Source: an uncultured delta proteobacterium (lineage in GTDB: Bacteria > Desulfobacterota > Desulfomonilia > UBA1062). From it: a stretch of 64,000 bases of DNA. The notes below the pieces were generated by a model. The model made no database searches. It was not told where the DNA came from and saw only the letters and a list, made by a program, of their open reading frames with translations. The translations under genes and the position numbers were made by a program. Location of the stretch: positions 64,001 through 128,000 of the forward strand of contig CAWCTR010000007.1 of assembly GCA_963798485.1 (NCBI GenBank). The letters run 5' to 3'. Shown piece by piece: positions 1-64,000 of the stretch (within the stretch, counting starts at the first letter, position 1; the number at the start of each line of letters is the position of its first letter).

Positions 1-261
1 GGTGCGAATCATGACAGTGAAACCTCCGCTGTGGGCGCGGAACTCCCACATAATGAGTCTAATAGAGGAACAGGCCCATTCGCGAAAAAGCTTGTCGATC
101 GACCGGCCTGCCCGCTCCAGCGCACAGATTTCCCGAAATTGTCTGCAATACGAAACCGAATGGACCCTCCAACTGGCGCCATCCAGGGCGGACCCGTAGC
201 CTAAATTCCCTATTTCGAGTATCCTAGAAGAGCCACATGGCGGGTTTGGAGGTGGGATTTT

Positions 262-459
262 TTGGCAGAAGTTCGTGTTCAGGAAGGCGAACCCCTCGAG
301 AACGCGCTTCGCCGGTTCAAGCGTAAGGTGCAGCAGGAAGACATCATCAAGGAAGTCAAGCGTCACTCCTACTACCTCAAGCCCGGTGAGAAGCGTCGCG
401 TCAAGGCAGCTTTGGCGCGCAAGCGGAATCGCAAGAAGGCTCGTAAAGAGCAGGATTAA
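262..459 (+). CDS. rpsU: 30S ribosomal protein S21
   Basis: EPLENALRRFKRKVQQEDIIKEVKRHSYYLKPGEKRR is the S21 signature; TTG start after GGAGGTG. Confidence 0.96.
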   Translation: MAEVRVQEGEPLENALRRFKRKVQQEDIIKEVKRHSYYLKPGEKRRVKAALARKRNRKKARKEQD

Positions 460-772
460 GTTTTTAACCAATTGCGGCACGGATAGTCCCGGCGGCTCCC
501 GCCTCAACAAGGCAGGAGCCAACGAGAAGTTCAAACATTTCCGGGATTCCTGCCGCGATTACATCTTTTGTTGAGTCACTTAGTTTTCTCAGAATGCATT
601 CATGACCTACAGTTCTGGCGACTGATCGGCTAGACATTTCATCGCCGCTCCTTTTTAGCGCGGCCCGGGCCCTTGTTGTGTATCACGAACGGATACAGGG
701 AACCGGGACCGGCACGTCTCTTTTGAGCCATGTCCGATTTCGGCGCAAGTCCCTGTTCCAGGGAAGCCGGCC

Positions 773-1075
773 ATGGAATTCACTGATCGTATTCTGAAGT
801 GCATTGACTGCGGCTCCGAGTTTGTATTTACAGCGGGTGAGCAGGTCTTTTTCAACGACAAACAGTTCAAGAACGACCCCAAGCGCTGCAAGCAGTGCAA
901 GGCGAAGCGCGTCCGTGGCAACCAGAAGGTCCGCCCGGAGACGCGCACCACCTGCTCTGAGTGCAGTGCTGAGACAACGGTTCCGTTCAAGCCCACGCAG
1001 GGCAGGCCCGTGCTCTGTCGAACCTGCTTCCAGAAGCATGGAAAGCTGATCGGTGCTCCAGAGCCGGGCGATTAG
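773..1075 (+). CDS. Double zinc-ribbon protein (zinc ribbon plus CxxC-x17-CxxC domain)
   Basis: CIDC..FTAGEQ.FF....F...PKRCKQC, then CSEC...VPFKP..GRPVLCRTCF. Confidence 0.88.
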   Translation: MEFTDRILKCIDCGSEFVFTAGEQVFFNDKQFKNDPKRCKQCKAKRVRGNQKVRPETRTTCSECSAETTVPFKPTQGRPVLCRTCFQKHGKLIGAPEPGD

Positions 1076-1101
1076 AGCGACTCAAACGGGCCAACTGGGC
1101 T

Positions 1102-1599
1102 TTATTTCAGCCCCATGCTGAACAGCAGGTCGCCCCTGAATCCCGAGGGGAACCCAGCCTGCCGAACTAGTGTGGTCAGTTGCGCCCAATGTCGTTGGCT
1201 GTGGAAGAGCGCATGCGCAGCGATTTTGCGCCGCGAAACGGACCGTGCCTCCACCGGGACCCAGTCAAACTCAAGCACATAAGGCTTGGTCCAGTCCTCC
1301 TCAGCAGCAGCCAGCAAGTTCCTGTAAACCGTCATGGCCCGCGTGTGCAGAGCGAACAGCGCATCCAGCGGCCCTTCCGGCAACTCCTCCTTGGTTATGA
1401 CGGGCAGACCTGCCAGGCGCTGGGTCCAGCGTAGTTCCGCGGTCCAGATATGCCGCACAAACTCCTGCACGTTTTTGGCAGGGCCAATGTCGCAGGGCAA
1501 GGCGAGCAGGTTCGGGTTGGCTTCCAGTTGGGCTTTCCAGTAGCGGGCGGCTTCATCGTTCCAGGCCAGCAGTTCCTCAAGTGCGATTCCAACACTCAT
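1102..1599 (-). CDS. DinB family protein
   Basis: H(IW)xAE..W and HSQRHWAQL His motifs; 165 aa. Confidence 0.8.
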   Translation of the reverse strand: MSVGIALEELLAWNDEAARYWKAQLEANPNLLALPCDIGPAKNVQEFVRHIWTAELRWTQRLAGLPVITKEELPEGPLDALFALHTRAMTVYRNLLAAAEEDWTKPYVLEFDWVPVEARSVSRRKIAAHALFHSQRHWAQLTTLVRQAGFPSGFRGDLLFSMGLK

Positions 1600-1633
1600 A
1601 GCTTCTCCTGTCCCATGGCCTCCTTGTCGAGAA

Positions 1634-2911
1634 TCAGTTCTTCAGCTTCAGGGCGCGGTGGCCAATGTCTCGCCGGTAGTACATTCCTTCAAAATGAATC
1701 TCGGCCATGGCCTGATACGCGCGCGCCAATGCCTCTTTCAGCGAGTCACCTGCCGCCGTTATTCCCAGCACGCGCCCCCCGGCTGTGTGCAGCTTGCCCC
1801 CCACCAGCGTCGTGCCCGAATGGAATACCTGCACGCCGGGCACTTGCGCCGCCGTCCCTAGGCCGAGGATCGGCAAGCCAGTCGAGTAGCTCCCCGGATA
1901 GCCACCCGAACTCGCGATCACGCATGCTGAAGCGCCGTGATTCCAGCTGAGCTGGGTCTGGGCCAGCCGGCCGTCGATTGCGGCTTCAAGAGCATCCACC
2001 AGGTCGCTGTTCAGCCGCACCAGGAGGGCCTGCGTTTCGGGATCGCCAAACCGTGCGTTGAACTCCAGCACCTGCGGCCCCCGCGCGGTCATCATCAATC
2101 CGATGTAGAGCACGCCGGCAAACGGAGTCCCTTCCTCCGCCATGCCTTGAATCGTTGGCTCGGCAATATGCTTCAGGATCCATTCCGTCATGCCGGGTTC
2201 CAGCAGCTCGTCGGTCGAGTAAACGCCCATCCCCCCGGTGTTCGGGCCGGTGTCGCCCTCGCCGACGCGCTTGTGATCCTGGGCAGGAACCAGCGGCACC
2301 ACGCTCGTTCCGTCGCTCAGGCAAAGGAAGCTCACCTCATCGCCCTCGAGGAACTCTTCGATCACAACCTGTTCCGCCGCCTCACCTAGAAGCTCGCCTG
2401 AGAATAGCCCCTGGGCAGCCTCTTGAGCGGTATGCCGCGAGCTGCAGATGATCACTCCCTTGCCCGCGGCCAGGCCATCGGCCTTCACGACAATCGGCGC
2501 GTGAAAATAGTCGATTGCCTTTTCCACCTCGGCAGCGCTTGAGCAAACGGCAAAATTGCCCGTGGGGATTTTGTGGCGCTGCAGAAATTGTTTTGCAAAT
2601 CCCTTGCTGGTCTCAAGCATAGCGGCGGCGCGCGTGGGGCCGAAGACTCGCAGACCCCGCTCCTCGAGCGCGTCCACAATTCCCAGTGAGAGCGGCAGCT
2701 CCGGTCCAACAATGGTCAGGCCGGGCTGCTCCGCCTCAGCCAGCCGCACCGTGGCCTCCACATCTTTCAGGTTTGCGGGCACGCATCTTGCAACCTGCGC
2801 GATGCCGCCATTTCCGGGCGCGCAAACCACCTCAGTTACGCGCTCACTCCGCTTTACCGCCCATGCAAGCGCATGTTCGCGGCCTCCGGAACCAAGGATC
2901 AAGACTTTCAT
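1634..2911 (-). CDS. purD: Phosphoribosylamine--glycine ligase
   Basis: ILGSGGREHALAW, VKADGLAAGKGV, GPNTGGMG, EFNARFGDPETQ; start placed at MKVLIL. Confidence 0.97.
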   Translation of the reverse strand: MKVLILGSGGREHALAWAVKRSERVTEVVCAPGNGGIAQVARCVPANLKDVEATVRLAEAEQPGLTIVGPELPLSLGIVDALEERGLRVFGPTRAAAMLETSKGFAKQFLQRHKIPTGNFAVCSSAAEVEKAIDYFHAPIVVKADGLAAGKGVIICSSRHTAQEAAQGLFSGELLGEAAEQVVIEEFLEGDEVSFLCLSDGTSVVPLVPAQDHKRVGEGDTGPNTGGMGVYSTDELLEPGMTEWILKHIAEPTIQGMAEEGTPFAGVLYIGLMMTARGPQVLEFNARFGDPETQALLVRLNSDLVDALEAAIDGRLAQTQLSWNHGASACVIASSGGYPGSYSTGLPILGLGTAAQVPGVQVFHSGTTLVGGKLHTAGGRVLGITAAGDSLKEALARAYQAMAEIHFEGMYYRRDIGHRALKLKN

Positions 2912-3101
2912 GAAGAATGCCCCTTCCAAACGGGCTTGACTCATGCCCAAAAGTTAATGGTCGGCAATGCGGGGGGTGCAAGTCAAACGGTCGCGTAAAT
3001 AGGGCAATCCGCGCTTCCCCCAAATCCAATCTGCCCTCCCCTATACTTGTGCGTGGTGGACCCGCGCCTGGCGGTTCACCGTGAATCCAGCGAGACCCAG
3101 C

Positions 3102-3290
3102 ATGGTTGAAACCCGCATCAAGCCGTATAACGAACAGGTTGCTGAACAGGAACGGCGAGCACAGCAGCAGCGGACTTATCGTCGAAATCAGGTTCTTGGA
3201 CTTATCCTCGTGGCCGCCGTGATTCTCGCATGGGCTCTGCACCACACAAATCCGTCGTGGATCTTTCCGATCGGCTGGTGGCGCCCGTGA
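3102..3290 (+). CDS. Small membrane protein, hypothetical
   Basis: One hydrophobic helix and a W-rich tail; its TGA overlaps the miaA GTG (GTGA). Confidence 0.6.
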   Translation: MVETRIKPYNEQVAEQERRAQQQRTYRRNQVLGLILVAAVILAWALHHTNPSWIFPIGWWRP

Positions 3291-4252
3291 GTCCTTCGCG
3301 GACGGCGAAAGGCGGCTTCACCGCGCAGGACCATACAACGGCGCCTTTGGCTGTAATCCTGCTCGGCCCAACGGGCAGCGGTAAAACTGCGCTCTCGCTT
3401 GCGCTCGGCGAGCAATTCGCTGGTGAAATTGTCAGTTGCGACTCCGTGGCTGTCTATCGCGGCATGGATCTGGGCTCAGCCAAACCCACAGCGGAAGACC
3501 GTTCGCGCTTGCCCCATCACCTTATCGACATCGCCGATCCCGACCAGCCGTTCACCGCCGGAGACTACAGCCGCCTCGCGCGTACGGTCCTGCGCGAAAT
3601 CATTGCGCGTGACCACCTACCCATCGTCACTGGCGGAACGGGCCTTTATCTGCGCGCTCTCACAGATGGCCTCTTTGCCGGGCCTCAGCGCCAACTAAAA
3701 CTGCGTCAGCGCCTGGAAGCGGCTAAGCAGCGTCACGGCGAGGGCTGGCTCCATCGCCTCCTCACCAAGCTGGACCCGGTCTCGGCAGCACGCATCCACG
3801 CCAACGACTCACCCAAGCTAATTCGCGCCATCGAAGTCTGCCTTGCAGGCCGCAAGCCCATGTCGCAGGTCCTCGCGCGCGACCCGCTCACAGGCTTTCG
3901 GCTCCTGCGCATCGGGCTAAATCCACCTCGGCAGGATCTCTATGGCCGCCTCAACCGCCGCTGCGCCCGGATGTTTGCCGCAGGCCTTGTCGAAGAAACT
4001 CGCGGATTGTTTGAGCGTTTCGGCGCGGTAAAGGCACTCGACTCACTCGGCTACCGGCAAGCAATGGCCGTTCTGTCTGCAGGTTCCAGCATGGAAGACG
4101 CGATCAAAGCCGCGCAGCAAGGCCACCGCAACTACGCCAAGCGCCAGCTCACCTGGTTTCGCCGCGAGCCCCACGTCCACTGGGTTACCGCCTTCGGCAA
4201 CGACCCCGACGCCATGCAAGCCGCCGCCGCCTTGATTGAAGCCGCCCTCTAG
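3287..4252 (+). CDS. miaA: tRNA dimethylallyltransferase
   Basis: GPTGSGKT, DSxxVYRGMDLGSAKP, GGTGLY, YAKRQLTWFR. Confidence 0.97.
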   Translation: MSPSRTAKGGFTAQDHTTAPLAVILLGPTGSGKTALSLALGEQFAGEIVSCDSVAVYRGMDLGSAKPTAEDRSRLPHHLIDIADPDQPFTAGDYSRLARTVLREIIARDHLPIVTGGTGLYLRALTDGLFAGPQRQLKLRQRLEAAKQRHGEGWLHRLLTKLDPVSAARIHANDSPKLIRAIEVCLAGRKPMSQVLARDPLTGFRLLRIGLNPPRQDLYGRLNRRCARMFAAGLVEETRGLFERFGAVKALDSLGYRQAMAVLSAGSSMEDAIKAAQQGHRNYAKRQLTWFRREPHVHWVTAFGNDPDAMQAAAALIEAAL

Positions 4253-4378
4253 GCCCGATTCCCGCCTGAGGTCTTTCGTCGCCGCCAACCAAGCCGCGCA
4301 GCCAACACCCATCCTTTAAACTGGAGCTTGCATCACGGCGCGTGCACTTTCTGTGTGCACCCCGGAACGGAGTAACCC

Positions 4379-5836
4379 TTGCCCGAAACAAAGACAGCCA
4401 CCACCCCCGCCACCAATTTGGACACCATCTACGACGTAGCCATCATCGGCGGCGGCCCGGCCGGCTACACAGCAGCCATTCGCGGAGCGGAGTACGGGCT
4501 GAAAGTTGCGCTCATTGACAATTCTCCAAAACTCGGTGGCACCTGCCTCCACGTCGGCTGCATCCCCACCAAGGCGCTGCTCTTCAACGCCGAGCTCTGG
4601 GATCACCTGAAGAGCGCAGCGGAGTTCGGCATCGCCGGCATCGGCACGCCGCAGCTCGACTGGGCCGCCGTGCTCAACCGCAAAAACTCCATCATCAACA
4701 AGCACGTCAAGGGCCTCGAGTTCCTGATGAAAAAGAACAAGATCACGGTCATCGCTGGCTACGGCAAACTGACCGGTTCCGCCAAAGCCGGCGTGCACAC
4801 CGTCGACGTCGCCGCGGCAAGCGGACAGGTGAGTCAGGTCAAGGCGAAAAACGTCATCGTCGCCAGCGGCTCTGCGGCTAAAATGCTGCCCGGCCTCAAA
4901 CCCGACTCCACCATTCTCACCAACATCGAAATTCTTTCCCTCGACCGTGTGCCCAAGTCACTCATCGTCATCGGCGCGGGTGCGGTGGGCGTCGAGTTCA
5001 GCTCCATCTTCCGCAGCTTCGGCACCGAGGTTACGATTCTCGAATTCCTACCGCGGATTGTTCCCGTCGAGGACGAGGAGATTTCGAAAGAGCTCACGCG
5101 CCTCTTCAAGAAGCGCGGCATCTACGTCAACACCGGCGCCAAGGTTGAGAAAGTCGAGAAGACCGATGCTGGCGTCAAGGTCACCTACACTGACCAGAAC
5201 GGCAAAACTCAAATCAAGGAAGCCGAGAAAGTCCTGGTAGCCGTCGGCCGCTCCGGACAAACAGAAAATGTCGGCCTTGAAAAAACAAAGGTCGAGCTCG
5301 AGCGCGGCTTGGTGAAAGTTGGCCCGGCGCAGGAGACGGCCGAGCCCGGCGTGTATGCCATCGGCGACATCGTCTTCGGAATGCCGCAGCTAGCCCACGT
5401 GGGTTCCATGGCCGGAATGGTGGCCGTTGCCAAAATCGCCGGCCAGAAATTCCGTTCCATCAACCGCAATCGTATCCCCAGCTGCACCTATAGCGACCCA
5501 CAGGTCGGTTCAGTAGGCCTCACCGAGGCGCAGGCCAGGGAAAAAGGACACGACGTCAAGGTCGGCAAGTTCCCCTTCGCCGGTAACTCGAAGGCGACGA
5601 TCGTCGGCAGCCACGACGGCTTTGTGAAAATCGTCTCCGATGCAAAATACGGCGAGATTCTCGGTGTTCACATCCTCGGCCCGCAAGCCACGGAGATCAT
5701 CGCCGAGGCAGTTGCGGTGCTCGAGCTTGAAGGCACGGTCGAGGAGATGATGTTCACGATCCACGCGCATCCGACGTTAGCCGAGTCCATGCTCGACGCT
5801 TACGGCGCAGTCGAAGGCATGGCCATCAATGCGTGA
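4379..5836 (+). CDS. lpdA: Dihydrolipoyl dehydrogenase
   Basis: GGGPAG, GGTCLHVGCIPTK redox disulfide, HAHPTLAE. Confidence 0.96.
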   Translation: MPETKTATTPATNLDTIYDVAIIGGGPAGYTAAIRGAEYGLKVALIDNSPKLGGTCLHVGCIPTKALLFNAELWDHLKSAAEFGIAGIGTPQLDWAAVLNRKNSIINKHVKGLEFLMKKNKITVIAGYGKLTGSAKAGVHTVDVAAASGQVSQVKAKNVIVASGSAAKMLPGLKPDSTILTNIEILSLDRVPKSLIVIGAGAVGVEFSSIFRSFGTEVTILEFLPRIVPVEDEEISKELTRLFKKRGIYVNTGAKVEKVEKTDAGVKVTYTDQNGKTQIKEAEKVLVAVGRSGQTENVGLEKTKVELERGLVKVGPAQETAEPGVYAIGDIVFGMPQLAHVGSMAGMVAVAKIAGQKFRSINRNRIPSCTYSDPQVGSVGLTEAQAREKGHDVKVGKFPFAGNSKATIVGSHDGFVKIVSDAKYGEILGVHILGPQATEIIAEAVAVLELEGTVEEMMFTIHAHPTLAESMLDAYGAVEGMAINA

Positions 5837-5884
5837 CATCCGATTTGCTGAGTCGGATTTGAACGGGAGAAAAGGTCAAAGCAA

Positions 5885-6295
5885 GTGATATCGAAGATAG
5901 TGCTCACGGCAACTGCGATCCTTCTTTTTGGTACGGGATTGGCGCTCAACTTTTTACCCCAGGAAGTTGCCGCCGCATCAGGCCTTGGTAATGCGCCCAT
6001 GGCTGTACGTCTCTTGCAGGTACTCTCCGCCGCTCTTCTCGGCATGGGGTTTCTCAATTGGTTTTCCAAGGGGAATCCAATGGGAGGGATCTATTCGCGG
6101 CCCCTTGCGCTGCAGAATTTCTTGTTCTTTGGCGTGAGTGCAATTGCGCTGGACCGCGCTGCACTTCGCGCTGCGACCCTGCCGGCGATTCAGCTGGCCG
6201 CTTGCGTCGTCACGGTATTCGCCGTTGCTTTCGGTTGGTTGATGTTCATTCACGATCCCATCCCCAAGGAACAGGAAAAAGGGCCGCACCCTTGA
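5885..6295 (+). CDS. Hypothetical four-helix membrane protein
   Basis: Four hydrophobic segments; fills the gap between lpdA and thrS. Confidence 0.7.
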   Translation: MISKIVLTATAILLFGTGLALNFLPQEVAAASGLGNAPMAVRLLQVLSAALLGMGFLNWFSKGNPMGGIYSRPLALQNFLFFGVSAIALDRAALRAATLPAIQLAACVVTVFAVAFGWLMFIHDPIPKEQEKGPHP

Positions 6296-6336
6296 TGGCG
6301 CGGCTCCCATTCGTTCGGCGGGTGTTCGGATGATTC

Positions 6337-8376
6337 CTAAAGCTCTGTCGACTGCCCGGCAACGAGCGCCTGCGCCTTCGCGATAAACTCCGCCAGCGGC
6401 ATCGATCCCTGATCGCCCTTGCCGCGCGTGCGCACGCTCACCGCCTCCGCTGCTTCTTCCTTGTCGCCGAAGACAAGAATGTACGGTGTCTTCTGGTTGG
6501 CGAAGTCGCGGATCTTCGCGTTCATCTTCTCGTTGCGGTCGTCCACTTCCACGCGCAGGCCCGCATCCTTCAGCGCCTTCTCCACCTTGTCGGAGTACGC
6601 CTTGTGCCGCTCGCTGATGGGCACCAGGCCCACCTGCACCGGAGCCAGCCAAAGCGGAAACGCTCCTGCGTAATGCTCAATCAGCACGCCGAAGAACCGC
6701 TCCACCGAGCCGAACAGCGCGCGATGCACCATCACCGGCTGATGCCGTCCTCCATCTTCGCCCACATACTCAAGTTCGAAGCGCGCCGGCAAATTGAAGT
6801 CGAACTGCACCGTCGAGAGCTGCCACAAACGCCCCAGCACGTCCACTAGCTTCACGTCGATCTTCGGTCCATAGAACGCCGCTTCGCCCGGAAACGTGTT
6901 GAAAGTCAGTCCGCGTTCCGTGAGCACGTGCTTCAGCGCGCCCTCCGCATTGGCCCAGTCCTCCGCGGTGCCAAAAAAGTCGCCCGCTTTGTTTGGATCG
7001 CGCGTAGAAAGCTCAACACTGATACTCCTTGAAGCCGAAAGTCTTCAGAACCGCCTCGGCAAAATCGATGCATGCATGCACCTCACCCTCAATCTGTTCA
7101 GGAGTGCAGAAGATGTGCGCATCGTCCTGCGTAAAGCCGCGCACCCGCAGCAGGCCATGCATGGTTCCTGAGCGCTCGTAGCGATAAACATTGCCGAACT
7201 CGGCATAGCGTTGCGGCAGATCGCGATAGCTCTTTGGAGAATTCTTGTAGATGAGAATGTGGCCCGGGCAGTTCATCGGTTTCAGCCGGTACTCTGCGTC
7301 GTCCAGCTTCATCGGCGGAAACATGTCCTTGGAATAGACCCCATCGTGGCCGGAAACTTTCCAAAGCTCGCGGCGCATCACGTGCGGCGTGTAGACCAGC
7401 AGGTAGCCGCGGCGCACGCACTCCTCGCGCATCCAGTCCTCCATGAATTTGCGGATCAGGGCTCCCTTGGGATGCCAGAAGATGAGACCCGAGCCCGCCA
7501 GTTCCTGAATGCTGAACAGATCCAGTTGCTTGCCCAGCACGCGATGGTCACGCTTGGCTGCTTCTTCAAGCCGCGCAAAATGAGCATCGAGATCTTTCTG
7601 CGAGAAAAAGGCCGTACCGTGTATGCGCTGCAACTGCGGATTCTTTTCGTCACCCAACCAATAGGCGCCGGCAAGCGTCGTCAGCTTTACGGCTTTCACG
7701 CGGCCTGTCGAAGGCACATGCGGCCCACGGCAAAAATCAATGAACTTGCCGTTGCGATAGAAGCTCACCTCCGAGCCCGGCTCCGTGAACTTGGTCACAA
7801 AGTGCGTCTTCATGAAGTCGCCGTCGCGCTCAAACTCCTTCAGTGCTTCTTCGCGCGGTTCGTACTCGCGTACAAACTTTTCATCGCGTGCTACGACTTC
7901 CGCCATCTTCTTCTCAATCAGCGCAAGATCTTCGGGCGTAAACGGCTTCTCTCGATAGAAGTCATAAAAGAAACCAGAATCGGTCGCGGGCCCATGTCCA
8001 AGCTTGGTTTCAGGAAACAGTTCCAGCACGGCCGTCGCAAGCACGTGCGCGGCCGAGTGGCGCACTACCTTCAGCGCCTCAGGGTCCTTCTCGGTCACCA
8101 GTTCAAGGCGCGTGTCGGCGGTCAATGGCGTCGACAGATCCACCAACCGCGGAGCAGCCGCATCTTCAGCCGCGTACATCGTCGCTTCGGAGGGAGATCG
8201 CCGTTCCCGGTCGAGCCTTGGCTCGAGTCGCCGCCGAGGGGAATCAGCCGCGCAACCACTGAGGCCGCTGCCAGCCGCGGCGAGATGGAGTTGGCAATTT
8301 CAAGCGGTGTTGTGCCCGCGGGCACTTCGCGAATGGCCCCGTCGGGCAGGTGGACTGCAATTGTCTGCTTGCTCAT
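6337..8376 (-). CDS. thrS: Threonine--tRNA ligase, split by frameshifts near 8.2 kb and 7.02 kb (probable sequence error)
   Basis: TGS domain (8122-8376), RHSAAHVLA, CRGPHVPSTG, KPMNCPGH, RGFTQDDAH, AFYGPKID, HRALFGSVERF across three ORFs. Confidence 0.95.
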
Positions 8377-8576
8377 GATATTGTGTGGGTCCTGGGTTTT
8401 CCGGCCGCTGCCCTTGTCGGCAACTGCGGCAACCCTTCAGGATATACCGTCGCAAGGGGAACCATCGGGCCAGACAACCCGTAATGATTTCTGATACTGT
8501 TTCGCGCTCTAGCCGTTGTGTCTTTGTCATCCCCATATGCAGACGCAACAATCTCTCGTTAGTGAAAGGCAAAAAC

Positions 8577-9941
8577 ATGCACTTCAATCTGCGGAGCTTT
8601 GCACTCTTTCTCCTGCTTGCCGGTTTTGTCGCAGGCCCAGCCTGCTCGCAGCCAGCCATTCAGCCCAACGTCGACATCACGCAGGTTCCGGCCGCGGCCC
8701 AGCCTTCACCGCAATTTAACGCCGATGCGGCCACTGAGGCCTACATGGCCATGATCCCTCCCGCCGCGACCGCGCGCTCCAACGCCTATTTCGAAGGCGG
8801 CTATTGGCTGGTTCTCTGGGATTTCCTTATCTCCTCCGCGATCTATCTTTTGCTTCTGCAAACGCGTTGGTCGGCACGCATGCGCGATCTGGCTGTGCGC
8901 ACCTCCCGCTTCAAGCCGCTGCAAACCTTCCTCTATTTCGCACAGTTCATCGTCGTCACCTACGTGTTGGGCTACCCGCTCGAGTACTACGAAGGCTTCG
9001 CCCGCGAGCACAAATATGGCCTGGCTACCCAAACCTTCGGTCCATGGATGGGCGACGAGGGCAAGGCTCTTCTGGTGAACCTCGTTTTGGGTGGACTTGT
9101 CGCCGTTGCCCTCTTTGCCATTGTGCGCAAGCTGCGCACAACCTGGTGGATCTGGGGCGCAATTGTCGCCATGGTCTTCGCCACGATTGCCGTTGCCATC
9201 GGCCCTGTCTACCTGCAACCCATCTTCAACAAGGTAACCCTCCTCAACGACCCGAAAATCACAACGCCGATCCTCAAAATGGCGCACGCCAACGGGATTC
9301 CAACCAACGACGTGTACGAGATCGACGCCAGCCGCCAGACCACGCGCATGAGCGCCAACGTAAGCGGCTTTGCCAACACCATGCGCATTACGTTGAACGA
9401 CAATCTGCTCAAGCGGGGCTCGCCTGAAGAAATTCAGTCCGTCATGGGTCATGAGATGGGCCACTATGTCATGAACCACATTCCCAAGTTCCTCTTTTTC
9501 CTCGCGGTCTTGTCTCTCGTCTCGTTTGCCTATCTTTACTGGGGGCTCGATTGGGCGCTCCAGCGTTGGGGAGCGCGCTGGGACATTCGCGAGGTGAGCG
9601 ATCCTGCGGTGCTGCCGCTGGCGGCGCTGATGTCAGGGGTTCTGTTTTTTGCGCTCACGCCGATCATGAACACCGTCACGCGCACTCAGGAAAAAGAGGC
9701 CGACATGTTCGGCCTGAATGCAGCCCGCCAGCCCGATGGGTTCGCCCAGGCTGCCATCCACTTGTCGGAATATCGCAAGATGCGGCCCGGCCCCGTCGAA
9801 GAATTTGTCTTCTTCGATCACCCCAGCGGATACAACCGCATTCACTCCGCCATGGTGTGGAAAGGCCAGAATCTGGAGCTGTTCGAGAAGATCCCCTGTC
9901 CGACTGCGGCTCCTCCAGCGAATCCCCCGGCGACACATTGA
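8577..9941 (+). CDS. M48 (Ste24-like) membrane zinc metallopeptidase
   Basis: HEMGH, E.EAD, DHPS motifs; multiple TM helices; signal peptide from MHFNL. Confidence 0.92.
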   Translation: MHFNLRSFALFLLLAGFVAGPACSQPAIQPNVDITQVPAAAQPSPQFNADAATEAYMAMIPPAATARSNAYFEGGYWLVLWDFLISSAIYLLLLQTRWSARMRDLAVRTSRFKPLQTFLYFAQFIVVTYVLGYPLEYYEGFAREHKYGLATQTFGPWMGDEGKALLVNLVLGGLVAVALFAIVRKLRTTWWIWGAIVAMVFATIAVAIGPVYLQPIFNKVTLLNDPKITTPILKMAHANGIPTNDVYEIDASRQTTRMSANVSGFANTMRITLNDNLLKRGSPEEIQSVMGHEMGHYVMNHIPKFLFFLAVLSLVSFAYLYWGLDWALQRWGARWDIREVSDPAVLPLAALMSGVLFFALTPIMNTVTRTQEKEADMFGLNAARQPDGFAQAAIHLSEYRKMRPGPVEEFVFFDHPSGYNRIHSAMVWKGQNLELFEKIPCPTAAPPANPPATH

Positions 9942-9968
9942 CACGGTCTTGAACAGTTACACCCCAAG

Positions 9969-10001
9969 GGCCCGGCAACTGAAAGTGCCGGGCCTCTTCT
10001 T
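9969..10001 (+). terminator. Intrinsic terminator after the M48 gene
   Basis: GGCCCGGCA-loop-TGCCGGGCC followed by TCTTCTT. Confidence 0.75.
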
Positions 10002-10207
10002 GTCTGCTCGCTTGAGCTTTTTGAGGCGTCCGCCTCGTAATCCACCTTGGTAACCGCTTATCTTACGGCGGTCACTCGAAATGGGGACCTCACACTGCCC
10101 CGAAAGACCGCCCTCGTTGCAGCCATGGTGGAATGTTCACCTTGGTACGGGCCGCACTATCGTCGCTTGGGTGACTGGGGGACCGTCCCAGCCCGTATGA
10201 GGTCAAA

Positions 10208-10477
10208 ATGCAGGTACTTTGCAAGAGAACAAACGGAAACGCAGAAACCAATTGTTGCGTTTGTGGCCAAGGTTTTGTCATGTTCTGGGATCGGCAGTCG
10301 CACGCTGAGCGGCTCGCAGCGATCCACGAGATTCAGGAGTCGCTTCGCCGTCATCACCGCAATGCGCAGGGCCCCGAGGCGCATCCCAAGGAAAGCTTTC
10401 TGGTTCCCGAGTGGAGCGGCTCCGATTCTTTCGCCGGCAATGCAGTTCCTGGCAGCGCGCCAACCTGGGATCTTTAG
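10208..10477 (+). CDS. Small hypothetical protein with CxxC and His residues
   Basis: GAGG ribosome site upstream; CCVCGQGF ... RHH ... AHP. Confidence 0.65.
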   Translation: MQVLCKRTNGNAETNCCVCGQGFVMFWDRQSHAERLAAIHEIQESLRRHHRNAQGPEAHPKESFLVPEWSGSDSFAGNAVPGSAPTWDL

Positions 10478-10557
10478 AGGCTTCCTAATTCGTCTACTTT
10501 TGGCGCAGTGCTTCCGGGCGATACACCCTGTGGGCACACCAACTCCGAGAGGACCGG

Positions 10558-11036
10558 ATGAACGGAATGCGGTGGATTGCCTTGCTCGTGTGGTTGGAGG
10601 TTTGCTTCGCTGTTGCGGGACTGGGCGCCTATTGGACTGTCGATGAAGTTACCGCGTGGTACAGGACGCTCGCAAGGCCGTCCATTGCTCCGCCGAACTG
10701 GGTCTTTGGCCCGGTGTGGACATTACTTTATGCGCCGATGTCTTTTGCTGCCTGGCGGGTCTGGTTGGCAGCCGATTCCCACTGCGGACATAGGGTTTGG
10801 CGCTTTTCCTGGTGCAGTTAGTCTTGAGCCTTGCCTGGTCGTGGATATTTTTCAGAGGGCACAACCTGGGGGCCGCGCTCGCTGAAGTCGCGCTGCTTTG
10901 GGTGGCCGTCGGCATCACCACCATGGTTTTCAGGCAGATTTTCCCGTTCGCGGCGTGGTTATTGGCTCCCTATTGGGCATGGGTGAGCTTTGCAACGGCC
11001 TTAAATGCAGCGTTCTGGCGGCTGAACCAAGGTTAG
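10558..11036 (+). CDS. TspO/MBR family protein, frameshift near 10.79 kb
   Basis: WY..L.RP..APPNWVFGPVWTLLY, then AWSWIFF and LLAPY.AWVSFATALN in the next frame. Confidence 0.88.
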
Positions 11037-11169
11037 CCAAGCGCCTTCGGGCGGCACACATCTAACTGCGTGGCCCGGGAAGGCCACCGGGTCAGACAAG
11101 CGAGGGCCGAGACCTCCCCCAGCCCTCACTCGTGCTTGCTAGATTCTGCTGGAATCCGGCCTGGAGGGC

Positions 11170-11370
11170 TTAGAGCGGCTGTACGTCAGCAGCTTGCCAG
11201 CCCTTGGGCCCCTTCACCACGTTGAACTGCACTGCCTGACCTTCCTGCAAGCTTTTGAAACCGCTTGAGTTGATCGCGGAATAATGCACAAACACATCTT
11301 CGCCGTTCTGGCGCGAAATAAAGCCGAAGCCCTTCGCGTCATTGAACCACTTCACAGTACCTTGTTCCAT
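11170..11370 (-). CDS. Cold-shock protein (CspA family)
   Basis: [15 protein letters not shown] and DVFVHYSAI (RNP1/RNP2); 66 aa from MEQG. Confidence 0.97.
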
Positions 11371-11486
11371 TTTGTTCGTATTTCCTGTATTGAATTGCGC
11401 TTGATGAATCGGAGCGACCACTGGCAGAATCTTGCTTGGTTGGGCGAGTTACTGCTCACGCCCGGTTCGGCTCTAACGCTGAAAAC

Positions 11487-11495
11487 AGTGTATCA
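11487..11495 (-). promoter_or_regulatory. Extended -10 element (TGaTACACT) for csp, implying a ~110-nt leader
   Basis: Match to TGnTATAAT; long leaders are typical of csp genes. Confidence 0.45.
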
Positions 11496-11622
11496 TTGGT
11501 GTCAAAATTCTCTACATGAAATATCTGTCACCGTCTCACTTGGCGATTCCTGTCTCCGGAACCCGCTGACTGGAATGGGCCTTAGCATCCCGATTCCGGC
11601 TGTGATACTGTGAGAGGTCGCC

Positions 11623-12988
<1,366 letters not shown>

Positions 12989-13175
12989 GGCGGATGACGA
13001 ATACGGGCACCTATAAAACAGACCAAGAAAACGTTCTCATTATCATCGGAGCAGGGCTGCAAGCCTTCCGTTCGCCGGGTTTTCAGCATCCTGACCACTC
13101 TGGGCCAATTGCGCATTCCATCTACGCAATGGCCTGTCGAAACCTTCAGAACTCAATCGCGAGGTATTAACTCAA

Positions 13176-14331
13176 ATGCACGATCCAGCCGTCCTCCGTT
13201 CCATGCACCTTGCCCGTTTCAATGCCGAGCCCGCGCTGTTCGTCGCTCCCGGCCGCGTCAACCTGATCGGTGAGCACACCGACTACGCCGAGGGCTTCGT
13301 CATGCCCGTGGCCATCAACTTTGCCACGCTAGCTGCTATCTCGCCGCGCAACGACGGAAAGATCGTCATCTACTCCGAGAACTTTGGAGAGGAAAAAAGC
13401 TTTGAGGCAGCGGCCCTGCCCACCAAGCCGTCCAAAAACTGGAGCGATTATCCCATCGGCGTGGTCGTCATCCTGACCGGCGAAGGAAACAAGATTCCCG
13501 GCTTCAGCCTGAGTTTGTGGGGCGACGTGCCCCTGGGCTCCGGGCTTTCCAGTTCGGCGGCTCTTGAAGTGGTTACCGCACTCGCGGTGTTGTCCCTCAT
13601 CGGCGTCAGCTATCCGGGACCGGTGCTCGCGCGCCTTTGCCAGCGCGTCGAAAATGAGTTCGTCGGCGCCAACTGCGGCATCATGGACCAGTTCATCTCA
13701 GCGAACGGCAAGGAGAATCACGCTCTGCTGCTCGACTGCCGCGACCTCAGCTTCCGTCTTGCTCCCATTCCCGCCGATGTAGCGCTGGTCATCGCAAACA
13801 CGATGGTCAAGCACTCCATTTCGGGCGGCGACTACCCCACCCGCCGCCGCGAGTCTGAAGCTGCCTGCGCGATTATCGCGAGCCACCGCCCCGGAGTTCC
13901 CTTCCTGCGCGATGCCACACTCGAAGACCTCGACAAGTGGGGCCATGAGATGGAGCCCAAGTCGCTGATGCGCGCACGTCACGTGATCAGCGAGAACCTG
14001 CGCACAGTCGCAGCCTCTGAGGCGCTGTTGCGCGGCGACATGAAAGAGTTGGGCCGACTGATGGCCGAGGCTCACGCCAGCTACAGCGGCGACTTTGAGG
14101 GCAGCTGCGTCGAGGCCGATACGATGGTGGCCCTGGCGCAGGATTTGCCAGGCCTGATCGGCGCGCGCCTCACCGGTGGAGGCTTCGGCGGCTGTACCAT
14201 CAACCTGGTGGAGCAGAGCCACGCCGCCGCTTTCGCCAAGGCCCTGGGTGCGCGGTATGCGGCCAAAACCGGCATCGTGCCGCGAGATTCACATCTGCCA
14301 CGCTTCAAACGGCGCTCACAAGCTGGATTAA
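13176..14331 (+). CDS. galK: Galactokinase; true C-terminus (EIHICHASNGAHKLD*) lies in another frame after ~14,283
   Basis: APGRVNLIGEHTDY, PLGSGLSSSAA, CGIMDQ, GARLTGGGFGGC. Confidence 0.95.
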
Positions 14332-14647
14332 GTCGTTCCTTTGAGAGCCCCGCGGCCGTGCTTCAGGCTGCGGAGCTGTTCGCGGATTGCCGTGCTCATT
14401 TGCTCCGACCCAGCGGGCGGTGCAACCATCGGAGTCAAATGCAAATTGTTCTCGCTTTTCTGTGCATCCTGCACATCCCACAGAAGTTGGATGACTCTAA
14501 GCATCCGTTAAGCAGAACCTTGATAAAATTGGTTGATGTTTGCCCCATGAGGGTCGGGTAGGTGGTCAAGGTCCGGCGCGCCGCCGCTGGATTCACTTCT
14601 CGGAGGGCTCACTCGCCAGGTGACAGCGGCACGGAGAAATAGAACTG

Positions 14648-16413
14648 ATGCAACCGGGATCAACAAAGCCATTTTCCTACGAGACCTTTCCGAACGCCGG
14701 CCACGTCGCGTACTTCTCGATGGAGATCGCGATCCATCCCTCCATGCCGACCTATTCGGGCGGCCTTGGCGTCCTGGCTGGAGACACGCTGCGCTCCGCG
14801 GCCGACCTTGGCATTCCCCTGATCGCCTTTTCGCTCATACATCGCAAGGGATATTTCCAGCAGCATCTTGATCGCTCAGGCGTGCAGAGTGAAGAAGTTC
14901 AGCCCTGGGATCCGGCGGACTTCTGCACGGAAGAATCGGCGCGGGTCACCGTCTCCATTGAAGACCGCATCGTTACCGTGCGCGCCTGGCGCTACGACAT
15001 GAAGGGCCGCTCCGGCCACGTGGTGCCCATCTACCTGCTGGACACGGATGTGGACGGCAACTCGGGATGGGATCGCGGCCTCACCGATCATCTTTACGGC
15101 GGCGACACGAATTACCGCTTGCAGCAGGAGATTGTTCTCGGCATGGGCGGCGTCGCGCATGGCGCACGCGCTCGGCTACCGGATCAACGTCTACCACATG
15201 AACGAGGGCCACGCCGCGCTGCTGACTCTGGCGCTGCTGGAGCGCCAGCTGGGCGGCGGACCGCTGGGCGCGGCCACTGAAGCCGACATTGAGCAGGTGC
15301 GCAAGAAGTGCGTCTTCACTACGCATACGCCGGTACCGGCCGGCCACGATCGCTTCTCAATTGAGCAGTCTATTCGCATCCTCGGCGGCGACCGTACGGC
15401 GCGCCTTGAGAAGCAGGGCTGTTTTCGCGACGGTCTGCTGAACATGACGCTGCTGGCGCTGCGCTTTTCCCGCTACGCCAACGGCGTCGCCATGCAGCAC
15501 GGCAAAGTTTCCCGCGAAATGTTTCCCGAGTTCTCCGATCGACTCCATCACCAACGGCGTTCACGCGCCCACCTGGGTGTCGGAGCCCATTCAGCAGATG
15601 CTCGATGAGCACATTCCCGCATGGCGGCGCGACAACCTCTATCTGCGCAATGCAATCGATCTGCCTGAAACAAAGATCCAGGCCGCGCATGCTCGTGCCA
15701 AAGAGGCGTTGTTTACAGAGGTAGCTACGCGCACAGGCCTGGTGCTCAATCCAAAAGTGCTTACACTGGGCTTTGCCCGCAGGGCTGCCACGTACAAACG
15801 TGCCAACTTGTTGTTTACCGACCCAGAGCGCCTACTCAGGATTGCCAACGCTGCTGGCGGCTTGCAGATTCTCTACGCCGGCAAGGCGCATCCCCAGGAC
15901 GAGCCCGGCAAGGCGCTCATCCAGCAGGTTGTGGAAGAGGCTGCCAGCTTTTCTGGCGACGTTCTGCGCGTCGTCTATCTCGAAAACTACGCCTGGGACC
16001 TGGGCGCCTTGCTGACTGCCGGCGTGGACGTATGGATCAACACCCCCAAGCGGCCCTACGAAGCTTCGGGGACCAGCGGCATGAAGGCCGCCCTCAATGG
16101 CGTTCCCAGCCTTTCAATTCTCGACGGCTGGTGGATTGAGGGATGCATCGAGGGCTATACGGGGTGGGCGATTGAAGACGGCGCCAGTGACGCAGAGGAA
16201 GCTGAATCGCTCTACGTCAAGCTCGAATCCGCCGTGGTTCCGCTCTATCTTCAGGCGCCCGAAAAGTGGGCGCGCCTCATGCGCAACACCATCGCCTTCA
16301 ACGGCTCCTATTTCAACACCAATAGGATGGTGAAGCAGTACACGCGCAACGCCTACTACCCTGTCAAGCTCGTCGATCAGGTTCCCGTCCGCGAAGAAGT
16401 CTTCGCGGACTAA
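14648..16413 (+). CDS. glgP: Short alpha-glucan phosphorylase, frameshifts near 15.16 kb and 15.54 kb
   Basis: AYFSME, YSGGLGVLAGD, HMNEGH, FTTHTPVPAGHDRF, EASGTSGMKAALNG. Confidence 0.9.
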
Positions 16414-16419
16414 GGAGTC

Positions 16420-19080
16420 CTAAGAGTACAACCGAATCTCGCTTGACGTTCCACCCGCGGCAGGAATGTAGCACTTCTGCGTGTAATCCATCACCATGCG
16501 GTCGGCATTGAAGCGCCATCCTAGCGTGCGAATGGTCCGCTTCATCCGTTTGATCCAGCCACGCGGCAGCCCGTCCCGGTCGCGCTGGTAGAAGAGCGGA
16601 ATCACTTCGTCGTGCAGCACCCGGTAAAGATCTTCTCCATCGCGGCTGTCGTGGACATCCATGTTTGAGTGGGTTCTGCCTCCCCCGATGGCAAAGCCGT
16701 TCAAGCCGTCATAGGCTTCCGCCCACCAGCCATCGAGAACTGATAGGTTCAAGCCTCCATTGAGCACAACTTTTTGTCCGCTCGTGCCCGAGGCCTCCAG
16801 CGGCCTCCTTGGATTGTTCAGCCACACGTCCACGCCCTGCACCAGGTAGCGGCCCACGTTGATGTCGTAGTCCTCAATGAAAACCAGCTTGGTCTGGAAC
16901 TTCGAGTCGCGCATCAACTCCGCAATCTGCTGCAGCACGCGCTTGCCCGGTTCGTCATGTGGATGCGCCTTACCGGCAAACAGAAACTGCACCGGCCGCT
17001 TGGGATCGTTCACCATCGAGACAAGCAGTTCAATATCGCTCAGCACCAGGTTGGCTCGCTTATAGGTGGCAAATCGCCGCGCAAATCCGATAGTCAAGGC
17101 GTCGGGCGAAAGAATCTTGCTCAGCTTCTGCAGCGACTCGGCCGGCTCCTTGCGGCGTTCCGCCTGTTCCTTTGCCCGCCGCCGCGCAAAATCGATCAGC
17201 TGTGCCTTCAGGCTCAGGTGCGTCTCCCACAATTCGCCGTCCTCAACGGTCTCAATCTTTTCCCAGGTCTTTGGCCAACTGCTGTGATGCTGCCAGCCGA
17301 CCCCCAGATGTCGATCGTAGAGTCGGCACATCTGCGGCGCCAACCACGAGGGTACGTGAACTCCATTGGTGATGTGACCGATGGGCACGGCGTCTTCAGG
17401 ACGGCCCGGATAAAGGCACTTCCACATGGCTCTCGAAACTTCTCCATGCAGCGACGAAACGGCATTCACGCGCCGCGCCAGCTTAAGGCCAAGCACCGTC
17501 ATGCAGAAGCTCTCTCCATAGTCGGTGGGATACTCTCGGCCGAAGCCCATCATATTTTCATGAGAAATGCCGAGCTGATCGCGCAGCGGGCCCAGGTGCT
17601 CTTCCATTAGGTCCGCACTGAAGCGGTCGTGACCCGCAGGCACCGGTGTGTGCGTGGTAAAAATCACTTCGCGCGGAATCAGGCTGGCGGCCGTAGCAAA
17701 GTCGAGGCCCTCCTCCACCATGCGATCGCGGATTGCTTCGAACACCACAAATCCGCTGTGTCCCTCATTCAAATGCAGCACGCCGGGCGCAATGCCCATG
17801 GCCTTCAAAGCGCGGAAGCCGCCGATGCCAAGCAGCAGTTCCTGGCGGATGCGCGTCCGCGCGTCCCCGCCATACAGCCGCGATGTGGTCTGCAGATCTT
17901 CAGGCGCGTTGCCGGCCACGTTCGAGTCCAGCAGGAACAGGTCGCACCGGCCAACCTTCATGCGCCACACCTTGGCCCGGATGATCCCGCTCCTGGTCGC
18001 AATCTCCACCACCACCGGTTCGCCGTTCGCCCCGATCGCCGGCTGCATCGGCAACTTGTGCACATCGGTTTCCACGTACTCTTCGCGCTGCCAGCCCGTC
18101 TCGTCCAGCCGCTGCAGAAAGTATCCCTGCCCGTAAAACAAGCCGACGCCAATCAGCGGAATCCCCAGGTCAGACGCGCTCTTGATGTGGTCGCCGGACA
18201 GCACGCCCAGCCCGCCCGAGTAAATAGGCAGCGACTCGTGCATCCCGAACTCAGCTGAAAAATAAGCAATCGGGCGAGGGCGCAGAACTCCCGCATTCGC
18301 CGCGCCCCACGTGCGGTCCGCGTTCAGATACTCCTGCTGGCGCCGATACACGTAATTGATTCTGCTGTGAAGCACCAACTCCGCGGCCCGGCGTTCAATC
18401 TCGCCCAACGGCATCTCGCTCAGCAGCGAGATGGGATTCTGATTCAGCTCGCGCCATCGCTTCGGATTCAAATCCCGGAACAGGCTAATGCAGTCATGGT
18501 CCCAGCTCCACCACACGTTATTCGCTAGCGCCCACAGCCGCTCCTGTGCCGGAGCGATAAAGCGTGCCAGCGTGCGCGCCTCACTCACTACCGGCGCCAC
18601 CTGCGCAGCCGCTTCAGACAGCATGTGCACCTCGTTTTCCCGGTAGGCACGCGGATCCTTGGTTTGCACCACAAGAACCCCCTGAAGCACGCCATGGTGG
18701 ATTAAGGGAACGCCGAGAAACGAATGGTACTGGTCTTCGCCGGACTCGCTGAAGTATTTGAAGCGGGGATGGTTTCTTACATCGTCGACCGCAACCGGCA
18801 TCACCTGCTCGGCCACCAGGCCTGAAAGCCCTTCATTCAACGGCATGCGCAATGTGCCGATGCTCTTGGGGTGCAGGCCGAGCGTCGCTGCCAATACGAG
18901 GTTCGATCGATCCGGCTCAAGCAGGTAGGCCGAGCACACATCGGTTCTGAACCGCTTGGCAATCAGCGCGACCACATTCATCAGGGTGTCGGCGGGCTTT
19001 CCCCCTTCCGCGGCAAGGTTTGAAATCTCCTCAACAGTCAAAACAAGATTGGCGTCGTTTGCCTCGTAGGGTTCAGTCAT
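16420..19080 (-). CDS. glgP: Alpha-glucan phosphorylase with N-terminal GAF domain
   Basis: GAF domain (first ~170 aa), then LANNVWWSW, YSGGLGVLSGDH, HLNEGH, EASGTSGQK. Confidence 0.93.
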   Translation of the reverse strand: MTEPYEANDANLVLTVEEISNLAAEGGKPADTLMNVVALIAKRFRTDVCSAYLLEPDRSNLVLAATLGLHPKSIGTLRMPLNEGLSGLVAEQVMPVAVDDVRNHPRFKYFSESGEDQYHSFLGVPLIHHGVLQGVLVVQTKDPRAYRENEVHMLSEAAAQVAPVVSEARTLARFIAPAQERLWALANNVWWSWDHDCISLFRDLNPKRWRELNQNPISLLSEMPLGEIERRAAELVLHSRINYVYRRQQEYLNADRTWGAANAGVLRPRPIAYFSAEFGMHESLPIYSGGLGVLSGDHIKSASDLGIPLIGVGLFYGQGYFLQRLDETGWQREEYVETDVHKLPMQPAIGANGEPVVVEIATRSGIIRAKVWRMKVGRCDLFLLDSNVAGNAPEDLQTTSRLYGGDARTRIRQELLLGIGGFRALKAMGIAPGVLHLNEGHSGFVVFEAIRDRMVEEGLDFATAASLIPREVIFTTHTPVPAGHDRFSADLMEEHLGPLRDQLGISHENMMGFGREYPTDYGESFCMTVLGLKLARRVNAVSSLHGEVSRAMWKCLYPGRPEDAVPIGHITNGVHVPSWLAPQMCRLYDRHLGVGWQHHSSWPKTWEKIETVEDGELWETHLSLKAQLIDFARRRAKEQAERRKEPAESLQKLSKILSPDALTIGFARRFATYKRANLVLSDIELLVSMVNDPKRPVQFLFAGKAHPHDEPGKRVLQQIAELMRDSKFQTKLVFIEDYDINVGRYLVQGVDVWLNNPRRPLEASGTSGQKVVLNGGLNLSVLDGWWAEAYDGLNGFAIGGGRTHSNMDVHDSRDGEDLYRVLHDEVIPLFYQRDRDGLPRGWIKRMKRTIRTLGWRFNADRMVMDYTQKCYIPAAGGTSSEIRLYS

Positions 19081-19356
19081 CGGTATGCGCTAGCCTTTCG
19101 AATGAGAAATGAAGTAAACCGCATCGACACGTGTGCCGCGCCGCGACAAGTGTGCAGTGATTCAGGCAATGAAAATGCGAAGTTTAAAGCGGTTAGTGCT
19201 GACTGCTGGGTCTCAGGGAAAAATCCCAAGGTTCGCGGAGCGGGATTATTTCGACAATATCATCAATCCGCCGGAAACAGCGAATCGGTCTCACGCAGCC
19301 AGGTTTGCCGGTGCAGCAATTGCGAGGAATCTCCGGCCTGAAGCGGTCCTTCTTCC

Positions 19357-22300
19357 TCAGTCTCCCGGAGCCTCACCCAGCTCCACGCCGACCTTTTGCA
19401 GCTTCATCACTTTCCACTGCAAACGGTCGAAAAAGAGGTAAACCACCGGTGTGGTAAAGAGCGTGAGCGCCTGTGAAACCAGAAGCCCGCCGACGATGGT
19501 GATGCCTAGCGGCTTGCGCAGCTCTGAGCCGACGCCCATGCCGATTGCCAGCGGCATACCGCCGAAGAGTGCTGCCATCGTCGTCATCATGATGGGGCGG
19601 AAGCGCAGCAGACAGGCCTGATAAATCGCCTCAACCGGTGGCAGTCCCTGCTCGCGCTCGGCCTGGAGCGCGAAATCGATCATCATGATCGCGTTCTTCT
19701 TCACAATGCCGATCAGCAGGATAATGCCGATCAGGGCAATGATGCTCAAATCGGTTCCCGTGATCAGCAACGCGAGAATGGCGCCCGCGCCGGCCGGCGG
19801 CAGCGTGGACAGAATGGTCAGCGGATGGATCAGGCTCTCATAAAGAATGCCAAGCACGATGTAAACGGCCACCAGCGCGGCCAGAATCAGATATGGCTCG
19901 TTTTTCAGCGAGTCCTGAAATGCCTGCGCCGTTCCCTGGAAGCTCGGATGAATCGTCGAAGGCATGCCCATCTCGCGCTGCGCCTGTTCCAGAGCCGTCA
20001 CCGCATCGCCAAGCGCAACGTTGGGAGCCAGATTAAAGGTCAGCGTCACCGCGGGATATTGTCCCTGGTGATTGACCGCCAGCGAAGTGTGGTGGTTTTC
20101 ATAGTGAGCGATGGTTGACAGCGGCACCATTGCGCCGCTCGCCGACTTGATGAAGATGCCGTTCAACGCGTCCGGGCTGCGCTGGTATTGCGGATCCACC
20201 TCCATCACAACAAAATACTGGTTCAGCCCGGTGTACATCGTCGACACTTCCCGCTGGCCAAAAGCGTCGTAAAGCACTGAGTCGATCATTGCGGCCGTAA
20301 TCCCCAGCCTCGAAGCCGTATCCCGGTCGATCACCAGGTTTGTCGCCAGACCCTGGCTTTGCTGATCGGTGGAGACGTCGGCAAGCTGCGGCATCTTCCT
20401 TGCCCGTGCCTCCAGTTGCGGAGCCCAGCGTGTTCAGCTCATTCAGATTCTCGTCTGAAAGCGTGTACTGGTACTGTGCTGAGCTGCCGCGGCCGCCAAC
20501 CTGAATGTCCTGCTGGGCCTGCAGAAAGAGTGTTGCGCCGGGAACGCTGGTCAGCTTGCGCCGCAACCGCGCCACCACCTGGTCGGCTGAGACCCTTCCC
20601 GGCCGATCGCTCAGCGGCTTCAGCGCAAGAAACATGCCGCCTGTGTTGCTGCCGCCGCCGCCGGGCGCCGCCGCCCACAAACGCCGTCACCGATTGCACT
20701 GCCGGATCTTCGATCGTCATCTGCGCCAGTTGCCGTTGCTTTCCTTCATCGCATCGAAGGCAATATCCTGCGCAGCGATCGTCCGTCCGCCCAGCCGCCC
20801 CGTGTCCTGCTGCGGAAAGAAGCCCTTGGGCACGATGATGTAGAGGTAAACGTTCAACGCAGCGGTGCCAACCGCCACACCCAGAATGAGCCACTGGTGG
20901 CGCAGCACCCAGCGCAATCCGGCGTGCGTATTCGTTGTGCAACCAGTTGAAGGCGCTTTCGCTGGCCCGATAGATGCGCCCATGCCGGTTTTCGTCCCGC
21001 GACTTGAGAAAACGGGCGCAAAGCATCGGCGTCGTGGTCAGCGACACCAGCATCGAAACGGCAATCGCCACCGAAAGCGTGACCGCAAACTCGCGAAACA
21101 GCTTGCCCACAATCCCGCCCATCAGCAGGATGGGCGTAAACACGGCGATCAGCGAGGTGCTCATCGAGAGCACGGTAAATCCGATCTCCTTCGACCCCTT
21201 CATCGCGGCTTCATAAGGCTCCATGCCCATTTCCAGGTAGCGCGTGATGTTCTCAATCACCACAATCGCGTCGTCCACCACAAACCCCGTCGCTACGGTC
21301 AGCGCCATCAGCGAGAGATTGTCGATGGTGTAGCCGACCAGGTACATCACGCCGAACGTGCCCAGCAGCGACAAGCGGCACGGCCACTGAGGGAATAATG
21401 GTGGCCCATACCTCGCGCAAAAACATGAAGACCACCAGCACAACCAGCATCACGCTGATCATCAGCGAGATCTCCACATCGTGGACGCTGGAGCGAATGG
21501 TGACGGTGCGGTCCACAGCCACGTTGATCTTGATCGTCGGCGGAATGGCCGCCTGCAGGTGAGGCATCTCGGCCATCACGTTGTCCACGGTCGAGATCAC
21601 GTTCGCGCCTGGAATCTTGAACACCAACAGCATGATCGCGTCTTCAGTTGCCCGGCGGACCTTTGATCGGATTGATGCCGGCCACGCCGCCGTGTCAGAA
21701 TGTTCGACACGCTGTCGGTCACAGTGCCCAGATCGCCCACGCGCACCGCGCGCCGGTCTGCTTGTTATACCCGGCGATGATCGGCGCGTAGTCCTGGGCT
21801 TTGAAGATCTGGTCGTTGTCGTAGATGGCCCAGCGGTTTTGCGCGTCCTGGAATGCGCCTTTTGGCCGATTGGCATTCGCTCCGGACAGCGCCGTGCGCA
21901 CCGCCTCAAGACCAATGCCGTTGTTGGCCAGCTGCATCGGGATTCAGCTCAACGCGCACAGCGGGGCTCGAGCTGCCGCCCACAAACACCTGGCCAACAC
22001 CCTGCGATCTGCGCCATCTTCTGCGCCAGGATCGAGTCGGCCATGTCGTATATCTGCGGCTTCGGCACCACATCCGAGGTCAGCGTCAGGATCAGGATCG
22101 GCGCGTCAGCCGGATTCGCCTTCCGGTAGCTTGGATTCTGTGGCAGGTATGAGGGCAACTGACTGCGCGCCGCGTTGATGGCCGCTTGCACGTCGCGCGC
22201 CGCTGCGTTGATGTCGCGATTGATGTCGAACTGCAGGGTTACGATTGCCGAGCCCAGCGAGCTTGACGAGGTCATCTGGTTCACGCCGGCGATGCGCCCG

Positions 22301-22512
22301 AACTGCCGCTCCAGCGGCGTCGCCACAGCCGATGCCATCGTCTCCGGGCTCGCGCCGGGCAAGCCAGCGCTGGCGCCGATCACCGGAAAATCCACGTCAG
22401 GCAGCGAGGCCACCGGCAGCACCGTGTAGGCCACGGAGCCCGCCAGCAGCAGGGCCAGGCTCAGCAGCGAGGTGGCTACCGGCCGCTTAATGAATGGTGC
22501 GGAAAGATGCAT
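19357..22512 (-). CDS. mdtC: RND efflux permease (MdtC-like), several frameshifts
   Basis: [56 protein letters not shown] in successive ORFs. Confidence 0.85.
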
Positions 22513-22524
22513 GGTTCCTGGTCC

Positions 22525-25500
22525 TCAGTCCTTAGTCCGCACTGACCGGCTCGGTTCTCGTAGCCGCGCCAGCAGTTCGCGCGGCTTCAAGCGCTGCGCC
22601 AGCTTGTCGAAGTAGAGATAGACGACCGGCGTGGTAAAGAGCGTGAGCATCTGCGACAAGATCAGGCCGCCGACAATGGTGACGCCCAGCGGCATGCGCA
22701 GCTCGGCGCCCACGCCGCCGCCCAGGGCCAGCGGCAGACCGCCCAGCAGCGCGGCCATGGTGGTCATAATGATCGGCCGGAAGCGCAGCAGGCAGGCCTG
22801 GAAGATCGCGGCCTTCGGCGGTCTTGCCCTCATCGCGCTCGGCCTGCAGCGCAAAGTCGATCATCATGATGGCGTTCTTCTGCACGATGCCGATCAGCAG
22901 AATCATGCCGATCAGCGCAATCACGCTGAAGTCCACGCGCGTGATCAGCAGCGCAAGCAGCGCGCCCACGCCCGCCGACGGCAGCGTGGAAATGATCGTG
23001 ATCGGGTGAATGTAGCTCTCGTAGAGCACGCCCAGCACGATGTAGACGGTGATGAGCGCCGCCAGAATCAGGATCGGTTCGTTGGCCAGCGAAGTCTGGA
23101 AGGCGGCTGCCGTTCCCTGGAAGCTGGCGTTGATGCTGGCCGGCATCTGGATCCGCTGCTCGGCTGCTTTGCACGGCGTTACAGCGTCGCCCAGCGACTT
23201 GCCCGGCGCCAGGTTGAAGCTGACGATGGTTGACGGGAACTGGCCCTGGTGGCCGATCGACAGTTCGGCATGGCCCTGTTCCCAGTGCGCCAACATGGCT
23301 TAGCGGAACCTGCGTGCCGTTGCGCCGACTTGACGTAGAGAGTGTTCAGCGTCGCCGGATCGGTCTGGAAGTTCGCCCCCACTTCCATCACCACGTGGTA
23401 CTGGTTCAGCTGGGTAAAGATGGTCGACACCTGGCGCTGGCCAAACGCGTCGTACAGCGTGTTGTCCACGTCGGCCATGGCAATGCCAAGCCGGGCCGCG
23501 GTGTCGCGATCGATCACAAGCTGCGGCACTCAGCCCCTGGTCCTGCAGATCGCTGGCAACATCGGTCACCACGTTTTCTTTGCTCAGCTCGGTCACCATC
23601 TTGCGGGTGTACGTCGCCAGTTCGTTCTGGTCCGGATCTTCGAGGGCGTATTGGAATTCAGTGCGGCTGACGCGATCTTCCACCGTCAGATCCTGAAGCG
23701 GCTGCAGAAAAAGCTGGATGCCCTCAACTGCATTCACCTTGCTCTGCATGCGCTGAATCACTTCCGTCGCGGAGACCTTGCGCACATCCAGCGGCTTCAG
23801 CGTGATCTGGATGCGTCCCGAGTTCAGCGTGGTGTTGGTGCCGTCCACGCCGATGAACGACGAGACGTTGTCCACGGCCGGATCCTGCAGAACCACGTCG
23901 ACAAGCTTCTGCTGGCGCTGCGCCATGCTGGTAAAGCTCACCGTCTGCGGCGCTTCGGAGATGCCAAGAATCACGCCCGTATCCTGCACCGGGAAGAAGC
24001 CCTTGGGAATCACGATGAACAGAAGTACCGTGGCCACAAAGGTTGAAATCGTCACAATCAGCGTGGCAAAGCGATGGCGCAGAATCACCTGTCAGCGCGC
24101 GCCCATAGGAGGCGATGATCGGCGTTGAAGACCTTCTCTGACCAATGGTAGAAGCGGGTCTGCTTGGCTGTCGCCTTGTCCTGCAGAATGCGCGAGCACA
24201 TCATCGGCGTAAGCGTCAGCGAGACCACCGCCGAAACCAGAATCGTGACCGCCAGCGTGATGGCGAACTCGCGGAACAGCCGCCCCACCACGTCGCTCAT
24301 GAACAGCAGCGGAATGAGCACCGCGATCAGCGAAACGGTCAGCGACATGATGGTGAAGCCGATCTGTTCGCTGCCCTTGAGCGCCGCCTGCATCGGGCTC
24401 ATGCCCTCTTCAATGAAGCGCGAGATGTTCTCGATCATCACGATGGCGTCGTCCACCACAAAGCCGGTGGAGATGGTGAGCGCCATCAGCGTCAGGTTGT
24501 TCAGCGAGTAGCCCAGCAGGTACATCACGCCGAAGGTGCCCACGATCGACAGCGGCACCGCGACCGAAGGAATGATGGTGGCCGCAAGGTTGCGCAGGAA
24601 AAGGAAGATGACCATCACCACCAGGGCGATGGTGAGCATCAGCTCAAATTCCACGTCCCTGACCGAAGCGCGGATGGTCGTGGTGCGGTCGGTAAGCACC
24701 TTCACCTGGACCGAGGCCGGCAGGCTGGCCTGCAACTGCGGCAGCAGCGTGTGGATGCGGTCGACAACGGCAATGATGTTGGCGCCCGGCTGCCGCTGGA
24801 TATTCACGATGACCGCGGGCGTGCGGTCCATCCAGGCGGCCTGCTGGTTGTTCTCAGCGGCATCCACAATCGTCGCCACATCGGAGGCGCGCACCGGGGC
24901 CCCGTTGCGATAGGCAATCACCACCGGCTTGTAATCGGAGCTCGAAAGCAACTGATCGTTCGCGCCGATCGTGTACGACTGGCGGCTGCCGTTCAGTGTT
25001 CCCTTGGCCTGGTCCACATTGGCCGCCGCAATCGCCGTGCGCAGATCCTCAAGGCTCAGGTTGTAGGCCGCCAATTGCGCCGGATTGGCCTGGATGCGCA
25101 CCGACGGCTTTTGCCCGCCCGCAATTGACACCAGCCCAACGCCCGTCACCTGCGAGATCTTCTGCGCCAGGTTGGTGTCGGCCGCGTCTTCAATCTTGTC
25201 CAGCGGCAACGAATCGGAGGTCAGCGCCAGCGTCATGATCGGCGCGTCGGCCGGGTTCACCTTGCTGTAAATGGGTGGATTGGGCAGATCGGATGGCAGA
25301 AAGCTGTTGCCGGCATTGATGGCCGCCTGCACCTCCTGCTCGGCAACATCGATGTTCTCGTCCAGGTTGAATTCGAGCGTAATCACCGAGCCGCCGCCGG
25401 AACTGACTGAAGTCATCTGCTTCAGGCCCGGCATCTGGCCAAACTGCCGCTCCAGCGGCGCCGTCACCGACGAGGACATCACCTCCGGCCCGGCGCCCGG

Positions 25501-25659
25501 ATAGAACGTCAGCACCTGGATGATCGGGTAATCCACCTCAGGCAGAGCGGAAACCGGCAACTGCTCATAGGCGACGCCGCCCGCAAGCAGAATCGCCGCC
25601 ATCAGCAGCGAGGTCGCTACCGGGCGCAGAATAAAGGGCCGGGAAGGACTAAGGCTCAC
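22525..25659 (-). CDS. mdtB: RND efflux permease (MdtB-like), several frameshifts
   Basis: [43 protein letters not shown]; GTG start overlaps the upstream TGA. Confidence 0.87.
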
Positions 25660-27011
25660 TGCTGCTCCTTGTGTTTGATGTTTCCCTGCCGCCTGTCCGT
25701 TCGCACTGCGCCTGCATTGCTCGCACCCTGACCTTGCCCCTGTCCTGAACTGCGTGCCCGGCGCCCTGGCCTGCCGCCCGCCCGCTGCCGGCTCTGGCTC
25801 ACCGTCACCTGGCGCTCCCTGCCGCAGCCGGTCGGCGCCGTCCACAACCACCTTCTCGCCCGCCGTAACCCCGCTATCCAGAATGGTCACCTGTCCCTGG
25901 GCAAGGGCAACCTTCACCGGCTGCATCTGTGCGGTCGTGGCTCCCTTGGCGTCGGTATTCACCGTCCACACAAACGATCCCTGCAGCCCGTTCTGGATCG
26001 CCGCCGACGGAACCACCAGCGCATTGGGCCGGTCTTCCATCACCAGGTGGATATTCACAAACTGGTTCGGAAACAGCGCCTCGTTCTCGTTGTTGAACAC
26101 CGCTTTCAGCTTGGCGGTGCCGGTCGTCGTGTCGATCTCGTTGTCGGCGGTCAGCAGTTGACCGGTCGCCAGCTTCTGCACATCGCCCTGGTCGTAGGCA
26201 TCCACGGGCATGCGCTTGTCAGCCTTCAGCTTGGCAAGCACCTGCGGCAGCTGATTCTCCGGCAGCGTAAAGTACACCGCGATCGGCCGGAACTGGTTGA
26301 TGATCACAAGGTTAGTCGTGTTCGCCGTGATAATGTTGCCGGGGTCCACCAGCCGCAATCCAATGCGTCCGTTGATGGGCGACTGAATGTAGCACCAGTT
26401 CAATTGCAACTGGGCATTCTCGATCGCCGCCTTGTCTGACTCGATGGCGCCCTGGTACTGGCCCTGCTGGGCCTCGTCGGCATCCATCGTCTCCTTTGAC
26501 ACCACGCCCGCCGCGTAAAGCGCCTTGTAACGGGCATACTCGGCCTGCGCGTTTTTCAGCAGCGCCTCATCGTGGGCCAGCGTGCCTTTGGCCTGGTCCA
26601 GGGCCGCCTGGTAGGGCCTCGGGTCGATCACCATGATGGTCTGGCCCTGCTTCACCTCCTGGCCCTCGGTAAACTTCACGGGCAGCAACTGGCCGCTCAC
26701 CCGCGCCTTCACCGTTACGCTCATGTAGGGCATCACTGTGCCCAGGGCAGTCAGGTAAATGGGCATCGGCTGCTGCGCCACCGGAACCACCTGCACCGGA
26801 ACCGGCCGGTTCATCAGCGCCGCCGCCTGGCTGGTGCTGGCCGCTTCGGCGGCCTGCTGATTCTGGTAGATCCGCCACCCGACGAACGCACAATGCCCCG
26901 ATGACAACGCGTAAATAATCACGCGGATCCAGATTCTTTTTCGGCGAGCGCGGCTCCGCGTGAATTGTCGATTTCGGACTGCTGGGACTCCTGAGTGCCT
27001 TCAATGGACAT
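25656..27011 (-). CDS. mdtA: RND periplasmic adaptor (MdtA-like), frameshifts near both ends; start uncertain
   Basis: [60 protein letters not shown]. Confidence 0.87.
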
Positions 27012-27421
27012 GATGTCGTTTCCTGTCGTTTTCCTTTGATTCATGCCCGGAACGGAGGGCGCAAATGCGGACAGGACCCGAAAAAGTCAGACAGTCCGCG
27101 TACGTTTGTAGGGACGAAATAATTTGATCAAAGGTTTCGCCCGCTCCGCAGCCGTGAATGAGCGGCATTTCCTCAAATTCGTATGATCCTGTCACTTCCC
27201 CGAATCAGGACGCGACAATTGTAAGCGAACGAGGTAATCCCGGCACAATGCCGCCCCGGGCGGGGTCGCATTTTGACCATCATGAATTGGATGCTGTTAA
27301 ACTCCTCCGCGTTAGTTCCGGCTGAACCTCAGGTCCAGGGAATACCGCGCCTTGAAACGCTTCGATCACTCCACCGAACAACAATCTGACTGCATCATCG
27401 CCAGAAAGGCAGCGTAAAGCA

Positions 27422-27664
27422 ATGAAAGTGCTCATCTTCGGGGCAAGCGGCATGGTCGGCCAAGGGGTTCTTCGCGAGTGTCTGCTTAGCCCCGACGTTG
27501 AGTTGGTGGCCACCATTGGTCGGACCCCGGCCCCCAGTCCACTGCCCGGGTCGCAGCCAGCCGCCTGGCGCCAGATCCACCATTCCAATCTGAGCGATCT
27601 CACCGGCCTCCGGGCCGAACTTACAGGCTTCGATGCCTGCTTCTTTACGCTTGGCGTCTCGTCA
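27422..27664 (+). CDS. N-terminal fragment of an NAD(P)-binding epimerase-like protein, cut at the junction
   Basis: IFGASGMVGQGVLRECL ... GFDACFFTLGVSS; similarity and GC-rich codon use stop abruptly. Confidence 0.8.
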
Positions 27665-28735
27665 ATTGAAACTGACTATCAAACCCGTAATAAACTCCAA
27701 TGGAAGGACGTACAGAAAAAGCTATTCCCATCCGGGACTCCAACAAGGGCGATATGGGAACAGAGAGACATAATTATCGATATTATGCAGCAACTTTCAG
27801 AGACCGATGACCTGAACCATATGTTTCTCCCAACAGGCGGTGGCATGAATTTGCTCGGTGCCAGATGCTCCTACGAAGAAGGCTGTATAGAATTGGATGT
27901 CGGGATGGCAATAATATTGAAACCCAAACGACTTGTTTTTGAATCATTCAATTTTGAGGAAGAATGGAACTACTTTCGACTTGAAACGAGCAGGCTTTCT
28001 CCGAGTGGCTATTATGATGAAGTTACAATTAGGGAAGCATTAACAGAACTGGAACCATTGATCTACACAGATTTCATGTGCTTTGAATTCAATGATTATA
28101 ATGGGCAAGACCTGCCACGAGGAGCCAGACAAATTGATCGAATGCTGGCCGAGGTAAGTTTTGTTATATTTCAAAATTCATCCATGTACAGTAATATTGC
28201 GGCGACATATGATGCTCGGCACAATAAAATGACTACGGATGAATTCAGGACCTACATCGGGAACACAGTGAGACATATCTCCGGCACCATGAATAACATT
28301 CCAGAACAAAGCGAGGCCATAACATTATGTAGACCGTCCTCTTTTAAGTTGAAGCAGAGACTCCTGACAAGCAAAGAGATAGTGTTATTAAGAGACGTAG
28401 CCTCATTGGCAAGGGAACGTAAAGTCGAGGAATTGGAGTTACTTGAAAAATCTGGCATGGGTACCTTTATTGACTTGCTTAATACCGACTTTTTTTCTGC
28501 GCCCCGTCCAAAATCCGATCGCTTGAAAGACTACCTGAGAAACCTTCCCCAAGAACAAATCGTGTTGATAGCCGCTGTCATGTATGGCGGTCGGGAAGGC
28601 ACTCCTCCTCTATGGGGAACACCACTGGACGAGTTAATTATGGACCTTCAGAATCGACCTAATCTCATACTGTCAATTTGCGAAAAACTGCCTCTGGCAG
28701 ACTACATAGAGAGAGGAATCACAATCTATACGTGA
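27665..28735 (+). CDS. C-terminal part of an AT-rich accessory protein; resembles the C-terminal region of a bacterial Ser/Thr kinase family, with a DUF3775-like tail
   Basis: NHMFLPTGGG, GCIEL, WNYFRLE, TYDARHNKM..EFR.YI; tail IAAVMYGGR...LADYIERG; assignment from memory. Confidence 0.5.
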   Translation: METDYQTRNKLQWKDVQKKLFPSGTPTRAIWEQRDIIIDIMQQLSETDDLNHMFLPTGGGMNLLGARCSYEEGCIELDVGMAIILKPKRLVFESFNFEEEWNYFRLETSRLSPSGYYDEVTIREALTELEPLIYTDFMCFEFNDYNGQDLPRGARQIDRMLAEVSFVIFQNSSMYSNIAATYDARHNKMTTDEFRTYIGNTVRHISGTMNNIPEQSEAITLCRPSSFKLKQRLLTSKEIVLLRDVASLARERKVEELELLEKSGMGTFIDLLNTDFFSAPRPKSDRLKDYLRNLPQEQIVLIAAVMYGGREGTPPLWGTPLDELIMDLQNRPNLILSICEKLPLADYIERGITIYT

Positions 28736-28783
28736 ACGCATCTCCATGGCATCGACCGGACGGTTTACAGAAATAAAAAATTA

Positions 28784-28837
28784 GAAATAAAAGGGGACGT
28801 TTCGAAATAAAAGGCGAAAAAAGGGGACGTTTCTATT
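28784..28837 (+). repeat. Short direct repeats AAAAGGGGACGTTTC x2 with GAAATAAAAGG x2
   Basis: Copies at 28789-28803 and 28819-28833; related inverted copy at 61092-61111. Confidence 0.75.
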
Positions 28838-29062
28838 ATTGATTCTTAGTTTTAACCACCATCTAACCCCGATGATTGAAGGGATTTTCAGGAGAAACAA
28901 ATATATCGACAGCCCACCTTTACTTATGCAATTTGGCACTGATATGGATGTACCCGGATTATGCAGATTACTGATATGAGTGCCAGCTTGACTTATCATG
29001 ATCTGACAGTTAACACATAATAATCCTTTAAGAGTTATATCCACCCATGAAGGAGCCAGATT

Positions 29063-29647
29063 ATGCGACATCCTGTATACGCACACCCTATGATCATTCT
29101 CATGTGCCTTTTCCTGGTACTCGGGTGCTCGAAGAAAGAAGAGCCCATCCAGACACCGGCGCCGCCACAGCAGGCTGTTACTACGCCCAAGGATGCTGCC
29201 CAAAAATCCCAACTCGACAAGGCCATGTTGATCCATAAGGATTTTGTTAAGGCCTTTTCCGAAACACTGGGCAAAGAAGACACATCGGACACGCTCCGAT
29301 CCAGGATAGACCTGGTCGACAAGACCCGCATTGCCTGCATGATGCTCAGGGCGGATATTCATGACCCGGTGGCTGCGGACTTTCTCATCAGATTCTCAGA
29401 CGGCCTCCAGAAATATCTGGATCTCGCGAATAAGCACCTTGCCACCCTTGAAGAGGCAGCCGGCCAATATGCTTCCGGCAAGGAATCCGAAGCAAACCTG
29501 TCCAAGGTACCCGAGAAAGAGAAGGAAGAGGCCACAGCGAGGCTCAATTCTCTCATAACGAAGCATAACGAACTCGTGCAGGGTCCTTTGAAGAAGGAAC
29601 AGGACGATCTCAACAGCCTGGGATATGAGCTGTTGAGATTCAAGTAG
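29063..29647 (+). CDS. Hypothetical lipoprotein
   Basis: AAGGAG site; lipobox VLGC; helical body. Confidence 0.8.
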   Translation: MRHPVYAHPMIILMCLFLVLGCSKKEEPIQTPAPPQQAVTTPKDAAQKSQLDKAMLIHKDFVKAFSETLGKEDTSDTLRSRIDLVDKTRIACMMLRADIHDPVAADFLIRFSDGLQKYLDLANKHLATLEEAAGQYASGKESEANLSKVPEKEKEEATARLNSLITKHNELVQGPLKKEQDDLNSLGYELLRFK

Positions 29648-29656
29648 CGGATACTT

Positions 29657-29872
29657 TTATACGCTCTTCTTCTTGCCCAGCAAAAACCCGAACGCCAGCC
29701 CGATGAGGAAGGTGCCCGAGACCACGATCCACTTGGGTGCGGTGAAAAGCGTCCAGATGAGGAACTGGAAGGAGGTCTGCTCGAAGTTCTGGAGGATGAA
29801 GATAAAGCCTAACACTACGCCAATGCCGATAAAGATGAGCTTGGAATTTTCCCCGAGAGCCTTCAAACCCAT
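29657..29872 (-). CDS. LapA/DUF1049-like small membrane protein
   Basis: IFILQN....FQFLIW...P pattern with two TM helices. Confidence 0.75.
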   Translation of the reverse strand: MGLKALGENSKLIFIGIGVVLGFIFILQNFEQTSFQFLIWTLFTAPKWIVVSGTFLIGLAFGFLLGKKKSV

Positions 29873-29964
29873 TCAATCACCCCACAAAGAATACGACTTT
29901 GGGAAATATGGCACGCTCAGAGGCGATGTGTCAACATTCATGTAGAGGTATGAAAGATTACCTC

Positions 29965-30034
29965 TTGACAAGCAACGGTTGTTGAATATATAAAGTAACA
30001 ATCCGACCAGTCGGTTTATAGACCACTTGGTCGG
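29965..30034 (+). promoter_or_regulatory. Sigma70 promoter plus palindromic operator(s) upstream of the TetR gene
   Basis: TTGACA (29965-70), TATAAA (29989-94); CCGAC-ca-GTCGG (30003-14) and GACCA-ct-TGGTC (30021-32). Confidence 0.7.
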
Positions 30035-30162
30035 TACTAGGTTGATTGTCATACTGAGCTAAGTCTTTTGCATCACGAAATCCATCCATACGGATGATGC
30101 CGCATCCGCTCTGAAAGAACACCGGGCTTAACCCCTAAATGAACCTTTCGGGAGGTTTATAG

Positions 30163-30819
30163 ATGCCGCCGAATGCGGAGCTCGAAGCGATTCGTAAGGC
30201 CCAGATCATCGATGCCGCCTTGCAGACCATTACCGCAAGAGGGTGTGCAAATGTCACCATGGACGACATCTGCAAGACAGCCGGCCTTTCCAAGGGAGGT
30301 CTCGCCCACTATTACAAATCCAAAAACGACCTCTTCAAGGCCGCGTTCCAGGAATTCTTCCAACGCATCTTCGTTAGGGGCGATGAAACCATGTCTACCT
30401 TCGATGACCCCCTGGCGCAGGTCCTTTCCTTTGAATGGCTCTACAATGCCGAAGACCCTGATGTCGATACCGGATATCCCATCCTTTATGACTTCATGTC
30501 CATTGCCGTACACGACCAGGAATACCGGGAGATCTTCAGCGACTGGATCAACAACTGGGTCAAGCTCCTGAAAAAGGCCATCCTCCAGGGCCAGGCCCAG
30601 GGACGGTATATGAATGTGGATGCCGAGTCTGCAGCACGCACCATATCGGCCATCTACCAGGGGATAGCCACCCGCTGGTACCTTGCCCGCGGTGAGCATC
30701 CCACCACATGGGCCGTCGATAGTCTCAGGAGGTCCGTCAAAGGACTCCTGGATTCATATGAAGGCCCAATCACACAGGAAAGGAGGAAGGCAAAGACAAT
30801 AAAAAAATTGCGGAAATAA
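30163..30819 (+). CDS. TetR/AcrR family regulator
   Basis: IIDAA..G...VTMDDICKTAGLSKGGLAHYYKSK HTH; GGGAGG site. Confidence 0.93.
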   Translation: MPPNAELEAIRKAQIIDAALQTITARGCANVTMDDICKTAGLSKGGLAHYYKSKNDLFKAAFQEFFQRIFVRGDETMSTFDDPLAQVLSFEWLYNAEDPDVDTGYPILYDFMSIAVHDQEYREIFSDWINNWVKLLKKAILQGQAQGRYMNVDAESAARTISAIYQGIATRWYLARGEHPTTWAVDSLRRSVKGLLDSYEGPITQERRKAKTIKKLRK

Positions 30820-30937
30820 CAAGAGTGGAATGCACAATGCCATCTGATTGGTTTTGTGAGCTTGTACTCACGACTTTAACTACATTGGATTTTGGCGATT
30901 TTTTGCCCCACCCATATACGACAAAAAGGAGGATTCT

Positions 30938-31336
30938 ATGGCAGTATTTGAAAGCACGGACAAGATGTATGAGGTTCTGGGCGGTCTCTTCAATCTCCTC
31001 ATGGAAGATAAGGCCCTTTATGACAAGTACATTGAATCGAACATCGTCATCAAGTTCACTATCAGCGACCCTGAAGGCTCCATCTGGCTCACCAACGACG
31101 GCAAGGTCATCTGCGGACCGGCAGAGTACAAGCCCACCATTGAGATGACGCTCAGCGGGGATACCTGCCACAAGTTCTGGCTCAAGGAAGTAAGCCTGCC
31201 TGTGGCGCTCGCCAAGGGGCTCATCAAGGCCAGGGGTCCCATGCCCAAGGTGCTCAAGCTCCTGCCCCTCTTAAAGCCTGCATACGCGAATTACCCGGCC
31301 ATTGCCAAGAAACACAATCTCCCCATTGCGGGCTGA
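30938..31336 (+). CDS. SCP2 sterol/lipid-binding domain protein
   Basis: 132 aa; TLSGD...FW.....PVALAKGLIKARG matches the SCP2 C-terminal pattern. Confidence 0.78.
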   Translation: MAVFESTDKMYEVLGGLFNLLMEDKALYDKYIESNIVIKFTISDPEGSIWLTNDGKVICGPAEYKPTIEMTLSGDTCHKFWLKEVSLPVALAKGLIKARGPMPKVLKLLPLLKPAYANYPAIAKKHNLPIAG

Positions 31337-31370
31337 TGCATGCCTTTGACTTTGAGAAGGAGGATACACT

Positions 31371-32048
31371 ATGAGCATTGAGAGAACCCTCAAACAATTC
31401 GAGGAGGACCGCAAGGATGCGGTGCACCTGGCAGCCAGGCTGCTCCTGGCATCGGCGGTTACCTCGCCGCGTGTAGGCGGCGTGGGCGAGTGCACGGTCC
31501 ATATCGTGGATGACGAGTGCGACATCGAGGATCTCTGCCAGGCCATCGAGGAAATCAGCAAAGAGAACAAGTCCTGGGAATTCTTCATGCGGGATGCAGC
31601 CATGCTCCGTGATGCCGATGCAGTGCTGGTGGTGACCTCTCTGCGGAGCCTCACCGACCCGTCCGATATCAATTGTAATCTGTGCGGGAAGCTCACCTGC
31701 GAGTATTTGCGCAAGGAGGACAAGCTCCCTGCCGAGCCCGGTATTGCCTTCACAGGGCCGCTGTGCACGTTCAGGGCCATGAACATCTCATACGCCATCG
31801 ACGGCATCGTGTCGCTGGCACGCAACTTAGGGATCGATTACGGGGTGTACTGGTCGGCAGGGGTTGCAGCCATGAGGATGGGAATCCTGCCCAAGGCCAC
31901 GGGGTTCGCACTGGCCGTGGCCATCTCGGTAACGGAGAAGAGCCCCTTCAGGGACATCCCCGTCAAGTACAGCGAGATCAACGAGCGGACCATGAACGAC
32001 CGAATCATCCGCAGGCTCTGGCCGCAGTTCAGGTCGATCTACAGTTAA
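31371..32048 (+). CDS. DUF2148-like four-Cys putative Fe-S protein, paralog A
   Basis: AVTSPR.GG, FFMRDA, NCNLCGKLTC, FTGPLC, S.TEKSPF. Confidence 0.75.
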   Translation: MSIERTLKQFEEDRKDAVHLAARLLLASAVTSPRVGGVGECTVHIVDDECDIEDLCQAIEEISKENKSWEFFMRDAAMLRDADAVLVVTSLRSLTDPSDINCNLCGKLTCEYLRKEDKLPAEPGIAFTGPLCTFRAMNISYAIDGIVSLARNLGIDYGVYWSAGVAAMRMGILPKATGFALAVAISVTEKSPFRDIPVKYSEINERTMNDRIIRRLWPQFRSIYS

Positions 32049-32064
32049 GGATCGGGAGGCATGT

Positions 32065-32718
32065 ATGGCTATTACAGAAATGGATGACATGTTACAAAGC
32101 GGTTTGGACAGGGCGGTCGAGATGATGGCCCTGGCGGCCCAGACGAGCTTCAGGTTCGGCAAGCGCAATACCATGAAGCTCATTAAAATAACCAATGAGG
32201 AGATCGAGCAGCTGGCGGAATACTGCTACGCCCTGGGCGACATGGCACCTCTGGCGGCACGCGACGGAAGGTTTGCAGCAGACTTAGTCAAGGAGCCTTC
32301 GGCCGTGCTACTTATCGGCGACAAGCGCCAGTCGCTGTTCAATTATAACTGCGGCGCATGCGGCTACCGCACCTGCGCAGAGCTGAACAAGGCAGAGATG
32401 GTGGAGTCCCTCACCAGTAACGGCCCGAGCTGCATCTTCCGCAACATCAACATCCACATGGCCGCGGACGCGGCTGCAGCCATGGCATGGAGGCTGGGCC
32501 TTCACTGCCGTGTATTCTCCACCCTGGCCTTTGCGGCCAAGGCCCTGGAGATTCTGCCGGATGTGGACATCATCGTAAGCATAGCCGTGAGCGCAGCTAA
32601 GGTCGACCCATTCTTCGACCGCCACAAGTTTTGGACCCAGGAGGTCTGGGACCAGACCTTCAGCAAGGAATTCCCGACCTTCACGAGGGGCTTCATCGGC
32701 GCCGTGGAAGACGATTGA
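32065..32718 (+). CDS. DUF2148-like four-Cys putative Fe-S protein, paralog B
   Basis: RDG, AVLLIG, NCGACGYRTC, GPSC, DPFFDR. Confidence 0.78.
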   Translation: MAITEMDDMLQSGLDRAVEMMALAAQTSFRFGKRNTMKLIKITNEEIEQLAEYCYALGDMAPLAARDGRFAADLVKEPSAVLLIGDKRQSLFNYNCGACGYRTCAELNKAEMVESLTSNGPSCIFRNINIHMAADAAAAMAWRLGLHCRVFSTLAFAAKALEILPDVDIIVSIAVSAAKVDPFFDRHKFWTQEVWDQTFSKEFPTFTRGFIGAVEDD

Positions 32719-32738
32719 CCGCCATCAGGAGGGACATC

Positions 32739-34349
32739 ATGTCAAAAACACACTTAAACCAGGCAATCGCATCCCACTTCGTCGAGATGAAGGCCGATGA
32801 ATCACCGGAAAAGGTGATCTACATCTTTGAACGCGGCGAGAATGGTGAAGAGATCATCACCTACAAAGACCTCTACGAGAAGTCCAACAAGTTTGCCCGG
32901 CTCCTTCTGGATAACGGCATCGGGGCGGGTGACTCTTATGGCGTGTTCATGCGCAACGACCCGGAATTCGTCTACGCCCTGCTCGGCGGGAACACCATCG
33001 GCGCCGTCATGATCCCCATCGACCCGAGGTCGAGAGGCGACAGGCTCAAGTTCTTCTTCAAAAACTCCGGCGCCAAGGGGGCCGTTGTATCGGATGAGTG
33101 CCTTGAACAGTTCGAGGAGGTTGCAGGCGACCTGACCGATCTCAAGCTCACAACCGTCACCTACCGCAAGGAGCACGGTGTCCCGGTCTCCGGCAAGTAC
33201 CATGCCCTGAACGAGACACTGGATAACGCATCGTGGAAGACGGTGGACCAGAAGATCTTCGATACCAATCATCCCATGCAGATCATCTACACCTCAGGCA
33301 CAACGGGTGACCCCAAGGGAGTGAAGATCCGCAATAACCGCACAGGCATGTTTACCATCGTTACCAAGATCGTATGGAAGTATAAACCATCAGATATACT
33401 CTACAACGGTCTTTCACTCACCCATGGCAATGCCCAGGCTGTTACATTGTTCCCTGCCATGTACATGGGCATAAAGGCGGTCTTCAGCTCGCGGTTCACC
33501 AAGAGCAGGATCTGGGACATCTGCCGGAAATACGGCTGCACGACGTTCTCACTGCTGGGCGGCATGATGGGCGCCATCTACAACGAACCGGAAAAACGTA
33601 GTGACGCCGACAACCCTGTGCAGGTAGTCATCAGCGCGGGCACGCCCACACCCATCTGGGAGGCATTCGAAAAGAGGTTCAATGTCAAGATACTCGAATG
33701 GTACGGCTCGGTGGAAGGCGGTTTCGCGTACAAGCCCATAGGCTCCGGTCCCATCGGTTCCTTCGGCAAACCGGTGCCGGGCGTCATGGAGTTCAAGGTG
33801 GTGGATGACAACGACAATGAGCTTCCCATAGGCGAGCGAGGCGAGCTCATCTGCAGGATGATCCGCGGCGACACCAAGGTGGATTACCTCGGGCTTCCCG
33901 ATGCCTCGAAAGACAAGACCAAGGGAGGGTGGCTCAGGACCGGCGACATCGTGCACCGGGACAAGGATGGATGGTACTACTTTGACTTCCGCAAGGGCAC
34001 CGAGCTGAGACGTTCCGGCGACTTCATCCAGCCCGAGCATGTGGAGAAGGTCATCGGCGAGCATGAAGATGTCAGCGAGGTGTGCGTGTATGGCATACCG
34101 GCCGCATCAGGGGCACCCGGTGAGAGCGACCTGGTGGCGGCCATTGCACCCTTTACGGGTAAGACCATCGACCCGAAGGCCATATATGAGAAGTGCAAGA
34201 AGGACCTCGAACCCAACTTCATACCAAGCTTCCTGCAGATCGTATCCGACATCCCCAAGACCATCTCGGAGAAGGCCCTGGACAGGAAGCTACGGGACGA
34301 ACTCCTCGCAGGAGGAGGCATTGTTTTCAAGTACGAGGATTATAAATAA
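32739..34349 (+). CDS. ATP-dependent acyl-CoA ligase (CaiC-like)
   Basis: YTSGTTGDPKG, WYGSVEG, GWLRTGD; AGGAGG before MSKTH. Confidence 0.92.
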   Translation: MSKTHLNQAIASHFVEMKADESPEKVIYIFERGENGEEIITYKDLYEKSNKFARLLLDNGIGAGDSYGVFMRNDPEFVYALLGGNTIGAVMIPIDPRSRGDRLKFFFKNSGAKGAVVSDECLEQFEEVAGDLTDLKLTTVTYRKEHGVPVSGKYHALNETLDNASWKTVDQKIFDTNHPMQIIYTSGTTGDPKGVKIRNNRTGMFTIVTKIVWKYKPSDILYNGLSLTHGNAQAVTLFPAMYMGIKAVFSSRFTKSRIWDICRKYGCTTFSLLGGMMGAIYNEPEKRSDADNPVQVVISAGTPTPIWEAFEKRFNVKILEWYGSVEGGFAYKPIGSGPIGSFGKPVPGVMEFKVVDDNDNELPIGERGELICRMIRGDTKVDYLGLPDASKDKTKGGWLRTGDIVHRDKDGWYYFDFRKGTELRRSGDFIQPEHVEKVIGEHEDVSEVCVYGIPAASGAPGESDLVAAIAPFTGKTIDPKAIYEKCKKDLEPNFIPSFLQIVSDIPKTISEKALDRKLRDELLAGGGIVFKYEDYK

Positions 34350-34363
34350 ATAAGGAGGTTTCC

Positions 34364-35596
34364 ATGCCCTATACCGAGTTGAATCTTGAAATGTCAGACG
34401 AGCACATCGCCCTGAAAGAAAATGCACACAAGTTCGCTGTGGAAGTCTTAAGGCCTGCGGCAATCGAGCTCGACACCATGACACCCGAGCAGGTCATTGC
34501 CAAGGGCTCCATCTACTGGGACTGTATGAAAAAGATGTATGAGAACGGCTATCACACCGTGCTCATCCCGGATGAGTACGGTGGATTGGGGGTCGATCCG
34601 CTGGGCATCCACATCGTGTTCGAGGAGATAGCCTACGGCAGCGCGGGATTCGCCGTGTCCATCGGTGTTGCCTGCTTTTCTGCCTTCTATGCATCTCTCA
34701 TTGCAGAGGACCACATCATCGATAAATTCATCCTGCCGTACGTGAACTGCAAAGATGCGAGCATCATGTCGTGCTGGGCCATCACCGAGCCGGACCACGG
34801 CTCGGACATCCTCATGCCCTTCACGGACAACTTCCACAACCCCAAGATCACCCAGCAGGTCAAGGCCACCAAAAAGGGGAACAAGTACCTTCTCAACGGC
34901 CAGAAGGCGGCCTGGGTGTCTAACGGGACAATAGCGACACAGGCGGCCCTGTTCGTCAACATCGACCCCTCCCAGGGCATGTCGGGCGGAGGCATCTGCC
35001 TTGTCGACCTCACTCAGCCGGGTGTCTCCCGGGGCAAGCCGCTCAACAAGATGGGCCAGCGGGAGCTGCCCCAGGGTGAGATCTTTTTCGACAATGCCGA
35101 AGTCCCCCTTGAAGACATGATCATCGACAATGAGAGCTATGAGATGTTCACGGACATCACGCTTGCCACGGCGAATGCCGGCATGGGCGCTTTTTTCACA
35201 GGGGTTGCCCAGTCGGCCTATGACATGGCCCTGGACTATTCCAAAGAGCGCATCCAGGGAGGCAAGAGGCTCTGCGACCACCCGACCGTGCAGAAGAAGC
35301 TCTTCGACATGTTCAGTAAGGTGGAGCTGTCCAGGGCATATTCAAGGGCGGCACTGATCTTCAACCTCTCCACGACACCGCCCAAGACCGAGTATTCCAT
35401 CGCCGCAAAGGTGTTTGCAACCCGATCCGCATTCGAGGTGGCCAGCGATGCCATGCAGATCTTCGGCGGAAACGGGCTTTCCAAGGAGTACCCCATCGAA
35501 AAGATCTTCAGGGACGCGAGGGCCGGCATGATCGAGGACGGTTCCAACGACATCCTTGCCCTGGCCGCAGCAGGCCTGATCCTGCGCGAAGAATAA
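34364..35596 (+). CDS. Acyl-CoA dehydrogenase
   Basis: WAITEPDHGSD, LNGQKAWVSNG, QIFGGNG...EYPIEK.FRDAR...IEDGSN. Confidence 0.95.
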   Translation: MPYTELNLEMSDEHIALKENAHKFAVEVLRPAAIELDTMTPEQVIAKGSIYWDCMKKMYENGYHTVLIPDEYGGLGVDPLGIHIVFEEIAYGSAGFAVSIGVACFSAFYASLIAEDHIIDKFILPYVNCKDASIMSCWAITEPDHGSDILMPFTDNFHNPKITQQVKATKKGNKYLLNGQKAAWVSNGTIATQAALFVNIDPSQGMSGGGICLVDLTQPGVSRGKPLNKMGQRELPQGEIFFDNAEVPLEDMIIDNESYEMFTDITLATANAGMGAFFTGVAQSAYDMALDYSKERIQGGKRLCDHPTVQKKLFDMFSKVELSRAYSRAALIFNLSTTPPKTEYSIAAKVFATRSAFEVASDAMQIFGGNGLSKEYPIEKIFRDARAGMIEDGSNDILALAAAGLILREE

Positions 35597-35614
35597 CATC
35601 ATGGGAGACAAGAA

Positions 35615-35656
35615 TCCCCTCTCTCCCAGGGTGGGGGAGAGGGTCAGGGTGAGGGG
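35615..35656 (+). repeat. REP-like palindrome of the CCCTCTCC...GGAGAGGG..GGGTGAGGGG type
   Basis: Intergenic hairpin; related copy on the opposite strand at 63151-63188. Confidence 0.65.
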
Positions 35657-35701
35657 TCCAATTTAAGGATCACAGCCATCTTGAATAAGGGAGAACATCA
35701 T

Positions 35702-36940
35702 ATGAGCGATGTATTCATAATCGGCACCGGAATGATCAGGTTCAACAAATACCCGGATGCCACTGTGCGCACCATGGCCCACGATGCCGTCAACCTGGTG
35801 CTCAAGGATGCCGGGCTCGAAAAGGGAGACATCCAGGCCGCCTATGTTTCCAACACCTTCTGGGGCATGTTCGGGGGCCAGCACTCCATCCGCGGCGAGG
35901 TCATGCTCTGGGACATGGGCATTGACCGCATACCCATCGTGAACTGCGAGAACGCCTGCGCCGGGGCATCAACAGCCTTATACCTAGGCTATACGGCAAT
36001 AAAGGCGGGCATGTTCGACGTGGTGCTCGCACTCGGCTCCGAGAAGATCACCAACGAGAACAAGGCCCTGTCGCTTAGCGCATACGCCACCTGCATGGAC
36101 GTGGAGAACTTTGCGGCGCACCTCAAGATGTTCGAAGAGCTGAGCAAGCGGTTCACGGTGAAGATGCCGGACGGACAGTCGCCCCCCGGCGAAGGCAGGA
36201 GCGTGTTCATGGATGCCTATGCCATGGGCGCCCGCTGGCACATGTCTACATTCGGCTCCACCCAGAGGCAGCTCGCAGTGATCTGCTCCAAGAACCACCT
36301 GCACGGGTCATTGAACCCGTTGGCCCAGTACCAGGGCACTATGAGCGTGGAAGAGGTCATGGCAGACAAACCGGTAGCATACCCCCTGACACGGGCCATG
36401 TGCGCACCCGTGGGTGACGGGGCAGCTGCCGCAATCCTTTGCTCGGAGAAATACCTCAAGAGGCTCAAGAACAAAAGACCCGTGCGTATTAAGGCCTCGG
36501 TCCTGGGCTCGGGCATGCACAGAGACATCGAGGGAACCGACATCGGCGAACGGCTTTCCAGGCAGGCATATGAGATGGCCGGTCTTGGCCCCAAGGACAT
36601 CCACTTAGCCGAGCTCCACGATGCCACCTCATACGGCGAGCTCCACCAGACCGAGGCCATGGGTTTCTGCAAGCTCGGCGAAGGCGGTATCTTTGCCGAG
36701 TCCGGCGCTACGACGCTGGGCGGCAGGCTGCCCATAAACACGAGCGGGGGACTGGAGTGCAGGGGCCACCCCATCGGCGCATCGGGTCTTGCCCAGATCC
36801 ATGAAGTCGTCACGCAGTTAAGGGGCGAGGCGGGCAAGCGACAGGCGGAAGGGGCCAAGATCGGGCTCACCGAGAACGGCGGCGGTAATCTCGGCGTGGA
36901 AGAAGCCTCCATGACCATACATATATTCGAGAAGGTTTGA
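35702..36940 (+). CDS. Thiolase, SCP-x / lipid-transfer type
   Basis: ENACAGAS (catalytic Cys), AELHDA, NTSGGL..RGHPIGASG. Confidence 0.93.
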   Translation: MSDVFIIGTGMIRFNKYPDATVRTMAHDAVNLVLKDAGLEKGDIQAAYVSNTFWGMFGGQHSIRGEVMLWDMGIDRIPIVNCENACAGASTALYLGYTAIKAGMFDVVLALGSEKITNENKALSLSAYATCMDVENFAAHLKMFEELSKRFTVKMPDGQSPPGEGRSVFMDAYAMGARWHMSTFGSTQRQLAVICSKNHLHGSLNPLAQYQGTMSVEEVMADKPVAYPLTRAMCAPVGDGAAAAILCSEKYLKRLKNKRPVRIKASVLGSGMHRDIEGTDIGERLSRQAYEMAGLGPKDIHLAELHDATSYGELHQTEAMGFCKLGEGGIFAESGATTLGGRLPINTSGGLECRGHPIGASGLAQIHEVVTQLRGEAGKRQAEGAKIGLTENGGGNLGVEEASMTIHIFEKV

Positions 36941-36954
36941 TATCATCATCCTTA

Positions 36955-36990
36955 AGGGGCCCTGTCAGCATGGGGAGGGCCCCCTTTCTT
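36955..36990 (+). terminator. Intrinsic terminator between the thiolase and epimerase genes
   Basis: AGGGGCCCT...AGGGCCCC followed by CTTTCTT. Confidence 0.65.
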
Positions 36991-37007
36991 GAAAGGAGGA
37001 TCATCCG

Positions 37008-37994
37008 GTGAAACGTGTCTTCATCACCGGGGTTTCGGGCTATTTCGGCTCGAAACTCGTGGAACATTTGGGCTGCAAGGAAGATATCGGCGAGATCATC
37101 GGTATCGACATTGCCCTGCCCAAAAGCCCCTCTGGCAAGCTCACTTTCATCCGGCACGACGTACGCTCGGACATGTATCCCCTGCTCAAGGGCAGGGATC
37201 TCGACTGGGCCATCCATGCCGCCTATATCCTGCCGCCCATCCACGACAAGGGACTCATGGAGGACATAAATATAAACGGCACGAAGAACTTCCTGTCGTC
37301 GTGCCTCAAGGCGGGCATACCCCAGCTCCTCCATTGCTCTTCCACCACGGCCTACGGGTTCTATCCGGACAATGACATACCGCTCACGGAAGAGAGCCCT
37401 TTGCGGGGGAATGCGGATTTCACCTATGCCAAGAACAAGCGGGAGCTTGAAGCGGTCTGCTTGCGGTTCCGGCAGGATCACCCTGAAGTAAGCCTCATTG
37501 TGATCAGGCCGTCTTTTGTTGCAGGGCCCGGGTTTGACAATCCTCTTGCCCGGCACCTGCAGAAAAAGATCGTGCTGATGCCAAGCAAAACCGCACCATT
37601 CCAGTATATTCATGAGAACGACCTGGTAGAAATCATGTATCTGCTGATGAAAAAAAAGAAGTCCGGGGCATACAACCTTGCTGCAGACGGCACCATGAGC
37701 TTTGAAGAGATGATTCGAATCATGGGCAACCGGATGCTCAAGCTGCCATACCCCCTCATATACATAATGAACAACCTCATGTGGATGTTGCATGTAAAAT
37801 TCATAACAGAATTCCCGAGCCCGGCACTCAACATGACGGTTTATCCATGGATAGCAAGCAACGGCAAGCTCAAGCGCGAGATCGGCTATGCCTTCAAGTA
37901 CACCACGCGAGAGGCCTTTGATGACTTTGCCAGGCATGTGAGGGAGAACAAGGCCTCAATGATCTCGCGCATCTTCTCTGTCTTTGCAAAGTGA
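37008..37994 (+). CDS. Extended SDR, NAD-dependent epimerase/dehydratase family
   Basis: ITGVSGYFG, ININGT, SS..AYG, YAKNK. Confidence 0.9.
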   Translation: MKRVFITGVSGYFGSKLVEHLGCKEDIGEIIGIDIALPKSPSGKLTFIRHDVRSDMYPLLKGRDLDWAIHAAYILPPIHDKGLMEDININGTKNFLSSCLKAGIPQLLHCSSTTAYGFYPDNDIPLTEESPLRGNADFTYAKNKRELEAVCLRFRQDHPEVSLIVIRPSFVAGPGFDNPLARHLQKKIVLMPSKTAPFQYIHENDLVEIMYLLMKKKKSGAYNLAADGTMSFEEMIRIMGNRMLKLPYPLIYIMNNLMWMLHVKFITEFPSPALNMTVYPWIASNGKLKREIGYAFKYTTREAFDDFARHVRENKASMISRIFSVFAK

Positions 37995-38009
37995 ATAAGG
38001 AGGATTGCT

Positions 38010-38828
38010 ATGAGGCTTGATACGACCGGGAAAAAGGTTCTCATCACCGGGGCATCCATGGGTATCGGTCAAGGACTGTCCGTGTGTTTTGCACGTGACA
38101 AGGCGCACCTCTTTCTCACGGACCTGCCCTCGCAGAAGGAAGCGCTTGAAAAGTGGGCATCCAAACTGGAGTCGGACTATGGCATCAGGACCTGGACTTT
38201 CACAATGGACCTCACCGATCCCAAAGGGCCTGAGGCGCTCTATCACGAGGCCACAGCCAGGACAGAGGGAATTGATGTGCTGGTGAACAATGCAGGCATA
38301 TGCTCCTATGGGAAGTTTGACGAAATGGCAGTTGAACGCATAGAAAAAATGGTGCTGCTCAATTGCCTGGGTTACGCCAAGCTCATGCGGCTCTTTCTCC
38401 CCTCCATGATCGAGCGTGACAGCGGTGCCATTTTGAATGTGTCATCGGTTTCCGCCTTTCAGCCCCTGCCGTCGCTTGCCCTCTATGCAGCGACAAAGGC
38501 CTTCACCCAGTCGCTCACTGAAGGTGTTTCCGGGGACCTGCCCTGGAGATCCAAGGTCAAGGCGGCAACACTGAATCCTCCCTTTACCCGGACTGCCTTG
38601 ATAAATGATGCAGGTGTTCCGGAGGACTTCATCCCGTTCACTATATCCTTCAAGACCGTTGATGAAGTTGTGGAGATGGGCTATCATGCTTTCAAGAGCG
38701 GAAAGCTGTTCTATGTGCCCGGCTGGCAGAACAAGGTGCTTCATCTGGGTATTATGAAGCTGCTGCCCCGTAGGGCCGTGAATCTCATCGGCAGGCTTAC
38801 CATGAAGAGGTGGTCGGATTATCTGTAA
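38010..38828 (+). CDS. Short-chain dehydrogenase/reductase
   Basis: TGASMGIG, LVNNAG, NVSS, YAATK. Confidence 0.92.
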   Translation: MRLDTTGKKVLITGASMGIGQGLSVCFARDKAHLFLTDLPSQKEALEKWASKLESDYGIRTWTFTMDLTDPKGPEALYHEATARTEGIDVLVNNAGICSYGKFDEMAVERIEKMVLLNCLGYAKLMRLFLPSMIERDSGAILNVSSVSAFQPLPSLALYAATKAFTQSLTEGVSGDLPWRSKVKAATLNPPFTRTALINDAGVPEDFIPFTISFKTVDEVVEMGYHAFKSGKLFYVPGWQNKVLHLGIMKLLPRRAVNLIGRLTMKRWSDYL

Positions 38829-39028
38829 TATCTGCTGCGGTAATAAGTCAGTTGAGAAAGACTAGGGAAAGCGGTCCGGGTGCAAGCAGGCCGGGCTTAA
38901 TTCAGGCTCATTTTATCCTTTCATTTTCTACAGGATTTCGGTAAATACACTGCTTTCTTATAATAGCCGCATTTCGGCCGGGGCGGCGGCATAAGTTCGG
39001 GCAGAAAGACCCGTGAAAGGACGCACTG

Positions 39029-39913
39029 ATGGAACAGGCCATTCAAAGGGCAAAGGTCCTGGTGGAGGCCCTGCCCTACATCAGGGATTTCAGGGGCAAG
39101 AGGATCGTGGTCAAGTACGGCGGCCACGCCATGGTGGACCCTGAGCTGAAGAAGCTCTTTGCCCAGCAGATCATCCTGTTCCAATATATCGGTATCCAGG
39201 TAGTGGTGGTCCACGGAGGAGGCCCCCAGATCAGCTCGATGCTTTCGCAGATGGGCATCAAGTCCACCTTCATCGAGGGAAAACGCGTGACCGATGCCAA
39301 GACCATGGACGTGGTGGAGATGGTCCTGGCAGGCGGCATCAACAAGGAGATCGTGCACCTCATCAATTCGCAAGGCGGCAAGTCGGTGGGGCTTTCCGGC
39401 AAGGACGGCGGCCTTATCAAGGCCAGGAAACTCTATTCCTCCCGGAAGAAGCCCGACGGCACCGTGGTAAACGATCTGGATATGGGCCATGTGGGCGAGG
39501 TGGAAGAGATCAACACCGAGATCATCGATGCCGTGGAAAAGGCCGGGTTCGTGGCCGTCATCGCCCCTTCAGGAGTGGGCGACGACGGGCTCACCTACAA
39601 CATCAACGCCGACACCGTGGCGGCAGGAATTGCAAGCCAACTGGGCGTGGAAAAGCTTATCATCTTAACCGACGAGGCGGGCGTGCTCGACAAAAAGGGC
39701 AAGCTTGTCTCCAACCTTAAATATGCAGAGATCCCGGGGCTCATGAAAAAGGGCGTGGTCACCGGAGGCATGATCCCCAAACTGGAGTGCTGCATGAAGG
39801 CCCTGGATAACGGGGTTATGAAGGCCCATATCGTGGACGGCCGTGTCCCCTATTCCATCCTGCTGGAGCTCTTTACCGACTCCGGCATAGGCACCCAGAT
39901 CGTTAAGGAGTAA
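39029..39913 (+). CDS. argB: Acetylglutamate kinase
   Basis: VVKYGGHAM, VHGGGPQI, YNINAD, GGMIPK. Confidence 0.97.
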   Translation: MEQAIQRAKVLVEALPYIRDFRGKRIVVKYGGHAMVDPELKKLFAQQIILFQYIGIQVVVVHGGGPQISSMLSQMGIKSTFIEGKRVTDAKTMDVVEMVLAGGINKEIVHLINSQGGKSVGLSGKDGGLIKARKLYSSRKKPDGTVVNDLDMGHVGEVEEINTEIIDAVEKAGFVAVIAPSGVGDDGLTYNINADTVAAGIASQLGVEKLIILTDEAGVLDKKGKLVSNLKYAEIPGLMKKGVVTGGMIPKLECCMKALDNGVMKAHIVDGRVPYSILLELFTDSGIGTQIVKE

Positions 39914-39919
39914 TATAAA

Positions 39920-41085
39920 GTGAATCATGTGATGAAAACGTATGCAAGGCACCCCGTGAAGATCGTCAAGGGCAAGGGCTGCCGGCTCTTTGACGATGCA
40001 GGCAGGGGGTATCTGGACATGGTCGCAGGCATTGCCGTGTGCAATTTGGGCCATGCGAACCCCGAGGTGGCTGCCGCACTGAAGGAACAGGCAGACAGGC
40101 TCTTCCACTGCTCCAATCTCTATGAGATCCCCCAGCAGGAAATTGTGGCAGCTATGCTTTCCGAGCTCGCGTTTCCTGCAGAGGTCTTCTTCTGCAACTC
40201 AGGGGCCGAGGCCAACGAGGGGGCCATCAAGATCGTGCGCAGATATTGCAACACGAAGGCCGAGAGGGGCCCCCGCATCATTACCGCGAACGAATCCTTT
40301 CATGGAAGGACGTTAGCGACTTTAGCCGCCACCGGCCAAACCAAGTACCGCGCCGGATTCGACCCCATACCCGAGGGCTTTACAACCGTACCCTTCGGGG
40401 ACTTCGATGCACTCAAGGCCGCCATTACCCCGGAGGTGGGAGGGATCATGCTGGAGCCCATCCAGGGCGAGGGCGGAATAAATATCCCTGTGCCGGGATA
40501 TTTTGCACAGGTGAGGGAGCTCTGCGACAAAGAGGGAATCCTGCTCGTGCTGGACGAGGTGCAGACAGGCATGGCCAGGACAGGCAGGCTTTTTGCCCAT
40601 CAGCATGAGGGCATCGCGCCGGACATCATGACCTTGGCCAAGGCCCTGGGCAACGGTTTCCCTGTGGGCGCCGTGGTCGCCAGGCCGGATATCGCCCAGG
40701 TGCTCGTTCCCGGCACGCATGCATCCACCTTTGGCGGCAATCCCCTGGCCATGGCCGCATCTCTGGCCACGCTTTCAAGGTCATGCTCAGGGACAATACA
40801 GCCGCACAGGCCTCCCAGAAGGGTACATACCTGATGGAGAAACTTCAGGGGCTCAAGAAGGACCACCCGTCACTCAAAAATATCCGCGGCAGGGGCCTCA
40901 TGGTGGGCGCCGAGTTCGATGCCGACATTTCCTTCCTGCCCGTAGACGGGCTCGAGCACGGCATCATGCTGAATGTCATCCAGGGCCGAATTTTGAGGCT
41001 TGTGCCCCCCCTTGTCATCAGCACGGCTGAAATCGATGAGGCCCTTGAGATCATCGAGGGTATCCTGAAGGAGAAAGGACTATAA
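39920..41085 (+). CDS. argD: Acetylornithine aminotransferase, one frameshift near 40,780
   Basis: NSGAEANE, FHGRT, EPIQGEGG, DEVQTG, AKALGNG, STFGGNPL; C-terminus in ORF 40783-41085. Confidence 0.92.
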
Positions 41086-41987
41086 TGGAGCACAGGGATT
41101 TCTTATCCATCCGCGACCTCACGGCCGACGAGATCGGTGATATCTTTGAGAACGCAGCCCGGTTCGCTCAGGCAAGCCCTTCAAGGTCGCTTGAGGGCAA
41201 ATCGGTGGTGCTGCTCTTCGAGAAGGCATCAACCCGGACCAGGGTGTCGTTTGAGGTGGGCATTGCCCGGTTGGGCGCCCATCCGGTAGTGCTCGGGGTT
41301 GAAGGCTCCCAGATATCCCGCGGCGAGCCTTTGAAGGATACGGCCCGGGTCCTTGCCGGATACTGCAACGCCATTGTCATGAGGACCTTCGGCCATGACC
41401 GCATCGAGGAGATGGCGTCTTACGCAGAGGTGCCTGTGATAAACGCGCTCACCGACCTGCTGCATCCCTGCCAGGTGCTCGCCGACTGCTTCACCCTGAC
41501 GCAGAGGTTCGGGGACCTGTCAGATAAAAAGATCGCCTGGATCGGCGATGGCAACAATATGGCCAACTCCTGGATCAATGCCTCTACCGTACTGGGTTTT
41601 GAACTGAGACTTGCATGCCCTGAGGGCTTCGAGCCTGACAGGAATATCCTGGATGCCGCATTGGCAGACAACGCGAAGGTGCTGGTCGTGCGCGACTTGA
41701 ATGAGGCGGTCAAAGGGGCTATTGCCGTGAATACGGATGTATGGGCCAGCATGGGCCAGGAGGCCGAGGCCGCCAGGCGCAAAAAGGCCTTCGAGACGTA
41801 TATGGTGGATGAGGCCCTCATGGACGCAGCCGGTCCTGATGCGGTATTCATGCACTGTCTTCCTGCCCACAGGGGCGAGGAGGTTGCCGAAGAGGTCCTG
41901 GAGGGGTGGCGCTCCATCGTATGGGAGCAGGCGCAGAACAGACAATACATCCAGGAGGCCATCCTGGAGTTTCTACTACGAGCGTAA
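41085..41987 (+). CDS. argF: Ornithine carbamoyltransferase
   Basis: STRTR, HPCQ, SMGQE, HCLPAHRGEE. Confidence 0.97.
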   Translation: MEHRDFLSIRDLTADEIGDIFENAARFAQASPSRSLEGKSVVLLFEKASTRTRVSFEVGIARLGAHPVVLGVEGSQISRGEPLKDTARVLAGYCNAIVMRTFGHDRIEEMASYAEVPVINALTDLLHPCQVLADCFTLTQRFGDLSDKKIAWIGDGNNMANSWINASTVLGFELRLACPEGFEPDRNILDAALADNAKVLVVRDLNEAVKGAIAVNTDVWASMGQEAEAARRKKAFETYMVDEALMDAAGPDAVFMHCLPAHRGEEVAEEVLEGWRSIVWEQAQNRQYIQEAILEFLLRA

Positions 41988-41999
41988 AAGGAGTTCGCC

Positions 42000-43202
42000 A
42001 TGAGCGCACAGAAGGTGGTATTGGCATATTCGGGAGGTCTTGACACATCGGTTATCCTCAAGTGGCTCATCGACGAGTTCGGCTATGAGGTGATCTGTTT
42101 TGCAGCAGACGTGGGCCAGGCAGAAGAGCTTGATGGTCTGGAAGAAAAGGCCATGAAGACCGGCGCCAAAAAGATCTATATCGAGGACCTCAAAGAGGAA
42201 TTCGTGCGGGACTACGTGTTCCCTGCCTACAGGGCCGATGTTGCCTACGAGGGGCTCTACCTCCTGGGCACCTCGCTTGCCAGGCCGCTCATTGCCAAAC
42301 GCATGGTGGAGATCGCCAGGAAGGAGAAGGCCCAGGCTGTGGCCCACGGCGCTACGGGCAAGGGAAACGACCAGGTACGTTTTGAACTCGGGGCCTGGGC
42401 ACTCTACCCCGGCATCAAGATCATTGCACCCTGGAAGATGGATGAGTGGAAGCTGACGTCCAGGGAGAAGATGATCGACTATGCCAAGAAACACGGCATC
42501 CCTGTCCCAGTGACCAAGAAAAAACCCTACAGTATGGACCGCAACCTGCTGCACATCAGCTTCGAGGGCGGGATCTTGGAAGACATATGGAACGCGCCGG
42601 ACGAAGATATGTTCGTGCTCTCCTGCTCCCCGGAGAAGGCGCCCAACAAGCCTGCCGTTATCGAGATATCCTTCGTGAACGGCGACCCGGTCGCTATCGA
42701 CGGCAAGAAGATGAGCCCTGCCGAACTGCTCGCCAGGCTCAATGACTTAGGCGGCGCCAACGGCATCGGCCGCGTTGATATCGTGGAGAACCGTTATGTG
42801 GGCATGAAGTCACGCGGTGTGTACGAGACCCCGGGCGGCACCATTTTGAAGGCCGCGCACCGCGGCATGGAGCAGATCACCATGGACAGGGAGGTCATGC
42901 ACCTGCGCGATGAGCTCATGCCGCGATATGCCGCGCTTATCTATAACGGGTACTGGTTCTCGCCCGAGCGCGAGGTGCTCCAGACACTTATCGACGAGAC
43001 ACAGAAAGGGGTCACCGGGGACGTTCGGCTCAAGCTCTATAAGGGCAACTGCACCGTTACCGGCAGGAGGTCGAAGAGATCGCTCTACAACCCCGAGATA
43101 GCGACCTTCGGTGAAGACGAGGTATACGACCAGAAGGATGCCGCGGGTTTCATCAAGCTCAACGCCCTGCGGCTCAAGGTGAGGGCTCAGGTTAAAAAAT
43201 GA
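42000..43202 (+). CDS. argG: Argininosuccinate synthase
   Basis: [32 protein letters not shown]. Confidence 0.98.
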
Positions 43203-44593
43203 CTGACAAACCGTGGTCCGGAAGGTTTTTGCAAGGCATGGACAAGCAGGTGGAGGCATTCACCGCCTCTGTGGATGTCGACGGCAGGCTGTACCGGCAG
43301 GACATCGCCGGCAGCATCGCCCATGCGCACATGCTTGCATCATGCAAACTGATCACCGATCAAGAGGCCGGGGCCATTATCCATGGGCTTGAGGCCATCA
43401 GGGCGGATATCGAAAACGGGACCTTCCGGTTCAGCCAGGCCCTGGAAGATGTCCACATGAACATCGAGACCGAGCTCACCAGAAGGATCGGGGAGGCGGG
43501 CAAGAAGCTCCATACTGCACGCAGCAGGAACGACCAGGTGGCCACGGACTTCCGGTTGTATGTCCGCAAAGCCCTTCAGGATATGTCTCAGGAACTCAAG
43601 GGGTTCATGGAGGCCTTGCTTATAAAGGCAGACAGCCAGGTAGATACCATTATCCCGGGCATGACGCATCTTCAGCACGCCCAGCCGGTATCCCTTGCAC
43701 ATCATCTGCTCGCCTATTTCGAGATGGGCAGAAGGGACCATGAGCGCATTGCCCAGGCAATCAAACGGGTCAATGTCTCGCCACTGGGCAGCGCGGCCCT
43801 GGCAGGAACGCCGCACCCCATCGACCGGGGACAGACGGCGAAAGACCTCGGATTCTCGGATCCCATAAGGAATTCCATCGATGCCGTGAGCGACCGCGAC
43901 TTTGCCGTTGAGGCCGCCTTTGTCTGCAGTGTGGTCATGATGCACCTGAGCAGGCTCGCTGAGGAGATCATCATCTGGAACTCCCAGCCCTTTTCCTTCA
44001 TTGAACTGGGCGATGCCTATTGCACGGGCAGCTCCATCATGCCCCAGAAGAAGAACCCGGATGTGGCGGAACTGGTGAGGGGAAAGACAGGTGGTGTCTA
44101 TGGGAACCTTTTGTCACTGCTTATCATGATGAAAGGGCTGCCCTTAGCCTATAACCGGGACATGCAGGAAGACAAGAAGCCTCTCTTCGAGGCCCTGGAT
44201 ACGGCCGGCTCATCACTACGGCTCATGGCAGGCCTTGTGGCAGGGATGAGCCCCAGGGCAGAATCCCTTTCCAGGTCATTGCAGGATGGGTTCATCACGG
44301 CAACTGACATGGCCGACTATTTGGCGGCCAAGGGCATGCCGTTCAGGGAGGCGCACCGCATCACGGGCGAGATCGTATCCTTGCTGATAAGCAAAAACAT
44401 GCAGTTCTCCGACCTCGAACTCTCTGAGCTCAAGGCCTTCAGTGCCCTGTTCGAAGCCGATGTGTTTGCAGCCCTTGACCCGGCATCCTCAATGGACAGG
44501 AGGACAAGCTATGGAGGCACGGCCAGGGAGAATGTGCGCAAGGCCCTGAAGGAGGCACGCGTATTTCTGGAGTCACTGGCCCATGAGGATTAG
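43199..44593 (+). CDS. argH: Argininosuccinate lyase
   Basis: [30 protein letters not shown]. Confidence 0.98.
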
Positions 44594-44963
44594 GTGGCCC
44601 TTCATCGCGGTTGCAATCCTTATTGTCCTTTCGGGCTGCGGCAGGAAGATGCCGCCCTTGCCGCCCACGCTCCCTGACCCGGTGGAGGTGGGCTCTATCA
44701 CCTTTGTCGGCAAGGAGGTGATTGCAAGGGCACGGTGCAATATGCCGGATGCCACGGTGCTGTTGCTGGGCAAACCCAAGGGATTATGCCCCAACTGCAC
44801 GGATGACCTTGTGGTAAAGCAGAAGATGACTCTTGAGAAACCCGGTGAGCTCGTCTTAAAAGACACTTCACCCGAATCCGACTATATGGTCTACCGTATC
44901 TCTGCAGAGCATGGCACCACGAAATGGACCACACCGGCGAGGATCGTGGTGAAAAAGCAGTAA
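44583..44963 (+). CDS. Lipoprotein between argH and lysA
   Basis: Lipobox LSGC-GRK.PP.PP; internal CPNC. Confidence 0.8.
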   Translation: MRIRWPFIAVAILIVLSGCGRKMPPLPPTLPDPVEVGSITFVGKEVIARARCNMPDATVLLLGKPKGLCPNCTDDLVVKQKMTLEKPGELVLKDTSPESDYMVYRISAEHGTTKWTTPARIVVKKQ

Positions 44964-45000
44964 CGGCAGGAATATTCATCAAAGGAAGGGACAGTAAACT

Positions 45001-46260
45001 ATGCATGATTTTGACTATGACAAAGCAGGACAATTGTGCTGTGCGGAAGTGCCTCTTGAGAAGATCGCCCGCGAGATCGGCACACCGTACTACTGCTATA
45101 GCCTTCCCACCCTCAGACGCCATATCCAGGCCTTTGAGGAGCCGCTTGAGAGCATCGACCACCAGACATGCTTTGCCATGAAGGCAAATTCCAATCTGGC
45201 CATCCTCACCCTCATGGCACATCACGGCCTTGGTGCCGATGTAGTCTCGGGAGGCGAGCTCTTCCGGGCACTCAAGGCCGGAATCCCTGCATCCAAGGTC
45301 GTCTACTCCGGGGTGGGTAAAACCACCTTTGAGATCGACATGGCCATACAGGCCGGCATCATGATGTTTAACATCGAGAGCGAGCAGGAGCTCTCGGTCA
45401 TCAATGAACGCGCCGGGGCCTTACGGAAGAAGGCGCCCATATCAATCAGGGTCAACCCGGATGTGGACCCCCAGACCCATCCCTATATCTCAACGGGCAT
45501 GAAACAGAACAAGTTCGGCATCGATATCGAAGGGACCCTCAGGCAGTACCTCAGGGCAAAAGACATGAAGCATATCGAGATCGTGGGCATAGATTGCCAC
45601 ATCGGCAGCCAGCTCACCGACATCAGCCCGTTCATCGATGCCATAGAAAGGCTTAAACTGCTCATCGCGAACATCAAAGACCTTGGCATCGAGTTTAAAT
45701 ACCTCGATCTCGGAGGGGGCCTGGGTATCACCTATTCATCCGAGCATCCGCCTCACCCCAAAGAATACGGCGCTGCCATCATCGATGCGGTCAGAGGTCT
45801 GACCCTCAAGCTGATCTTCGAGCCCGGCAGGGTCATTGTAGGAAATGCGGGCGTGCTCGTGACCCGGGTGCTTTACCGCAAGGAGGCGGATAAGAAGACC
45901 TTCATCATCGTGGATGCGGGCATGAATGACCTTATCCGGCCGGCGCTGTACGGCGCTTACCACGATATAAAGCCCCTTGTGAAGAAAACCGGCCCGGCCG
46001 AGAAGGCCGACGTGGTGGGGCCCATCTGCGAGTCCAGTGATTTCCTGGCAAAAGACAGGGATCTGCCGCATCTATCCAGGGGCGACCTCATCGCGGTGAT
46101 GAGCGCCGGGGCCTATGGTTTTACCATGGCCTCGAACTACAACTCCCGTCCCAAACCCCCAGAGGTTTTGGTAGATGGTAAAAACTATTCTGTGGTAATA
46201 CACAGGCAATCTTATGAAGACCTCATCGCGGGGGAGTCAGTCCCCGGCGGTCTGGTCTAA
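45001..46260 (+). CDS. lysA: Diaminopimelate decarboxylase
   Basis: FAMKANSN, HIGSQ, EPGR, GPICESSD, MASNYN. Confidence 0.97.
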   Translation: MHDFDYDKAGQLCCAEVPLEKIAREIGTPYYCYSLPTLRRHIQAFEEPLESIDHQTCFAMKANSNLAILTLMAHHGLGADVVSGGELFRALKAGIPASKVVYSGVGKTTFEIDMAIQAGIMMFNIESEQELSVINERAGALRKKAPISIRVNPDVDPQTHPYISTGMKQNKFGIDIEGTLRQYLRAKDMKHIEIVGIDCHIGSQLTDISPFIDAIERLKLLIANIKDLGIEFKYLDLGGGLGITYSSEHPPHPKEYGAAIIDAVRGLTLKLIFEPGRVIVGNAGVLVTRVLYRKEADKKTFIIVDAGMNDLIRPALYGAYHDIKPLVKKTGPAEKADVVGPICESSDFLAKDRDLPHLSRGDLIAVMSAGAYGFTMASNYNSRPKPPEVLVDGKNYSVVIHRQSYEDLIAGESVPGGLV

Positions 46261-46274
46261 CTAGAGGGAGGAGA

Positions 46275-47153
46275 ATGATGTTTTCAGGTGCGATCGTGGC
46301 CATTGTAACGCCTTTTAAGGACGGCATGGTTGACGAAAAGGCGTTTAGAGAGCTCATCAATTTCGTCATAAAAGGCGGGGTATCGGGCATCGTGCCCTGT
46401 GGCACAACGGGAGAGTCAGCCACCTTGTCCCATAAAGAGCACGAGTATGTTATCGATATCACGGTGGATGAAGTGGGGAAACGGGTCCCGGTCATTGCGG
46501 GCACCGGCTCAAATTCGACAACAGAGGCCATCCGCCTCACCAGGCACGCCAAGGATGCAGGGGCCGATGCGGCACTGCTCATCACCCCCTATTACAACAA
46601 GCCCACCCAGAAGGGGCTTGTTGAACACTACAAGGCGGTTGCATCCGCATGTGACATCCCCCAGATCCTCTACAACGTCCCGGGAAGGACCGGGGTGAAC
46701 ATGAGCAGCGAGACCGTTGTCGAGTTATCCAAGATAGACAACATCGTGGGCATCAAGGAGGCGAGCGGAGACCTGGTGAAGAGCTCCCAGATCGTTCGTG
46801 ACACGGCGGATGATTTCTGCGTGCTCTCGGGTGAAGATGCCCTGAACTATCCCATTATGTGCTGTGGCGGGGTAGGCGCAATATCCGTAACGGCAAACGT
46901 GTTGCCGGATAGGGTCTCGGCCCTGTGTGCGGCATGGGATGCTCTTGATATACCAAAGGCCCGGAAGATCCACCTGGAGCTTCTGGAAATCAACCAGGCC
47001 CTGTTTATCGAGACTAACCCCATCCCGGTGAAGACCGCGCTGGCCATGATGGGAAAGATGAACGAGGAATTCAAGCTGCCCCTGTGCCCTATGGGGGATG
47101 CCAATAAGAAGAGGCTTGCTTCGGTGCTCAAGCTCTACGGATGCATCAGTTAA
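46275..47153 (+). CDS. dapA: 4-hydroxy-tetrahydrodipicolinate synthase
   Basis: GTTGES, PYYNKP, YNVPGRT, GIKEASG, ETNPIPVK. Confidence 0.97.
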   Translation: MMFSGAIVAIVTPFKDGMVDEKAFRELINFVIKGGVSGIVPCGTTGESATLSHKEHEYVIDITVDEVGKRVPVIAGTGSNSTTEAIRLTRHAKDAGADAALLITPYYNKPTQKGLVEHYKAVASACDIPQILYNVPGRTGVNMSSETVVELSKIDNIVGIKEASGDLVKSSQIVRDTADDFCVLSGEDALNYPIMCCGGVGAISVTANVLPDRVSALCAAWDALDIPKARKIHLELLEINQALFIETNPIPVKTALAMMGKMNEEFKLPLCPMGDANKKRLASVLKLYGCIS

Positions 47154-47169
47154 ACCCTGGAGGTTTCCC

Positions 47170-47985
47170 ATGATCAAGACCGGCGTTGTCGGGTTTGGCG
47201 GGAGGATGGGTTCGCTTATTGCGCGGACAATTATGGACAACCCTGAGTTTGCCTTGGAAGGCGCCCTGGAAGACAAGGCTCACCCGGTTATCGGCAAGGA
47301 TGTGGGCGAGGCGCTTGCATATCCCAAGACCGGAATACGTGTGTCTTCCGTGATAGAGGATGCCTTTGCCGCATCCGACTGCATCATCGACTTCACCTTC
47401 CCCGAGGTGACGCTTAAGGTTTGTTCGTATGCGGCTGATAACGGCAAGGCCATGGTGATCGGCTCCACTGGGTTTACTGAAGAACAGAAAAAGAAGATCG
47501 CATTGTTCGCATCAAAGATACCCATTGTGCTTTCACCGAACATGAGCATAGGGGTCAATATGCTTCTTAAGGTCGTGGGCATGGTGGCCGGCCTTCTGGA
47601 TGAAAGCTATGACGCGGAGATCGTGGAGGCGCACCACAGGCTCAAGAAGGATGCCCCTTCAGGCACTGCCCTGGCGCTGGCTCAAGCCGTGGCCAAGGGA
47701 AGGGGCATCGAACTGGACAGCCATGCCCGGTATGAACGCCACGGCATTATCGGGGTGAGGCCCACAGGCGAGATCGGTATCCAGACCGTCCGCGCAGGGG
47801 ACATCGTGGGAGAGCATACGGTCATGTTTGCAGGCCCCGGCGAGCGCATAGAGATCACCCACAAGGCCCACAGCCGCGAGAACTTTGCCCGTGGGGCCAT
47901 AAAGGCCGCGGCGTGGGTAATGGGCAAACAGCCGGGCCTTTACTCCATGATGGATGTCCTGGGTATCAGCTATGAAGATCGGTAG
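47170..47985 (+). CDS. dapB: 4-hydroxy-tetrahydrodipicolinate reductase
   Basis: G..GRMG, IDFT, EAHHRLKKDAPSGTA. Confidence 0.97.
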   Translation: MIKTGVVGFGGRMGSLIARTIMDNPEFALEGALEDKAHPVIGKDVGEALAYPKTGIRVSSVIEDAFAASDCIIDFTFPEVTLKVCSYAADNGKAMVIGSTGFTEEQKKKIALFASKIPIVLSPNMSIGVNMLLKVVGMVAGLLDESYDAEIVEAHHRLKKDAPSGTALALAQAVAKGRGIELDSHARYERHGIIGVRPTGEIGIQTVRAGDIVGEHTVMFAGPGERIEITHKAHSRENFARGAIKAAAWVMGKQPGLYSMMDVLGISYEDR

Positions 47986-48715
47986 GGGTATATCATCATC
48001 CGGGGGCATCAAGTGGTATTGCACGGATGATGGCCATGGATTCAGCCAGTGGAATCCGGACACCTCGGAAAAGGGCCGGGCAATAGAGATCACGAGGCTC
48101 CTGGCCCCGGCGTTGCCGGGCAAGATCATTGCCGTCGGGTTGAACTACCGAGACCATGCCATGGAGATGGGCCTTGTATTGCCCGAAGAACCCATTGTCT
48201 TCATGAAGCCCTCAACGTCAGTCATTGGATCTGGAGATGGGATCATCTATCCTGCCCAGTCGAACCGGGTGGATTATGAGGCGGAACTGGCCGTGGTCAT
48301 CTCCAAGCAGTGCAAGAATGTTCGAGTTCATGAGGCAGGCGATGTCATCCTTGGGTATACGTGCATGAACGACGTCACCGCCAGGGACCTGCAGATAAAG
48401 GACTCTCAGTGGACACGCGCCAAATCCTTTGACACCTTTGCCCCCCTTGGTCCTTGGATTGATACGGATATAGCAGACCCGAACAACCTTGCCATAACAT
48501 CGCGCCTGAACGGCGAGATCAAGCAATCATCAAACACGAACAACCTCATCTTCAATGTATTCGGACTCATCGAATTTATCTCATCGGTGATGACCCTGGA
48601 AAAATGGGACATCATCGCCACGGGAACGCCCGCAGGGGTCGGCCCCATGGTGAGAGGAGATGAGGTTGAGATAGCCATCGAGGGGATCGGGGCCTTGACA
48701 AACCACGTTGTATGA
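47972..48715 (+). CDS. Fumarylacetoacetate hydrolase family protein
   Basis: KIIAVGLNY, DYEAEL, NDVTARD, KSFDTF.PLGP, TGTPAG. Confidence 0.93.
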   Translation: MKIGRGISSSGGIKWYCTDDGHGFSQWNPDTSEKGRAIEITRLLAPALPGKIIAVGLNYRDHAMEMGLVLPEEPIVFMKPSTSVIGSGDGIIYPAQSNRVDYEAELAVVISKQCKNVRVHEAGDVILGYTCMNDVTARDLQIKDSQWTRAKSFDTFAPLGPWIDTDIADPNNLAITSRLNGEIKQSSNTNNLIFNVFGLIEFISSVMTLEKWDIIATGTPAGVGPMVRGDEVEIAIEGIGALTNHVV

Positions 48716-49197
48716 TGCGAGGATTTCTTTCTCTCGGGTCAAACCTCGGCGATAGGGGGGCTCATCTCAAAGACGCCCTGAGACACCTTGCAACATGGGG
48801 TGTTAAGATCATAAAGGCATCACGCATCTATGAGACAGTCCCGGTGGAGGTGCCGTCGGGGCAGGGCAACTATCTCAACATGGTTCTTGAGGTTGCCTTT
48901 GATGGGGAACCCATGGAGCTGCTGGATCTTTGTCAAAGGGTGGAGGATACGCTGGGAAGGGAACGGCCATACGCCCATGCCCCCAGGACCATTGATATAG
49001 ACATCCTCCTCATCCATGATATACTCCTTGACCAGGAGCGCCTTATTCTACCGCATCCGAGGATGGAAAATAGGGCATTTGTGATCTACCCCCTTGCAGA
49101 AATCGCCCCTGAGCTTATTCTTCCATCAGGGAGGACAGTAACGCAGGTCAAGAAAAACTGTAAAAATGACGAGATAATAAAGATTCGGGATTTGTAA
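48712..49197 (+). CDS. folK: 6-hydroxymethyl-7,8-dihydropterin pyrophosphokinase
   Basis: LSLGSNLGDR, PRTIDIDIL, LPHPRM..RAFV..PL. Confidence 0.95.
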   Translation: MMRGFLSLGSNLGDRGAHLKDALRHLATWGVKIIKASRIYETVPVEVPSGQGNYLNMVLEVAFDGEPMELLDLCQRVEDTLGRERPYAHAPRTIDIDILLIHDILLDQERLILPHPRMENRAFVIYPLAEIAPELILPSGRTVTQVKKNCKNDEIIKIRDL

Positions 49198-49198
49198 G

Positions 49199-50698
49199 AT
49201 GGATGAGCCTATACCTCATAAGCTGAAGATCATGATTGCCGACGATAACCGCGACCTCAACGAGGCCATGCGGGAGATGCTCATTGAGCACGGCTTCGAC
49301 GTAGTGCAGGCATATGACGGCGAAGAGGCCTTTGACCTCTATTCTCAGGAGAAGCCCGATCTTACATTCCTTGACTACCTCATGCCCCAGATGGACGGGG
49401 TCGATGTCCTTGAAGAGATCATGACCATAGACCCCGATGCCCTGGTGGTGTTTATCACGGGCGAGGGGTCTGAGGACACAGCGGTCCAGGCCATGAAGGC
49501 AGGGGCAAAGGATTATGTCACCAAGCCCTTTTCCATGCAGTACCTCGTGCATATCGCAAAAAAGCTCATCAACGAGCATGCCCTGCAGCTTGATAACATA
49601 CGCCTGCGGGCCAGGGGCGATGCCTATAAGGATTATATGGTCACCATTACCGAGACCATGGGTGAGGCGGTGATCACTATCGACGCCAAAGGGACCGTTC
49701 AGTTCATGAATCACATGGCCCACAAACTCTGGGGACCACTTGAAGATATGAAAAACAAGCCCGTGGATGTGCTCATCCCGGACCCGAGCGTAGATGTCTT
49801 TGCGGACATCAGACAGGCATCCCTGGATGGAGATGAATGCTTCCAGAGTGAGTATACCTTCCGCAAGGCCGATGGGGGTATCTTCTCAGGGCTGCTGAGT
49901 GCCTCAACGCTGAAGAGCGAGCAGTATGCGAACAACATTGTGCTCGTTATACGAGATCTCACCGACATCGAGATGATGCGCAGGCAGGTCATCAACGCCG
50001 AAAAGCTGGCTTCATTGGGCAAGGTGGTTGAGGGGGTCGCACATGAAATAAGGAACTCTCTGACCTCGTTAGGGGGGTTCTCCAGACGCCTGAGCAAGTC
50101 GGTTGACCAGAACTGCGCCGAAAAGGTGTACGTAGACTATATCATTGAGGACGTTAAGAGGCTGGAGTCCATGATCCTGGATATCGAGGAATATGTGAAC
50201 TACACCAAGATTCACAGGCCTAACTTCTCCATGACCCATATTGAAGACATCATCAACGATGCCCTTATCAAGAGCTTCGGGTCAGGGAAATTCAGCGGTG
50301 TGGCATATGAGGTGAATGTGCCCCAGGGTATCGAAGAGATCTATGCGGACCACGATTTTCTGGTTGAGGCCTTCTGGCACCTCTTTGTGAACGCATGTGA
50401 ATCCATGGAAGGGAAGGGCTCGCTTGTCGTAACTATAAGCCTCCACCCGCATTATTTAATCGTAGATGTAATTGATTCCGGGAAGGGTATTCCGAGTGAT
50501 GAGATCAAGGATATCTTCAACCCCTTTTATACCAGCAAGTCCCGTGGTGCGGGCCTTGGTCTTTCAAAGGTCTACATGATTATCGAGGAGCATGGGGGCT
50601 TCATCACCGTGAACAGCTCGGTGAACCAGGGGACAAGGATGAGGGTCTTCCTCTCTCGGAGACGAGGGATAAAGCCTCTTGCGCCACAAGAGACTTGA
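49199..50698 (+). CDS. Hybrid sensor kinase (REC-PAS-HisKA-HATPase)
   Basis: ADD..DYLMP..KPF receiver; AHEIRN; DSGKG, FYTSK..GAGLGL. Confidence 0.92.
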   Translation: MDEPIPHKLKIMIADDNRDLNEAMREMLIEHGFDVVQAYDGEEAFDLYSQEKPDLTFLDYLMPQMDGVDVLEEIMTIDPDALVVFITGEGSEDTAVQAMKAGAKDYVTKPFSMQYLVHIAKKLINEHALQLDNIRLRARGDAYKDYMVTITETMGEAVITIDAKGTVQFMNHMAHKLWGPLEDMKNKPVDVLIPDPSVDVFADIRQASLDGDECFQSEYTFRKADGGIFSGLLSASTLKSEQYANNIVLVIRDLTDIEMMRRQVINAEKLASLGKVVEGVAHEIRNSLTSLGGFSRRLSKSVDQNCAEKVYVDYIIEDVKRLESMILDIEEYVNYTKIHRPNFSMTHIEDIINDALIKSFGSGKFSGVAYEVNVPQGIEEIYADHDFLVEAFWHLFVNACESMEGKGSLVVTISLHPHYLIVDVIDSGKGIPSDEIKDIFNPFYTSKSRGAGLGLSKVYMIIEEHGGFITVNSSVNQGTRMRVFLSRRRGIKPLAPQET

Positions 50699-50766
50699 AA
50701 TGAAGTTCATGCATCGGGTAGAGTAACTCGAGTACAATAATGAAATATTTGAATAAAATATTATAA

Positions 50767-51402
50767 ATGACGATAAAGACAAATATGTTTACAAGGACAC
50801 TGGCTTTTCTTTGCGCAGTTGTGACTATTTTTATGTGGGCGAGCCCCGGCCATGCCGATATCTTCATGAGACGCGGGCCAGACGGCACGATGCATTTCAG
50901 CAATTGCCCCATGGGGACGGACTGGAAGCTCTATGCCAAGGAGAAAGCGAGAAAATATCAATACCCCCAATATCCACAATCGCAATACACCGCCAAGAAA
51001 TACTCCAAGTCGCAATATGACAATCTCATCGGCATTATTGCCCGGGGTCAGGGTGTAAGCCCTACGCTCATCAAGAGTGTCATCGAGGTGGAGTCGGGCT
51101 ACGACCCCAAAGCCAAGTCCTCCAAGGGCGCTATGGGCCTTATGCAGCTCATGCCCGGAACAGCCCAGGACCTTGGTGTTTCAGACCCGTGGAACCCCAT
51201 AGAGAACATCACCGCGGGGACGAAGTACCTTTCCTGGTTGATCAGAAAGTACAACGGAAACCTCATGAAGGCCCTGGCTGCCTACAACGCCGGACCGAAT
51301 GCGGTGGACTACTATGGCGGAATTCCACCCTACCAAGAGACAACCGATTATGTTAGAAGTGTCCTTGCCAGATTATACGGGGGAGGATATGCAGGGGAAT
51401 GA
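50767..51402 (+). CDS. SLT-family lytic transglycosylase
   Basis: VES, GAMGLMQLMP, ALAAYNAG, ET..YV. Confidence 0.93.
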   Translation: MTIKTNMFTRTLAFLCAVVTIFMWASPGHADIFMRRGPDGTMHFSNCPMGTDWKLYAKEKARKYQYPQYPQSQYTAKKYSKSQYDNLIGIIARGQGVSPTLIKSVIEVESGYDPKAKSSKGAMGLMQLMPGTAQDLGVSDPWNPIENITAGTKYLSWLIRKYNGNLMKALAAYNAGPNAVDYYGGIPPYQETTDYVRSVLARLYGGGYAGE

Positions 51403-51926
51403 ATATATCAAATGCACTGACCGTCTCGCGGATCTTCATGGTCCCGGTCATTGCGTTGCTGCTCATCCATGACAGTCTTATAAAATCCGTCATTGCCGCA
51501 AGTATCTTCGGGGTGGCTATGATTACGGATTATCTTGACGGGTATTTTGCCAGGAAATACCATCAGGAATCAGACTTAGGCAAGCTGCTGGACCCTTTGG
51601 CGGACAAGTTCCTCATCGGCACCGTCTTGATCATGCTCATTCCATTGGGCAGGATTCCAGCGTGGATAGTAGCCATCATCATAGCCCGCGAGCTTGCTGT
51701 GACCGGGTTACGCAGCATTGCTGCAGAGAAGAAAATCATCATTGCTGCGGATTGGCTCGGTAAGTACAAGACTGCATTCCAGTGCACCGCGCTTATTCCC
51801 CTGATTGTATATCATCCGATCCTTGGATTGCAGTTTCAACAAGCAGGTGATTTCTTTGTGTGGATCGCGCTGTACTTTACCCTCTGGTCCGGTGTGGAGT
51901 GCTTTATCAATTATATCAAGGCCTGA
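51399..51926 (+). CDS. pgsA: CDP-diacylglycerol--glycerol-3-phosphate phosphatidyltransferase
   Basis: N.LT.SRI, TDYLDGYFARK....LGKLLDPLADK. Confidence 0.93.
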   Translation: MNISNALTVSRIFMVPVIALLLIHDSLIKSVIAASIFGVAMITDYLDGYFARKYHQESDLGKLLDPLADKFLIGTVLIMLIPLGRIPAWIVAIIIARELAVTGLRSIAAEKKIIIAADWLGKYKTAFQCTALIPLIVYHPILGLQFQQAGDFFVWIALYFTLWSGVECFINYIKA

Positions 51927-51977
51927 GCTCAGACCTCATGCGCCGGAAGTGTGCCGGCAAACCTGCCGATTCTTTTC

Positions 51978-52190
51978 TTAGCCGTTTTTTGTCGTGAACA
52001 TACCAAGCTGTGTATAGAGCGGACACACCCCGGAGGTTGCACTTGAAAGCAGCATACCGCCTGCCATTAACGAGATGGCTGCGATGAACGATATCTTGCC
52101 TCTCATGACGAGGAGTAAGAGGATAATGGCCGCTATGCCTACACGGATGAATTTGTCGGTGGTCCCGACATTCTGCTCAAAGGATTCCAT
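51978..52190 (-). CDS. DUF2892-like small membrane protein
   Basis: NVG.TD..IR ... G.CPLY..LG..T. Confidence 0.85.
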   Translation of the reverse strand: MESFEQNVGTTDKFIRVGIAAIILLLLVMRGKISFIAAISLMAGGMLLSSATSGVCPLYTQLGMFTTKNG

Positions 52191-52309
52191 GAACTACCTC
52201 CACGTTGATCTTAAGGCATATTCTCTCTTGAAAACATGCTTCTGTCAACATAGTGGTATTGAATCTGCAAGATAAAACCATTATGTTAATAAGGAGAGGA
52301 GATAAATTC

Positions 52310-52564
52310 ATGACGAACAAGAAAATAAAGCTCTACACATTAAGCACTTGTAGTCACTGCAAGGCCGCAAAAAAATTTCTGAACGATCTGAGTGTACAAT
52401 ATGACTGCATCGATGTAGATCTACTCGATGCCCAAGACAAGGCGGCGGTTCTTGACGAGGTGAGAAAATACAACCCTAAATTGACCTTCCCCACAATCCT
52501 CTGCGGGGACAGGGTCATCATCGGGTTCCAGGACCGCGAAATCAAGGAGGCGCTCGGCCTATGA
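52310..52564 (+). CDS. Glutaredoxin/NrdH-like redoxin
   Basis: CSHC, TFPTI, IIGF. Confidence 0.9.
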   Translation: MTNKKIKLYTLSTCSHCKAAKKFLNDLSVQYDCIDVDLLDAQDKAAVLDEVRKYNPKLTFPTILCGDRVIIGFQDREIKEALGL

Positions 52565-52893
52565 ACGATGCGGAAAGGCTCTATGAAATGCTGAAAAAGG
52601 TCCAGGAGCCGAAGGGATACTTTTTCAATAAGGATAGAGCCCGGGTACTTGACCTGCTTGAGGCGCTGCTTATCAATAAGGACCGCTATGGCTATATGTG
52701 CTGTCCGTGCAGGCTTGCCTTGGGCGATAAGGGAAAAGACCGTGATATTATCTGCCCGTGCGTCTACAGGGCCGCGGATGTTGAGGAATTCGGCAGCTGT
52801 TACTGCAATCTCTATGTCTCTTCCGATTGGAATGAGGGGAAGATCCCTGAGAGTTACGTCCCTGAACGGAGACCGGCTGATAAGTATGTGTAG
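52561..52893 (+). CDS. Ferredoxin:thioredoxin reductase catalytic-subunit-like protein
   Basis: CPC, CPC, CYC triad; ATGA overlap with the redoxin gene. Confidence 0.9.
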   Translation: MNDAERLYEMLKKVQEPKGYFFNKDRARVLDLLEALLINKDRYGYMCCPCRLALGDKGKDRDIICPCVYRAADVEEFGSCYCNLYVSSDWNEGKIPESYVPERRPADKYV

Positions 52894-52935
52894 GATAGCG
52901 GACGATCTGAAGATGAGAGGGGAAAAACAGGATAC

Positions 52936-54432
52936 TCATGAGATCCCATGAGAACCAACATTCAGATGCTCCCCCACTTCAAGCTGGAAAAATTGCGAGG
53001 GGTCAATTCCAAGTTGAGAGAAGTGAATACTCCTCACAATATTCCTTTGTGGTGTTGTTTCATCTATTCCTTGGGCTGCTAAATTAACCGGTTCACCCCG
53101 GGTCTTGCCGCCGTTGCCATCATCAACGATGAGCATAATCAAAGGGAGGCCCTTTTCGGATTCATCCGGGTAGTTCATAACTATACCAACTTCTCCTCCA
53201 TCCAGTTCCACTATTGAGCCGATAGGGTATATCCCCATCATGTTTATAAAGTTCTTCAATAATATCGTATCAAAGCTTCTCCCCTTCTCGCCCCACATTC
53301 GTCTCAAGGCTTCATCAGGGGTGAGCGTGCTTGAATTATCGATCCGCTCCGATGTCAGTGCATCGTAGACATCGGCAATACGAAGGATTTTCCCAAAAAG
53401 ACTCAGTTCCTTCACAAAATGTGTCTTGGGATATCCGGAGAGGTCAGGATTCAGATGGTGTTCGAAGGGGCCGAGAATAATCCTCGACCTCAGGGAATGG
53501 GGTATCTCTAACTTGAGAATTTTTCTCACACTGATAAGGGGGTGTCTCCGTACGATTCCCCTCTCTTCAGTGCTCAGTTCATCTTGTTTAAGAGGGATCT
53601 CGTTAACAGCTTCCAATTTTCCTAAATCATGAAACAGTGCCGAGATCGCAAGGTACTCGAGAGAGACCGGAGACAAACCCACATGTCTTCCCAGGCATGT
53701 GGCAAGTAAAGCAACATTTACCGAATGGATATAGGTATGATCTTCATAGTCTTTCATGGAAGCCAATCTCAACATGAGTGAACTGTCCTCAGAGGCCAGA
53801 TCCACTATCGTCTGGGCCAGACGCCTTGCCTTACGGACCCCGGCATTATCTTTCGATGTCTTCTCGGCCATTTCTTTTACCATACCCAGGGCGAGATAGT
53901 AGGCATGCCGGGCATGTTCTGTGCTTTCTGCCTCTAGATCCTGCTCAGAAGTCTGCCCGAGATTCTGCTGGCTTTCATCTGGTTTTCTGAATATCTCCAC
54001 CCATGAAAATCTATTCTTCTCTAATTGCAGATCAAGCCAGCCGGGGGGATCCTCATGTTTGACGGATTCATCGAGGAGTCGTATGAACAATACAAGGTTT
54101 TCGGGTAAAGCTGTTTTTATGCCGGGAAGGAAACACAAACCCCCGAGTTCCCGTTTAGAAAAAAATCCCAGCATCTCGTTGATGATGTGGAATGTCTCTC
54201 TTTGATAAACAAGCTTCTCACCTTGTAAGTGGAATCTTCCTCGCCAGATCTGGATGGCCAGTTCTTCGTTCTCAGAGAGCTCTGAAACAATGGCATTGAG
54301 ATTGGTGACACAATCCTTGACCAGTTGATTGTTATCCTTATGAATCCTTACGGTACTGATAAAATGATAGAAGGTCTTGAGTAAATTACCTCCCAACAGC
54401 TCATGGTGCGTCTTCTGATCAGACAAGGTCAT
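52936..54432 (-). CDS. HD-GYP domain protein
   Basis: HSVNV, HDLGK, EHH...SGYP, IADVYDALT. Confidence 0.9.
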   Translation of the reverse strand: MTLSDQKTHHELLGGNLLKTFYHFISTVRIHKDNNQLVKDCVTNLNAIVSELSENEELAIQIWRGRFHLQGEKLVYQRETFHIINEMLGFFSKRELGGLCFLPGIKTALPENLVLFIRLLDESVKHEDPPGWLDLQLEKNRFSWVEIFRKPDESQQNLGQTSEQDLEAESTEHARHAYYLALGMVKEMAEKTSKDNAGVRKARRLAQTIVDLASEDSSLMLRLASMKDYEDHTYIHSVNVALLATCLGRHVGLSPVSLEYLAISALFHDLGKLEAVNEIPLKQDELSTEERGIVRRHPLISVRKILKLEIPHSLRSRIILGPFEHHLNPDLSGYPKTHFVKELSLFGKILRIADVYDALTSERIDNSSTLTPDEALRRMWGEKGRSFDTILLKNFINMMGIYPIGSIVELDGGEVGIVMNYPDESEKGLPLIMLIVDDGNGGKTRGEPVNLAAQGIDETTPQRNIVRSIHFSQLGIDPSQFFQLEVGEHLNVGSHGIS

Positions 54433-54438
54433 TCTCCA

Positions 54439-56115
54439 TCAGTCTATGACTTTTCGGGCTATACGCCTGAGGCTTGGGTAAAAACTTCTGCCGGCATCTT
54501 CCAATACCTGACGAGCTTCCTTTGTTCCGATTTTGCTCAGTGCAATAGCAGCACCCATCCGATGCGCCGTATTCCCGAAGGATGACAACCATCCGGTTCC
54601 GAACAGGGTCCGCCGGAGAAAAGGGATGGAACGCGAAGAACCACATAGCCCAAGGGCCGTGAAGCAAGCTATTACATGATCGTCATGAGTTTTTTTGGAT
54701 ATTTGGTTTTCAAGGTATTTCAGAAGGAATCTTTCGGCAGCCGGGTTACGTGACTGACCCATATGTTTCAGAATCAGACGGCGGATAGACTCGTCTTTGT
54801 CATCAATGAGGTTAAAGACTTCATTAATATGTGCAGGGTCTCGCTGGAATATTCCCTTTAATGCCTCTTGGCGTATACGTTCTGATGAATGGCGAACGAG
54901 ACTCATGAAAACTTTTAAGGGCCGTTCTCCCTTCAGAGAGGCTAACACGCGGATGAGGCTTTGCACCAGCTTTTCATCAGGGCTTTTGAGCAGGGTCTCC
55001 AGGGGGCGCATATCTCGAGAAGCCAGTGAGATCATCGCCTCCAGGAGCAGTTGTTGAAGCTGTACGGATTGATTCTGCTGTAACATGAGGCCAAGGGTAC
55101 GAATGGCCTCTGGTTGAAGAAACTTGAAAATCTGTTTGATTTTTTCGAACCGGCTTGCATCAATGTTCGACCAATATTCTTTTAAAGGGTCAAGTGATTG
55201 CGGACTGGAGATGGTAAGGAAAAAGTTCTCAATAAATTGAACGGCTTTAGGAACTATTTCCGCCTTACACGTATCGAGTGCATACTGCAAATTCTCCAGG
55301 ATCTCGATTGTAGCGTTGAAGTCTCCTCGAGCTAGTGAGCCTTTGAACTCATCCTCCAGCACATTGAGGATAACCTCGAAATTCTCTTGTTCTCTATACT
55401 GGAGAAGACTATCGAACAATGCATTTAAATAAGCTGTCGAGGTCCTGGCTTCCTCAATACGAACCATTGTCTGCATCATAGCCTTTTCTTGCTGGGTAAG
55501 CGCAACCGAGGCTTGATCTATCGGGGGGTCGGTCTGAGGTGTCCAATCGGCAGACAAGTTCCTTTGAGGCACTACACGACCTTTACTTCCCGAATCGAGG
55601 GAAGGGGTATTGGTTGCTTCTTGATCGACTCCCCAAGAGAAATCCGCTACTTCGTATTTCACATGCCGGAACCTGGTTTCCCAAAAAACGGTTACGATAT
55701 CGCTGTCTGATTTATCTGATAATATACTATATTTGTTAATAATACTTATGAATTTTTTTACTTCTTCAGCGTCTATCCCGTCTGTAAATTCAAGCCATCT
55801 GATCCCGTCACGAAAAAGGGTGAATGAAAGCGTCCCTTCTTCAGGGGGCTCAGAAAGGATTACCTCACCTTGGGAAACGATCTGATCCTTTTCTATCTCG
55901 AACCTCAGGTTGCCATAGTTACGGAGATATGTCTCGATTTGTATATGGAGATGTTCTAATGCATTCACACAGATCGTGTGATCTTCAGGGTATAACGAGT
56001 AGTGTTTCCTTGTGAGAAGCAGGCTTGTCAGCACTTTTTTTGCATCCCCCGACTTCTCGACAACAGGGCCGGTGCCCGCTGTTTTCAATTGTCTTTCTTC
56101 GATATTTGCCACCAA
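54439..56115 (-). CDS. HEAT-repeat protein
   Basis: C-terminal helical repeats (IRQEAL, ALGLCG...IPFL, AAIALSKIGT). Confidence 0.82.
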   Translation of the reverse strand: MVANIEERQLKTAGTGPVVEKSGDAKKVLTSLLLTRKHYSLYPEDHTICVNALEHLHIQIETYLRNYGNLRFEIEKDQIVSQGEVILSEPPEEGTLSFTLFRDGIRWLEFTDGIDAEEVKKFISIINKYSILSDKSDSDIVTVFWETRFRHVKYEVADFSWGVDQEATNTPSLDSGSKGRVVPQRNLSADWTPQTDPPIDQASVALTQQEKAMMQTMVRIEEARTSTAYLNALFDSLLQYREQENFEVILNVLEDEFKGSLARGDFNATIEILENLQYALDTCKAEIVPKAVQFIENFFLTISSPQSLDPLKEYWSNIDASRFEKIKQIFKFLQPEAIRTLGLMLQQNQSVQLQQLLLEAMISLASRDMRPLETLLKSPDEKLVQSLIRVLASLKGERPLKVFMSLVRHSSERIRQEALKGIFQRDPAHINEVFNLIDDKDESIRRLILKHMGQSRNPAAERFLLKYLENQISKKTHDDHVIACFTALGLCGSSRSIPFLRRTLFGTGWLSSFGNTAHRMGAAIALSKIGTKEARQVLEDAGRSFYPSLRRIARKVID

Positions 56116-56176
56116 TCCGTCCCTCTCAAGTATTGCCCGGCCTTTTACTTCTCGTCATGATCTTTCCTCACATACT

Positions 56177-56425
56177 ATGTATCGGAATATGCCCACCCAG
56201 ACTATAAAGGGAATAGGATCGGAATTAATCTCATCACTGTTCAACATTCAAGGCCAGGGAGGAACAGGGTCGGATAATTCTATTTACAATTTACTGAGTA
56301 GTAACCAGGGATCGAGTGCTTCAAACAATTCCCTATACAATCTCTTGCTGTCTGATGAGAACACAAGCACTGAGAATTCGGCCTCCCAAACCACTCCCGG
56401 AACACAGGTGGATCAGACAGTATAA
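56177..56425 (+). CDS. Small Ser/Asn-rich hypothetical protein
   Basis: NS(I/L)YNLL twice; ends GTQVDQTV; start uncertain, no clear ribosome site. Confidence 0.45.
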   Translation: MYRNMPTQTIKGIGSELISSLFNIQGQGGTGSDNSIYNLLSSNQGSSASNNSLYNLLLSDENTSTENSASQTTPGTQVDQTV

Positions 56426-56557
56426 GTATCTCCTACCGAATCCAGCGTCTTTGTAGACAAATTCCATGCTTCATCCGTCTTACCGAATATTACAGCTTTA
56501 TTAAGGGCATATATGGAGTCAATCAAGTTAAAACACTACTTAAAGGAGGATATCAGT

Positions 56558-58450
56558 ATGAAAGAGAGACTATTTACAGCATGGAAGGGAATTGCTTTCA
56601 TCCTGTTTTTGTCCTTGATCTTTATCATACAGGGGTGCGGAAGCAGTGGCGGGGGATCGAGCTCAGGAAGTGATGCTTCTTCAAGTTCAGGCCAGGCCCT
56701 GATCGGCCTTACCGATGCCGCAGGGGATTTCGTGACCTATCAAGTGGATGTAACCTCTCTCACTCTGACCAAAGCCAATGGCGCCGTGGTCGAGACGCTG
56801 CCTCTGAAAACCAGCGTGGACTTCACCCAGCTTACGGACATGACGGAATTTTTAACCGCAGGTACGGTACCGGTCGGTAACTATACCAGTGCCGTCCTCA
56901 CGTTGGACTATTCAAACGCTATCATCAGTGTGGAGAACTCATCAGGAGTTGCCGTACAAGTCCCGGCTTCGAATATCCTTGACGAAGACGGCAACCCTAT
57001 CACACAGCCGGTCCAGGTCTCGGTGAATCTGGATGTATCTTCCCTCACCATCGCCCCGGGGGTGCCGGCACATCTCTCTCTCGACTTTGACCTTGGAGCA
57101 ACGAACATCGTGACCTTTGCTGCGGATGGAACACCCTCGGTGACGGTAACCCCGATTCTCAAGGCCGATCTTCAGCCAAGCGCAGACAAAATCCAGCGCC
57201 TGAGAGGCGCGTTACAGAATGTGAATGTAGCAGACAGCTCCTTCGATATTATCCTTCGTCCTTTTGCCCAAGACCTCGCGGTGCATGAAACGAGCTTTGG
57301 GGTAGTGAAGGTCACTGTCGATAGCAACACCGCTTTCAATATCGACGGGGTAACCTACACCACCGGCGGACTCCAAACACTTGCTGATCCTAAATATGTA
57401 TACTCGGGGGTCATTGCCCACGGTCAGTTCTCAACAACGCCGCAGCTCCACTTTGTCGCCACAGAGGTCCTTGCCGGCACAAGCGTACCGGGCGGCACCA
57501 TGGATGTAGCGAAAGGGACCGTGCTCAGCCGCTCTGGTGACGTGATTATACTCAAGGGTGCAACCATCATAAGGGCAGGTGGTAGCGTTGTGTATAATGA
57601 TAAGGTACAAGTAACATTAGGTAGTGGTACCAAGGTCAGTAAGCAGTTGTCTAAAGACAATACCCTCACAAAAGACGACATCTCGGTGGGCCAGTGTATA
57701 ATGGTATTCGGGGCACTTACGGGTACCGGTACCGGCAACCTCCAGCTTGATGCGAGAAGCGGTTATGCGCGCATGCTCCTGACCGTACTTATCGGAAGCG
57801 TGAAAACCGCTGACAGTGGAGGGGGGCTGGGAATGATCCTTCAGGCAATCGATTGGCGGAACATATCGCTGTTCGATTTCACCGGTACGGGCATTGATGC
57901 GGCCCATGATGCTGTCCAAACCAATTATATTGTGGACACAGGCACCCTGGACACCTCTGCCCTTATCACAACGACACCGATCAAGGTAAGGGGGTTTGTG
58001 AACCCGTTCGGAACAGCAAATCCCCCAACAGTCCCTGACTTTGAGGCACAGACCATTGTTGATGTCTCTGATGTGGTTGGCCTGATGAACGTGGGCTGGG
58101 GAGCAGGGAAGAAAGATGCATTCGGAGGTATTACCGGATCAGGCCTCTCATTAAATCTTGTGGATTCCGGGTTCTTCCATCGCATGAACAGGGTGGGGGT
58201 GATAACGGATCTGGATTCACTGTCAGTCACAACCCCGGAGATTGTTCCCACGGGAAACAGCACCGACCGGTTCCGCATCGACCAGGGCAGTGTCTCCCAG
58301 CTTTACACCTCATTCTCAAGCTTTGAGACCGATCTCCAAAAAAAGATAACCGCAGGTGCCAAGGTAAAGCACATCTATGCCTGGGGCACATTCAATAACA
58401 CCACCTCAACCCTGACTTCAGGGTATGTTATCGTGAACCTCAGCAGTTAG
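56558..58450 (+). CDS. Large beta-rich lipoprotein (DUF4382-like N-terminus)
   Basis: AAGGAGG site, lipobox IQGC, Ser/Gly linker, LTDAAGDF..Y.VDV. Confidence 0.8.
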   Translation: MKERLFTAWKGIAFILFLSLIFIIQGCGSSGGGSSSGSDASSSSGQALIGLTDAAGDFVTYQVDVTSLTLTKANGAVVETLPLKTSVDFTQLTDMTEFLTAGTVPVGNYTSAVLTLDYSNAIISVENSSGVAVQVPASNILDEDGNPITQPVQVSVNLDVSSLTIAPGVPAHLSLDFDLGATNIVTFAADGTPSVTVTPILKADLQPSADKIQRLRGALQNVNVADSSFDIILRPFAQDLAVHETSFGVVKVTVDSNTAFNIDGVTYTTGGLQTLADPKYVYSGVIAHGQFSTTPQLHFVATEVLAGTSVPGGTMDVAKGTVLSRSGDVIILKGATIIRAGGSVVYNDKVQVTLGSGTKVSKQLSKDNTLTKDDISVGQCIMVFGALTGTGTGNLQLDARSGYARMLLTVLIGSVKTADSGGGLGMILQAIDWRNISLFDFTGTGIDAAHDAVQTNYIVDTGTLDTSALITTTPIKVRGFVNPFGTANPPTVPDFEAQTIVDVSDVVGLMNVGWGAGKKDAFGGITGSGLSLNLVDSGFFHRMNRVGVITDLDSLSVTTPEIVPTGNSTDRFRIDQGSVSQLYTSFSSFETDLQKKITAGAKVKHIYAWGTFNNTTSTLTSGYVIVNLSS

Positions 58451-58462
58451 TCTCAATCATGA

Positions 58463-58491
58463 ACGGGGCGTGCTTTAAATACACGCCCCGT
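58463..58491 (+). terminator. GC-rich hairpin after the lipoprotein gene
   Basis: ACGGGGCGTG-loop-CACGCCCCGT; weak T tract. Confidence 0.55.
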
Positions 58492-58572
58492 ATCCTGAAA
58501 AAAGCAATGCTTGACCCTGCGGCCTTCCAGGGATAAACCATTACACTTATTGGATCTGTGGAGGTAAAGGGG

Positions 58573-59073
58573 ATGAACGGGAAAAGGGTAAATGAAAGCA
58601 TGGTGTTGATGGCCCAGCTGATGACCCCTGAAGACGCCAATCCGGCAGGGAATGTCCACGGCGGGGTGATAATGAAACTCATCGATAATGCCGGAGGCAC
58701 GGTTGCTGCCAGGCATGCCCGAAACAATGTGGTCACAGCATCCATCGACCGTCTGAGTTTTCACAAACCGGTCTATATAGGGAACCTCATTACACTCAAG
58801 GCCAGCTTAAACATGGCCGGTACAACCTCCATGGAGGTGGGCGTGCGTGTAGAGGCTGAAAATCTTCTTACAGGAGAGGTGTGGCATACGGCATCGGCCT
58901 ACCTTACCTATGTTGCCCTGGATTCCAACTCGAAACCCATGAGGATTCCACCCCTGATCGTGGAGAACAATGAGCAGTCCCGGCGTTACCAGGAGGCCAA
59001 TGCGCGCAGAGAACTAAGGCAACTCGAAAAAAAGCGTGAGGCCGTTCGCCAGAAGGACGAGGGAAAGGGATGA
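58573..59073 (+). CDS. Acyl-CoA thioesterase (hotdog fold, YciA-like)
   Basis: DANPAGNVHGG..MKLID, VVTASID, TSMEVGV. Confidence 0.93.
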   Translation: MNGKRVNESMVLMAQLMTPEDANPAGNVHGGVIMKLIDNAGGTVAARHARNNVVTASIDRLSFHKPVYIGNLITLKASLNMAGTTSMEVGVRVEAENLLTGEVWHTASAYLTYVALDSNSKPMRIPPLIVENNEQSRRYQEANARRELRQLEKKREAVRQKDEGKG

Positions 59074-59180
59074 AGGTCGGGCCACAGTCTTTCATGGGAA
59101 GTCGAGGAGACCGGATTCTGCCGCTTTCTCCTTATTCTGAATATGTTCGGTTAGACCAACCTATCTTGATCCCGCAAGCC

Positions 59181-59759
59181 TTAGTCCGGCAATCCTGCAT
59201 CGACCTCATCACGCAACTTCTTCAAGTTCACTGCGAGCATGCGCGTCCACTCTCCCTCGCCGATCAGGCCACGATTCGAAGAAATCAGGTCCTCGAAGGT
59301 CACCTTTTCACTCTGCTCCTTTTTTAGGAGCTTGGCTCCCACAACAGACAAGGTCATGGTCGGTGTCAACAGCTTTACTTCAGGGAACTTCGGATCATCG
59401 TGAAACACGATGCAGAGGATATCCCCGGCCTCCATCAAGCTCTCTTCAGAAGCAGCTTCTTCTTCAGATTTTTCAATGGGGCGACCCTTATCATCGCCCA
59501 GAATGAAATATCTCCGGGGGACAGCGTAAACCTGAGACAGCGATGCCGCGTATGATCTCGATATTCCCAAGTCCAGCAACCGCCTGAACAGTTCAACAGC
59601 GTAGACATCGCCGCGCGTAAAGATGCCCCGGCTACCCTGGCCTTTGGCCGGGGTGTTCGGCGTGACAAACCCAAGCCTTATCCATTGGCGCAGCCTCTCG
59701 GGCTCAATATTCAACGCCTTGGCGACATGGCTTGATGAAAATTCATTGCGCTTATCCAT
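59181..59759 (-). CDS. MerR-like HTH protein
   Basis: FS...VAKALNI...RLRQW...GFV.P......GSR..F...D; C-terminal half unrecognised. Confidence 0.75.
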   Translation of the reverse strand: MDKRNEFSSSHVAKALNIEPERLRQWIRLGFVTPNTPAKGQGSRGIFTRGDVYAVELFRRLLDLGISRSYAASLSQVYAVPRRYFILGDDKGRPIEKSEEEAASEESLMEAGDILCIVFHDDPKFPEVKLLTPTMTLSVVGAKLLKKEQSEKVTFEDLISSNRGLIGEGEWTRMLAVNLKKLRDEVDAGLPD

Positions 59760-59770
59760 ATTTCCCTCAT

Positions 59771-59946
59771 GTTACTTTCTTTGCTTGCCCAAAGAAAGTA
59801 ACCAAAGAAAAGGCACCCCGCGAAACAGCCCCTTCGGGGTTCACTGCGGTGCTCGGGAAAATCCTGAAGCAAGCCAACTCGCTTCGCTCAAACATGGGCT
59901 TGCTTCTTTACGGATTTTCCCTGCGCTCCTCGCCTGTTTCGAGGGG
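59771..59946 (+). repeat. ~180-nt multi-hairpin element, copy 1
   Basis: Five nested stems; homologous to the reverse complement of 62912-63095 with compensatory changes. Confidence 0.85.
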
Positions 59947-59979
59947 CCAAAAACCTGAGCAGCAAAAGCAAACCATCAA

Positions 59980-60059
59980 CTATTACTTTGTCCCACGGGC
60001 AAGCCCTTCGGGCTTAGCCCGTGCCACCCACGAATTTTATATATCTCTTCCAGGCCACC
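59980..60059 (+). repeat. ~80-bp hairpin repeat, copy A
   Basis: CACGGGCAAGCCCTTCGGGCTT(A)GCCCGTG core; near-identical to 61121-61198. Confidence 0.9.
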
Positions 60060-60116
60060 TGACCGGTCGGGTTAACCAACATATATAATAGATCAATGTC
60101 TGGCACCGGTCAATAT

Positions 60117-60171
60117 CGTGAACATTCCATAGTATGGAGACCATGGTGCCATCTTCGAGCGCTTGTTCGCC
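60117..60171 (-). other. Degenerate attC site of the toxin-antitoxin cassette
   Basis: R'' GGCGAAC 13 nt after the toxin stop is the exact complement of the cassette's entry R' GTTCGCC; inner arms are decayed and the distal end is uncertain. Confidence 0.5.
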
Positions 60172-60184
60172 AAATCTATTCCGT

Positions 60185-60448
60185 CTATTCGTAATGAGTC
60201 CACATACGGATGACCTTTACTGCATTCATGTCATCCAGAATCTGGTACACCAGCCGGTGCTGGATATTTATCCTTCGGGAACATGCCCCTGATAGGTCTC
60301 CCAACAGTTTCTCATATGGCGGCGGGCTCTGGTAGGGATCTTCTTTGAGGAGCTCGAGCAGGCGTTGGGTTTGAGGTTTCAGGCCGGAGCGTGCGATCTT
60401 CTTAGCGTCTTTCTTGGCCTGTTTGGTGAAAATCAACCGCCAGGTCAC
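60185..60448 (-). CDS. yoeB: Txe/YoeB family toxin
   Basis: P.EKL.GDL.G..SRRINIQHRLVY ... RMWTHYE. Confidence 0.93.
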   Translation of the reverse strand: MTWRLIFTKQAKKDAKKIARSGLKPQTQRLLELLKEDPYQSPPPYEKLLGDLSGACSRRINIQHRLVYQILDDMNAVKVIRMWTHYE

Positions 60449-60687
60449 CAGTCAATATCCTCTTCGCACTCCTCGATAGGGGTCTTAAGTCCCTCCTGGA
60501 TAGATTCGCGCATGCCGGGTATTGATGTGAGGTACAAGGTCTCCTGGATTGCACGCCAGTCTTCTTCAGAAACGAGGACTGCAGAATTCCTCTTCCCCAC
60601 TATTTGAACCGGCTCATGTGATTCTTTTACCTCATCGACAAGGCTATACAGGCGTTTCCTTGCTTGGGTTGCGGTGAGTGTCGGCAT
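60445..60687 (-). CDS. yefM: Phd/YefM family antitoxin
   Basis: AT.AR..LY.LVDEV..SH.PV.I, AVLVSEEDW.AIQETLYL; AGGAGG site; GTGA overlap with the toxin. Confidence 0.93.
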   Translation of the reverse strand: MPTLTATQARKRLYSLVDEVKESHEPVQIVGKRNSAVLVSEEDWRAIQETLYLTSIPGMRESIQEGLKTPIEECEEDIDW

Positions 60688-60705
60688 AGTTCCCAACCTC
60701 CTTTT

Positions 60706-60744
60706 CGTACGTCATATCGTACGCCCAGAGGCGGCTCATGTCAA
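60706..60744 (-). promoter_or_regulatory. TA promoter TTGACA-17-TACGAT with two CGTACG operator cores
   Basis: -35 at 60744-60739, -10 at 60721-60716; palindromes at 60706-11 and 60718-23. Confidence 0.85.
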
Positions 60745-60754
60745 GATCTTTGAA

Positions 60755-60818
60755 GGCGAACGTCATGGATCAGCCGCGTGGGCAATAGCCCGCTCCCGAC
60801 AGGATGGGCTGGTTAGGC
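60755..60818 (-). other. attC integron recombination site
   Basis: GCCTAAC...ATCCTGTCG..GGGC-tatt-GCCC..CGGCTGAT...GTTCGCC, 64 bp, starting 10 nt after a stop codon. Confidence 0.75.
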
Positions 60819-60828
60819 ATAAACGTCT

Positions 60829-61080
60829 TCATTCATTAATCGCACCTGACCTTATTTTTCCGATGGTTAGTGGCTTTTGATAATATCTTTCTTTATTCTT
60901 AATACAAATTAGGCCGAAGCCTCTGCCTTTTGTGCCCATCAGACTTAATCGCCTTAATTCATTTATTGACCCTGAAACTATTATTCTATTTTCATAACAA
61001 TTCAATATCAATCATATCTATTAATAAATTGGTTTTATCTGGGAATAAGATTAATCTTCCAAAACACATCCTCTGATCAA
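60829..61080 (-). pseudogene. AT-rich 3' remnant of a cassette gene
   Basis: Short ORF ends just before the attC; 5' part is missing at the repeat cluster. Confidence 0.45.
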
Positions 61081-61120
61081 GTTAACCAATAAATAGAAAC
61101 GTTCCTTTTTCTCTTTTTAC

Positions 61121-61198
61121 CTATTACTTCGTCCCACGGGCAAGCCCTTCGGGCTTCGCCCGTGCCACCCAGGGATTTTGTATCTTATCCAAGCCACC
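61121..61198 (+). repeat. ~80-bp hairpin repeat, copy B
   Basis: Direct repeat of 59980-60059. Confidence 0.9.
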
Positions 61199-61201
61199 CG
61201 C

Positions 61202-61620
61202 GCGAGGGGCGAGTTCTTGCATCTTTTCAGGATGCTTAGCGAGGTATACGGTAAGCTCTTCGTTTACACTTGAGAAATCGGTAATGAGTGAAGGGGCTAT
61301 CGCTTCCTCATGGCGACTTTACATTAGCGGGAAGATATCGGCGAGTGGTACGTACTTCGTGTATCCTTGCGCGTCATGTTGATTAGTGTAGGGATAGTAA
61401 ACGATCCCCTTGGCTTTCTTATGCCTTTGGCGTGGCGCTCATTCTCGTCTTGTGATCAGCGCACAGAAACGGGCATGTGAAGTTCCTGTTCAAAGAATTC
61501 GTGCTTGTCGTGCAGGTAATAGTCATAGAGATACACCTCATACTCCGGTCTTTGTCCACATCTAAGAACAGTGCACAACGTATCTGTTTGGTATTGTATA
61601 TATCTCTTCGGAACCCTCAT
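61202..61620 (-). pseudogene. Decayed, 3'-truncated cassette gene; probably the N-terminal part of an Mrr-like restriction endonuclease
   Basis: Manual translation shows frameshifts and an in-frame TAA, ending VNEELTVYLAKHPEKMQELAPR, which resembles the segment preceding the xFE motif of Mrr-type domains. Confidence 0.55.
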
Positions 61621-61630
61621 TCTGTAATCA

Positions 61631-61695
61631 TGCGAACACTCCACATCACCGGGAGGCCAGCTTTATGGCCGATGCGGTGCATGCAGTGGTTATAG
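61631..61695 (-). other. attC integron recombination site
   Basis: CTATAAC...ATGCACCG..GGCCA-taaagc-TGGCC..CGGTGAT...GTTCGCA, 65 bp, with an extrahelical base in L''; 14 nt after a stop codon. Confidence 0.82.
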
Positions 61696-61709
61696 AAATC
61701 ATTCGTCGT

Positions 61710-62426
61710 TCATTCATCCGGGTATTTCACTCGGAAATAGCCGATTAACGGGAAATACGTCGTGTTTATGTTCCTAAGGCTGATAATTTGCAGAGGAGCT
61801 ATTTTTTGTAAAGTACCTATTCCCACCGGTGCCATTGTGTCGTTGCCAGGAGATGCCAAGATAAAACCAAAACTCCCTACCTGCCCTTTGAAAAAGGCTA
61901 GATCTCCAGGTAATGGTTTATCAGTCATCTCGAAAGATCTCATCATCGTATCAGAGAGTCTTTCTCCCGGAACAGTCTGTATCCTTACCCCTACTTTCTC
62001 AAGCACGTACTTGAGGAATCTGGGCGAATCAAACCCTAAACCAAGCTGGCTGCTACCCAGTGTAAATGGAATATCCTTCCACGCAAGTAGGGTTGCAGCC
62101 AAGACCGCATCTTTGCGTTTTCCTGCAGGCATCTCAATGATTCTTTGTTTAACTTTCGGCCAGTCCACGCTCGGGTCTATTATACTGATGTTATCCTGGC
62201 CGGTCACTGAGCCCAAGAAATCCAAGAGAGAGCTTTGAGTGCTGGATAAGCTGAGTATTTTTTCACTGAGTTCTCTTACCGTCTTTTGTTTGTTCGCCAA
62301 AGTATTTTCAAGTCTATGTAATTCATACGCCGAATATCCCAATGCAGCAAATACGATCAGGACACCCAGTAATGACAGTGAGGCATTACGGAGTGACGCT
62401 TTCCTTAAGGCTTCAACTGATTTCAC
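61710..62426 (-). CDS. Membrane-anchored coiled-coil protein with a degenerate NlpC/P60-like domain
   Basis: TM helix, coiled coil, PFTLG....GFDSPRF..YVL and LPGDLAFF. Confidence 0.7.
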   Translation of the reverse strand: MKSVEALRKASLRNASLSLLGVLIVFAALGYSAYELHRLENTLANKQKTVRELSEKILSLSSTQSSLLDFLGSVTGQDNISIIDPSVDWPKVKQRIIEMPAGKRKDAVLAATLLAWKDIPFTLGSSQLGLGFDSPRFLKYVLEKVGVRIQTVPGERLSDTMMRSFEMTDKPLPGDLAFFKGQVGSFGFILASPGNDTMAPVGIGTLQKIAPLQIISLRNINTTYFPLIGYFRVKYPDE

Positions 62427-62707
62427 TATTTCTTATCCTCCTTATCAGTTGAAGGGATCAAACGTTTCAGCGCTTCATTCCACATGTACAGAAGTCTCCC
62501 GGTAGAATAAGTGATGAGGCCTGAAGAACCAAACGACAGGGACAATTCGGCGTAACCGCCTCGGTCCCTGAAGAACAAAAACATGGTACTGCTAATCAAT
62601 ATAATGAGAGACAAGATGCAGATGCCCATATATACCATTCGTTCGAACTTAAACAGTTCGGTCAGCTGCCTGACTACTTCCATCCGCTCTTTAATGTCGT
62701 CTGGCAT
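62426..62707 (-). CDS. Small two-TM protein
   Basis: GAGAGG before MPDDIK; two hydrophobic helices; TAG/GTG overlap with the downstream gene. Confidence 0.72.
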   Translation of the reverse strand: MPDDIKERMEVVRQLTELFKFERMVYMGICILSLIILISSTMFLFFRDRGGYAELSLSFGSSGLITYSTGRLLYMWNEALKRLIPSTDKEDKK

Positions 62708-62911
62708 TCTACCTCTCAGTCTCAATTACATAATTACTATACTGCACTTTTGTAGTACATCACCATTGTTATCTGAAGCACAATTGCAGTATATCCTGAT
62801 ATTGAGTGCAAGGTATTATTCTGTTTATATATTATACCAGATATCACTTTCCGCACCAATCCCCTCAGTTATTGCAAAAATCTTGGTCAGCTCTCGTTTT
62901 TTACTTTTAAT

Positions 62912-63095
62912 CCCCTCTGAACCCGGTGAGCGAGTGAAGGAAAATTCAGGGGAAAAGCGGCCCATGTCTGAGCGGAGTGAAACGGAGCGAGTTGGCCGCG
63001 GCCTGAATTTTCCGAACGAGCGAACGCACCCGAAGGGCGGGTTCATGGGGTGCCTTTTCTTTGGTACTTTCTTTTGGCACCAAAAGAAAGTACAT
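62912..63095 (-). repeat. ~180-nt multi-hairpin element, copy 2 (inverted)
   Basis: Same stem order and conserved linkers as 59771-59946. Confidence 0.85.
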
Positions 63096-63150
63096 AAATA
63101 AACGCTTGGTTACACTTTACTCCACCCACCATACATCCTCTATGATAGAC

Positions 63151-63188
63151 CCCATCCCCACCCCGGCCCTCCCCTTGAAGGGGAGGGG
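63151..63188 (-). repeat. REP-like palindrome of the same type as 35615-35656
   Basis: CCCCTCCCCTTCAAGGGGAGGGCCGGGGTGGGG on the minus strand. Confidence 0.65.
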
Positions 63189-63278
63189 TGAGATCGCCCC
63201 GCTCAAGTGATTTTTGAAAAAACATGGATTCCTCCCTTCTGCGTGAATGACGCAACCGGGGTCTCTCTTTTTAATCCT

Positions 63279-63310
63279 GGCCCGGCCATTACGGCCGGGC
63301 CTTATTTTTT
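63279..63310 (+). terminator. Intrinsic terminator hairpin downstream of gyrA; T tract on the plus strand
   Basis: GGCCCGGCC-attac-GGCCGGGCC-TTATTTTTT. Confidence 0.75.
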
Positions 63311-63336
63311 AGGTATTCTCGTGATGAGACGCCTGT

Positions 63337-64000
63337 TTACTCGGCGTCCTCTTCGCTGATGTATTTGGTGAAGTCCACGATCTTCTCATCTTCCTTCATG
63401 CGTATGGCGCGCACGCCCTGGGCCGAGCGCGTCCTGGTGGTGCGGATCTGGGACACGGGCATGCGGATGATCTGGCCCGAGGTGGAGATGATCATGAGCT
63501 CGTCGGTCTCCTTGATAACCCTCACGCCCACCAGGTCACCGGTCTTCTTGGTGATGTGGACCGTGTTTACGCCCTTGCCGGCCCGGTTCTGGACCGGATA
63601 CTTGCCGACGACCGTCTTCTTGCCGAAGCCGTACTCGGTGAGGTTGATGACCATGTCGTCGTCGCTGGTGATGACATCCATGCCGATGACCGAATCGCCC
63701 TCGTCGAGCCTGATGGCCCGCACCCCTTGGGCCTGGCGGCCCATGACGCGGACCTGGTCGGCCGGGAAGATGATGGCCTTGCCGCCCTTGGATGCAACAA
63801 TGATGCGGGTGCTGCCTATGGTGATGCGGGCCGACATGACCTCGTCGCCCGGCTCCAGCGTGCAGGCGATGATGCCGGTGCGCACGATGTTGCTGAAACT
63901 CTTGAGCTCGACCCGTTTGATGTTGGCCATGGCGGTTACCATCACGACCTCGGCCTCCATGTTGATGTCGGTGGTGACCAGGATGGCGCAGATGCGCTCC
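63337..64000 (-). CDS. gyrA: DNA gyrase subunit A, C-terminal beta-pinwheel (gene begins beyond the window)
   Basis: Repeats MGRQAQGVRAI, QNRAGKGV, RSAQGVRAI and an acidic tail; parC not fully excluded. Confidence 0.88.
   Translation of the reverse strand, partial: ERICAILVTTDINMEAEVVMVTAMANIKRVELKSFSNIVRTGIIACTLEPGDEVMSARITIGSTRIIVASKGGKAIIFPADQVRVMGRQAQGVRAIRLDEGDSVIGMDVITSDDDMVINLTEYGFGKKTVVGKYPVQNRAGKGVNTVHITKKTGDLVGVRVIKETDELMIISTSGQIIRMPVSQIRTTRTRSAQGVRAIRMKEDEKIVDFTKYISEEDAE

What the first reader, a model, noticed from the sequence alone, without database searches (positions are those of the whole stretch)
59771..63095. Pair of inverted ~180-nt structured elements with compensatory changes enclosing a 3 kb cargo
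Seen (copy 1 versus reverse complement of copy 2): terminal hairpin TTACTTTCTTTG/CAAAGAAAGTAA vs GTACTTTCTTTT/AAAAGAAAGTAC; identical linker CAAAGAAAAGGCACCCC; long-range stem CGAAACAG/CTGTTTCG vs TGAACCCG/CGGGTTCA (three compensated pairs); shared CCCTTCGGG tetraloop; GGAAAATCC/GGATTTTCC vs GGAAAATTC/GAATTTTCC; conserved apical AACTCGCT...CGCTCARACATGGG. The linker repeats CAAAGAAA, so the first arm has two possible partners. Structure is kept while sequence drifts. The copies face outward around the TA/attC cargo, with no transposase or clear target duplication. Inference: a structured RNA or ssDNA element, possibly non-autonomous mobile ends that capture cassette arrays. I recall similar intergenic sequences in other bacteria but know no name or function for them.
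Basis: partly seen in the sequence, partly recalled or inferred. Interest (0 to 1): 0.8.

Follow-up and report, generated by a model that had tools for sequence, protein, structure and literature searches.

The report
Structured repeat arms bracketing defence cassettes
Two inverted copies of a folded, roughly 190-base repeat are the two arms of a widespread miniature mobile-type element that, in this bacterial lineage, brackets swappable anti-phage and toxin-antitoxin gene cassettes at fixed chromosomal sites.

Summary
Window 59767-59953 (+) and 62906-63098 (-) are two diverged copies (79% column identity) of one structured element with no Rfam match. It has 12 copies in this genome. It also occurs in 11 of 36 genomes of the same family and in named genomes of Desulfurivibrionaceae, Halothiobacillaceae, Thiobacillus and Ilyobacter. 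The fold is strongly supported: 94.7% of cells are paired, 25 of 44 pairs change on both sides, and 0 of 500 shuffles reach the observed values.

The copies pair up. Among 82 strong hits in nine genomes I count 18 convergent pairs within 10 kb and no divergent pair. In Hydrosulfovibrio and Ilyobacter the two arms abut as cargo-less units of about 390-530 nt. In the window's genus they enclose variable cargo at the same loci in different species. The cargo includes TA pairs, TIR, reverse transcriptases, type IIG R-M, UzuA and many unknowns.

No transposase, target duplication or co-occurring enzyme was found; MerR-like, Y1 transposase and IntI were tested. Whether the folded form is DNA or RNA is unresolved. 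A terminal 50-nt module is identical between phyla and has the layout of an intrastrand triplex motif.

Best reading: arms of a new MITE/MIC-like family that now act as bookends of defence-cassette bays.

The parts
59767..59953 (+). Arm 1 (subtype T1), whole element as matched by the covariance model. The outer end is at 59770.
   Evidence: cmsearch 171.6 bits, E 7e-40. Fold z -5.98. Groups with the MerR-side arms of G002 and G003 in the tree (100/99 support).
59772..59801 (+). Terminal hairpin P0 of arm 1: pyrimidine arm TTACTTTCTTTG, loop CTTGCC, purine arm CAAAGAAAGTAA.
   Evidence: Sequence. Helix 1 is 96.3% paired across 69 rows, and 5 of its 12 pairs change on both sides.
59802..59819 (+). 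Purine linker CCAAAGAAAAGG followed by CACCCC. Together with TGT and P0 (59770-59819) it forms a 50-nt module identical to one in Ilyobacter polytropus pILYOP01.
   Evidence: Exact 50-nt match; the rest of the arm is only about 52% identical. Mirror versus direct test.
59816..59946 (+). Core fold of arm 1: CCCC...GGGG closing stem, CGAAACAG/CTGTTTCG long-range stem, CCCC-TTCG-GGGG hairpin, GGGAAAATCC/GGATTTTCCC arm, and an apical part with AACTCGCT and CGCTCAAACA.
62906..63098 (-). Arm 2 (subtype T2), read on the minus strand. The outer end with hairpin P0 is at 63064-63093 and the linker at about 63052-63063.
   Evidence: cmsearch 207.3 bits, E 1.5e-48. Fold z -4.77.
59980..60042 (+). Accessory GC hairpin D1a just inside arm 1 (CACGGGC-AAGCCC-TTCG-GGCTT-GCCCGTG).
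   Evidence: Direct repeat D1, 92% identical to 61121-61183. The same hairpin lies just inside arms, in the arm's orientation, at other loci of G000, G002 and G003.
61121..61183 (+). Second copy of the accessory hairpin (D1b) in the middle of the cargo. It may mark the junction of two modules or be the remnant of a lost arm.
60185..60696 (-). Cargo: type II toxin-antitoxin pair. YoeB/ParE-like toxin at 60185-60448 and Phd/YefM antitoxin at 60445-60696.
   Evidence: Pfam YoeB_toxin 3.7e-9, ParE_toxin 5e-8, PhdYeFM_antitox 6.9e-18.
61710..62725 (-). Cargo: two-gene unit. A 99-aa two-transmembrane protein at 62426-62725 and a 238-aa protein at 61710-62426.
   Evidence: Both Pfam hits are weak and below the curated cut-off: CyanoTRADDas_TM 0.0024 and NLPC_P60 0.0032. 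No PADLOC hit.
62733..62862 (.). AT-rich inner margin next to arm 2, shared with the inner margins of arms at other loci. About 100 nt of it also occurs at 4 places in G007, which has no arms.
59181..59759 (-). Left flank: 192-aa MerR-type HTH gene whose start codon lies 10 nt outside the arm-1 hairpin. It is not the family's partner.
   Evidence: Pfam MerR_1 2.8e-7. Found in 4 of 61 relatives and 0 of 5 other element-bearing genomes.
63337..64000 (-). Right flank: 3' end of gyrA, with its own terminator-like hairpin at 63279-63301 between gyrA and arm 2.
   Evidence: ORF. The orthologues in G002 and G003 hit the DNA_gyraseA_C and DNA_topoisoIV Pfam families. Terminator scan.

Best explanation
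The two copies are the left and right arms of one unit of a multi-copy, non-autonomous, MITE-like element family that has not been described.

Each arm is about 180-200 nt and has three parts:
- an outermost pyrimidine/purine hairpin (P0);
- a purine linker that tends to mirror the hairpin's purine arm;
- a CCCC...GGGG-closed branched fold.

The basic unit is two non-identical arms facing each other with the hairpins outermost. In some genomes the arms abut and the unit holds no cargo. In the window's genus the space between the arms is a cargo bay holding defence-type and toxin-antitoxin genes.

Shown: the family, the fold, the pairing rule, the cargo diversity at fixed loci, and presence/absence between close relatives.

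Inferred:
(i) The unit is moved in trans by an enzyme not encoded inside it. That enzyme recognises the ultra-conserved terminal module and needs the arm folded, most simply as single-stranded DNA, because both strands look equally constrained.
(ii) Once a unit sits at a locus, its cargo is replaced by recombination within or between arms, which serve as portable homology and possibly as break-prone non-B DNA. Different species and strains therefore carry different cassettes between related arms.
For: Family and fold:
- 12 copies in the genome at 102-224 bits.
- Covariation as given in the observation check.
- The same architecture is predicted for arms from Ilyobacter and Halothiobacillus, with z -5.5 and -10.1.

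Pairing:
- 82 hits of at least 95 bits in nine genomes give 18 convergent pairs within 10 kb, 0 divergent and 2 same-direction (my count).
- Cargo-less abutting pairs of about 390 nt with two distinct arm types occur in Hydrosulfovibrio ferrireducens.
- An almost empty bay of 340 nt occurs in G024.

Mobile-type behaviour:
- The element matched in 11 of 36 genomes of family f1 and 0 of 24 of f2.
- G007, whose AsnRS-like protein is 96% identical, has 0 hits and lacks both arms and cargo at the two loci compared.
- The family occurs in named Desulfurivibrionaceae, Halothiobacillaceae, Thiobacillus and Sulfuriferula records, with about 100 matches in one genome.
- Ilyobacter polytropus pILYOP01 holds six dispersed 97-100% identical arms. 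A 17-nt terminal inverted repeat occurs there 39 times against 2 for the reversed control, mostly as pairs 375-531 nt apart.
- 50 nt of the terminal module are identical between the window and Ilyobacter, while the rest of the arm is about 52% identical.

Cargo turnover:
- The gyrA/MerR-like locus carries at least six different cargos. They are in G000, G002, G003 and metagenome loci L295, L309 and L312.
- The tatC locus has four different cargos and the spoU locus at least four.
- Cargo DNA is not shared between loci except for the margins next to the arms.
- 12 of 48 cargo proteins hit PADLOC models: type IIG R-M, TIR-TM, UzuA, reverse transcriptases, PDC candidates and a HEPN-like protein.
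- MerR-side arms of three species form a clade (100/99), and so do phaE-side arms (95/83). Other arms do not group by locus. Mixed arm histories are what exchange within arms would give.
Against: - No transposase or recombinase recurs in or beside the cargo. The IS481 and Mutator transposases seen are secondary insertions.
- No enzyme tracks the element. Y1 transposase is in 7 of 10 carriers and 9 of 10 non-carriers. IntI is in 7 of 10 and 4 of 10.
- No target-site duplication was seen at the window pair, in Hydrosulfovibrio or in Ilyobacter, and the outer boundary in Ilyobacter is fuzzy.
- No precise empty-site junction exists, because the intergenic DNA in G007 differs altogether.
- Arms that group by locus across species show long residence, so movement in this genus is not recent.
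- A plain transposase-binding end does not need an internal fold, so the enzyme class is a guess.
- All genus data come from metagenome-assembled genomes; G000 has 6.96% contamination.
Confidence: 0.55

Rival explanations
1. The arms are functional RNA, not DNA signals. By geometry, every cargo transcript reads outward through an arm in antisense orientation, and every inward-reading flanking gene meets the sense orientation. The arm would be a portable 3'-UTR module that stabilises or insulates transcripts. On the outward strand the two U-rich tracts and the A-rich tract of the terminal module could form a U-A-U triple helix that caps the 3' end. The repeat spreads as a selfish MITE but is kept for this service.
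For: - Conserved fold with compensatory changes.
- The outward strand folds somewhat better (-85.7 vs -77.8 and -78.8 vs -71.9 kcal/mol).
- A-C mismatches on the sense strand, which are G-U on the outward strand, outnumber G-U 76 to 50.
- About 29 of 42 outer flanking genes point their 3' end at an arm (my tally).
- bcr1 of Bacillus cereus is a transcribed MITE-like repeat with compensatory changes at the RNA level (passages of PMC3184786).
Against: - No U-run follows the hairpin in either direction, so it is not an intrinsic terminator.
- gyrA has its own terminator-like hairpin before the arm.
- The G-U/A-C asymmetry is weak, and both exceed the other mismatch types, as expected from single transitions.
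- There are no expression data.
- 50 nt conserved exactly across phyla looks more like a protein recognition site than an RNA fold.
- A 3' bias of neighbouring genes is common for any tolerated intergenic insertion.
Confidence: 0.2
2. The arms do not transpose in this lineage. They are resident recombinogenic bookends. The terminal module forms an intrastrand triplex or other non-B DNA that stalls replication and provokes breaks. The 190-nt arms, shared by many loci and strains, give homology for RecA-driven replacement of whatever lies between them. The fold matters only through DNA structure.
For: - The terminal module has the layout pyrimidine stem, loop, purine stem, loop, purine stem. This is the layout of the TM-ECO/BoxC intrastrand triplex motif, which forms a triplex in vitro and marks loci that are more rearranged between E. 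coli strains (PMC4666352: abstract, sections 15-16 and passages).
- Among 51 informative distinct arm/linker combinations, the mirror relation fits better in 21, ties in 20, and the direct relation fits better in 10.
- There are many cargo alleles at fixed loci, with arms partly grouping by locus.
- An inverted synteny relative to G007 has its breakpoints at the accC/AIR-synthase-like pair.
Against: - It does not explain how the family reached several phyla, about 100 matches in one genome, or six 97-100% identical dispersed copies in Ilyobacter.
- It gives no reason for the conserved branched core.
- The mirror signal is modest.
- No biophysical test was done.
Confidence: 0.15
3. The arms are folded single-strand recombination sites of a tyrosine recombinase (attC-like, used by the genome's integron integrases) or of a Y1 HUH enzyme (giant REP/REPIN-like doublets moved by a RAYT).
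For: - G000 has three integron integrase genes above the curated cut-off (437-460 bits, cut-off 265).
- attC sites and REPs are recognised as folded single strands (established knowledge).
- REPINs are inverted doublets without target duplications (recalled).
- The long-range stem of most window-genus arms contains AAC...GTT.
Against: - IntI was not found in G002 (100% complete, 13 strong arm hits) and is present in G007, which has no arms. Overall it is in 7 of 10 carriers and 4 of 10 non-carriers.
- Arms are inverted rather than in one direction as in cassette arrays. They are 180-200 nt and lack RYYYAAC/GTTRRRY boxes.
- AAC/GTT is lost in the G024 and Halothiobacillus arms.
- No arm lies on the contigs that carry intI.
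- Y1_Tnp was not found in the Halothiobacillaceae genome with about 100 matches and is present in 9 of 10 non-carriers.
- There is no GTAG/CGTC tag, and no Y1 gene is flanked by arms.
Confidence: 0.07

Closest known systems
MITE-like interspersed repeats with a conserved fold, e.g. bcr1 of the Bacillus cereus group
   Same: Non-coding, multi-copy, patchy between close relatives, with compensatory base changes that keep a two-arm structure. [quoted passage not shown]
   Different: bcr1 is about 155 bp, has 5-bp direct repeats at its flanks and carries no genes. Here the unit is two 180-200-nt arms, no duplication was seen, the family spans several phyla, and in one genus the arms enclose 0.7-6.6 kb of genes. 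No sequence or Rfam relation.
Mobile insertion cassettes (MICs: IS231-derived MIC231, Tn3-derived MICs)
   Same: Passenger genes between the two inverted ends of a transposable element with no transposase inside. The term and the idea are recalled; I saw only search listings of papers that use it.
   Different: MIC ends are the short terminal repeats of a known IS or Tn whose transposase acts in trans. Here no parent element or transposase was found, and the ends are long, folded and non-identical. The cargo differs at the same locus between species, which suggests exchange in place rather than repeated transposition.
BoxC / TM-ECO intrastrand triplex repeats of enterobacteria (Holder et al. 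2015, PMC4666352)
   Same: Pyrimidine stem, loop, purine stem, short loop, second purine stem. Always intergenic, extremely conserved, with no transposase or integrase nearby, and found at loci that are unusually rearranged between strains (abstract, sections 15-16 and passages).
   Different: TM-ECO is a 37-nt G/C-rich motif standing alone. Here the motif is A/T-rich with 8 potential triads. It is only the outer 45-50 nt of a 190-nt folded arm, and the arms come in inverted pairs around cargo. Triplex formation was not tested here.
REP / REPIN doublets with RAYT transposases
   Same: Palindromic extragenic repeats that occur as inverted doublets without target duplications and persist at loci (recalled; PMC3733652 seen only as a listing and the start of its abstract).
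   Different: REPs are 20-40 nt with GTAG or CGTC tags and have a RAYT gene flanked by REPs. Here the arms are five times longer and untagged, and Y1 transposase does not track them.
Integron cassette arrays (attC) and pdif modules of Acinetobacter plasmids
   Same: Small gene modules, often TA or defence genes, delimited by recombination sites. attC sites act as folded single strands. pdif modules are bounded by inverted sites (pdif recalled only).
   Different: There are no attC boxes, arms are inverted rather than in one direction, and they are far longer than attC or the 28-bp pdif. IntI does not track the element. Xer was not tested.

Membership tests
MITE (non-autonomous inverted-repeat element) | Many dispersed copies, patchy among close relatives | tested here: met
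   12 copies in G000. 11 of 36 family genomes have it, and 0 hits in G007, the closest relative compared. 97-100% identical dispersed copies in Ilyobacter.
MITE (non-autonomous inverted-repeat element) | Terminal inverted repeats bounding a short non-coding unit | tested here: met
   Abutting arm pairs of about 390 nt in Hydrosulfovibrio. 375-531-nt units bounded by a 17-nt repeat in Ilyobacter, 39 matches against 2 for the control. The window unit itself is 3.3 kb with genes, so it is the cargo-bearing form.
MITE (non-autonomous inverted-repeat element) | Target-site duplication | tested here: inconclusive
   None recognisable at the window pair, in 5 Hydrosulfovibrio units or in 13 Ilyobacter units. 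The outer boundary in Ilyobacter is not sharp.
MITE (non-autonomous inverted-repeat element) | A parent element with the same ends and a transposase | tested here: not met
   No transposase lies between arms except secondary IS481 and Mutator insertions. The long-range repeat pair in Ilyobacter encloses ordinary genes. Only part of each genome was inspected.
Mobile insertion cassette | Passenger genes between element ends, no transposase inside | tested here: met
   Window cargo is a TA pair plus two genes. Other pairs are covered.
Mobile insertion cassette | Ends identical to those of a known IS or Tn | not testable with these tools
   No ISfinder here. Rfam, plasmid and phage-contig searches gave no named element.
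Integron attC / cassette array | R''(RYYYAAC)...R'(GTTRRRY) boxes paired in a 57-141-nt hairpin, all sites in one direction | tested here: not met
   A crude scan gave 0 hits in window 59001-63400, against 3 hits in the first 30 kb of the intI-bearing contig C5, 1 in C19 and 0 in C12, so the scan is insensitive. Arms are inverted and 180-200 nt.
Integron attC / cassette array | Co-occurrence with integron integrase | tested here: not met
   IntI is in 7 of 10 carriers and 4 of 10 non-carriers. It was not found in G002 and is present in G007.
REP / REPIN-RAYT | 20-40-nt palindromes with GTAG/CGTC tag and a cognate Y1 (RAYT) gene | tested here: not met
   Arm length and sequence. PF01797 is in 7 of 10 carriers and 9 of 10 non-carriers, with 0 hits in the genome with about 100 matches.
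Intrastrand triplex motif (ITxF definition: three blocks, stems 6-15 nt, loops 1-6 nt) | Pyrimidine block, purine block and a second purine block that mirrors the first | tested here: met
   For T2 arms such as arm 2: CTTTCTTTT / AAAAGAAAG / AAAGAAAAG with loops of 4-6 and about 5 nt. The hairpin of arm 1 is one A shorter. Mirror fits better than direct in 21 combinations, worse in 10, with 20 ties. Definition taken from PMC4666352 section 15.
Intrastrand triplex motif (ITxF definition: three blocks, stems 6-15 nt, loops 1-6 nt) | Triplex actually forms | not testable with these tools
   Needs CD, NMR or footprinting.
Described RNA family (Rfam 15) | Match at gathering score | tested here: not met
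   0 matches in the 64-kb window. The best sub-threshold hit is 24 bits against a cut-off of 90.

The most novel reading that the evidence does not exclude
The arms define a gene-capture platform of a new kind. They are folded, triplex-capped DNA bookends that create exchangeable defence-cassette slots at fixed chromosomal loci. The slots spread between phyla as empty miniature units and work without any recombinase of their own. In effect this would be an integron-like cassette system without an integrase, in which arm-guided recombination or an unknown host enzyme that reads the 50-nt ultra-conserved terminal module does the swapping. It would also give a mechanism for the recombinase-less defence hotspots seen in many bacteria.
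Probability: 0.22. Interest if true: 0.85.

Novelty: new variant of a known kind. Interest (0 to 1): 0.68.

Why it matters
Defence genes are known to cluster in hypervariable hotspots, many of which show no integrase or transposase. How cassettes get in and out of such sites is an open question.

Here a recognisable sequence signature marks both borders of such hotspots across a whole genus: a pair of folded 190-nt arms with an ultra-conserved end. The same signature exists as an empty miniature unit in other phyla.

- This gives a searchable handle (a covariance model) for finding new defence candidates. 36 of the 48 cargo proteins tested had no PADLOC hit.
- It gives two cultured carriers in which mobility, transcription and DNA structure can be tested.
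- It gives a concrete link between non-B DNA motifs and gene turnover.

If the element is simply a MITE with passengers, it is still a new, widely spread family with unusually strong evidence for a functional fold.

Tried and rejected
- Rfam: nothing at gathering score, and nothing meaningful at E up to 10.
- RNA evidence: no RNA holder was listed for window 58500-63400. Contigs of four DNA runs laid on it were short fragments with no joints. The loose ends at 59780 and 63092 only show other copies of the repeat. Nothing follows on expression or excision.
- MerR-like neighbour gene as partner: present only in G000, G002, G003 and G013 of 61 genomes. 0 of 5 non-carrier genomes of the genus and 0 of 5 other carriers. 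Rejected.
- Y1 transposase and integron integrase as partners: no co-occurrence.
- attC in the cargo: the crude scan found none, but its sensitivity is low.
- Strand of the fold from G-U versus A-C counts: 50 against 76, not decisive.
- Promoter and terminator scans: promoter-like sites are at chance level (6 against 5.3). No terminator-like site lies at the outer hairpin of either arm. The one site inside arm 1 (59886-59899) is a weak 5-pair stem in its apical part.
- Target duplications and exact empty sites: not found. G007 has unrelated intergenic DNA at both loci compared. The accC locus is rearranged in G007 rather than empty.
- Viral contigs: 10 pattern matches, of which only 1 is a weak model hit at 24 bits.
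- Plasmid collection: only Ilyobacter.
- A possible long cargo-bearing unit in Ilyobacter (873.7-885.5 kb) holds ordinary genes and no transposase.
- Shared cargo between loci: none beyond the arm margins.
- Literature: word searches for MITE plus defence, cargo, hotspot and structure, for bcr1, and for mobile insertion cassettes found no description of this element. Three searches cannot show that it is not in print.

Full report
**1.

Window 59767-59953 (+) and 62906-63098 (-) are two copies of one element.
- The inverted repeat is found mechanically.
- The two copies align at 79% column identity.
- Each copy folds much better than shuffled controls on both strands, with z from -4.8 to -6.1 and 0 of 200 shuffles as good.
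- Rfam has no match at gathering score in the whole 64-kb window. Nothing better than a 24-bit microRNA look-alike appears at relaxed threshold.

**2. It is a family with a selected fold**

The window's assembly (G000, 32 contigs) holds 12 copies in two subtypes. T1 resembles copy 1 and T2 resembles copy 2.
- RNAalifold on 11 of them gives 44 pairs, 13 with compensatory changes.
- A covariance model (R1) collected 69 rows from this genome and its relatives. On these, 94.7% of cells pair (84.9% in shuffles) and 25 of 44 pairs change on both sides (14.6 in shuffles). 0 of 500 shuffles reach any measure.
- Sliding the partners gives 39-61% pairing.
- The alignment is fitted to the model, which favours the structure, but the margin is large.

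Each arm has the same anatomy:
- an outermost hairpin P0 with a pyrimidine 5' arm and a purine 3' arm;
- an unpaired purine linker;
- a CCCC...GGGG stem closing an 8-11-bp long-range stem;
- a small CCC-TTCG-GGG hairpin;
- a long arm whose apex carries AACTCGC and CGCTCAGACA.

A CTCGCT-like word recurs three or four times in the unpaired parts. Counts of G-U (50) against A-C (76) in paired columns of 49 full-length rows give no clear strand.

**3. The copies are paired ends**

In the table I count 82 hits of at least 95 bits in nine genomes.
- Eighteen convergent pairs lie within 10 kb, written plus then minus, so the P0 hairpins are outermost.
- There is no divergent pair and there are two same-direction neighbours.
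- G000 itself has three pairs: the window pair, C7:261985-269013 and C11:14248-15334.
- Four of its six unpaired copies lie within about 2 kb of a contig end.
- The two arms of a pair are usually different subtypes.

In Hydrosulfovibrio ferrireducens the arms abut as units of about 390 nt with two distinct arm types and unrelated flanks. G024 has a pair with only 340 nt between the arms. A Halothiobacillaceae MAG has about 100 matches, many in alternating plus/minus arrays.

**4. What lies between and beside the arms**

Window cargo:
- a YoeB/ParE-like toxin with a Phd/YefM antitoxin;
- a 99-aa two-transmembrane protein with a 238-aa protein, both with only weak Pfam hints;
- two copies of a 63-nt GC hairpin, D1;
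- AT-rich non-coding DNA.

Other G000 bays hold the following:
- GIY-YIG, a group II intron-type reverse transcriptase, a second reverse transcriptase and a 477-aa protein;
- a 134-aa protein;
- a type IIG restriction-modification enzyme;
- an HNH protein with a 1106-aa ATPase and an FRG protein;
- MazF.

The outer neighbours are housekeeping genes: gyrA, an AsnRS-like synthetase, phaE, accC, pyruvate kinase, tatC and a SpoU methylase. About 29 of 42 outer neighbours point their 3' end at the arm (my tally).

Of 48 cargo proteins from G000, its relatives and metagenome contigs, 12 hit PADLOC models and 36 hit none. The hits are type IIG R-M, TIR-TM, UzuA, two reverse transcriptases, a Ppl/AriA-like ATPase, PDC-S15, S31, S32, S35 and M03B, and PD-Lambda-3_B/HEPN.

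**5. Same loci, different cargo**

- Between gyrA and the MerR-like gene:
  - G000 has the TA pair plus the two-gene unit.
  - G003 has a DUF4145 protein and two small ORFs.
  - G002 has a 371-aa protein and a TIR protein.
  - Metagenome contigs of the same locus have a Pycsar-type TIR effector (L295), an AbiJ-like protein with DUF2239 (L309), and three unknown ORFs (L312).
- The tatC locus has four alleles and the spoU locus at least four.
- Cargo DNA is not shared between loci. Only the 100-250 nt next to the arms are shared, and these include the D1 hairpin.

In a tree of 36 arms, the MerR-side arms of three species form a clade (100/99). The phaE-side arms do too (95/83), together with G000's AsnRS-side arm. 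The tatC and spoU arms do not group by locus. So some arms have stayed at their locus since before these species split while the cargo changed, and other arms were themselves exchanged.

**6. Presence and absence**

The model matched in 11 of 36 genomes of the family and 0 of 24 of the neighbouring family.

G007 has an AsnRS-like protein 96% identical to that of G000 but has no hit.
- At the AsnRS-like locus it has 68 nt between the stop codon and a tRNA gene, where G000 has 7.3 kb.
- At the gyrA locus it has 906 nt of AT-rich non-coding DNA in place of the MerR-like gene, arms and cargo.

Because the intergenic DNA differs throughout, there is no exact junction and no target duplication can be read.

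**7. Spread beyond the lineage**

A 17-base pattern scan of species genomes, followed by the model, recovers the family in several named groups:
- records labelled Desulfurivibrionaceae, Desulfurivibrio, Thermodesulfobacteriota and Deltaproteobacteria;
- Hydrosulfovibrio ferrireducens;
- Halothiobacillaceae, Halothiobacillus, Thiobacillus, Sulfuriferula and Hydrogenophilales;
- a few singletons that may be mis-binned.

The plasmid collection gives one record, Ilyobacter polytropus pILYOP01 (Fusobacteriota), with six dispersed arms 97-100% identical to each other.
- There the unit has a second, different arm.
- It is bounded by a further inverted repeat (AAATTAYTGAMTTTATC). This occurs 39 times against 2 for the reversed control, mostly in pairs 375-531 nt apart, with four arm types in various combinations.
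- Fifty bases (TGT, P0, linker, CACCCC) are identical between the window's copy 1 and Ilyobacter. The rest of the arm is about 52% identical, yet it folds into the same architecture.

Such conservation of the end, set against free drift of the core under a structural constraint, points to sequence-specific recognition of the end and shape-only use of the core.

**8. Search for a partner enzyme**

- No recombinase recurs in or beside the cargo in 29 loci of genomes and 23 metagenome loci. The IS481 copy that splits an arm and a Mutator-family transposase are secondary.
- The MerR-like neighbour is confined to four close genomes.
- Y1 transposase and integron integrase are both common in carriers and non-carriers.
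- The enzyme, if there is one, remains unknown.

**9. The terminal module**

The linker is not simply a second copy of the hairpin's purine arm.
- In the T2 arms A4-G-A3 is followed by A3-G-A4.
- In a Halothiobacillaceae variant A2-G-A4 is followed by A4-G-A2.
- Over 51 informative distinct combinations, the mirror relation fits better in 21, equally in 20 and worse in 10.

Pyrimidine block, purine block and mirrored purine block with short loops is the definition of an intrastrand triplex motif. The G/C-rich TM-ECO/BoxC repeat of E. coli has this layout. It forms a triplex in vitro, is intergenic, has no mobility genes nearby, and marks loci that are more rearranged between strains (PMC4666352: abstract, sections 15 and 16, and passages). 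That paper also states that purine-motif triplexes do not form in RNA. The complementary strand could form a pyrimidine-motif triplex as DNA or RNA. This is a lead, not a result.

**10. Reading**

The best-supported account is that the finding is one cargo-bearing unit of a new MITE/MIC-like family, and that its arms have become the bookends of defence-cassette bays in this genus.
- Mobility is supported by copy number, patchiness, cross-phylum spread and near-identical copies in a complete replicon.
- Mobility is weakened by the lack of a transposase, of target duplications and of exact empty sites.
- Cargo exchange in place is supported by many alleles between arms that partly group by locus.
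- Whether the fold acts as single-stranded DNA, as non-B DNA that provokes recombination, or as RNA on cargo and neighbour transcripts cannot be decided with the data at hand. These are kept as rivals.
- The attC and RAYT analogies fail their membership tests.

**11. Limits**

- All genomes of the window's genus are metagenome assemblies. G000 has 6.96% contamination, and one small contig (C15) duplicates a locus of C11.
- The pair count rests on my reading of one table.
- The covariation test uses a model-fitted alignment.
- The attC scan is crude.
- Only three literature searches bear on novelty.

Noticed in passing
G000:C5:12795-13733, C19:228-1175, C12:6524-7471 (outside the window): Three integron integrase genes score above the curated cut-off (437-460 bits, cut-off 265). 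A typical 63-nt attC-like site lies at C5:5857-5919. No arm lies on these contigs.
   Followed up: partly
window 60772-60818: A 47-nt hairpin ending in GTTAGGC, which matches the integron R' core consensus, lies upstream of the TA pair. It has no paired R'' box, so it may be a half-site or chance.
   Followed up: partly
G000:C15:1-6119 versus G000:C11:15151-18700: The 6.1-kb contig C15 repeats the PhoH, PTPS, folE2 and AIR-synthase-like genes and the T1 arm of C11, then ends 154 nt after the arm. This is probably a second strain or an alternative arrangement at this bay. In G007 the accC and AIR-synthase-like blocks are in inverted relative order, with the breakpoints where G000 has the pair.
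   Followed up: partly
G000:C4:416040-416070, C10:130-170 and 250-310; L071:1938-1960; L079:1900-1920: A small nested module of two GC hairpins (GCGCCCGAAGGGCG and GGCCATGGATGGCC) replaces the 5' arm of the terminal hairpin in several arms. It is also inserted in the apex of the C10 arm. The same GGCCATGGATGGCC hairpin is a regular part of the Halothiobacillus arms.
   Followed up: no
L073:2096-3572 (G003:C34) and L301: An IS481-family transposase gene (387 aa) is inserted within an arm just after the linker and splits it. The same insertion is seen on a metagenome contig.
   Followed up: no
window 62733-62833: An AT-rich stretch of about 100 nt, with an internal 15-nt inverted repeat, lies between arm 2 and the first cargo gene. 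It occurs at four places in G007, which has no arms. It could be a mobile promoter or operator region.
   Followed up: no
window 60875-61092: The AT-rich non-coding centre of the cargo is 67% identical (E 8e-27) to part of the 906-nt AT-rich spacer that G007 has at the same locus. Part of the 'cargo' may therefore be old intergenic DNA.
   Followed up: partly
L031 (G000:C7:262000-269000): This cargo bay holds a group II intron-type reverse transcriptase (RVT_N, RVT_1, GIIM), a second reverse transcriptase, a GIY-YIG protein and a 477-aa protein with PADLOC PDC-S31 hits. A tRNA gene lies just outside the phaE-side arm.
   Followed up: no
L150 and G061 contigs C48, C11, C55: In a Halothiobacillaceae MAG, short (about 140 nt) and long (about 207 nt) arms alternate in plus/minus arrays with spacers of about 47 and 180-230 nt, and GCGGGCGAG/CTCGCCCGC words lie outside the hairpins. 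Many of the matches lie close to contig ends.
   Followed up: no
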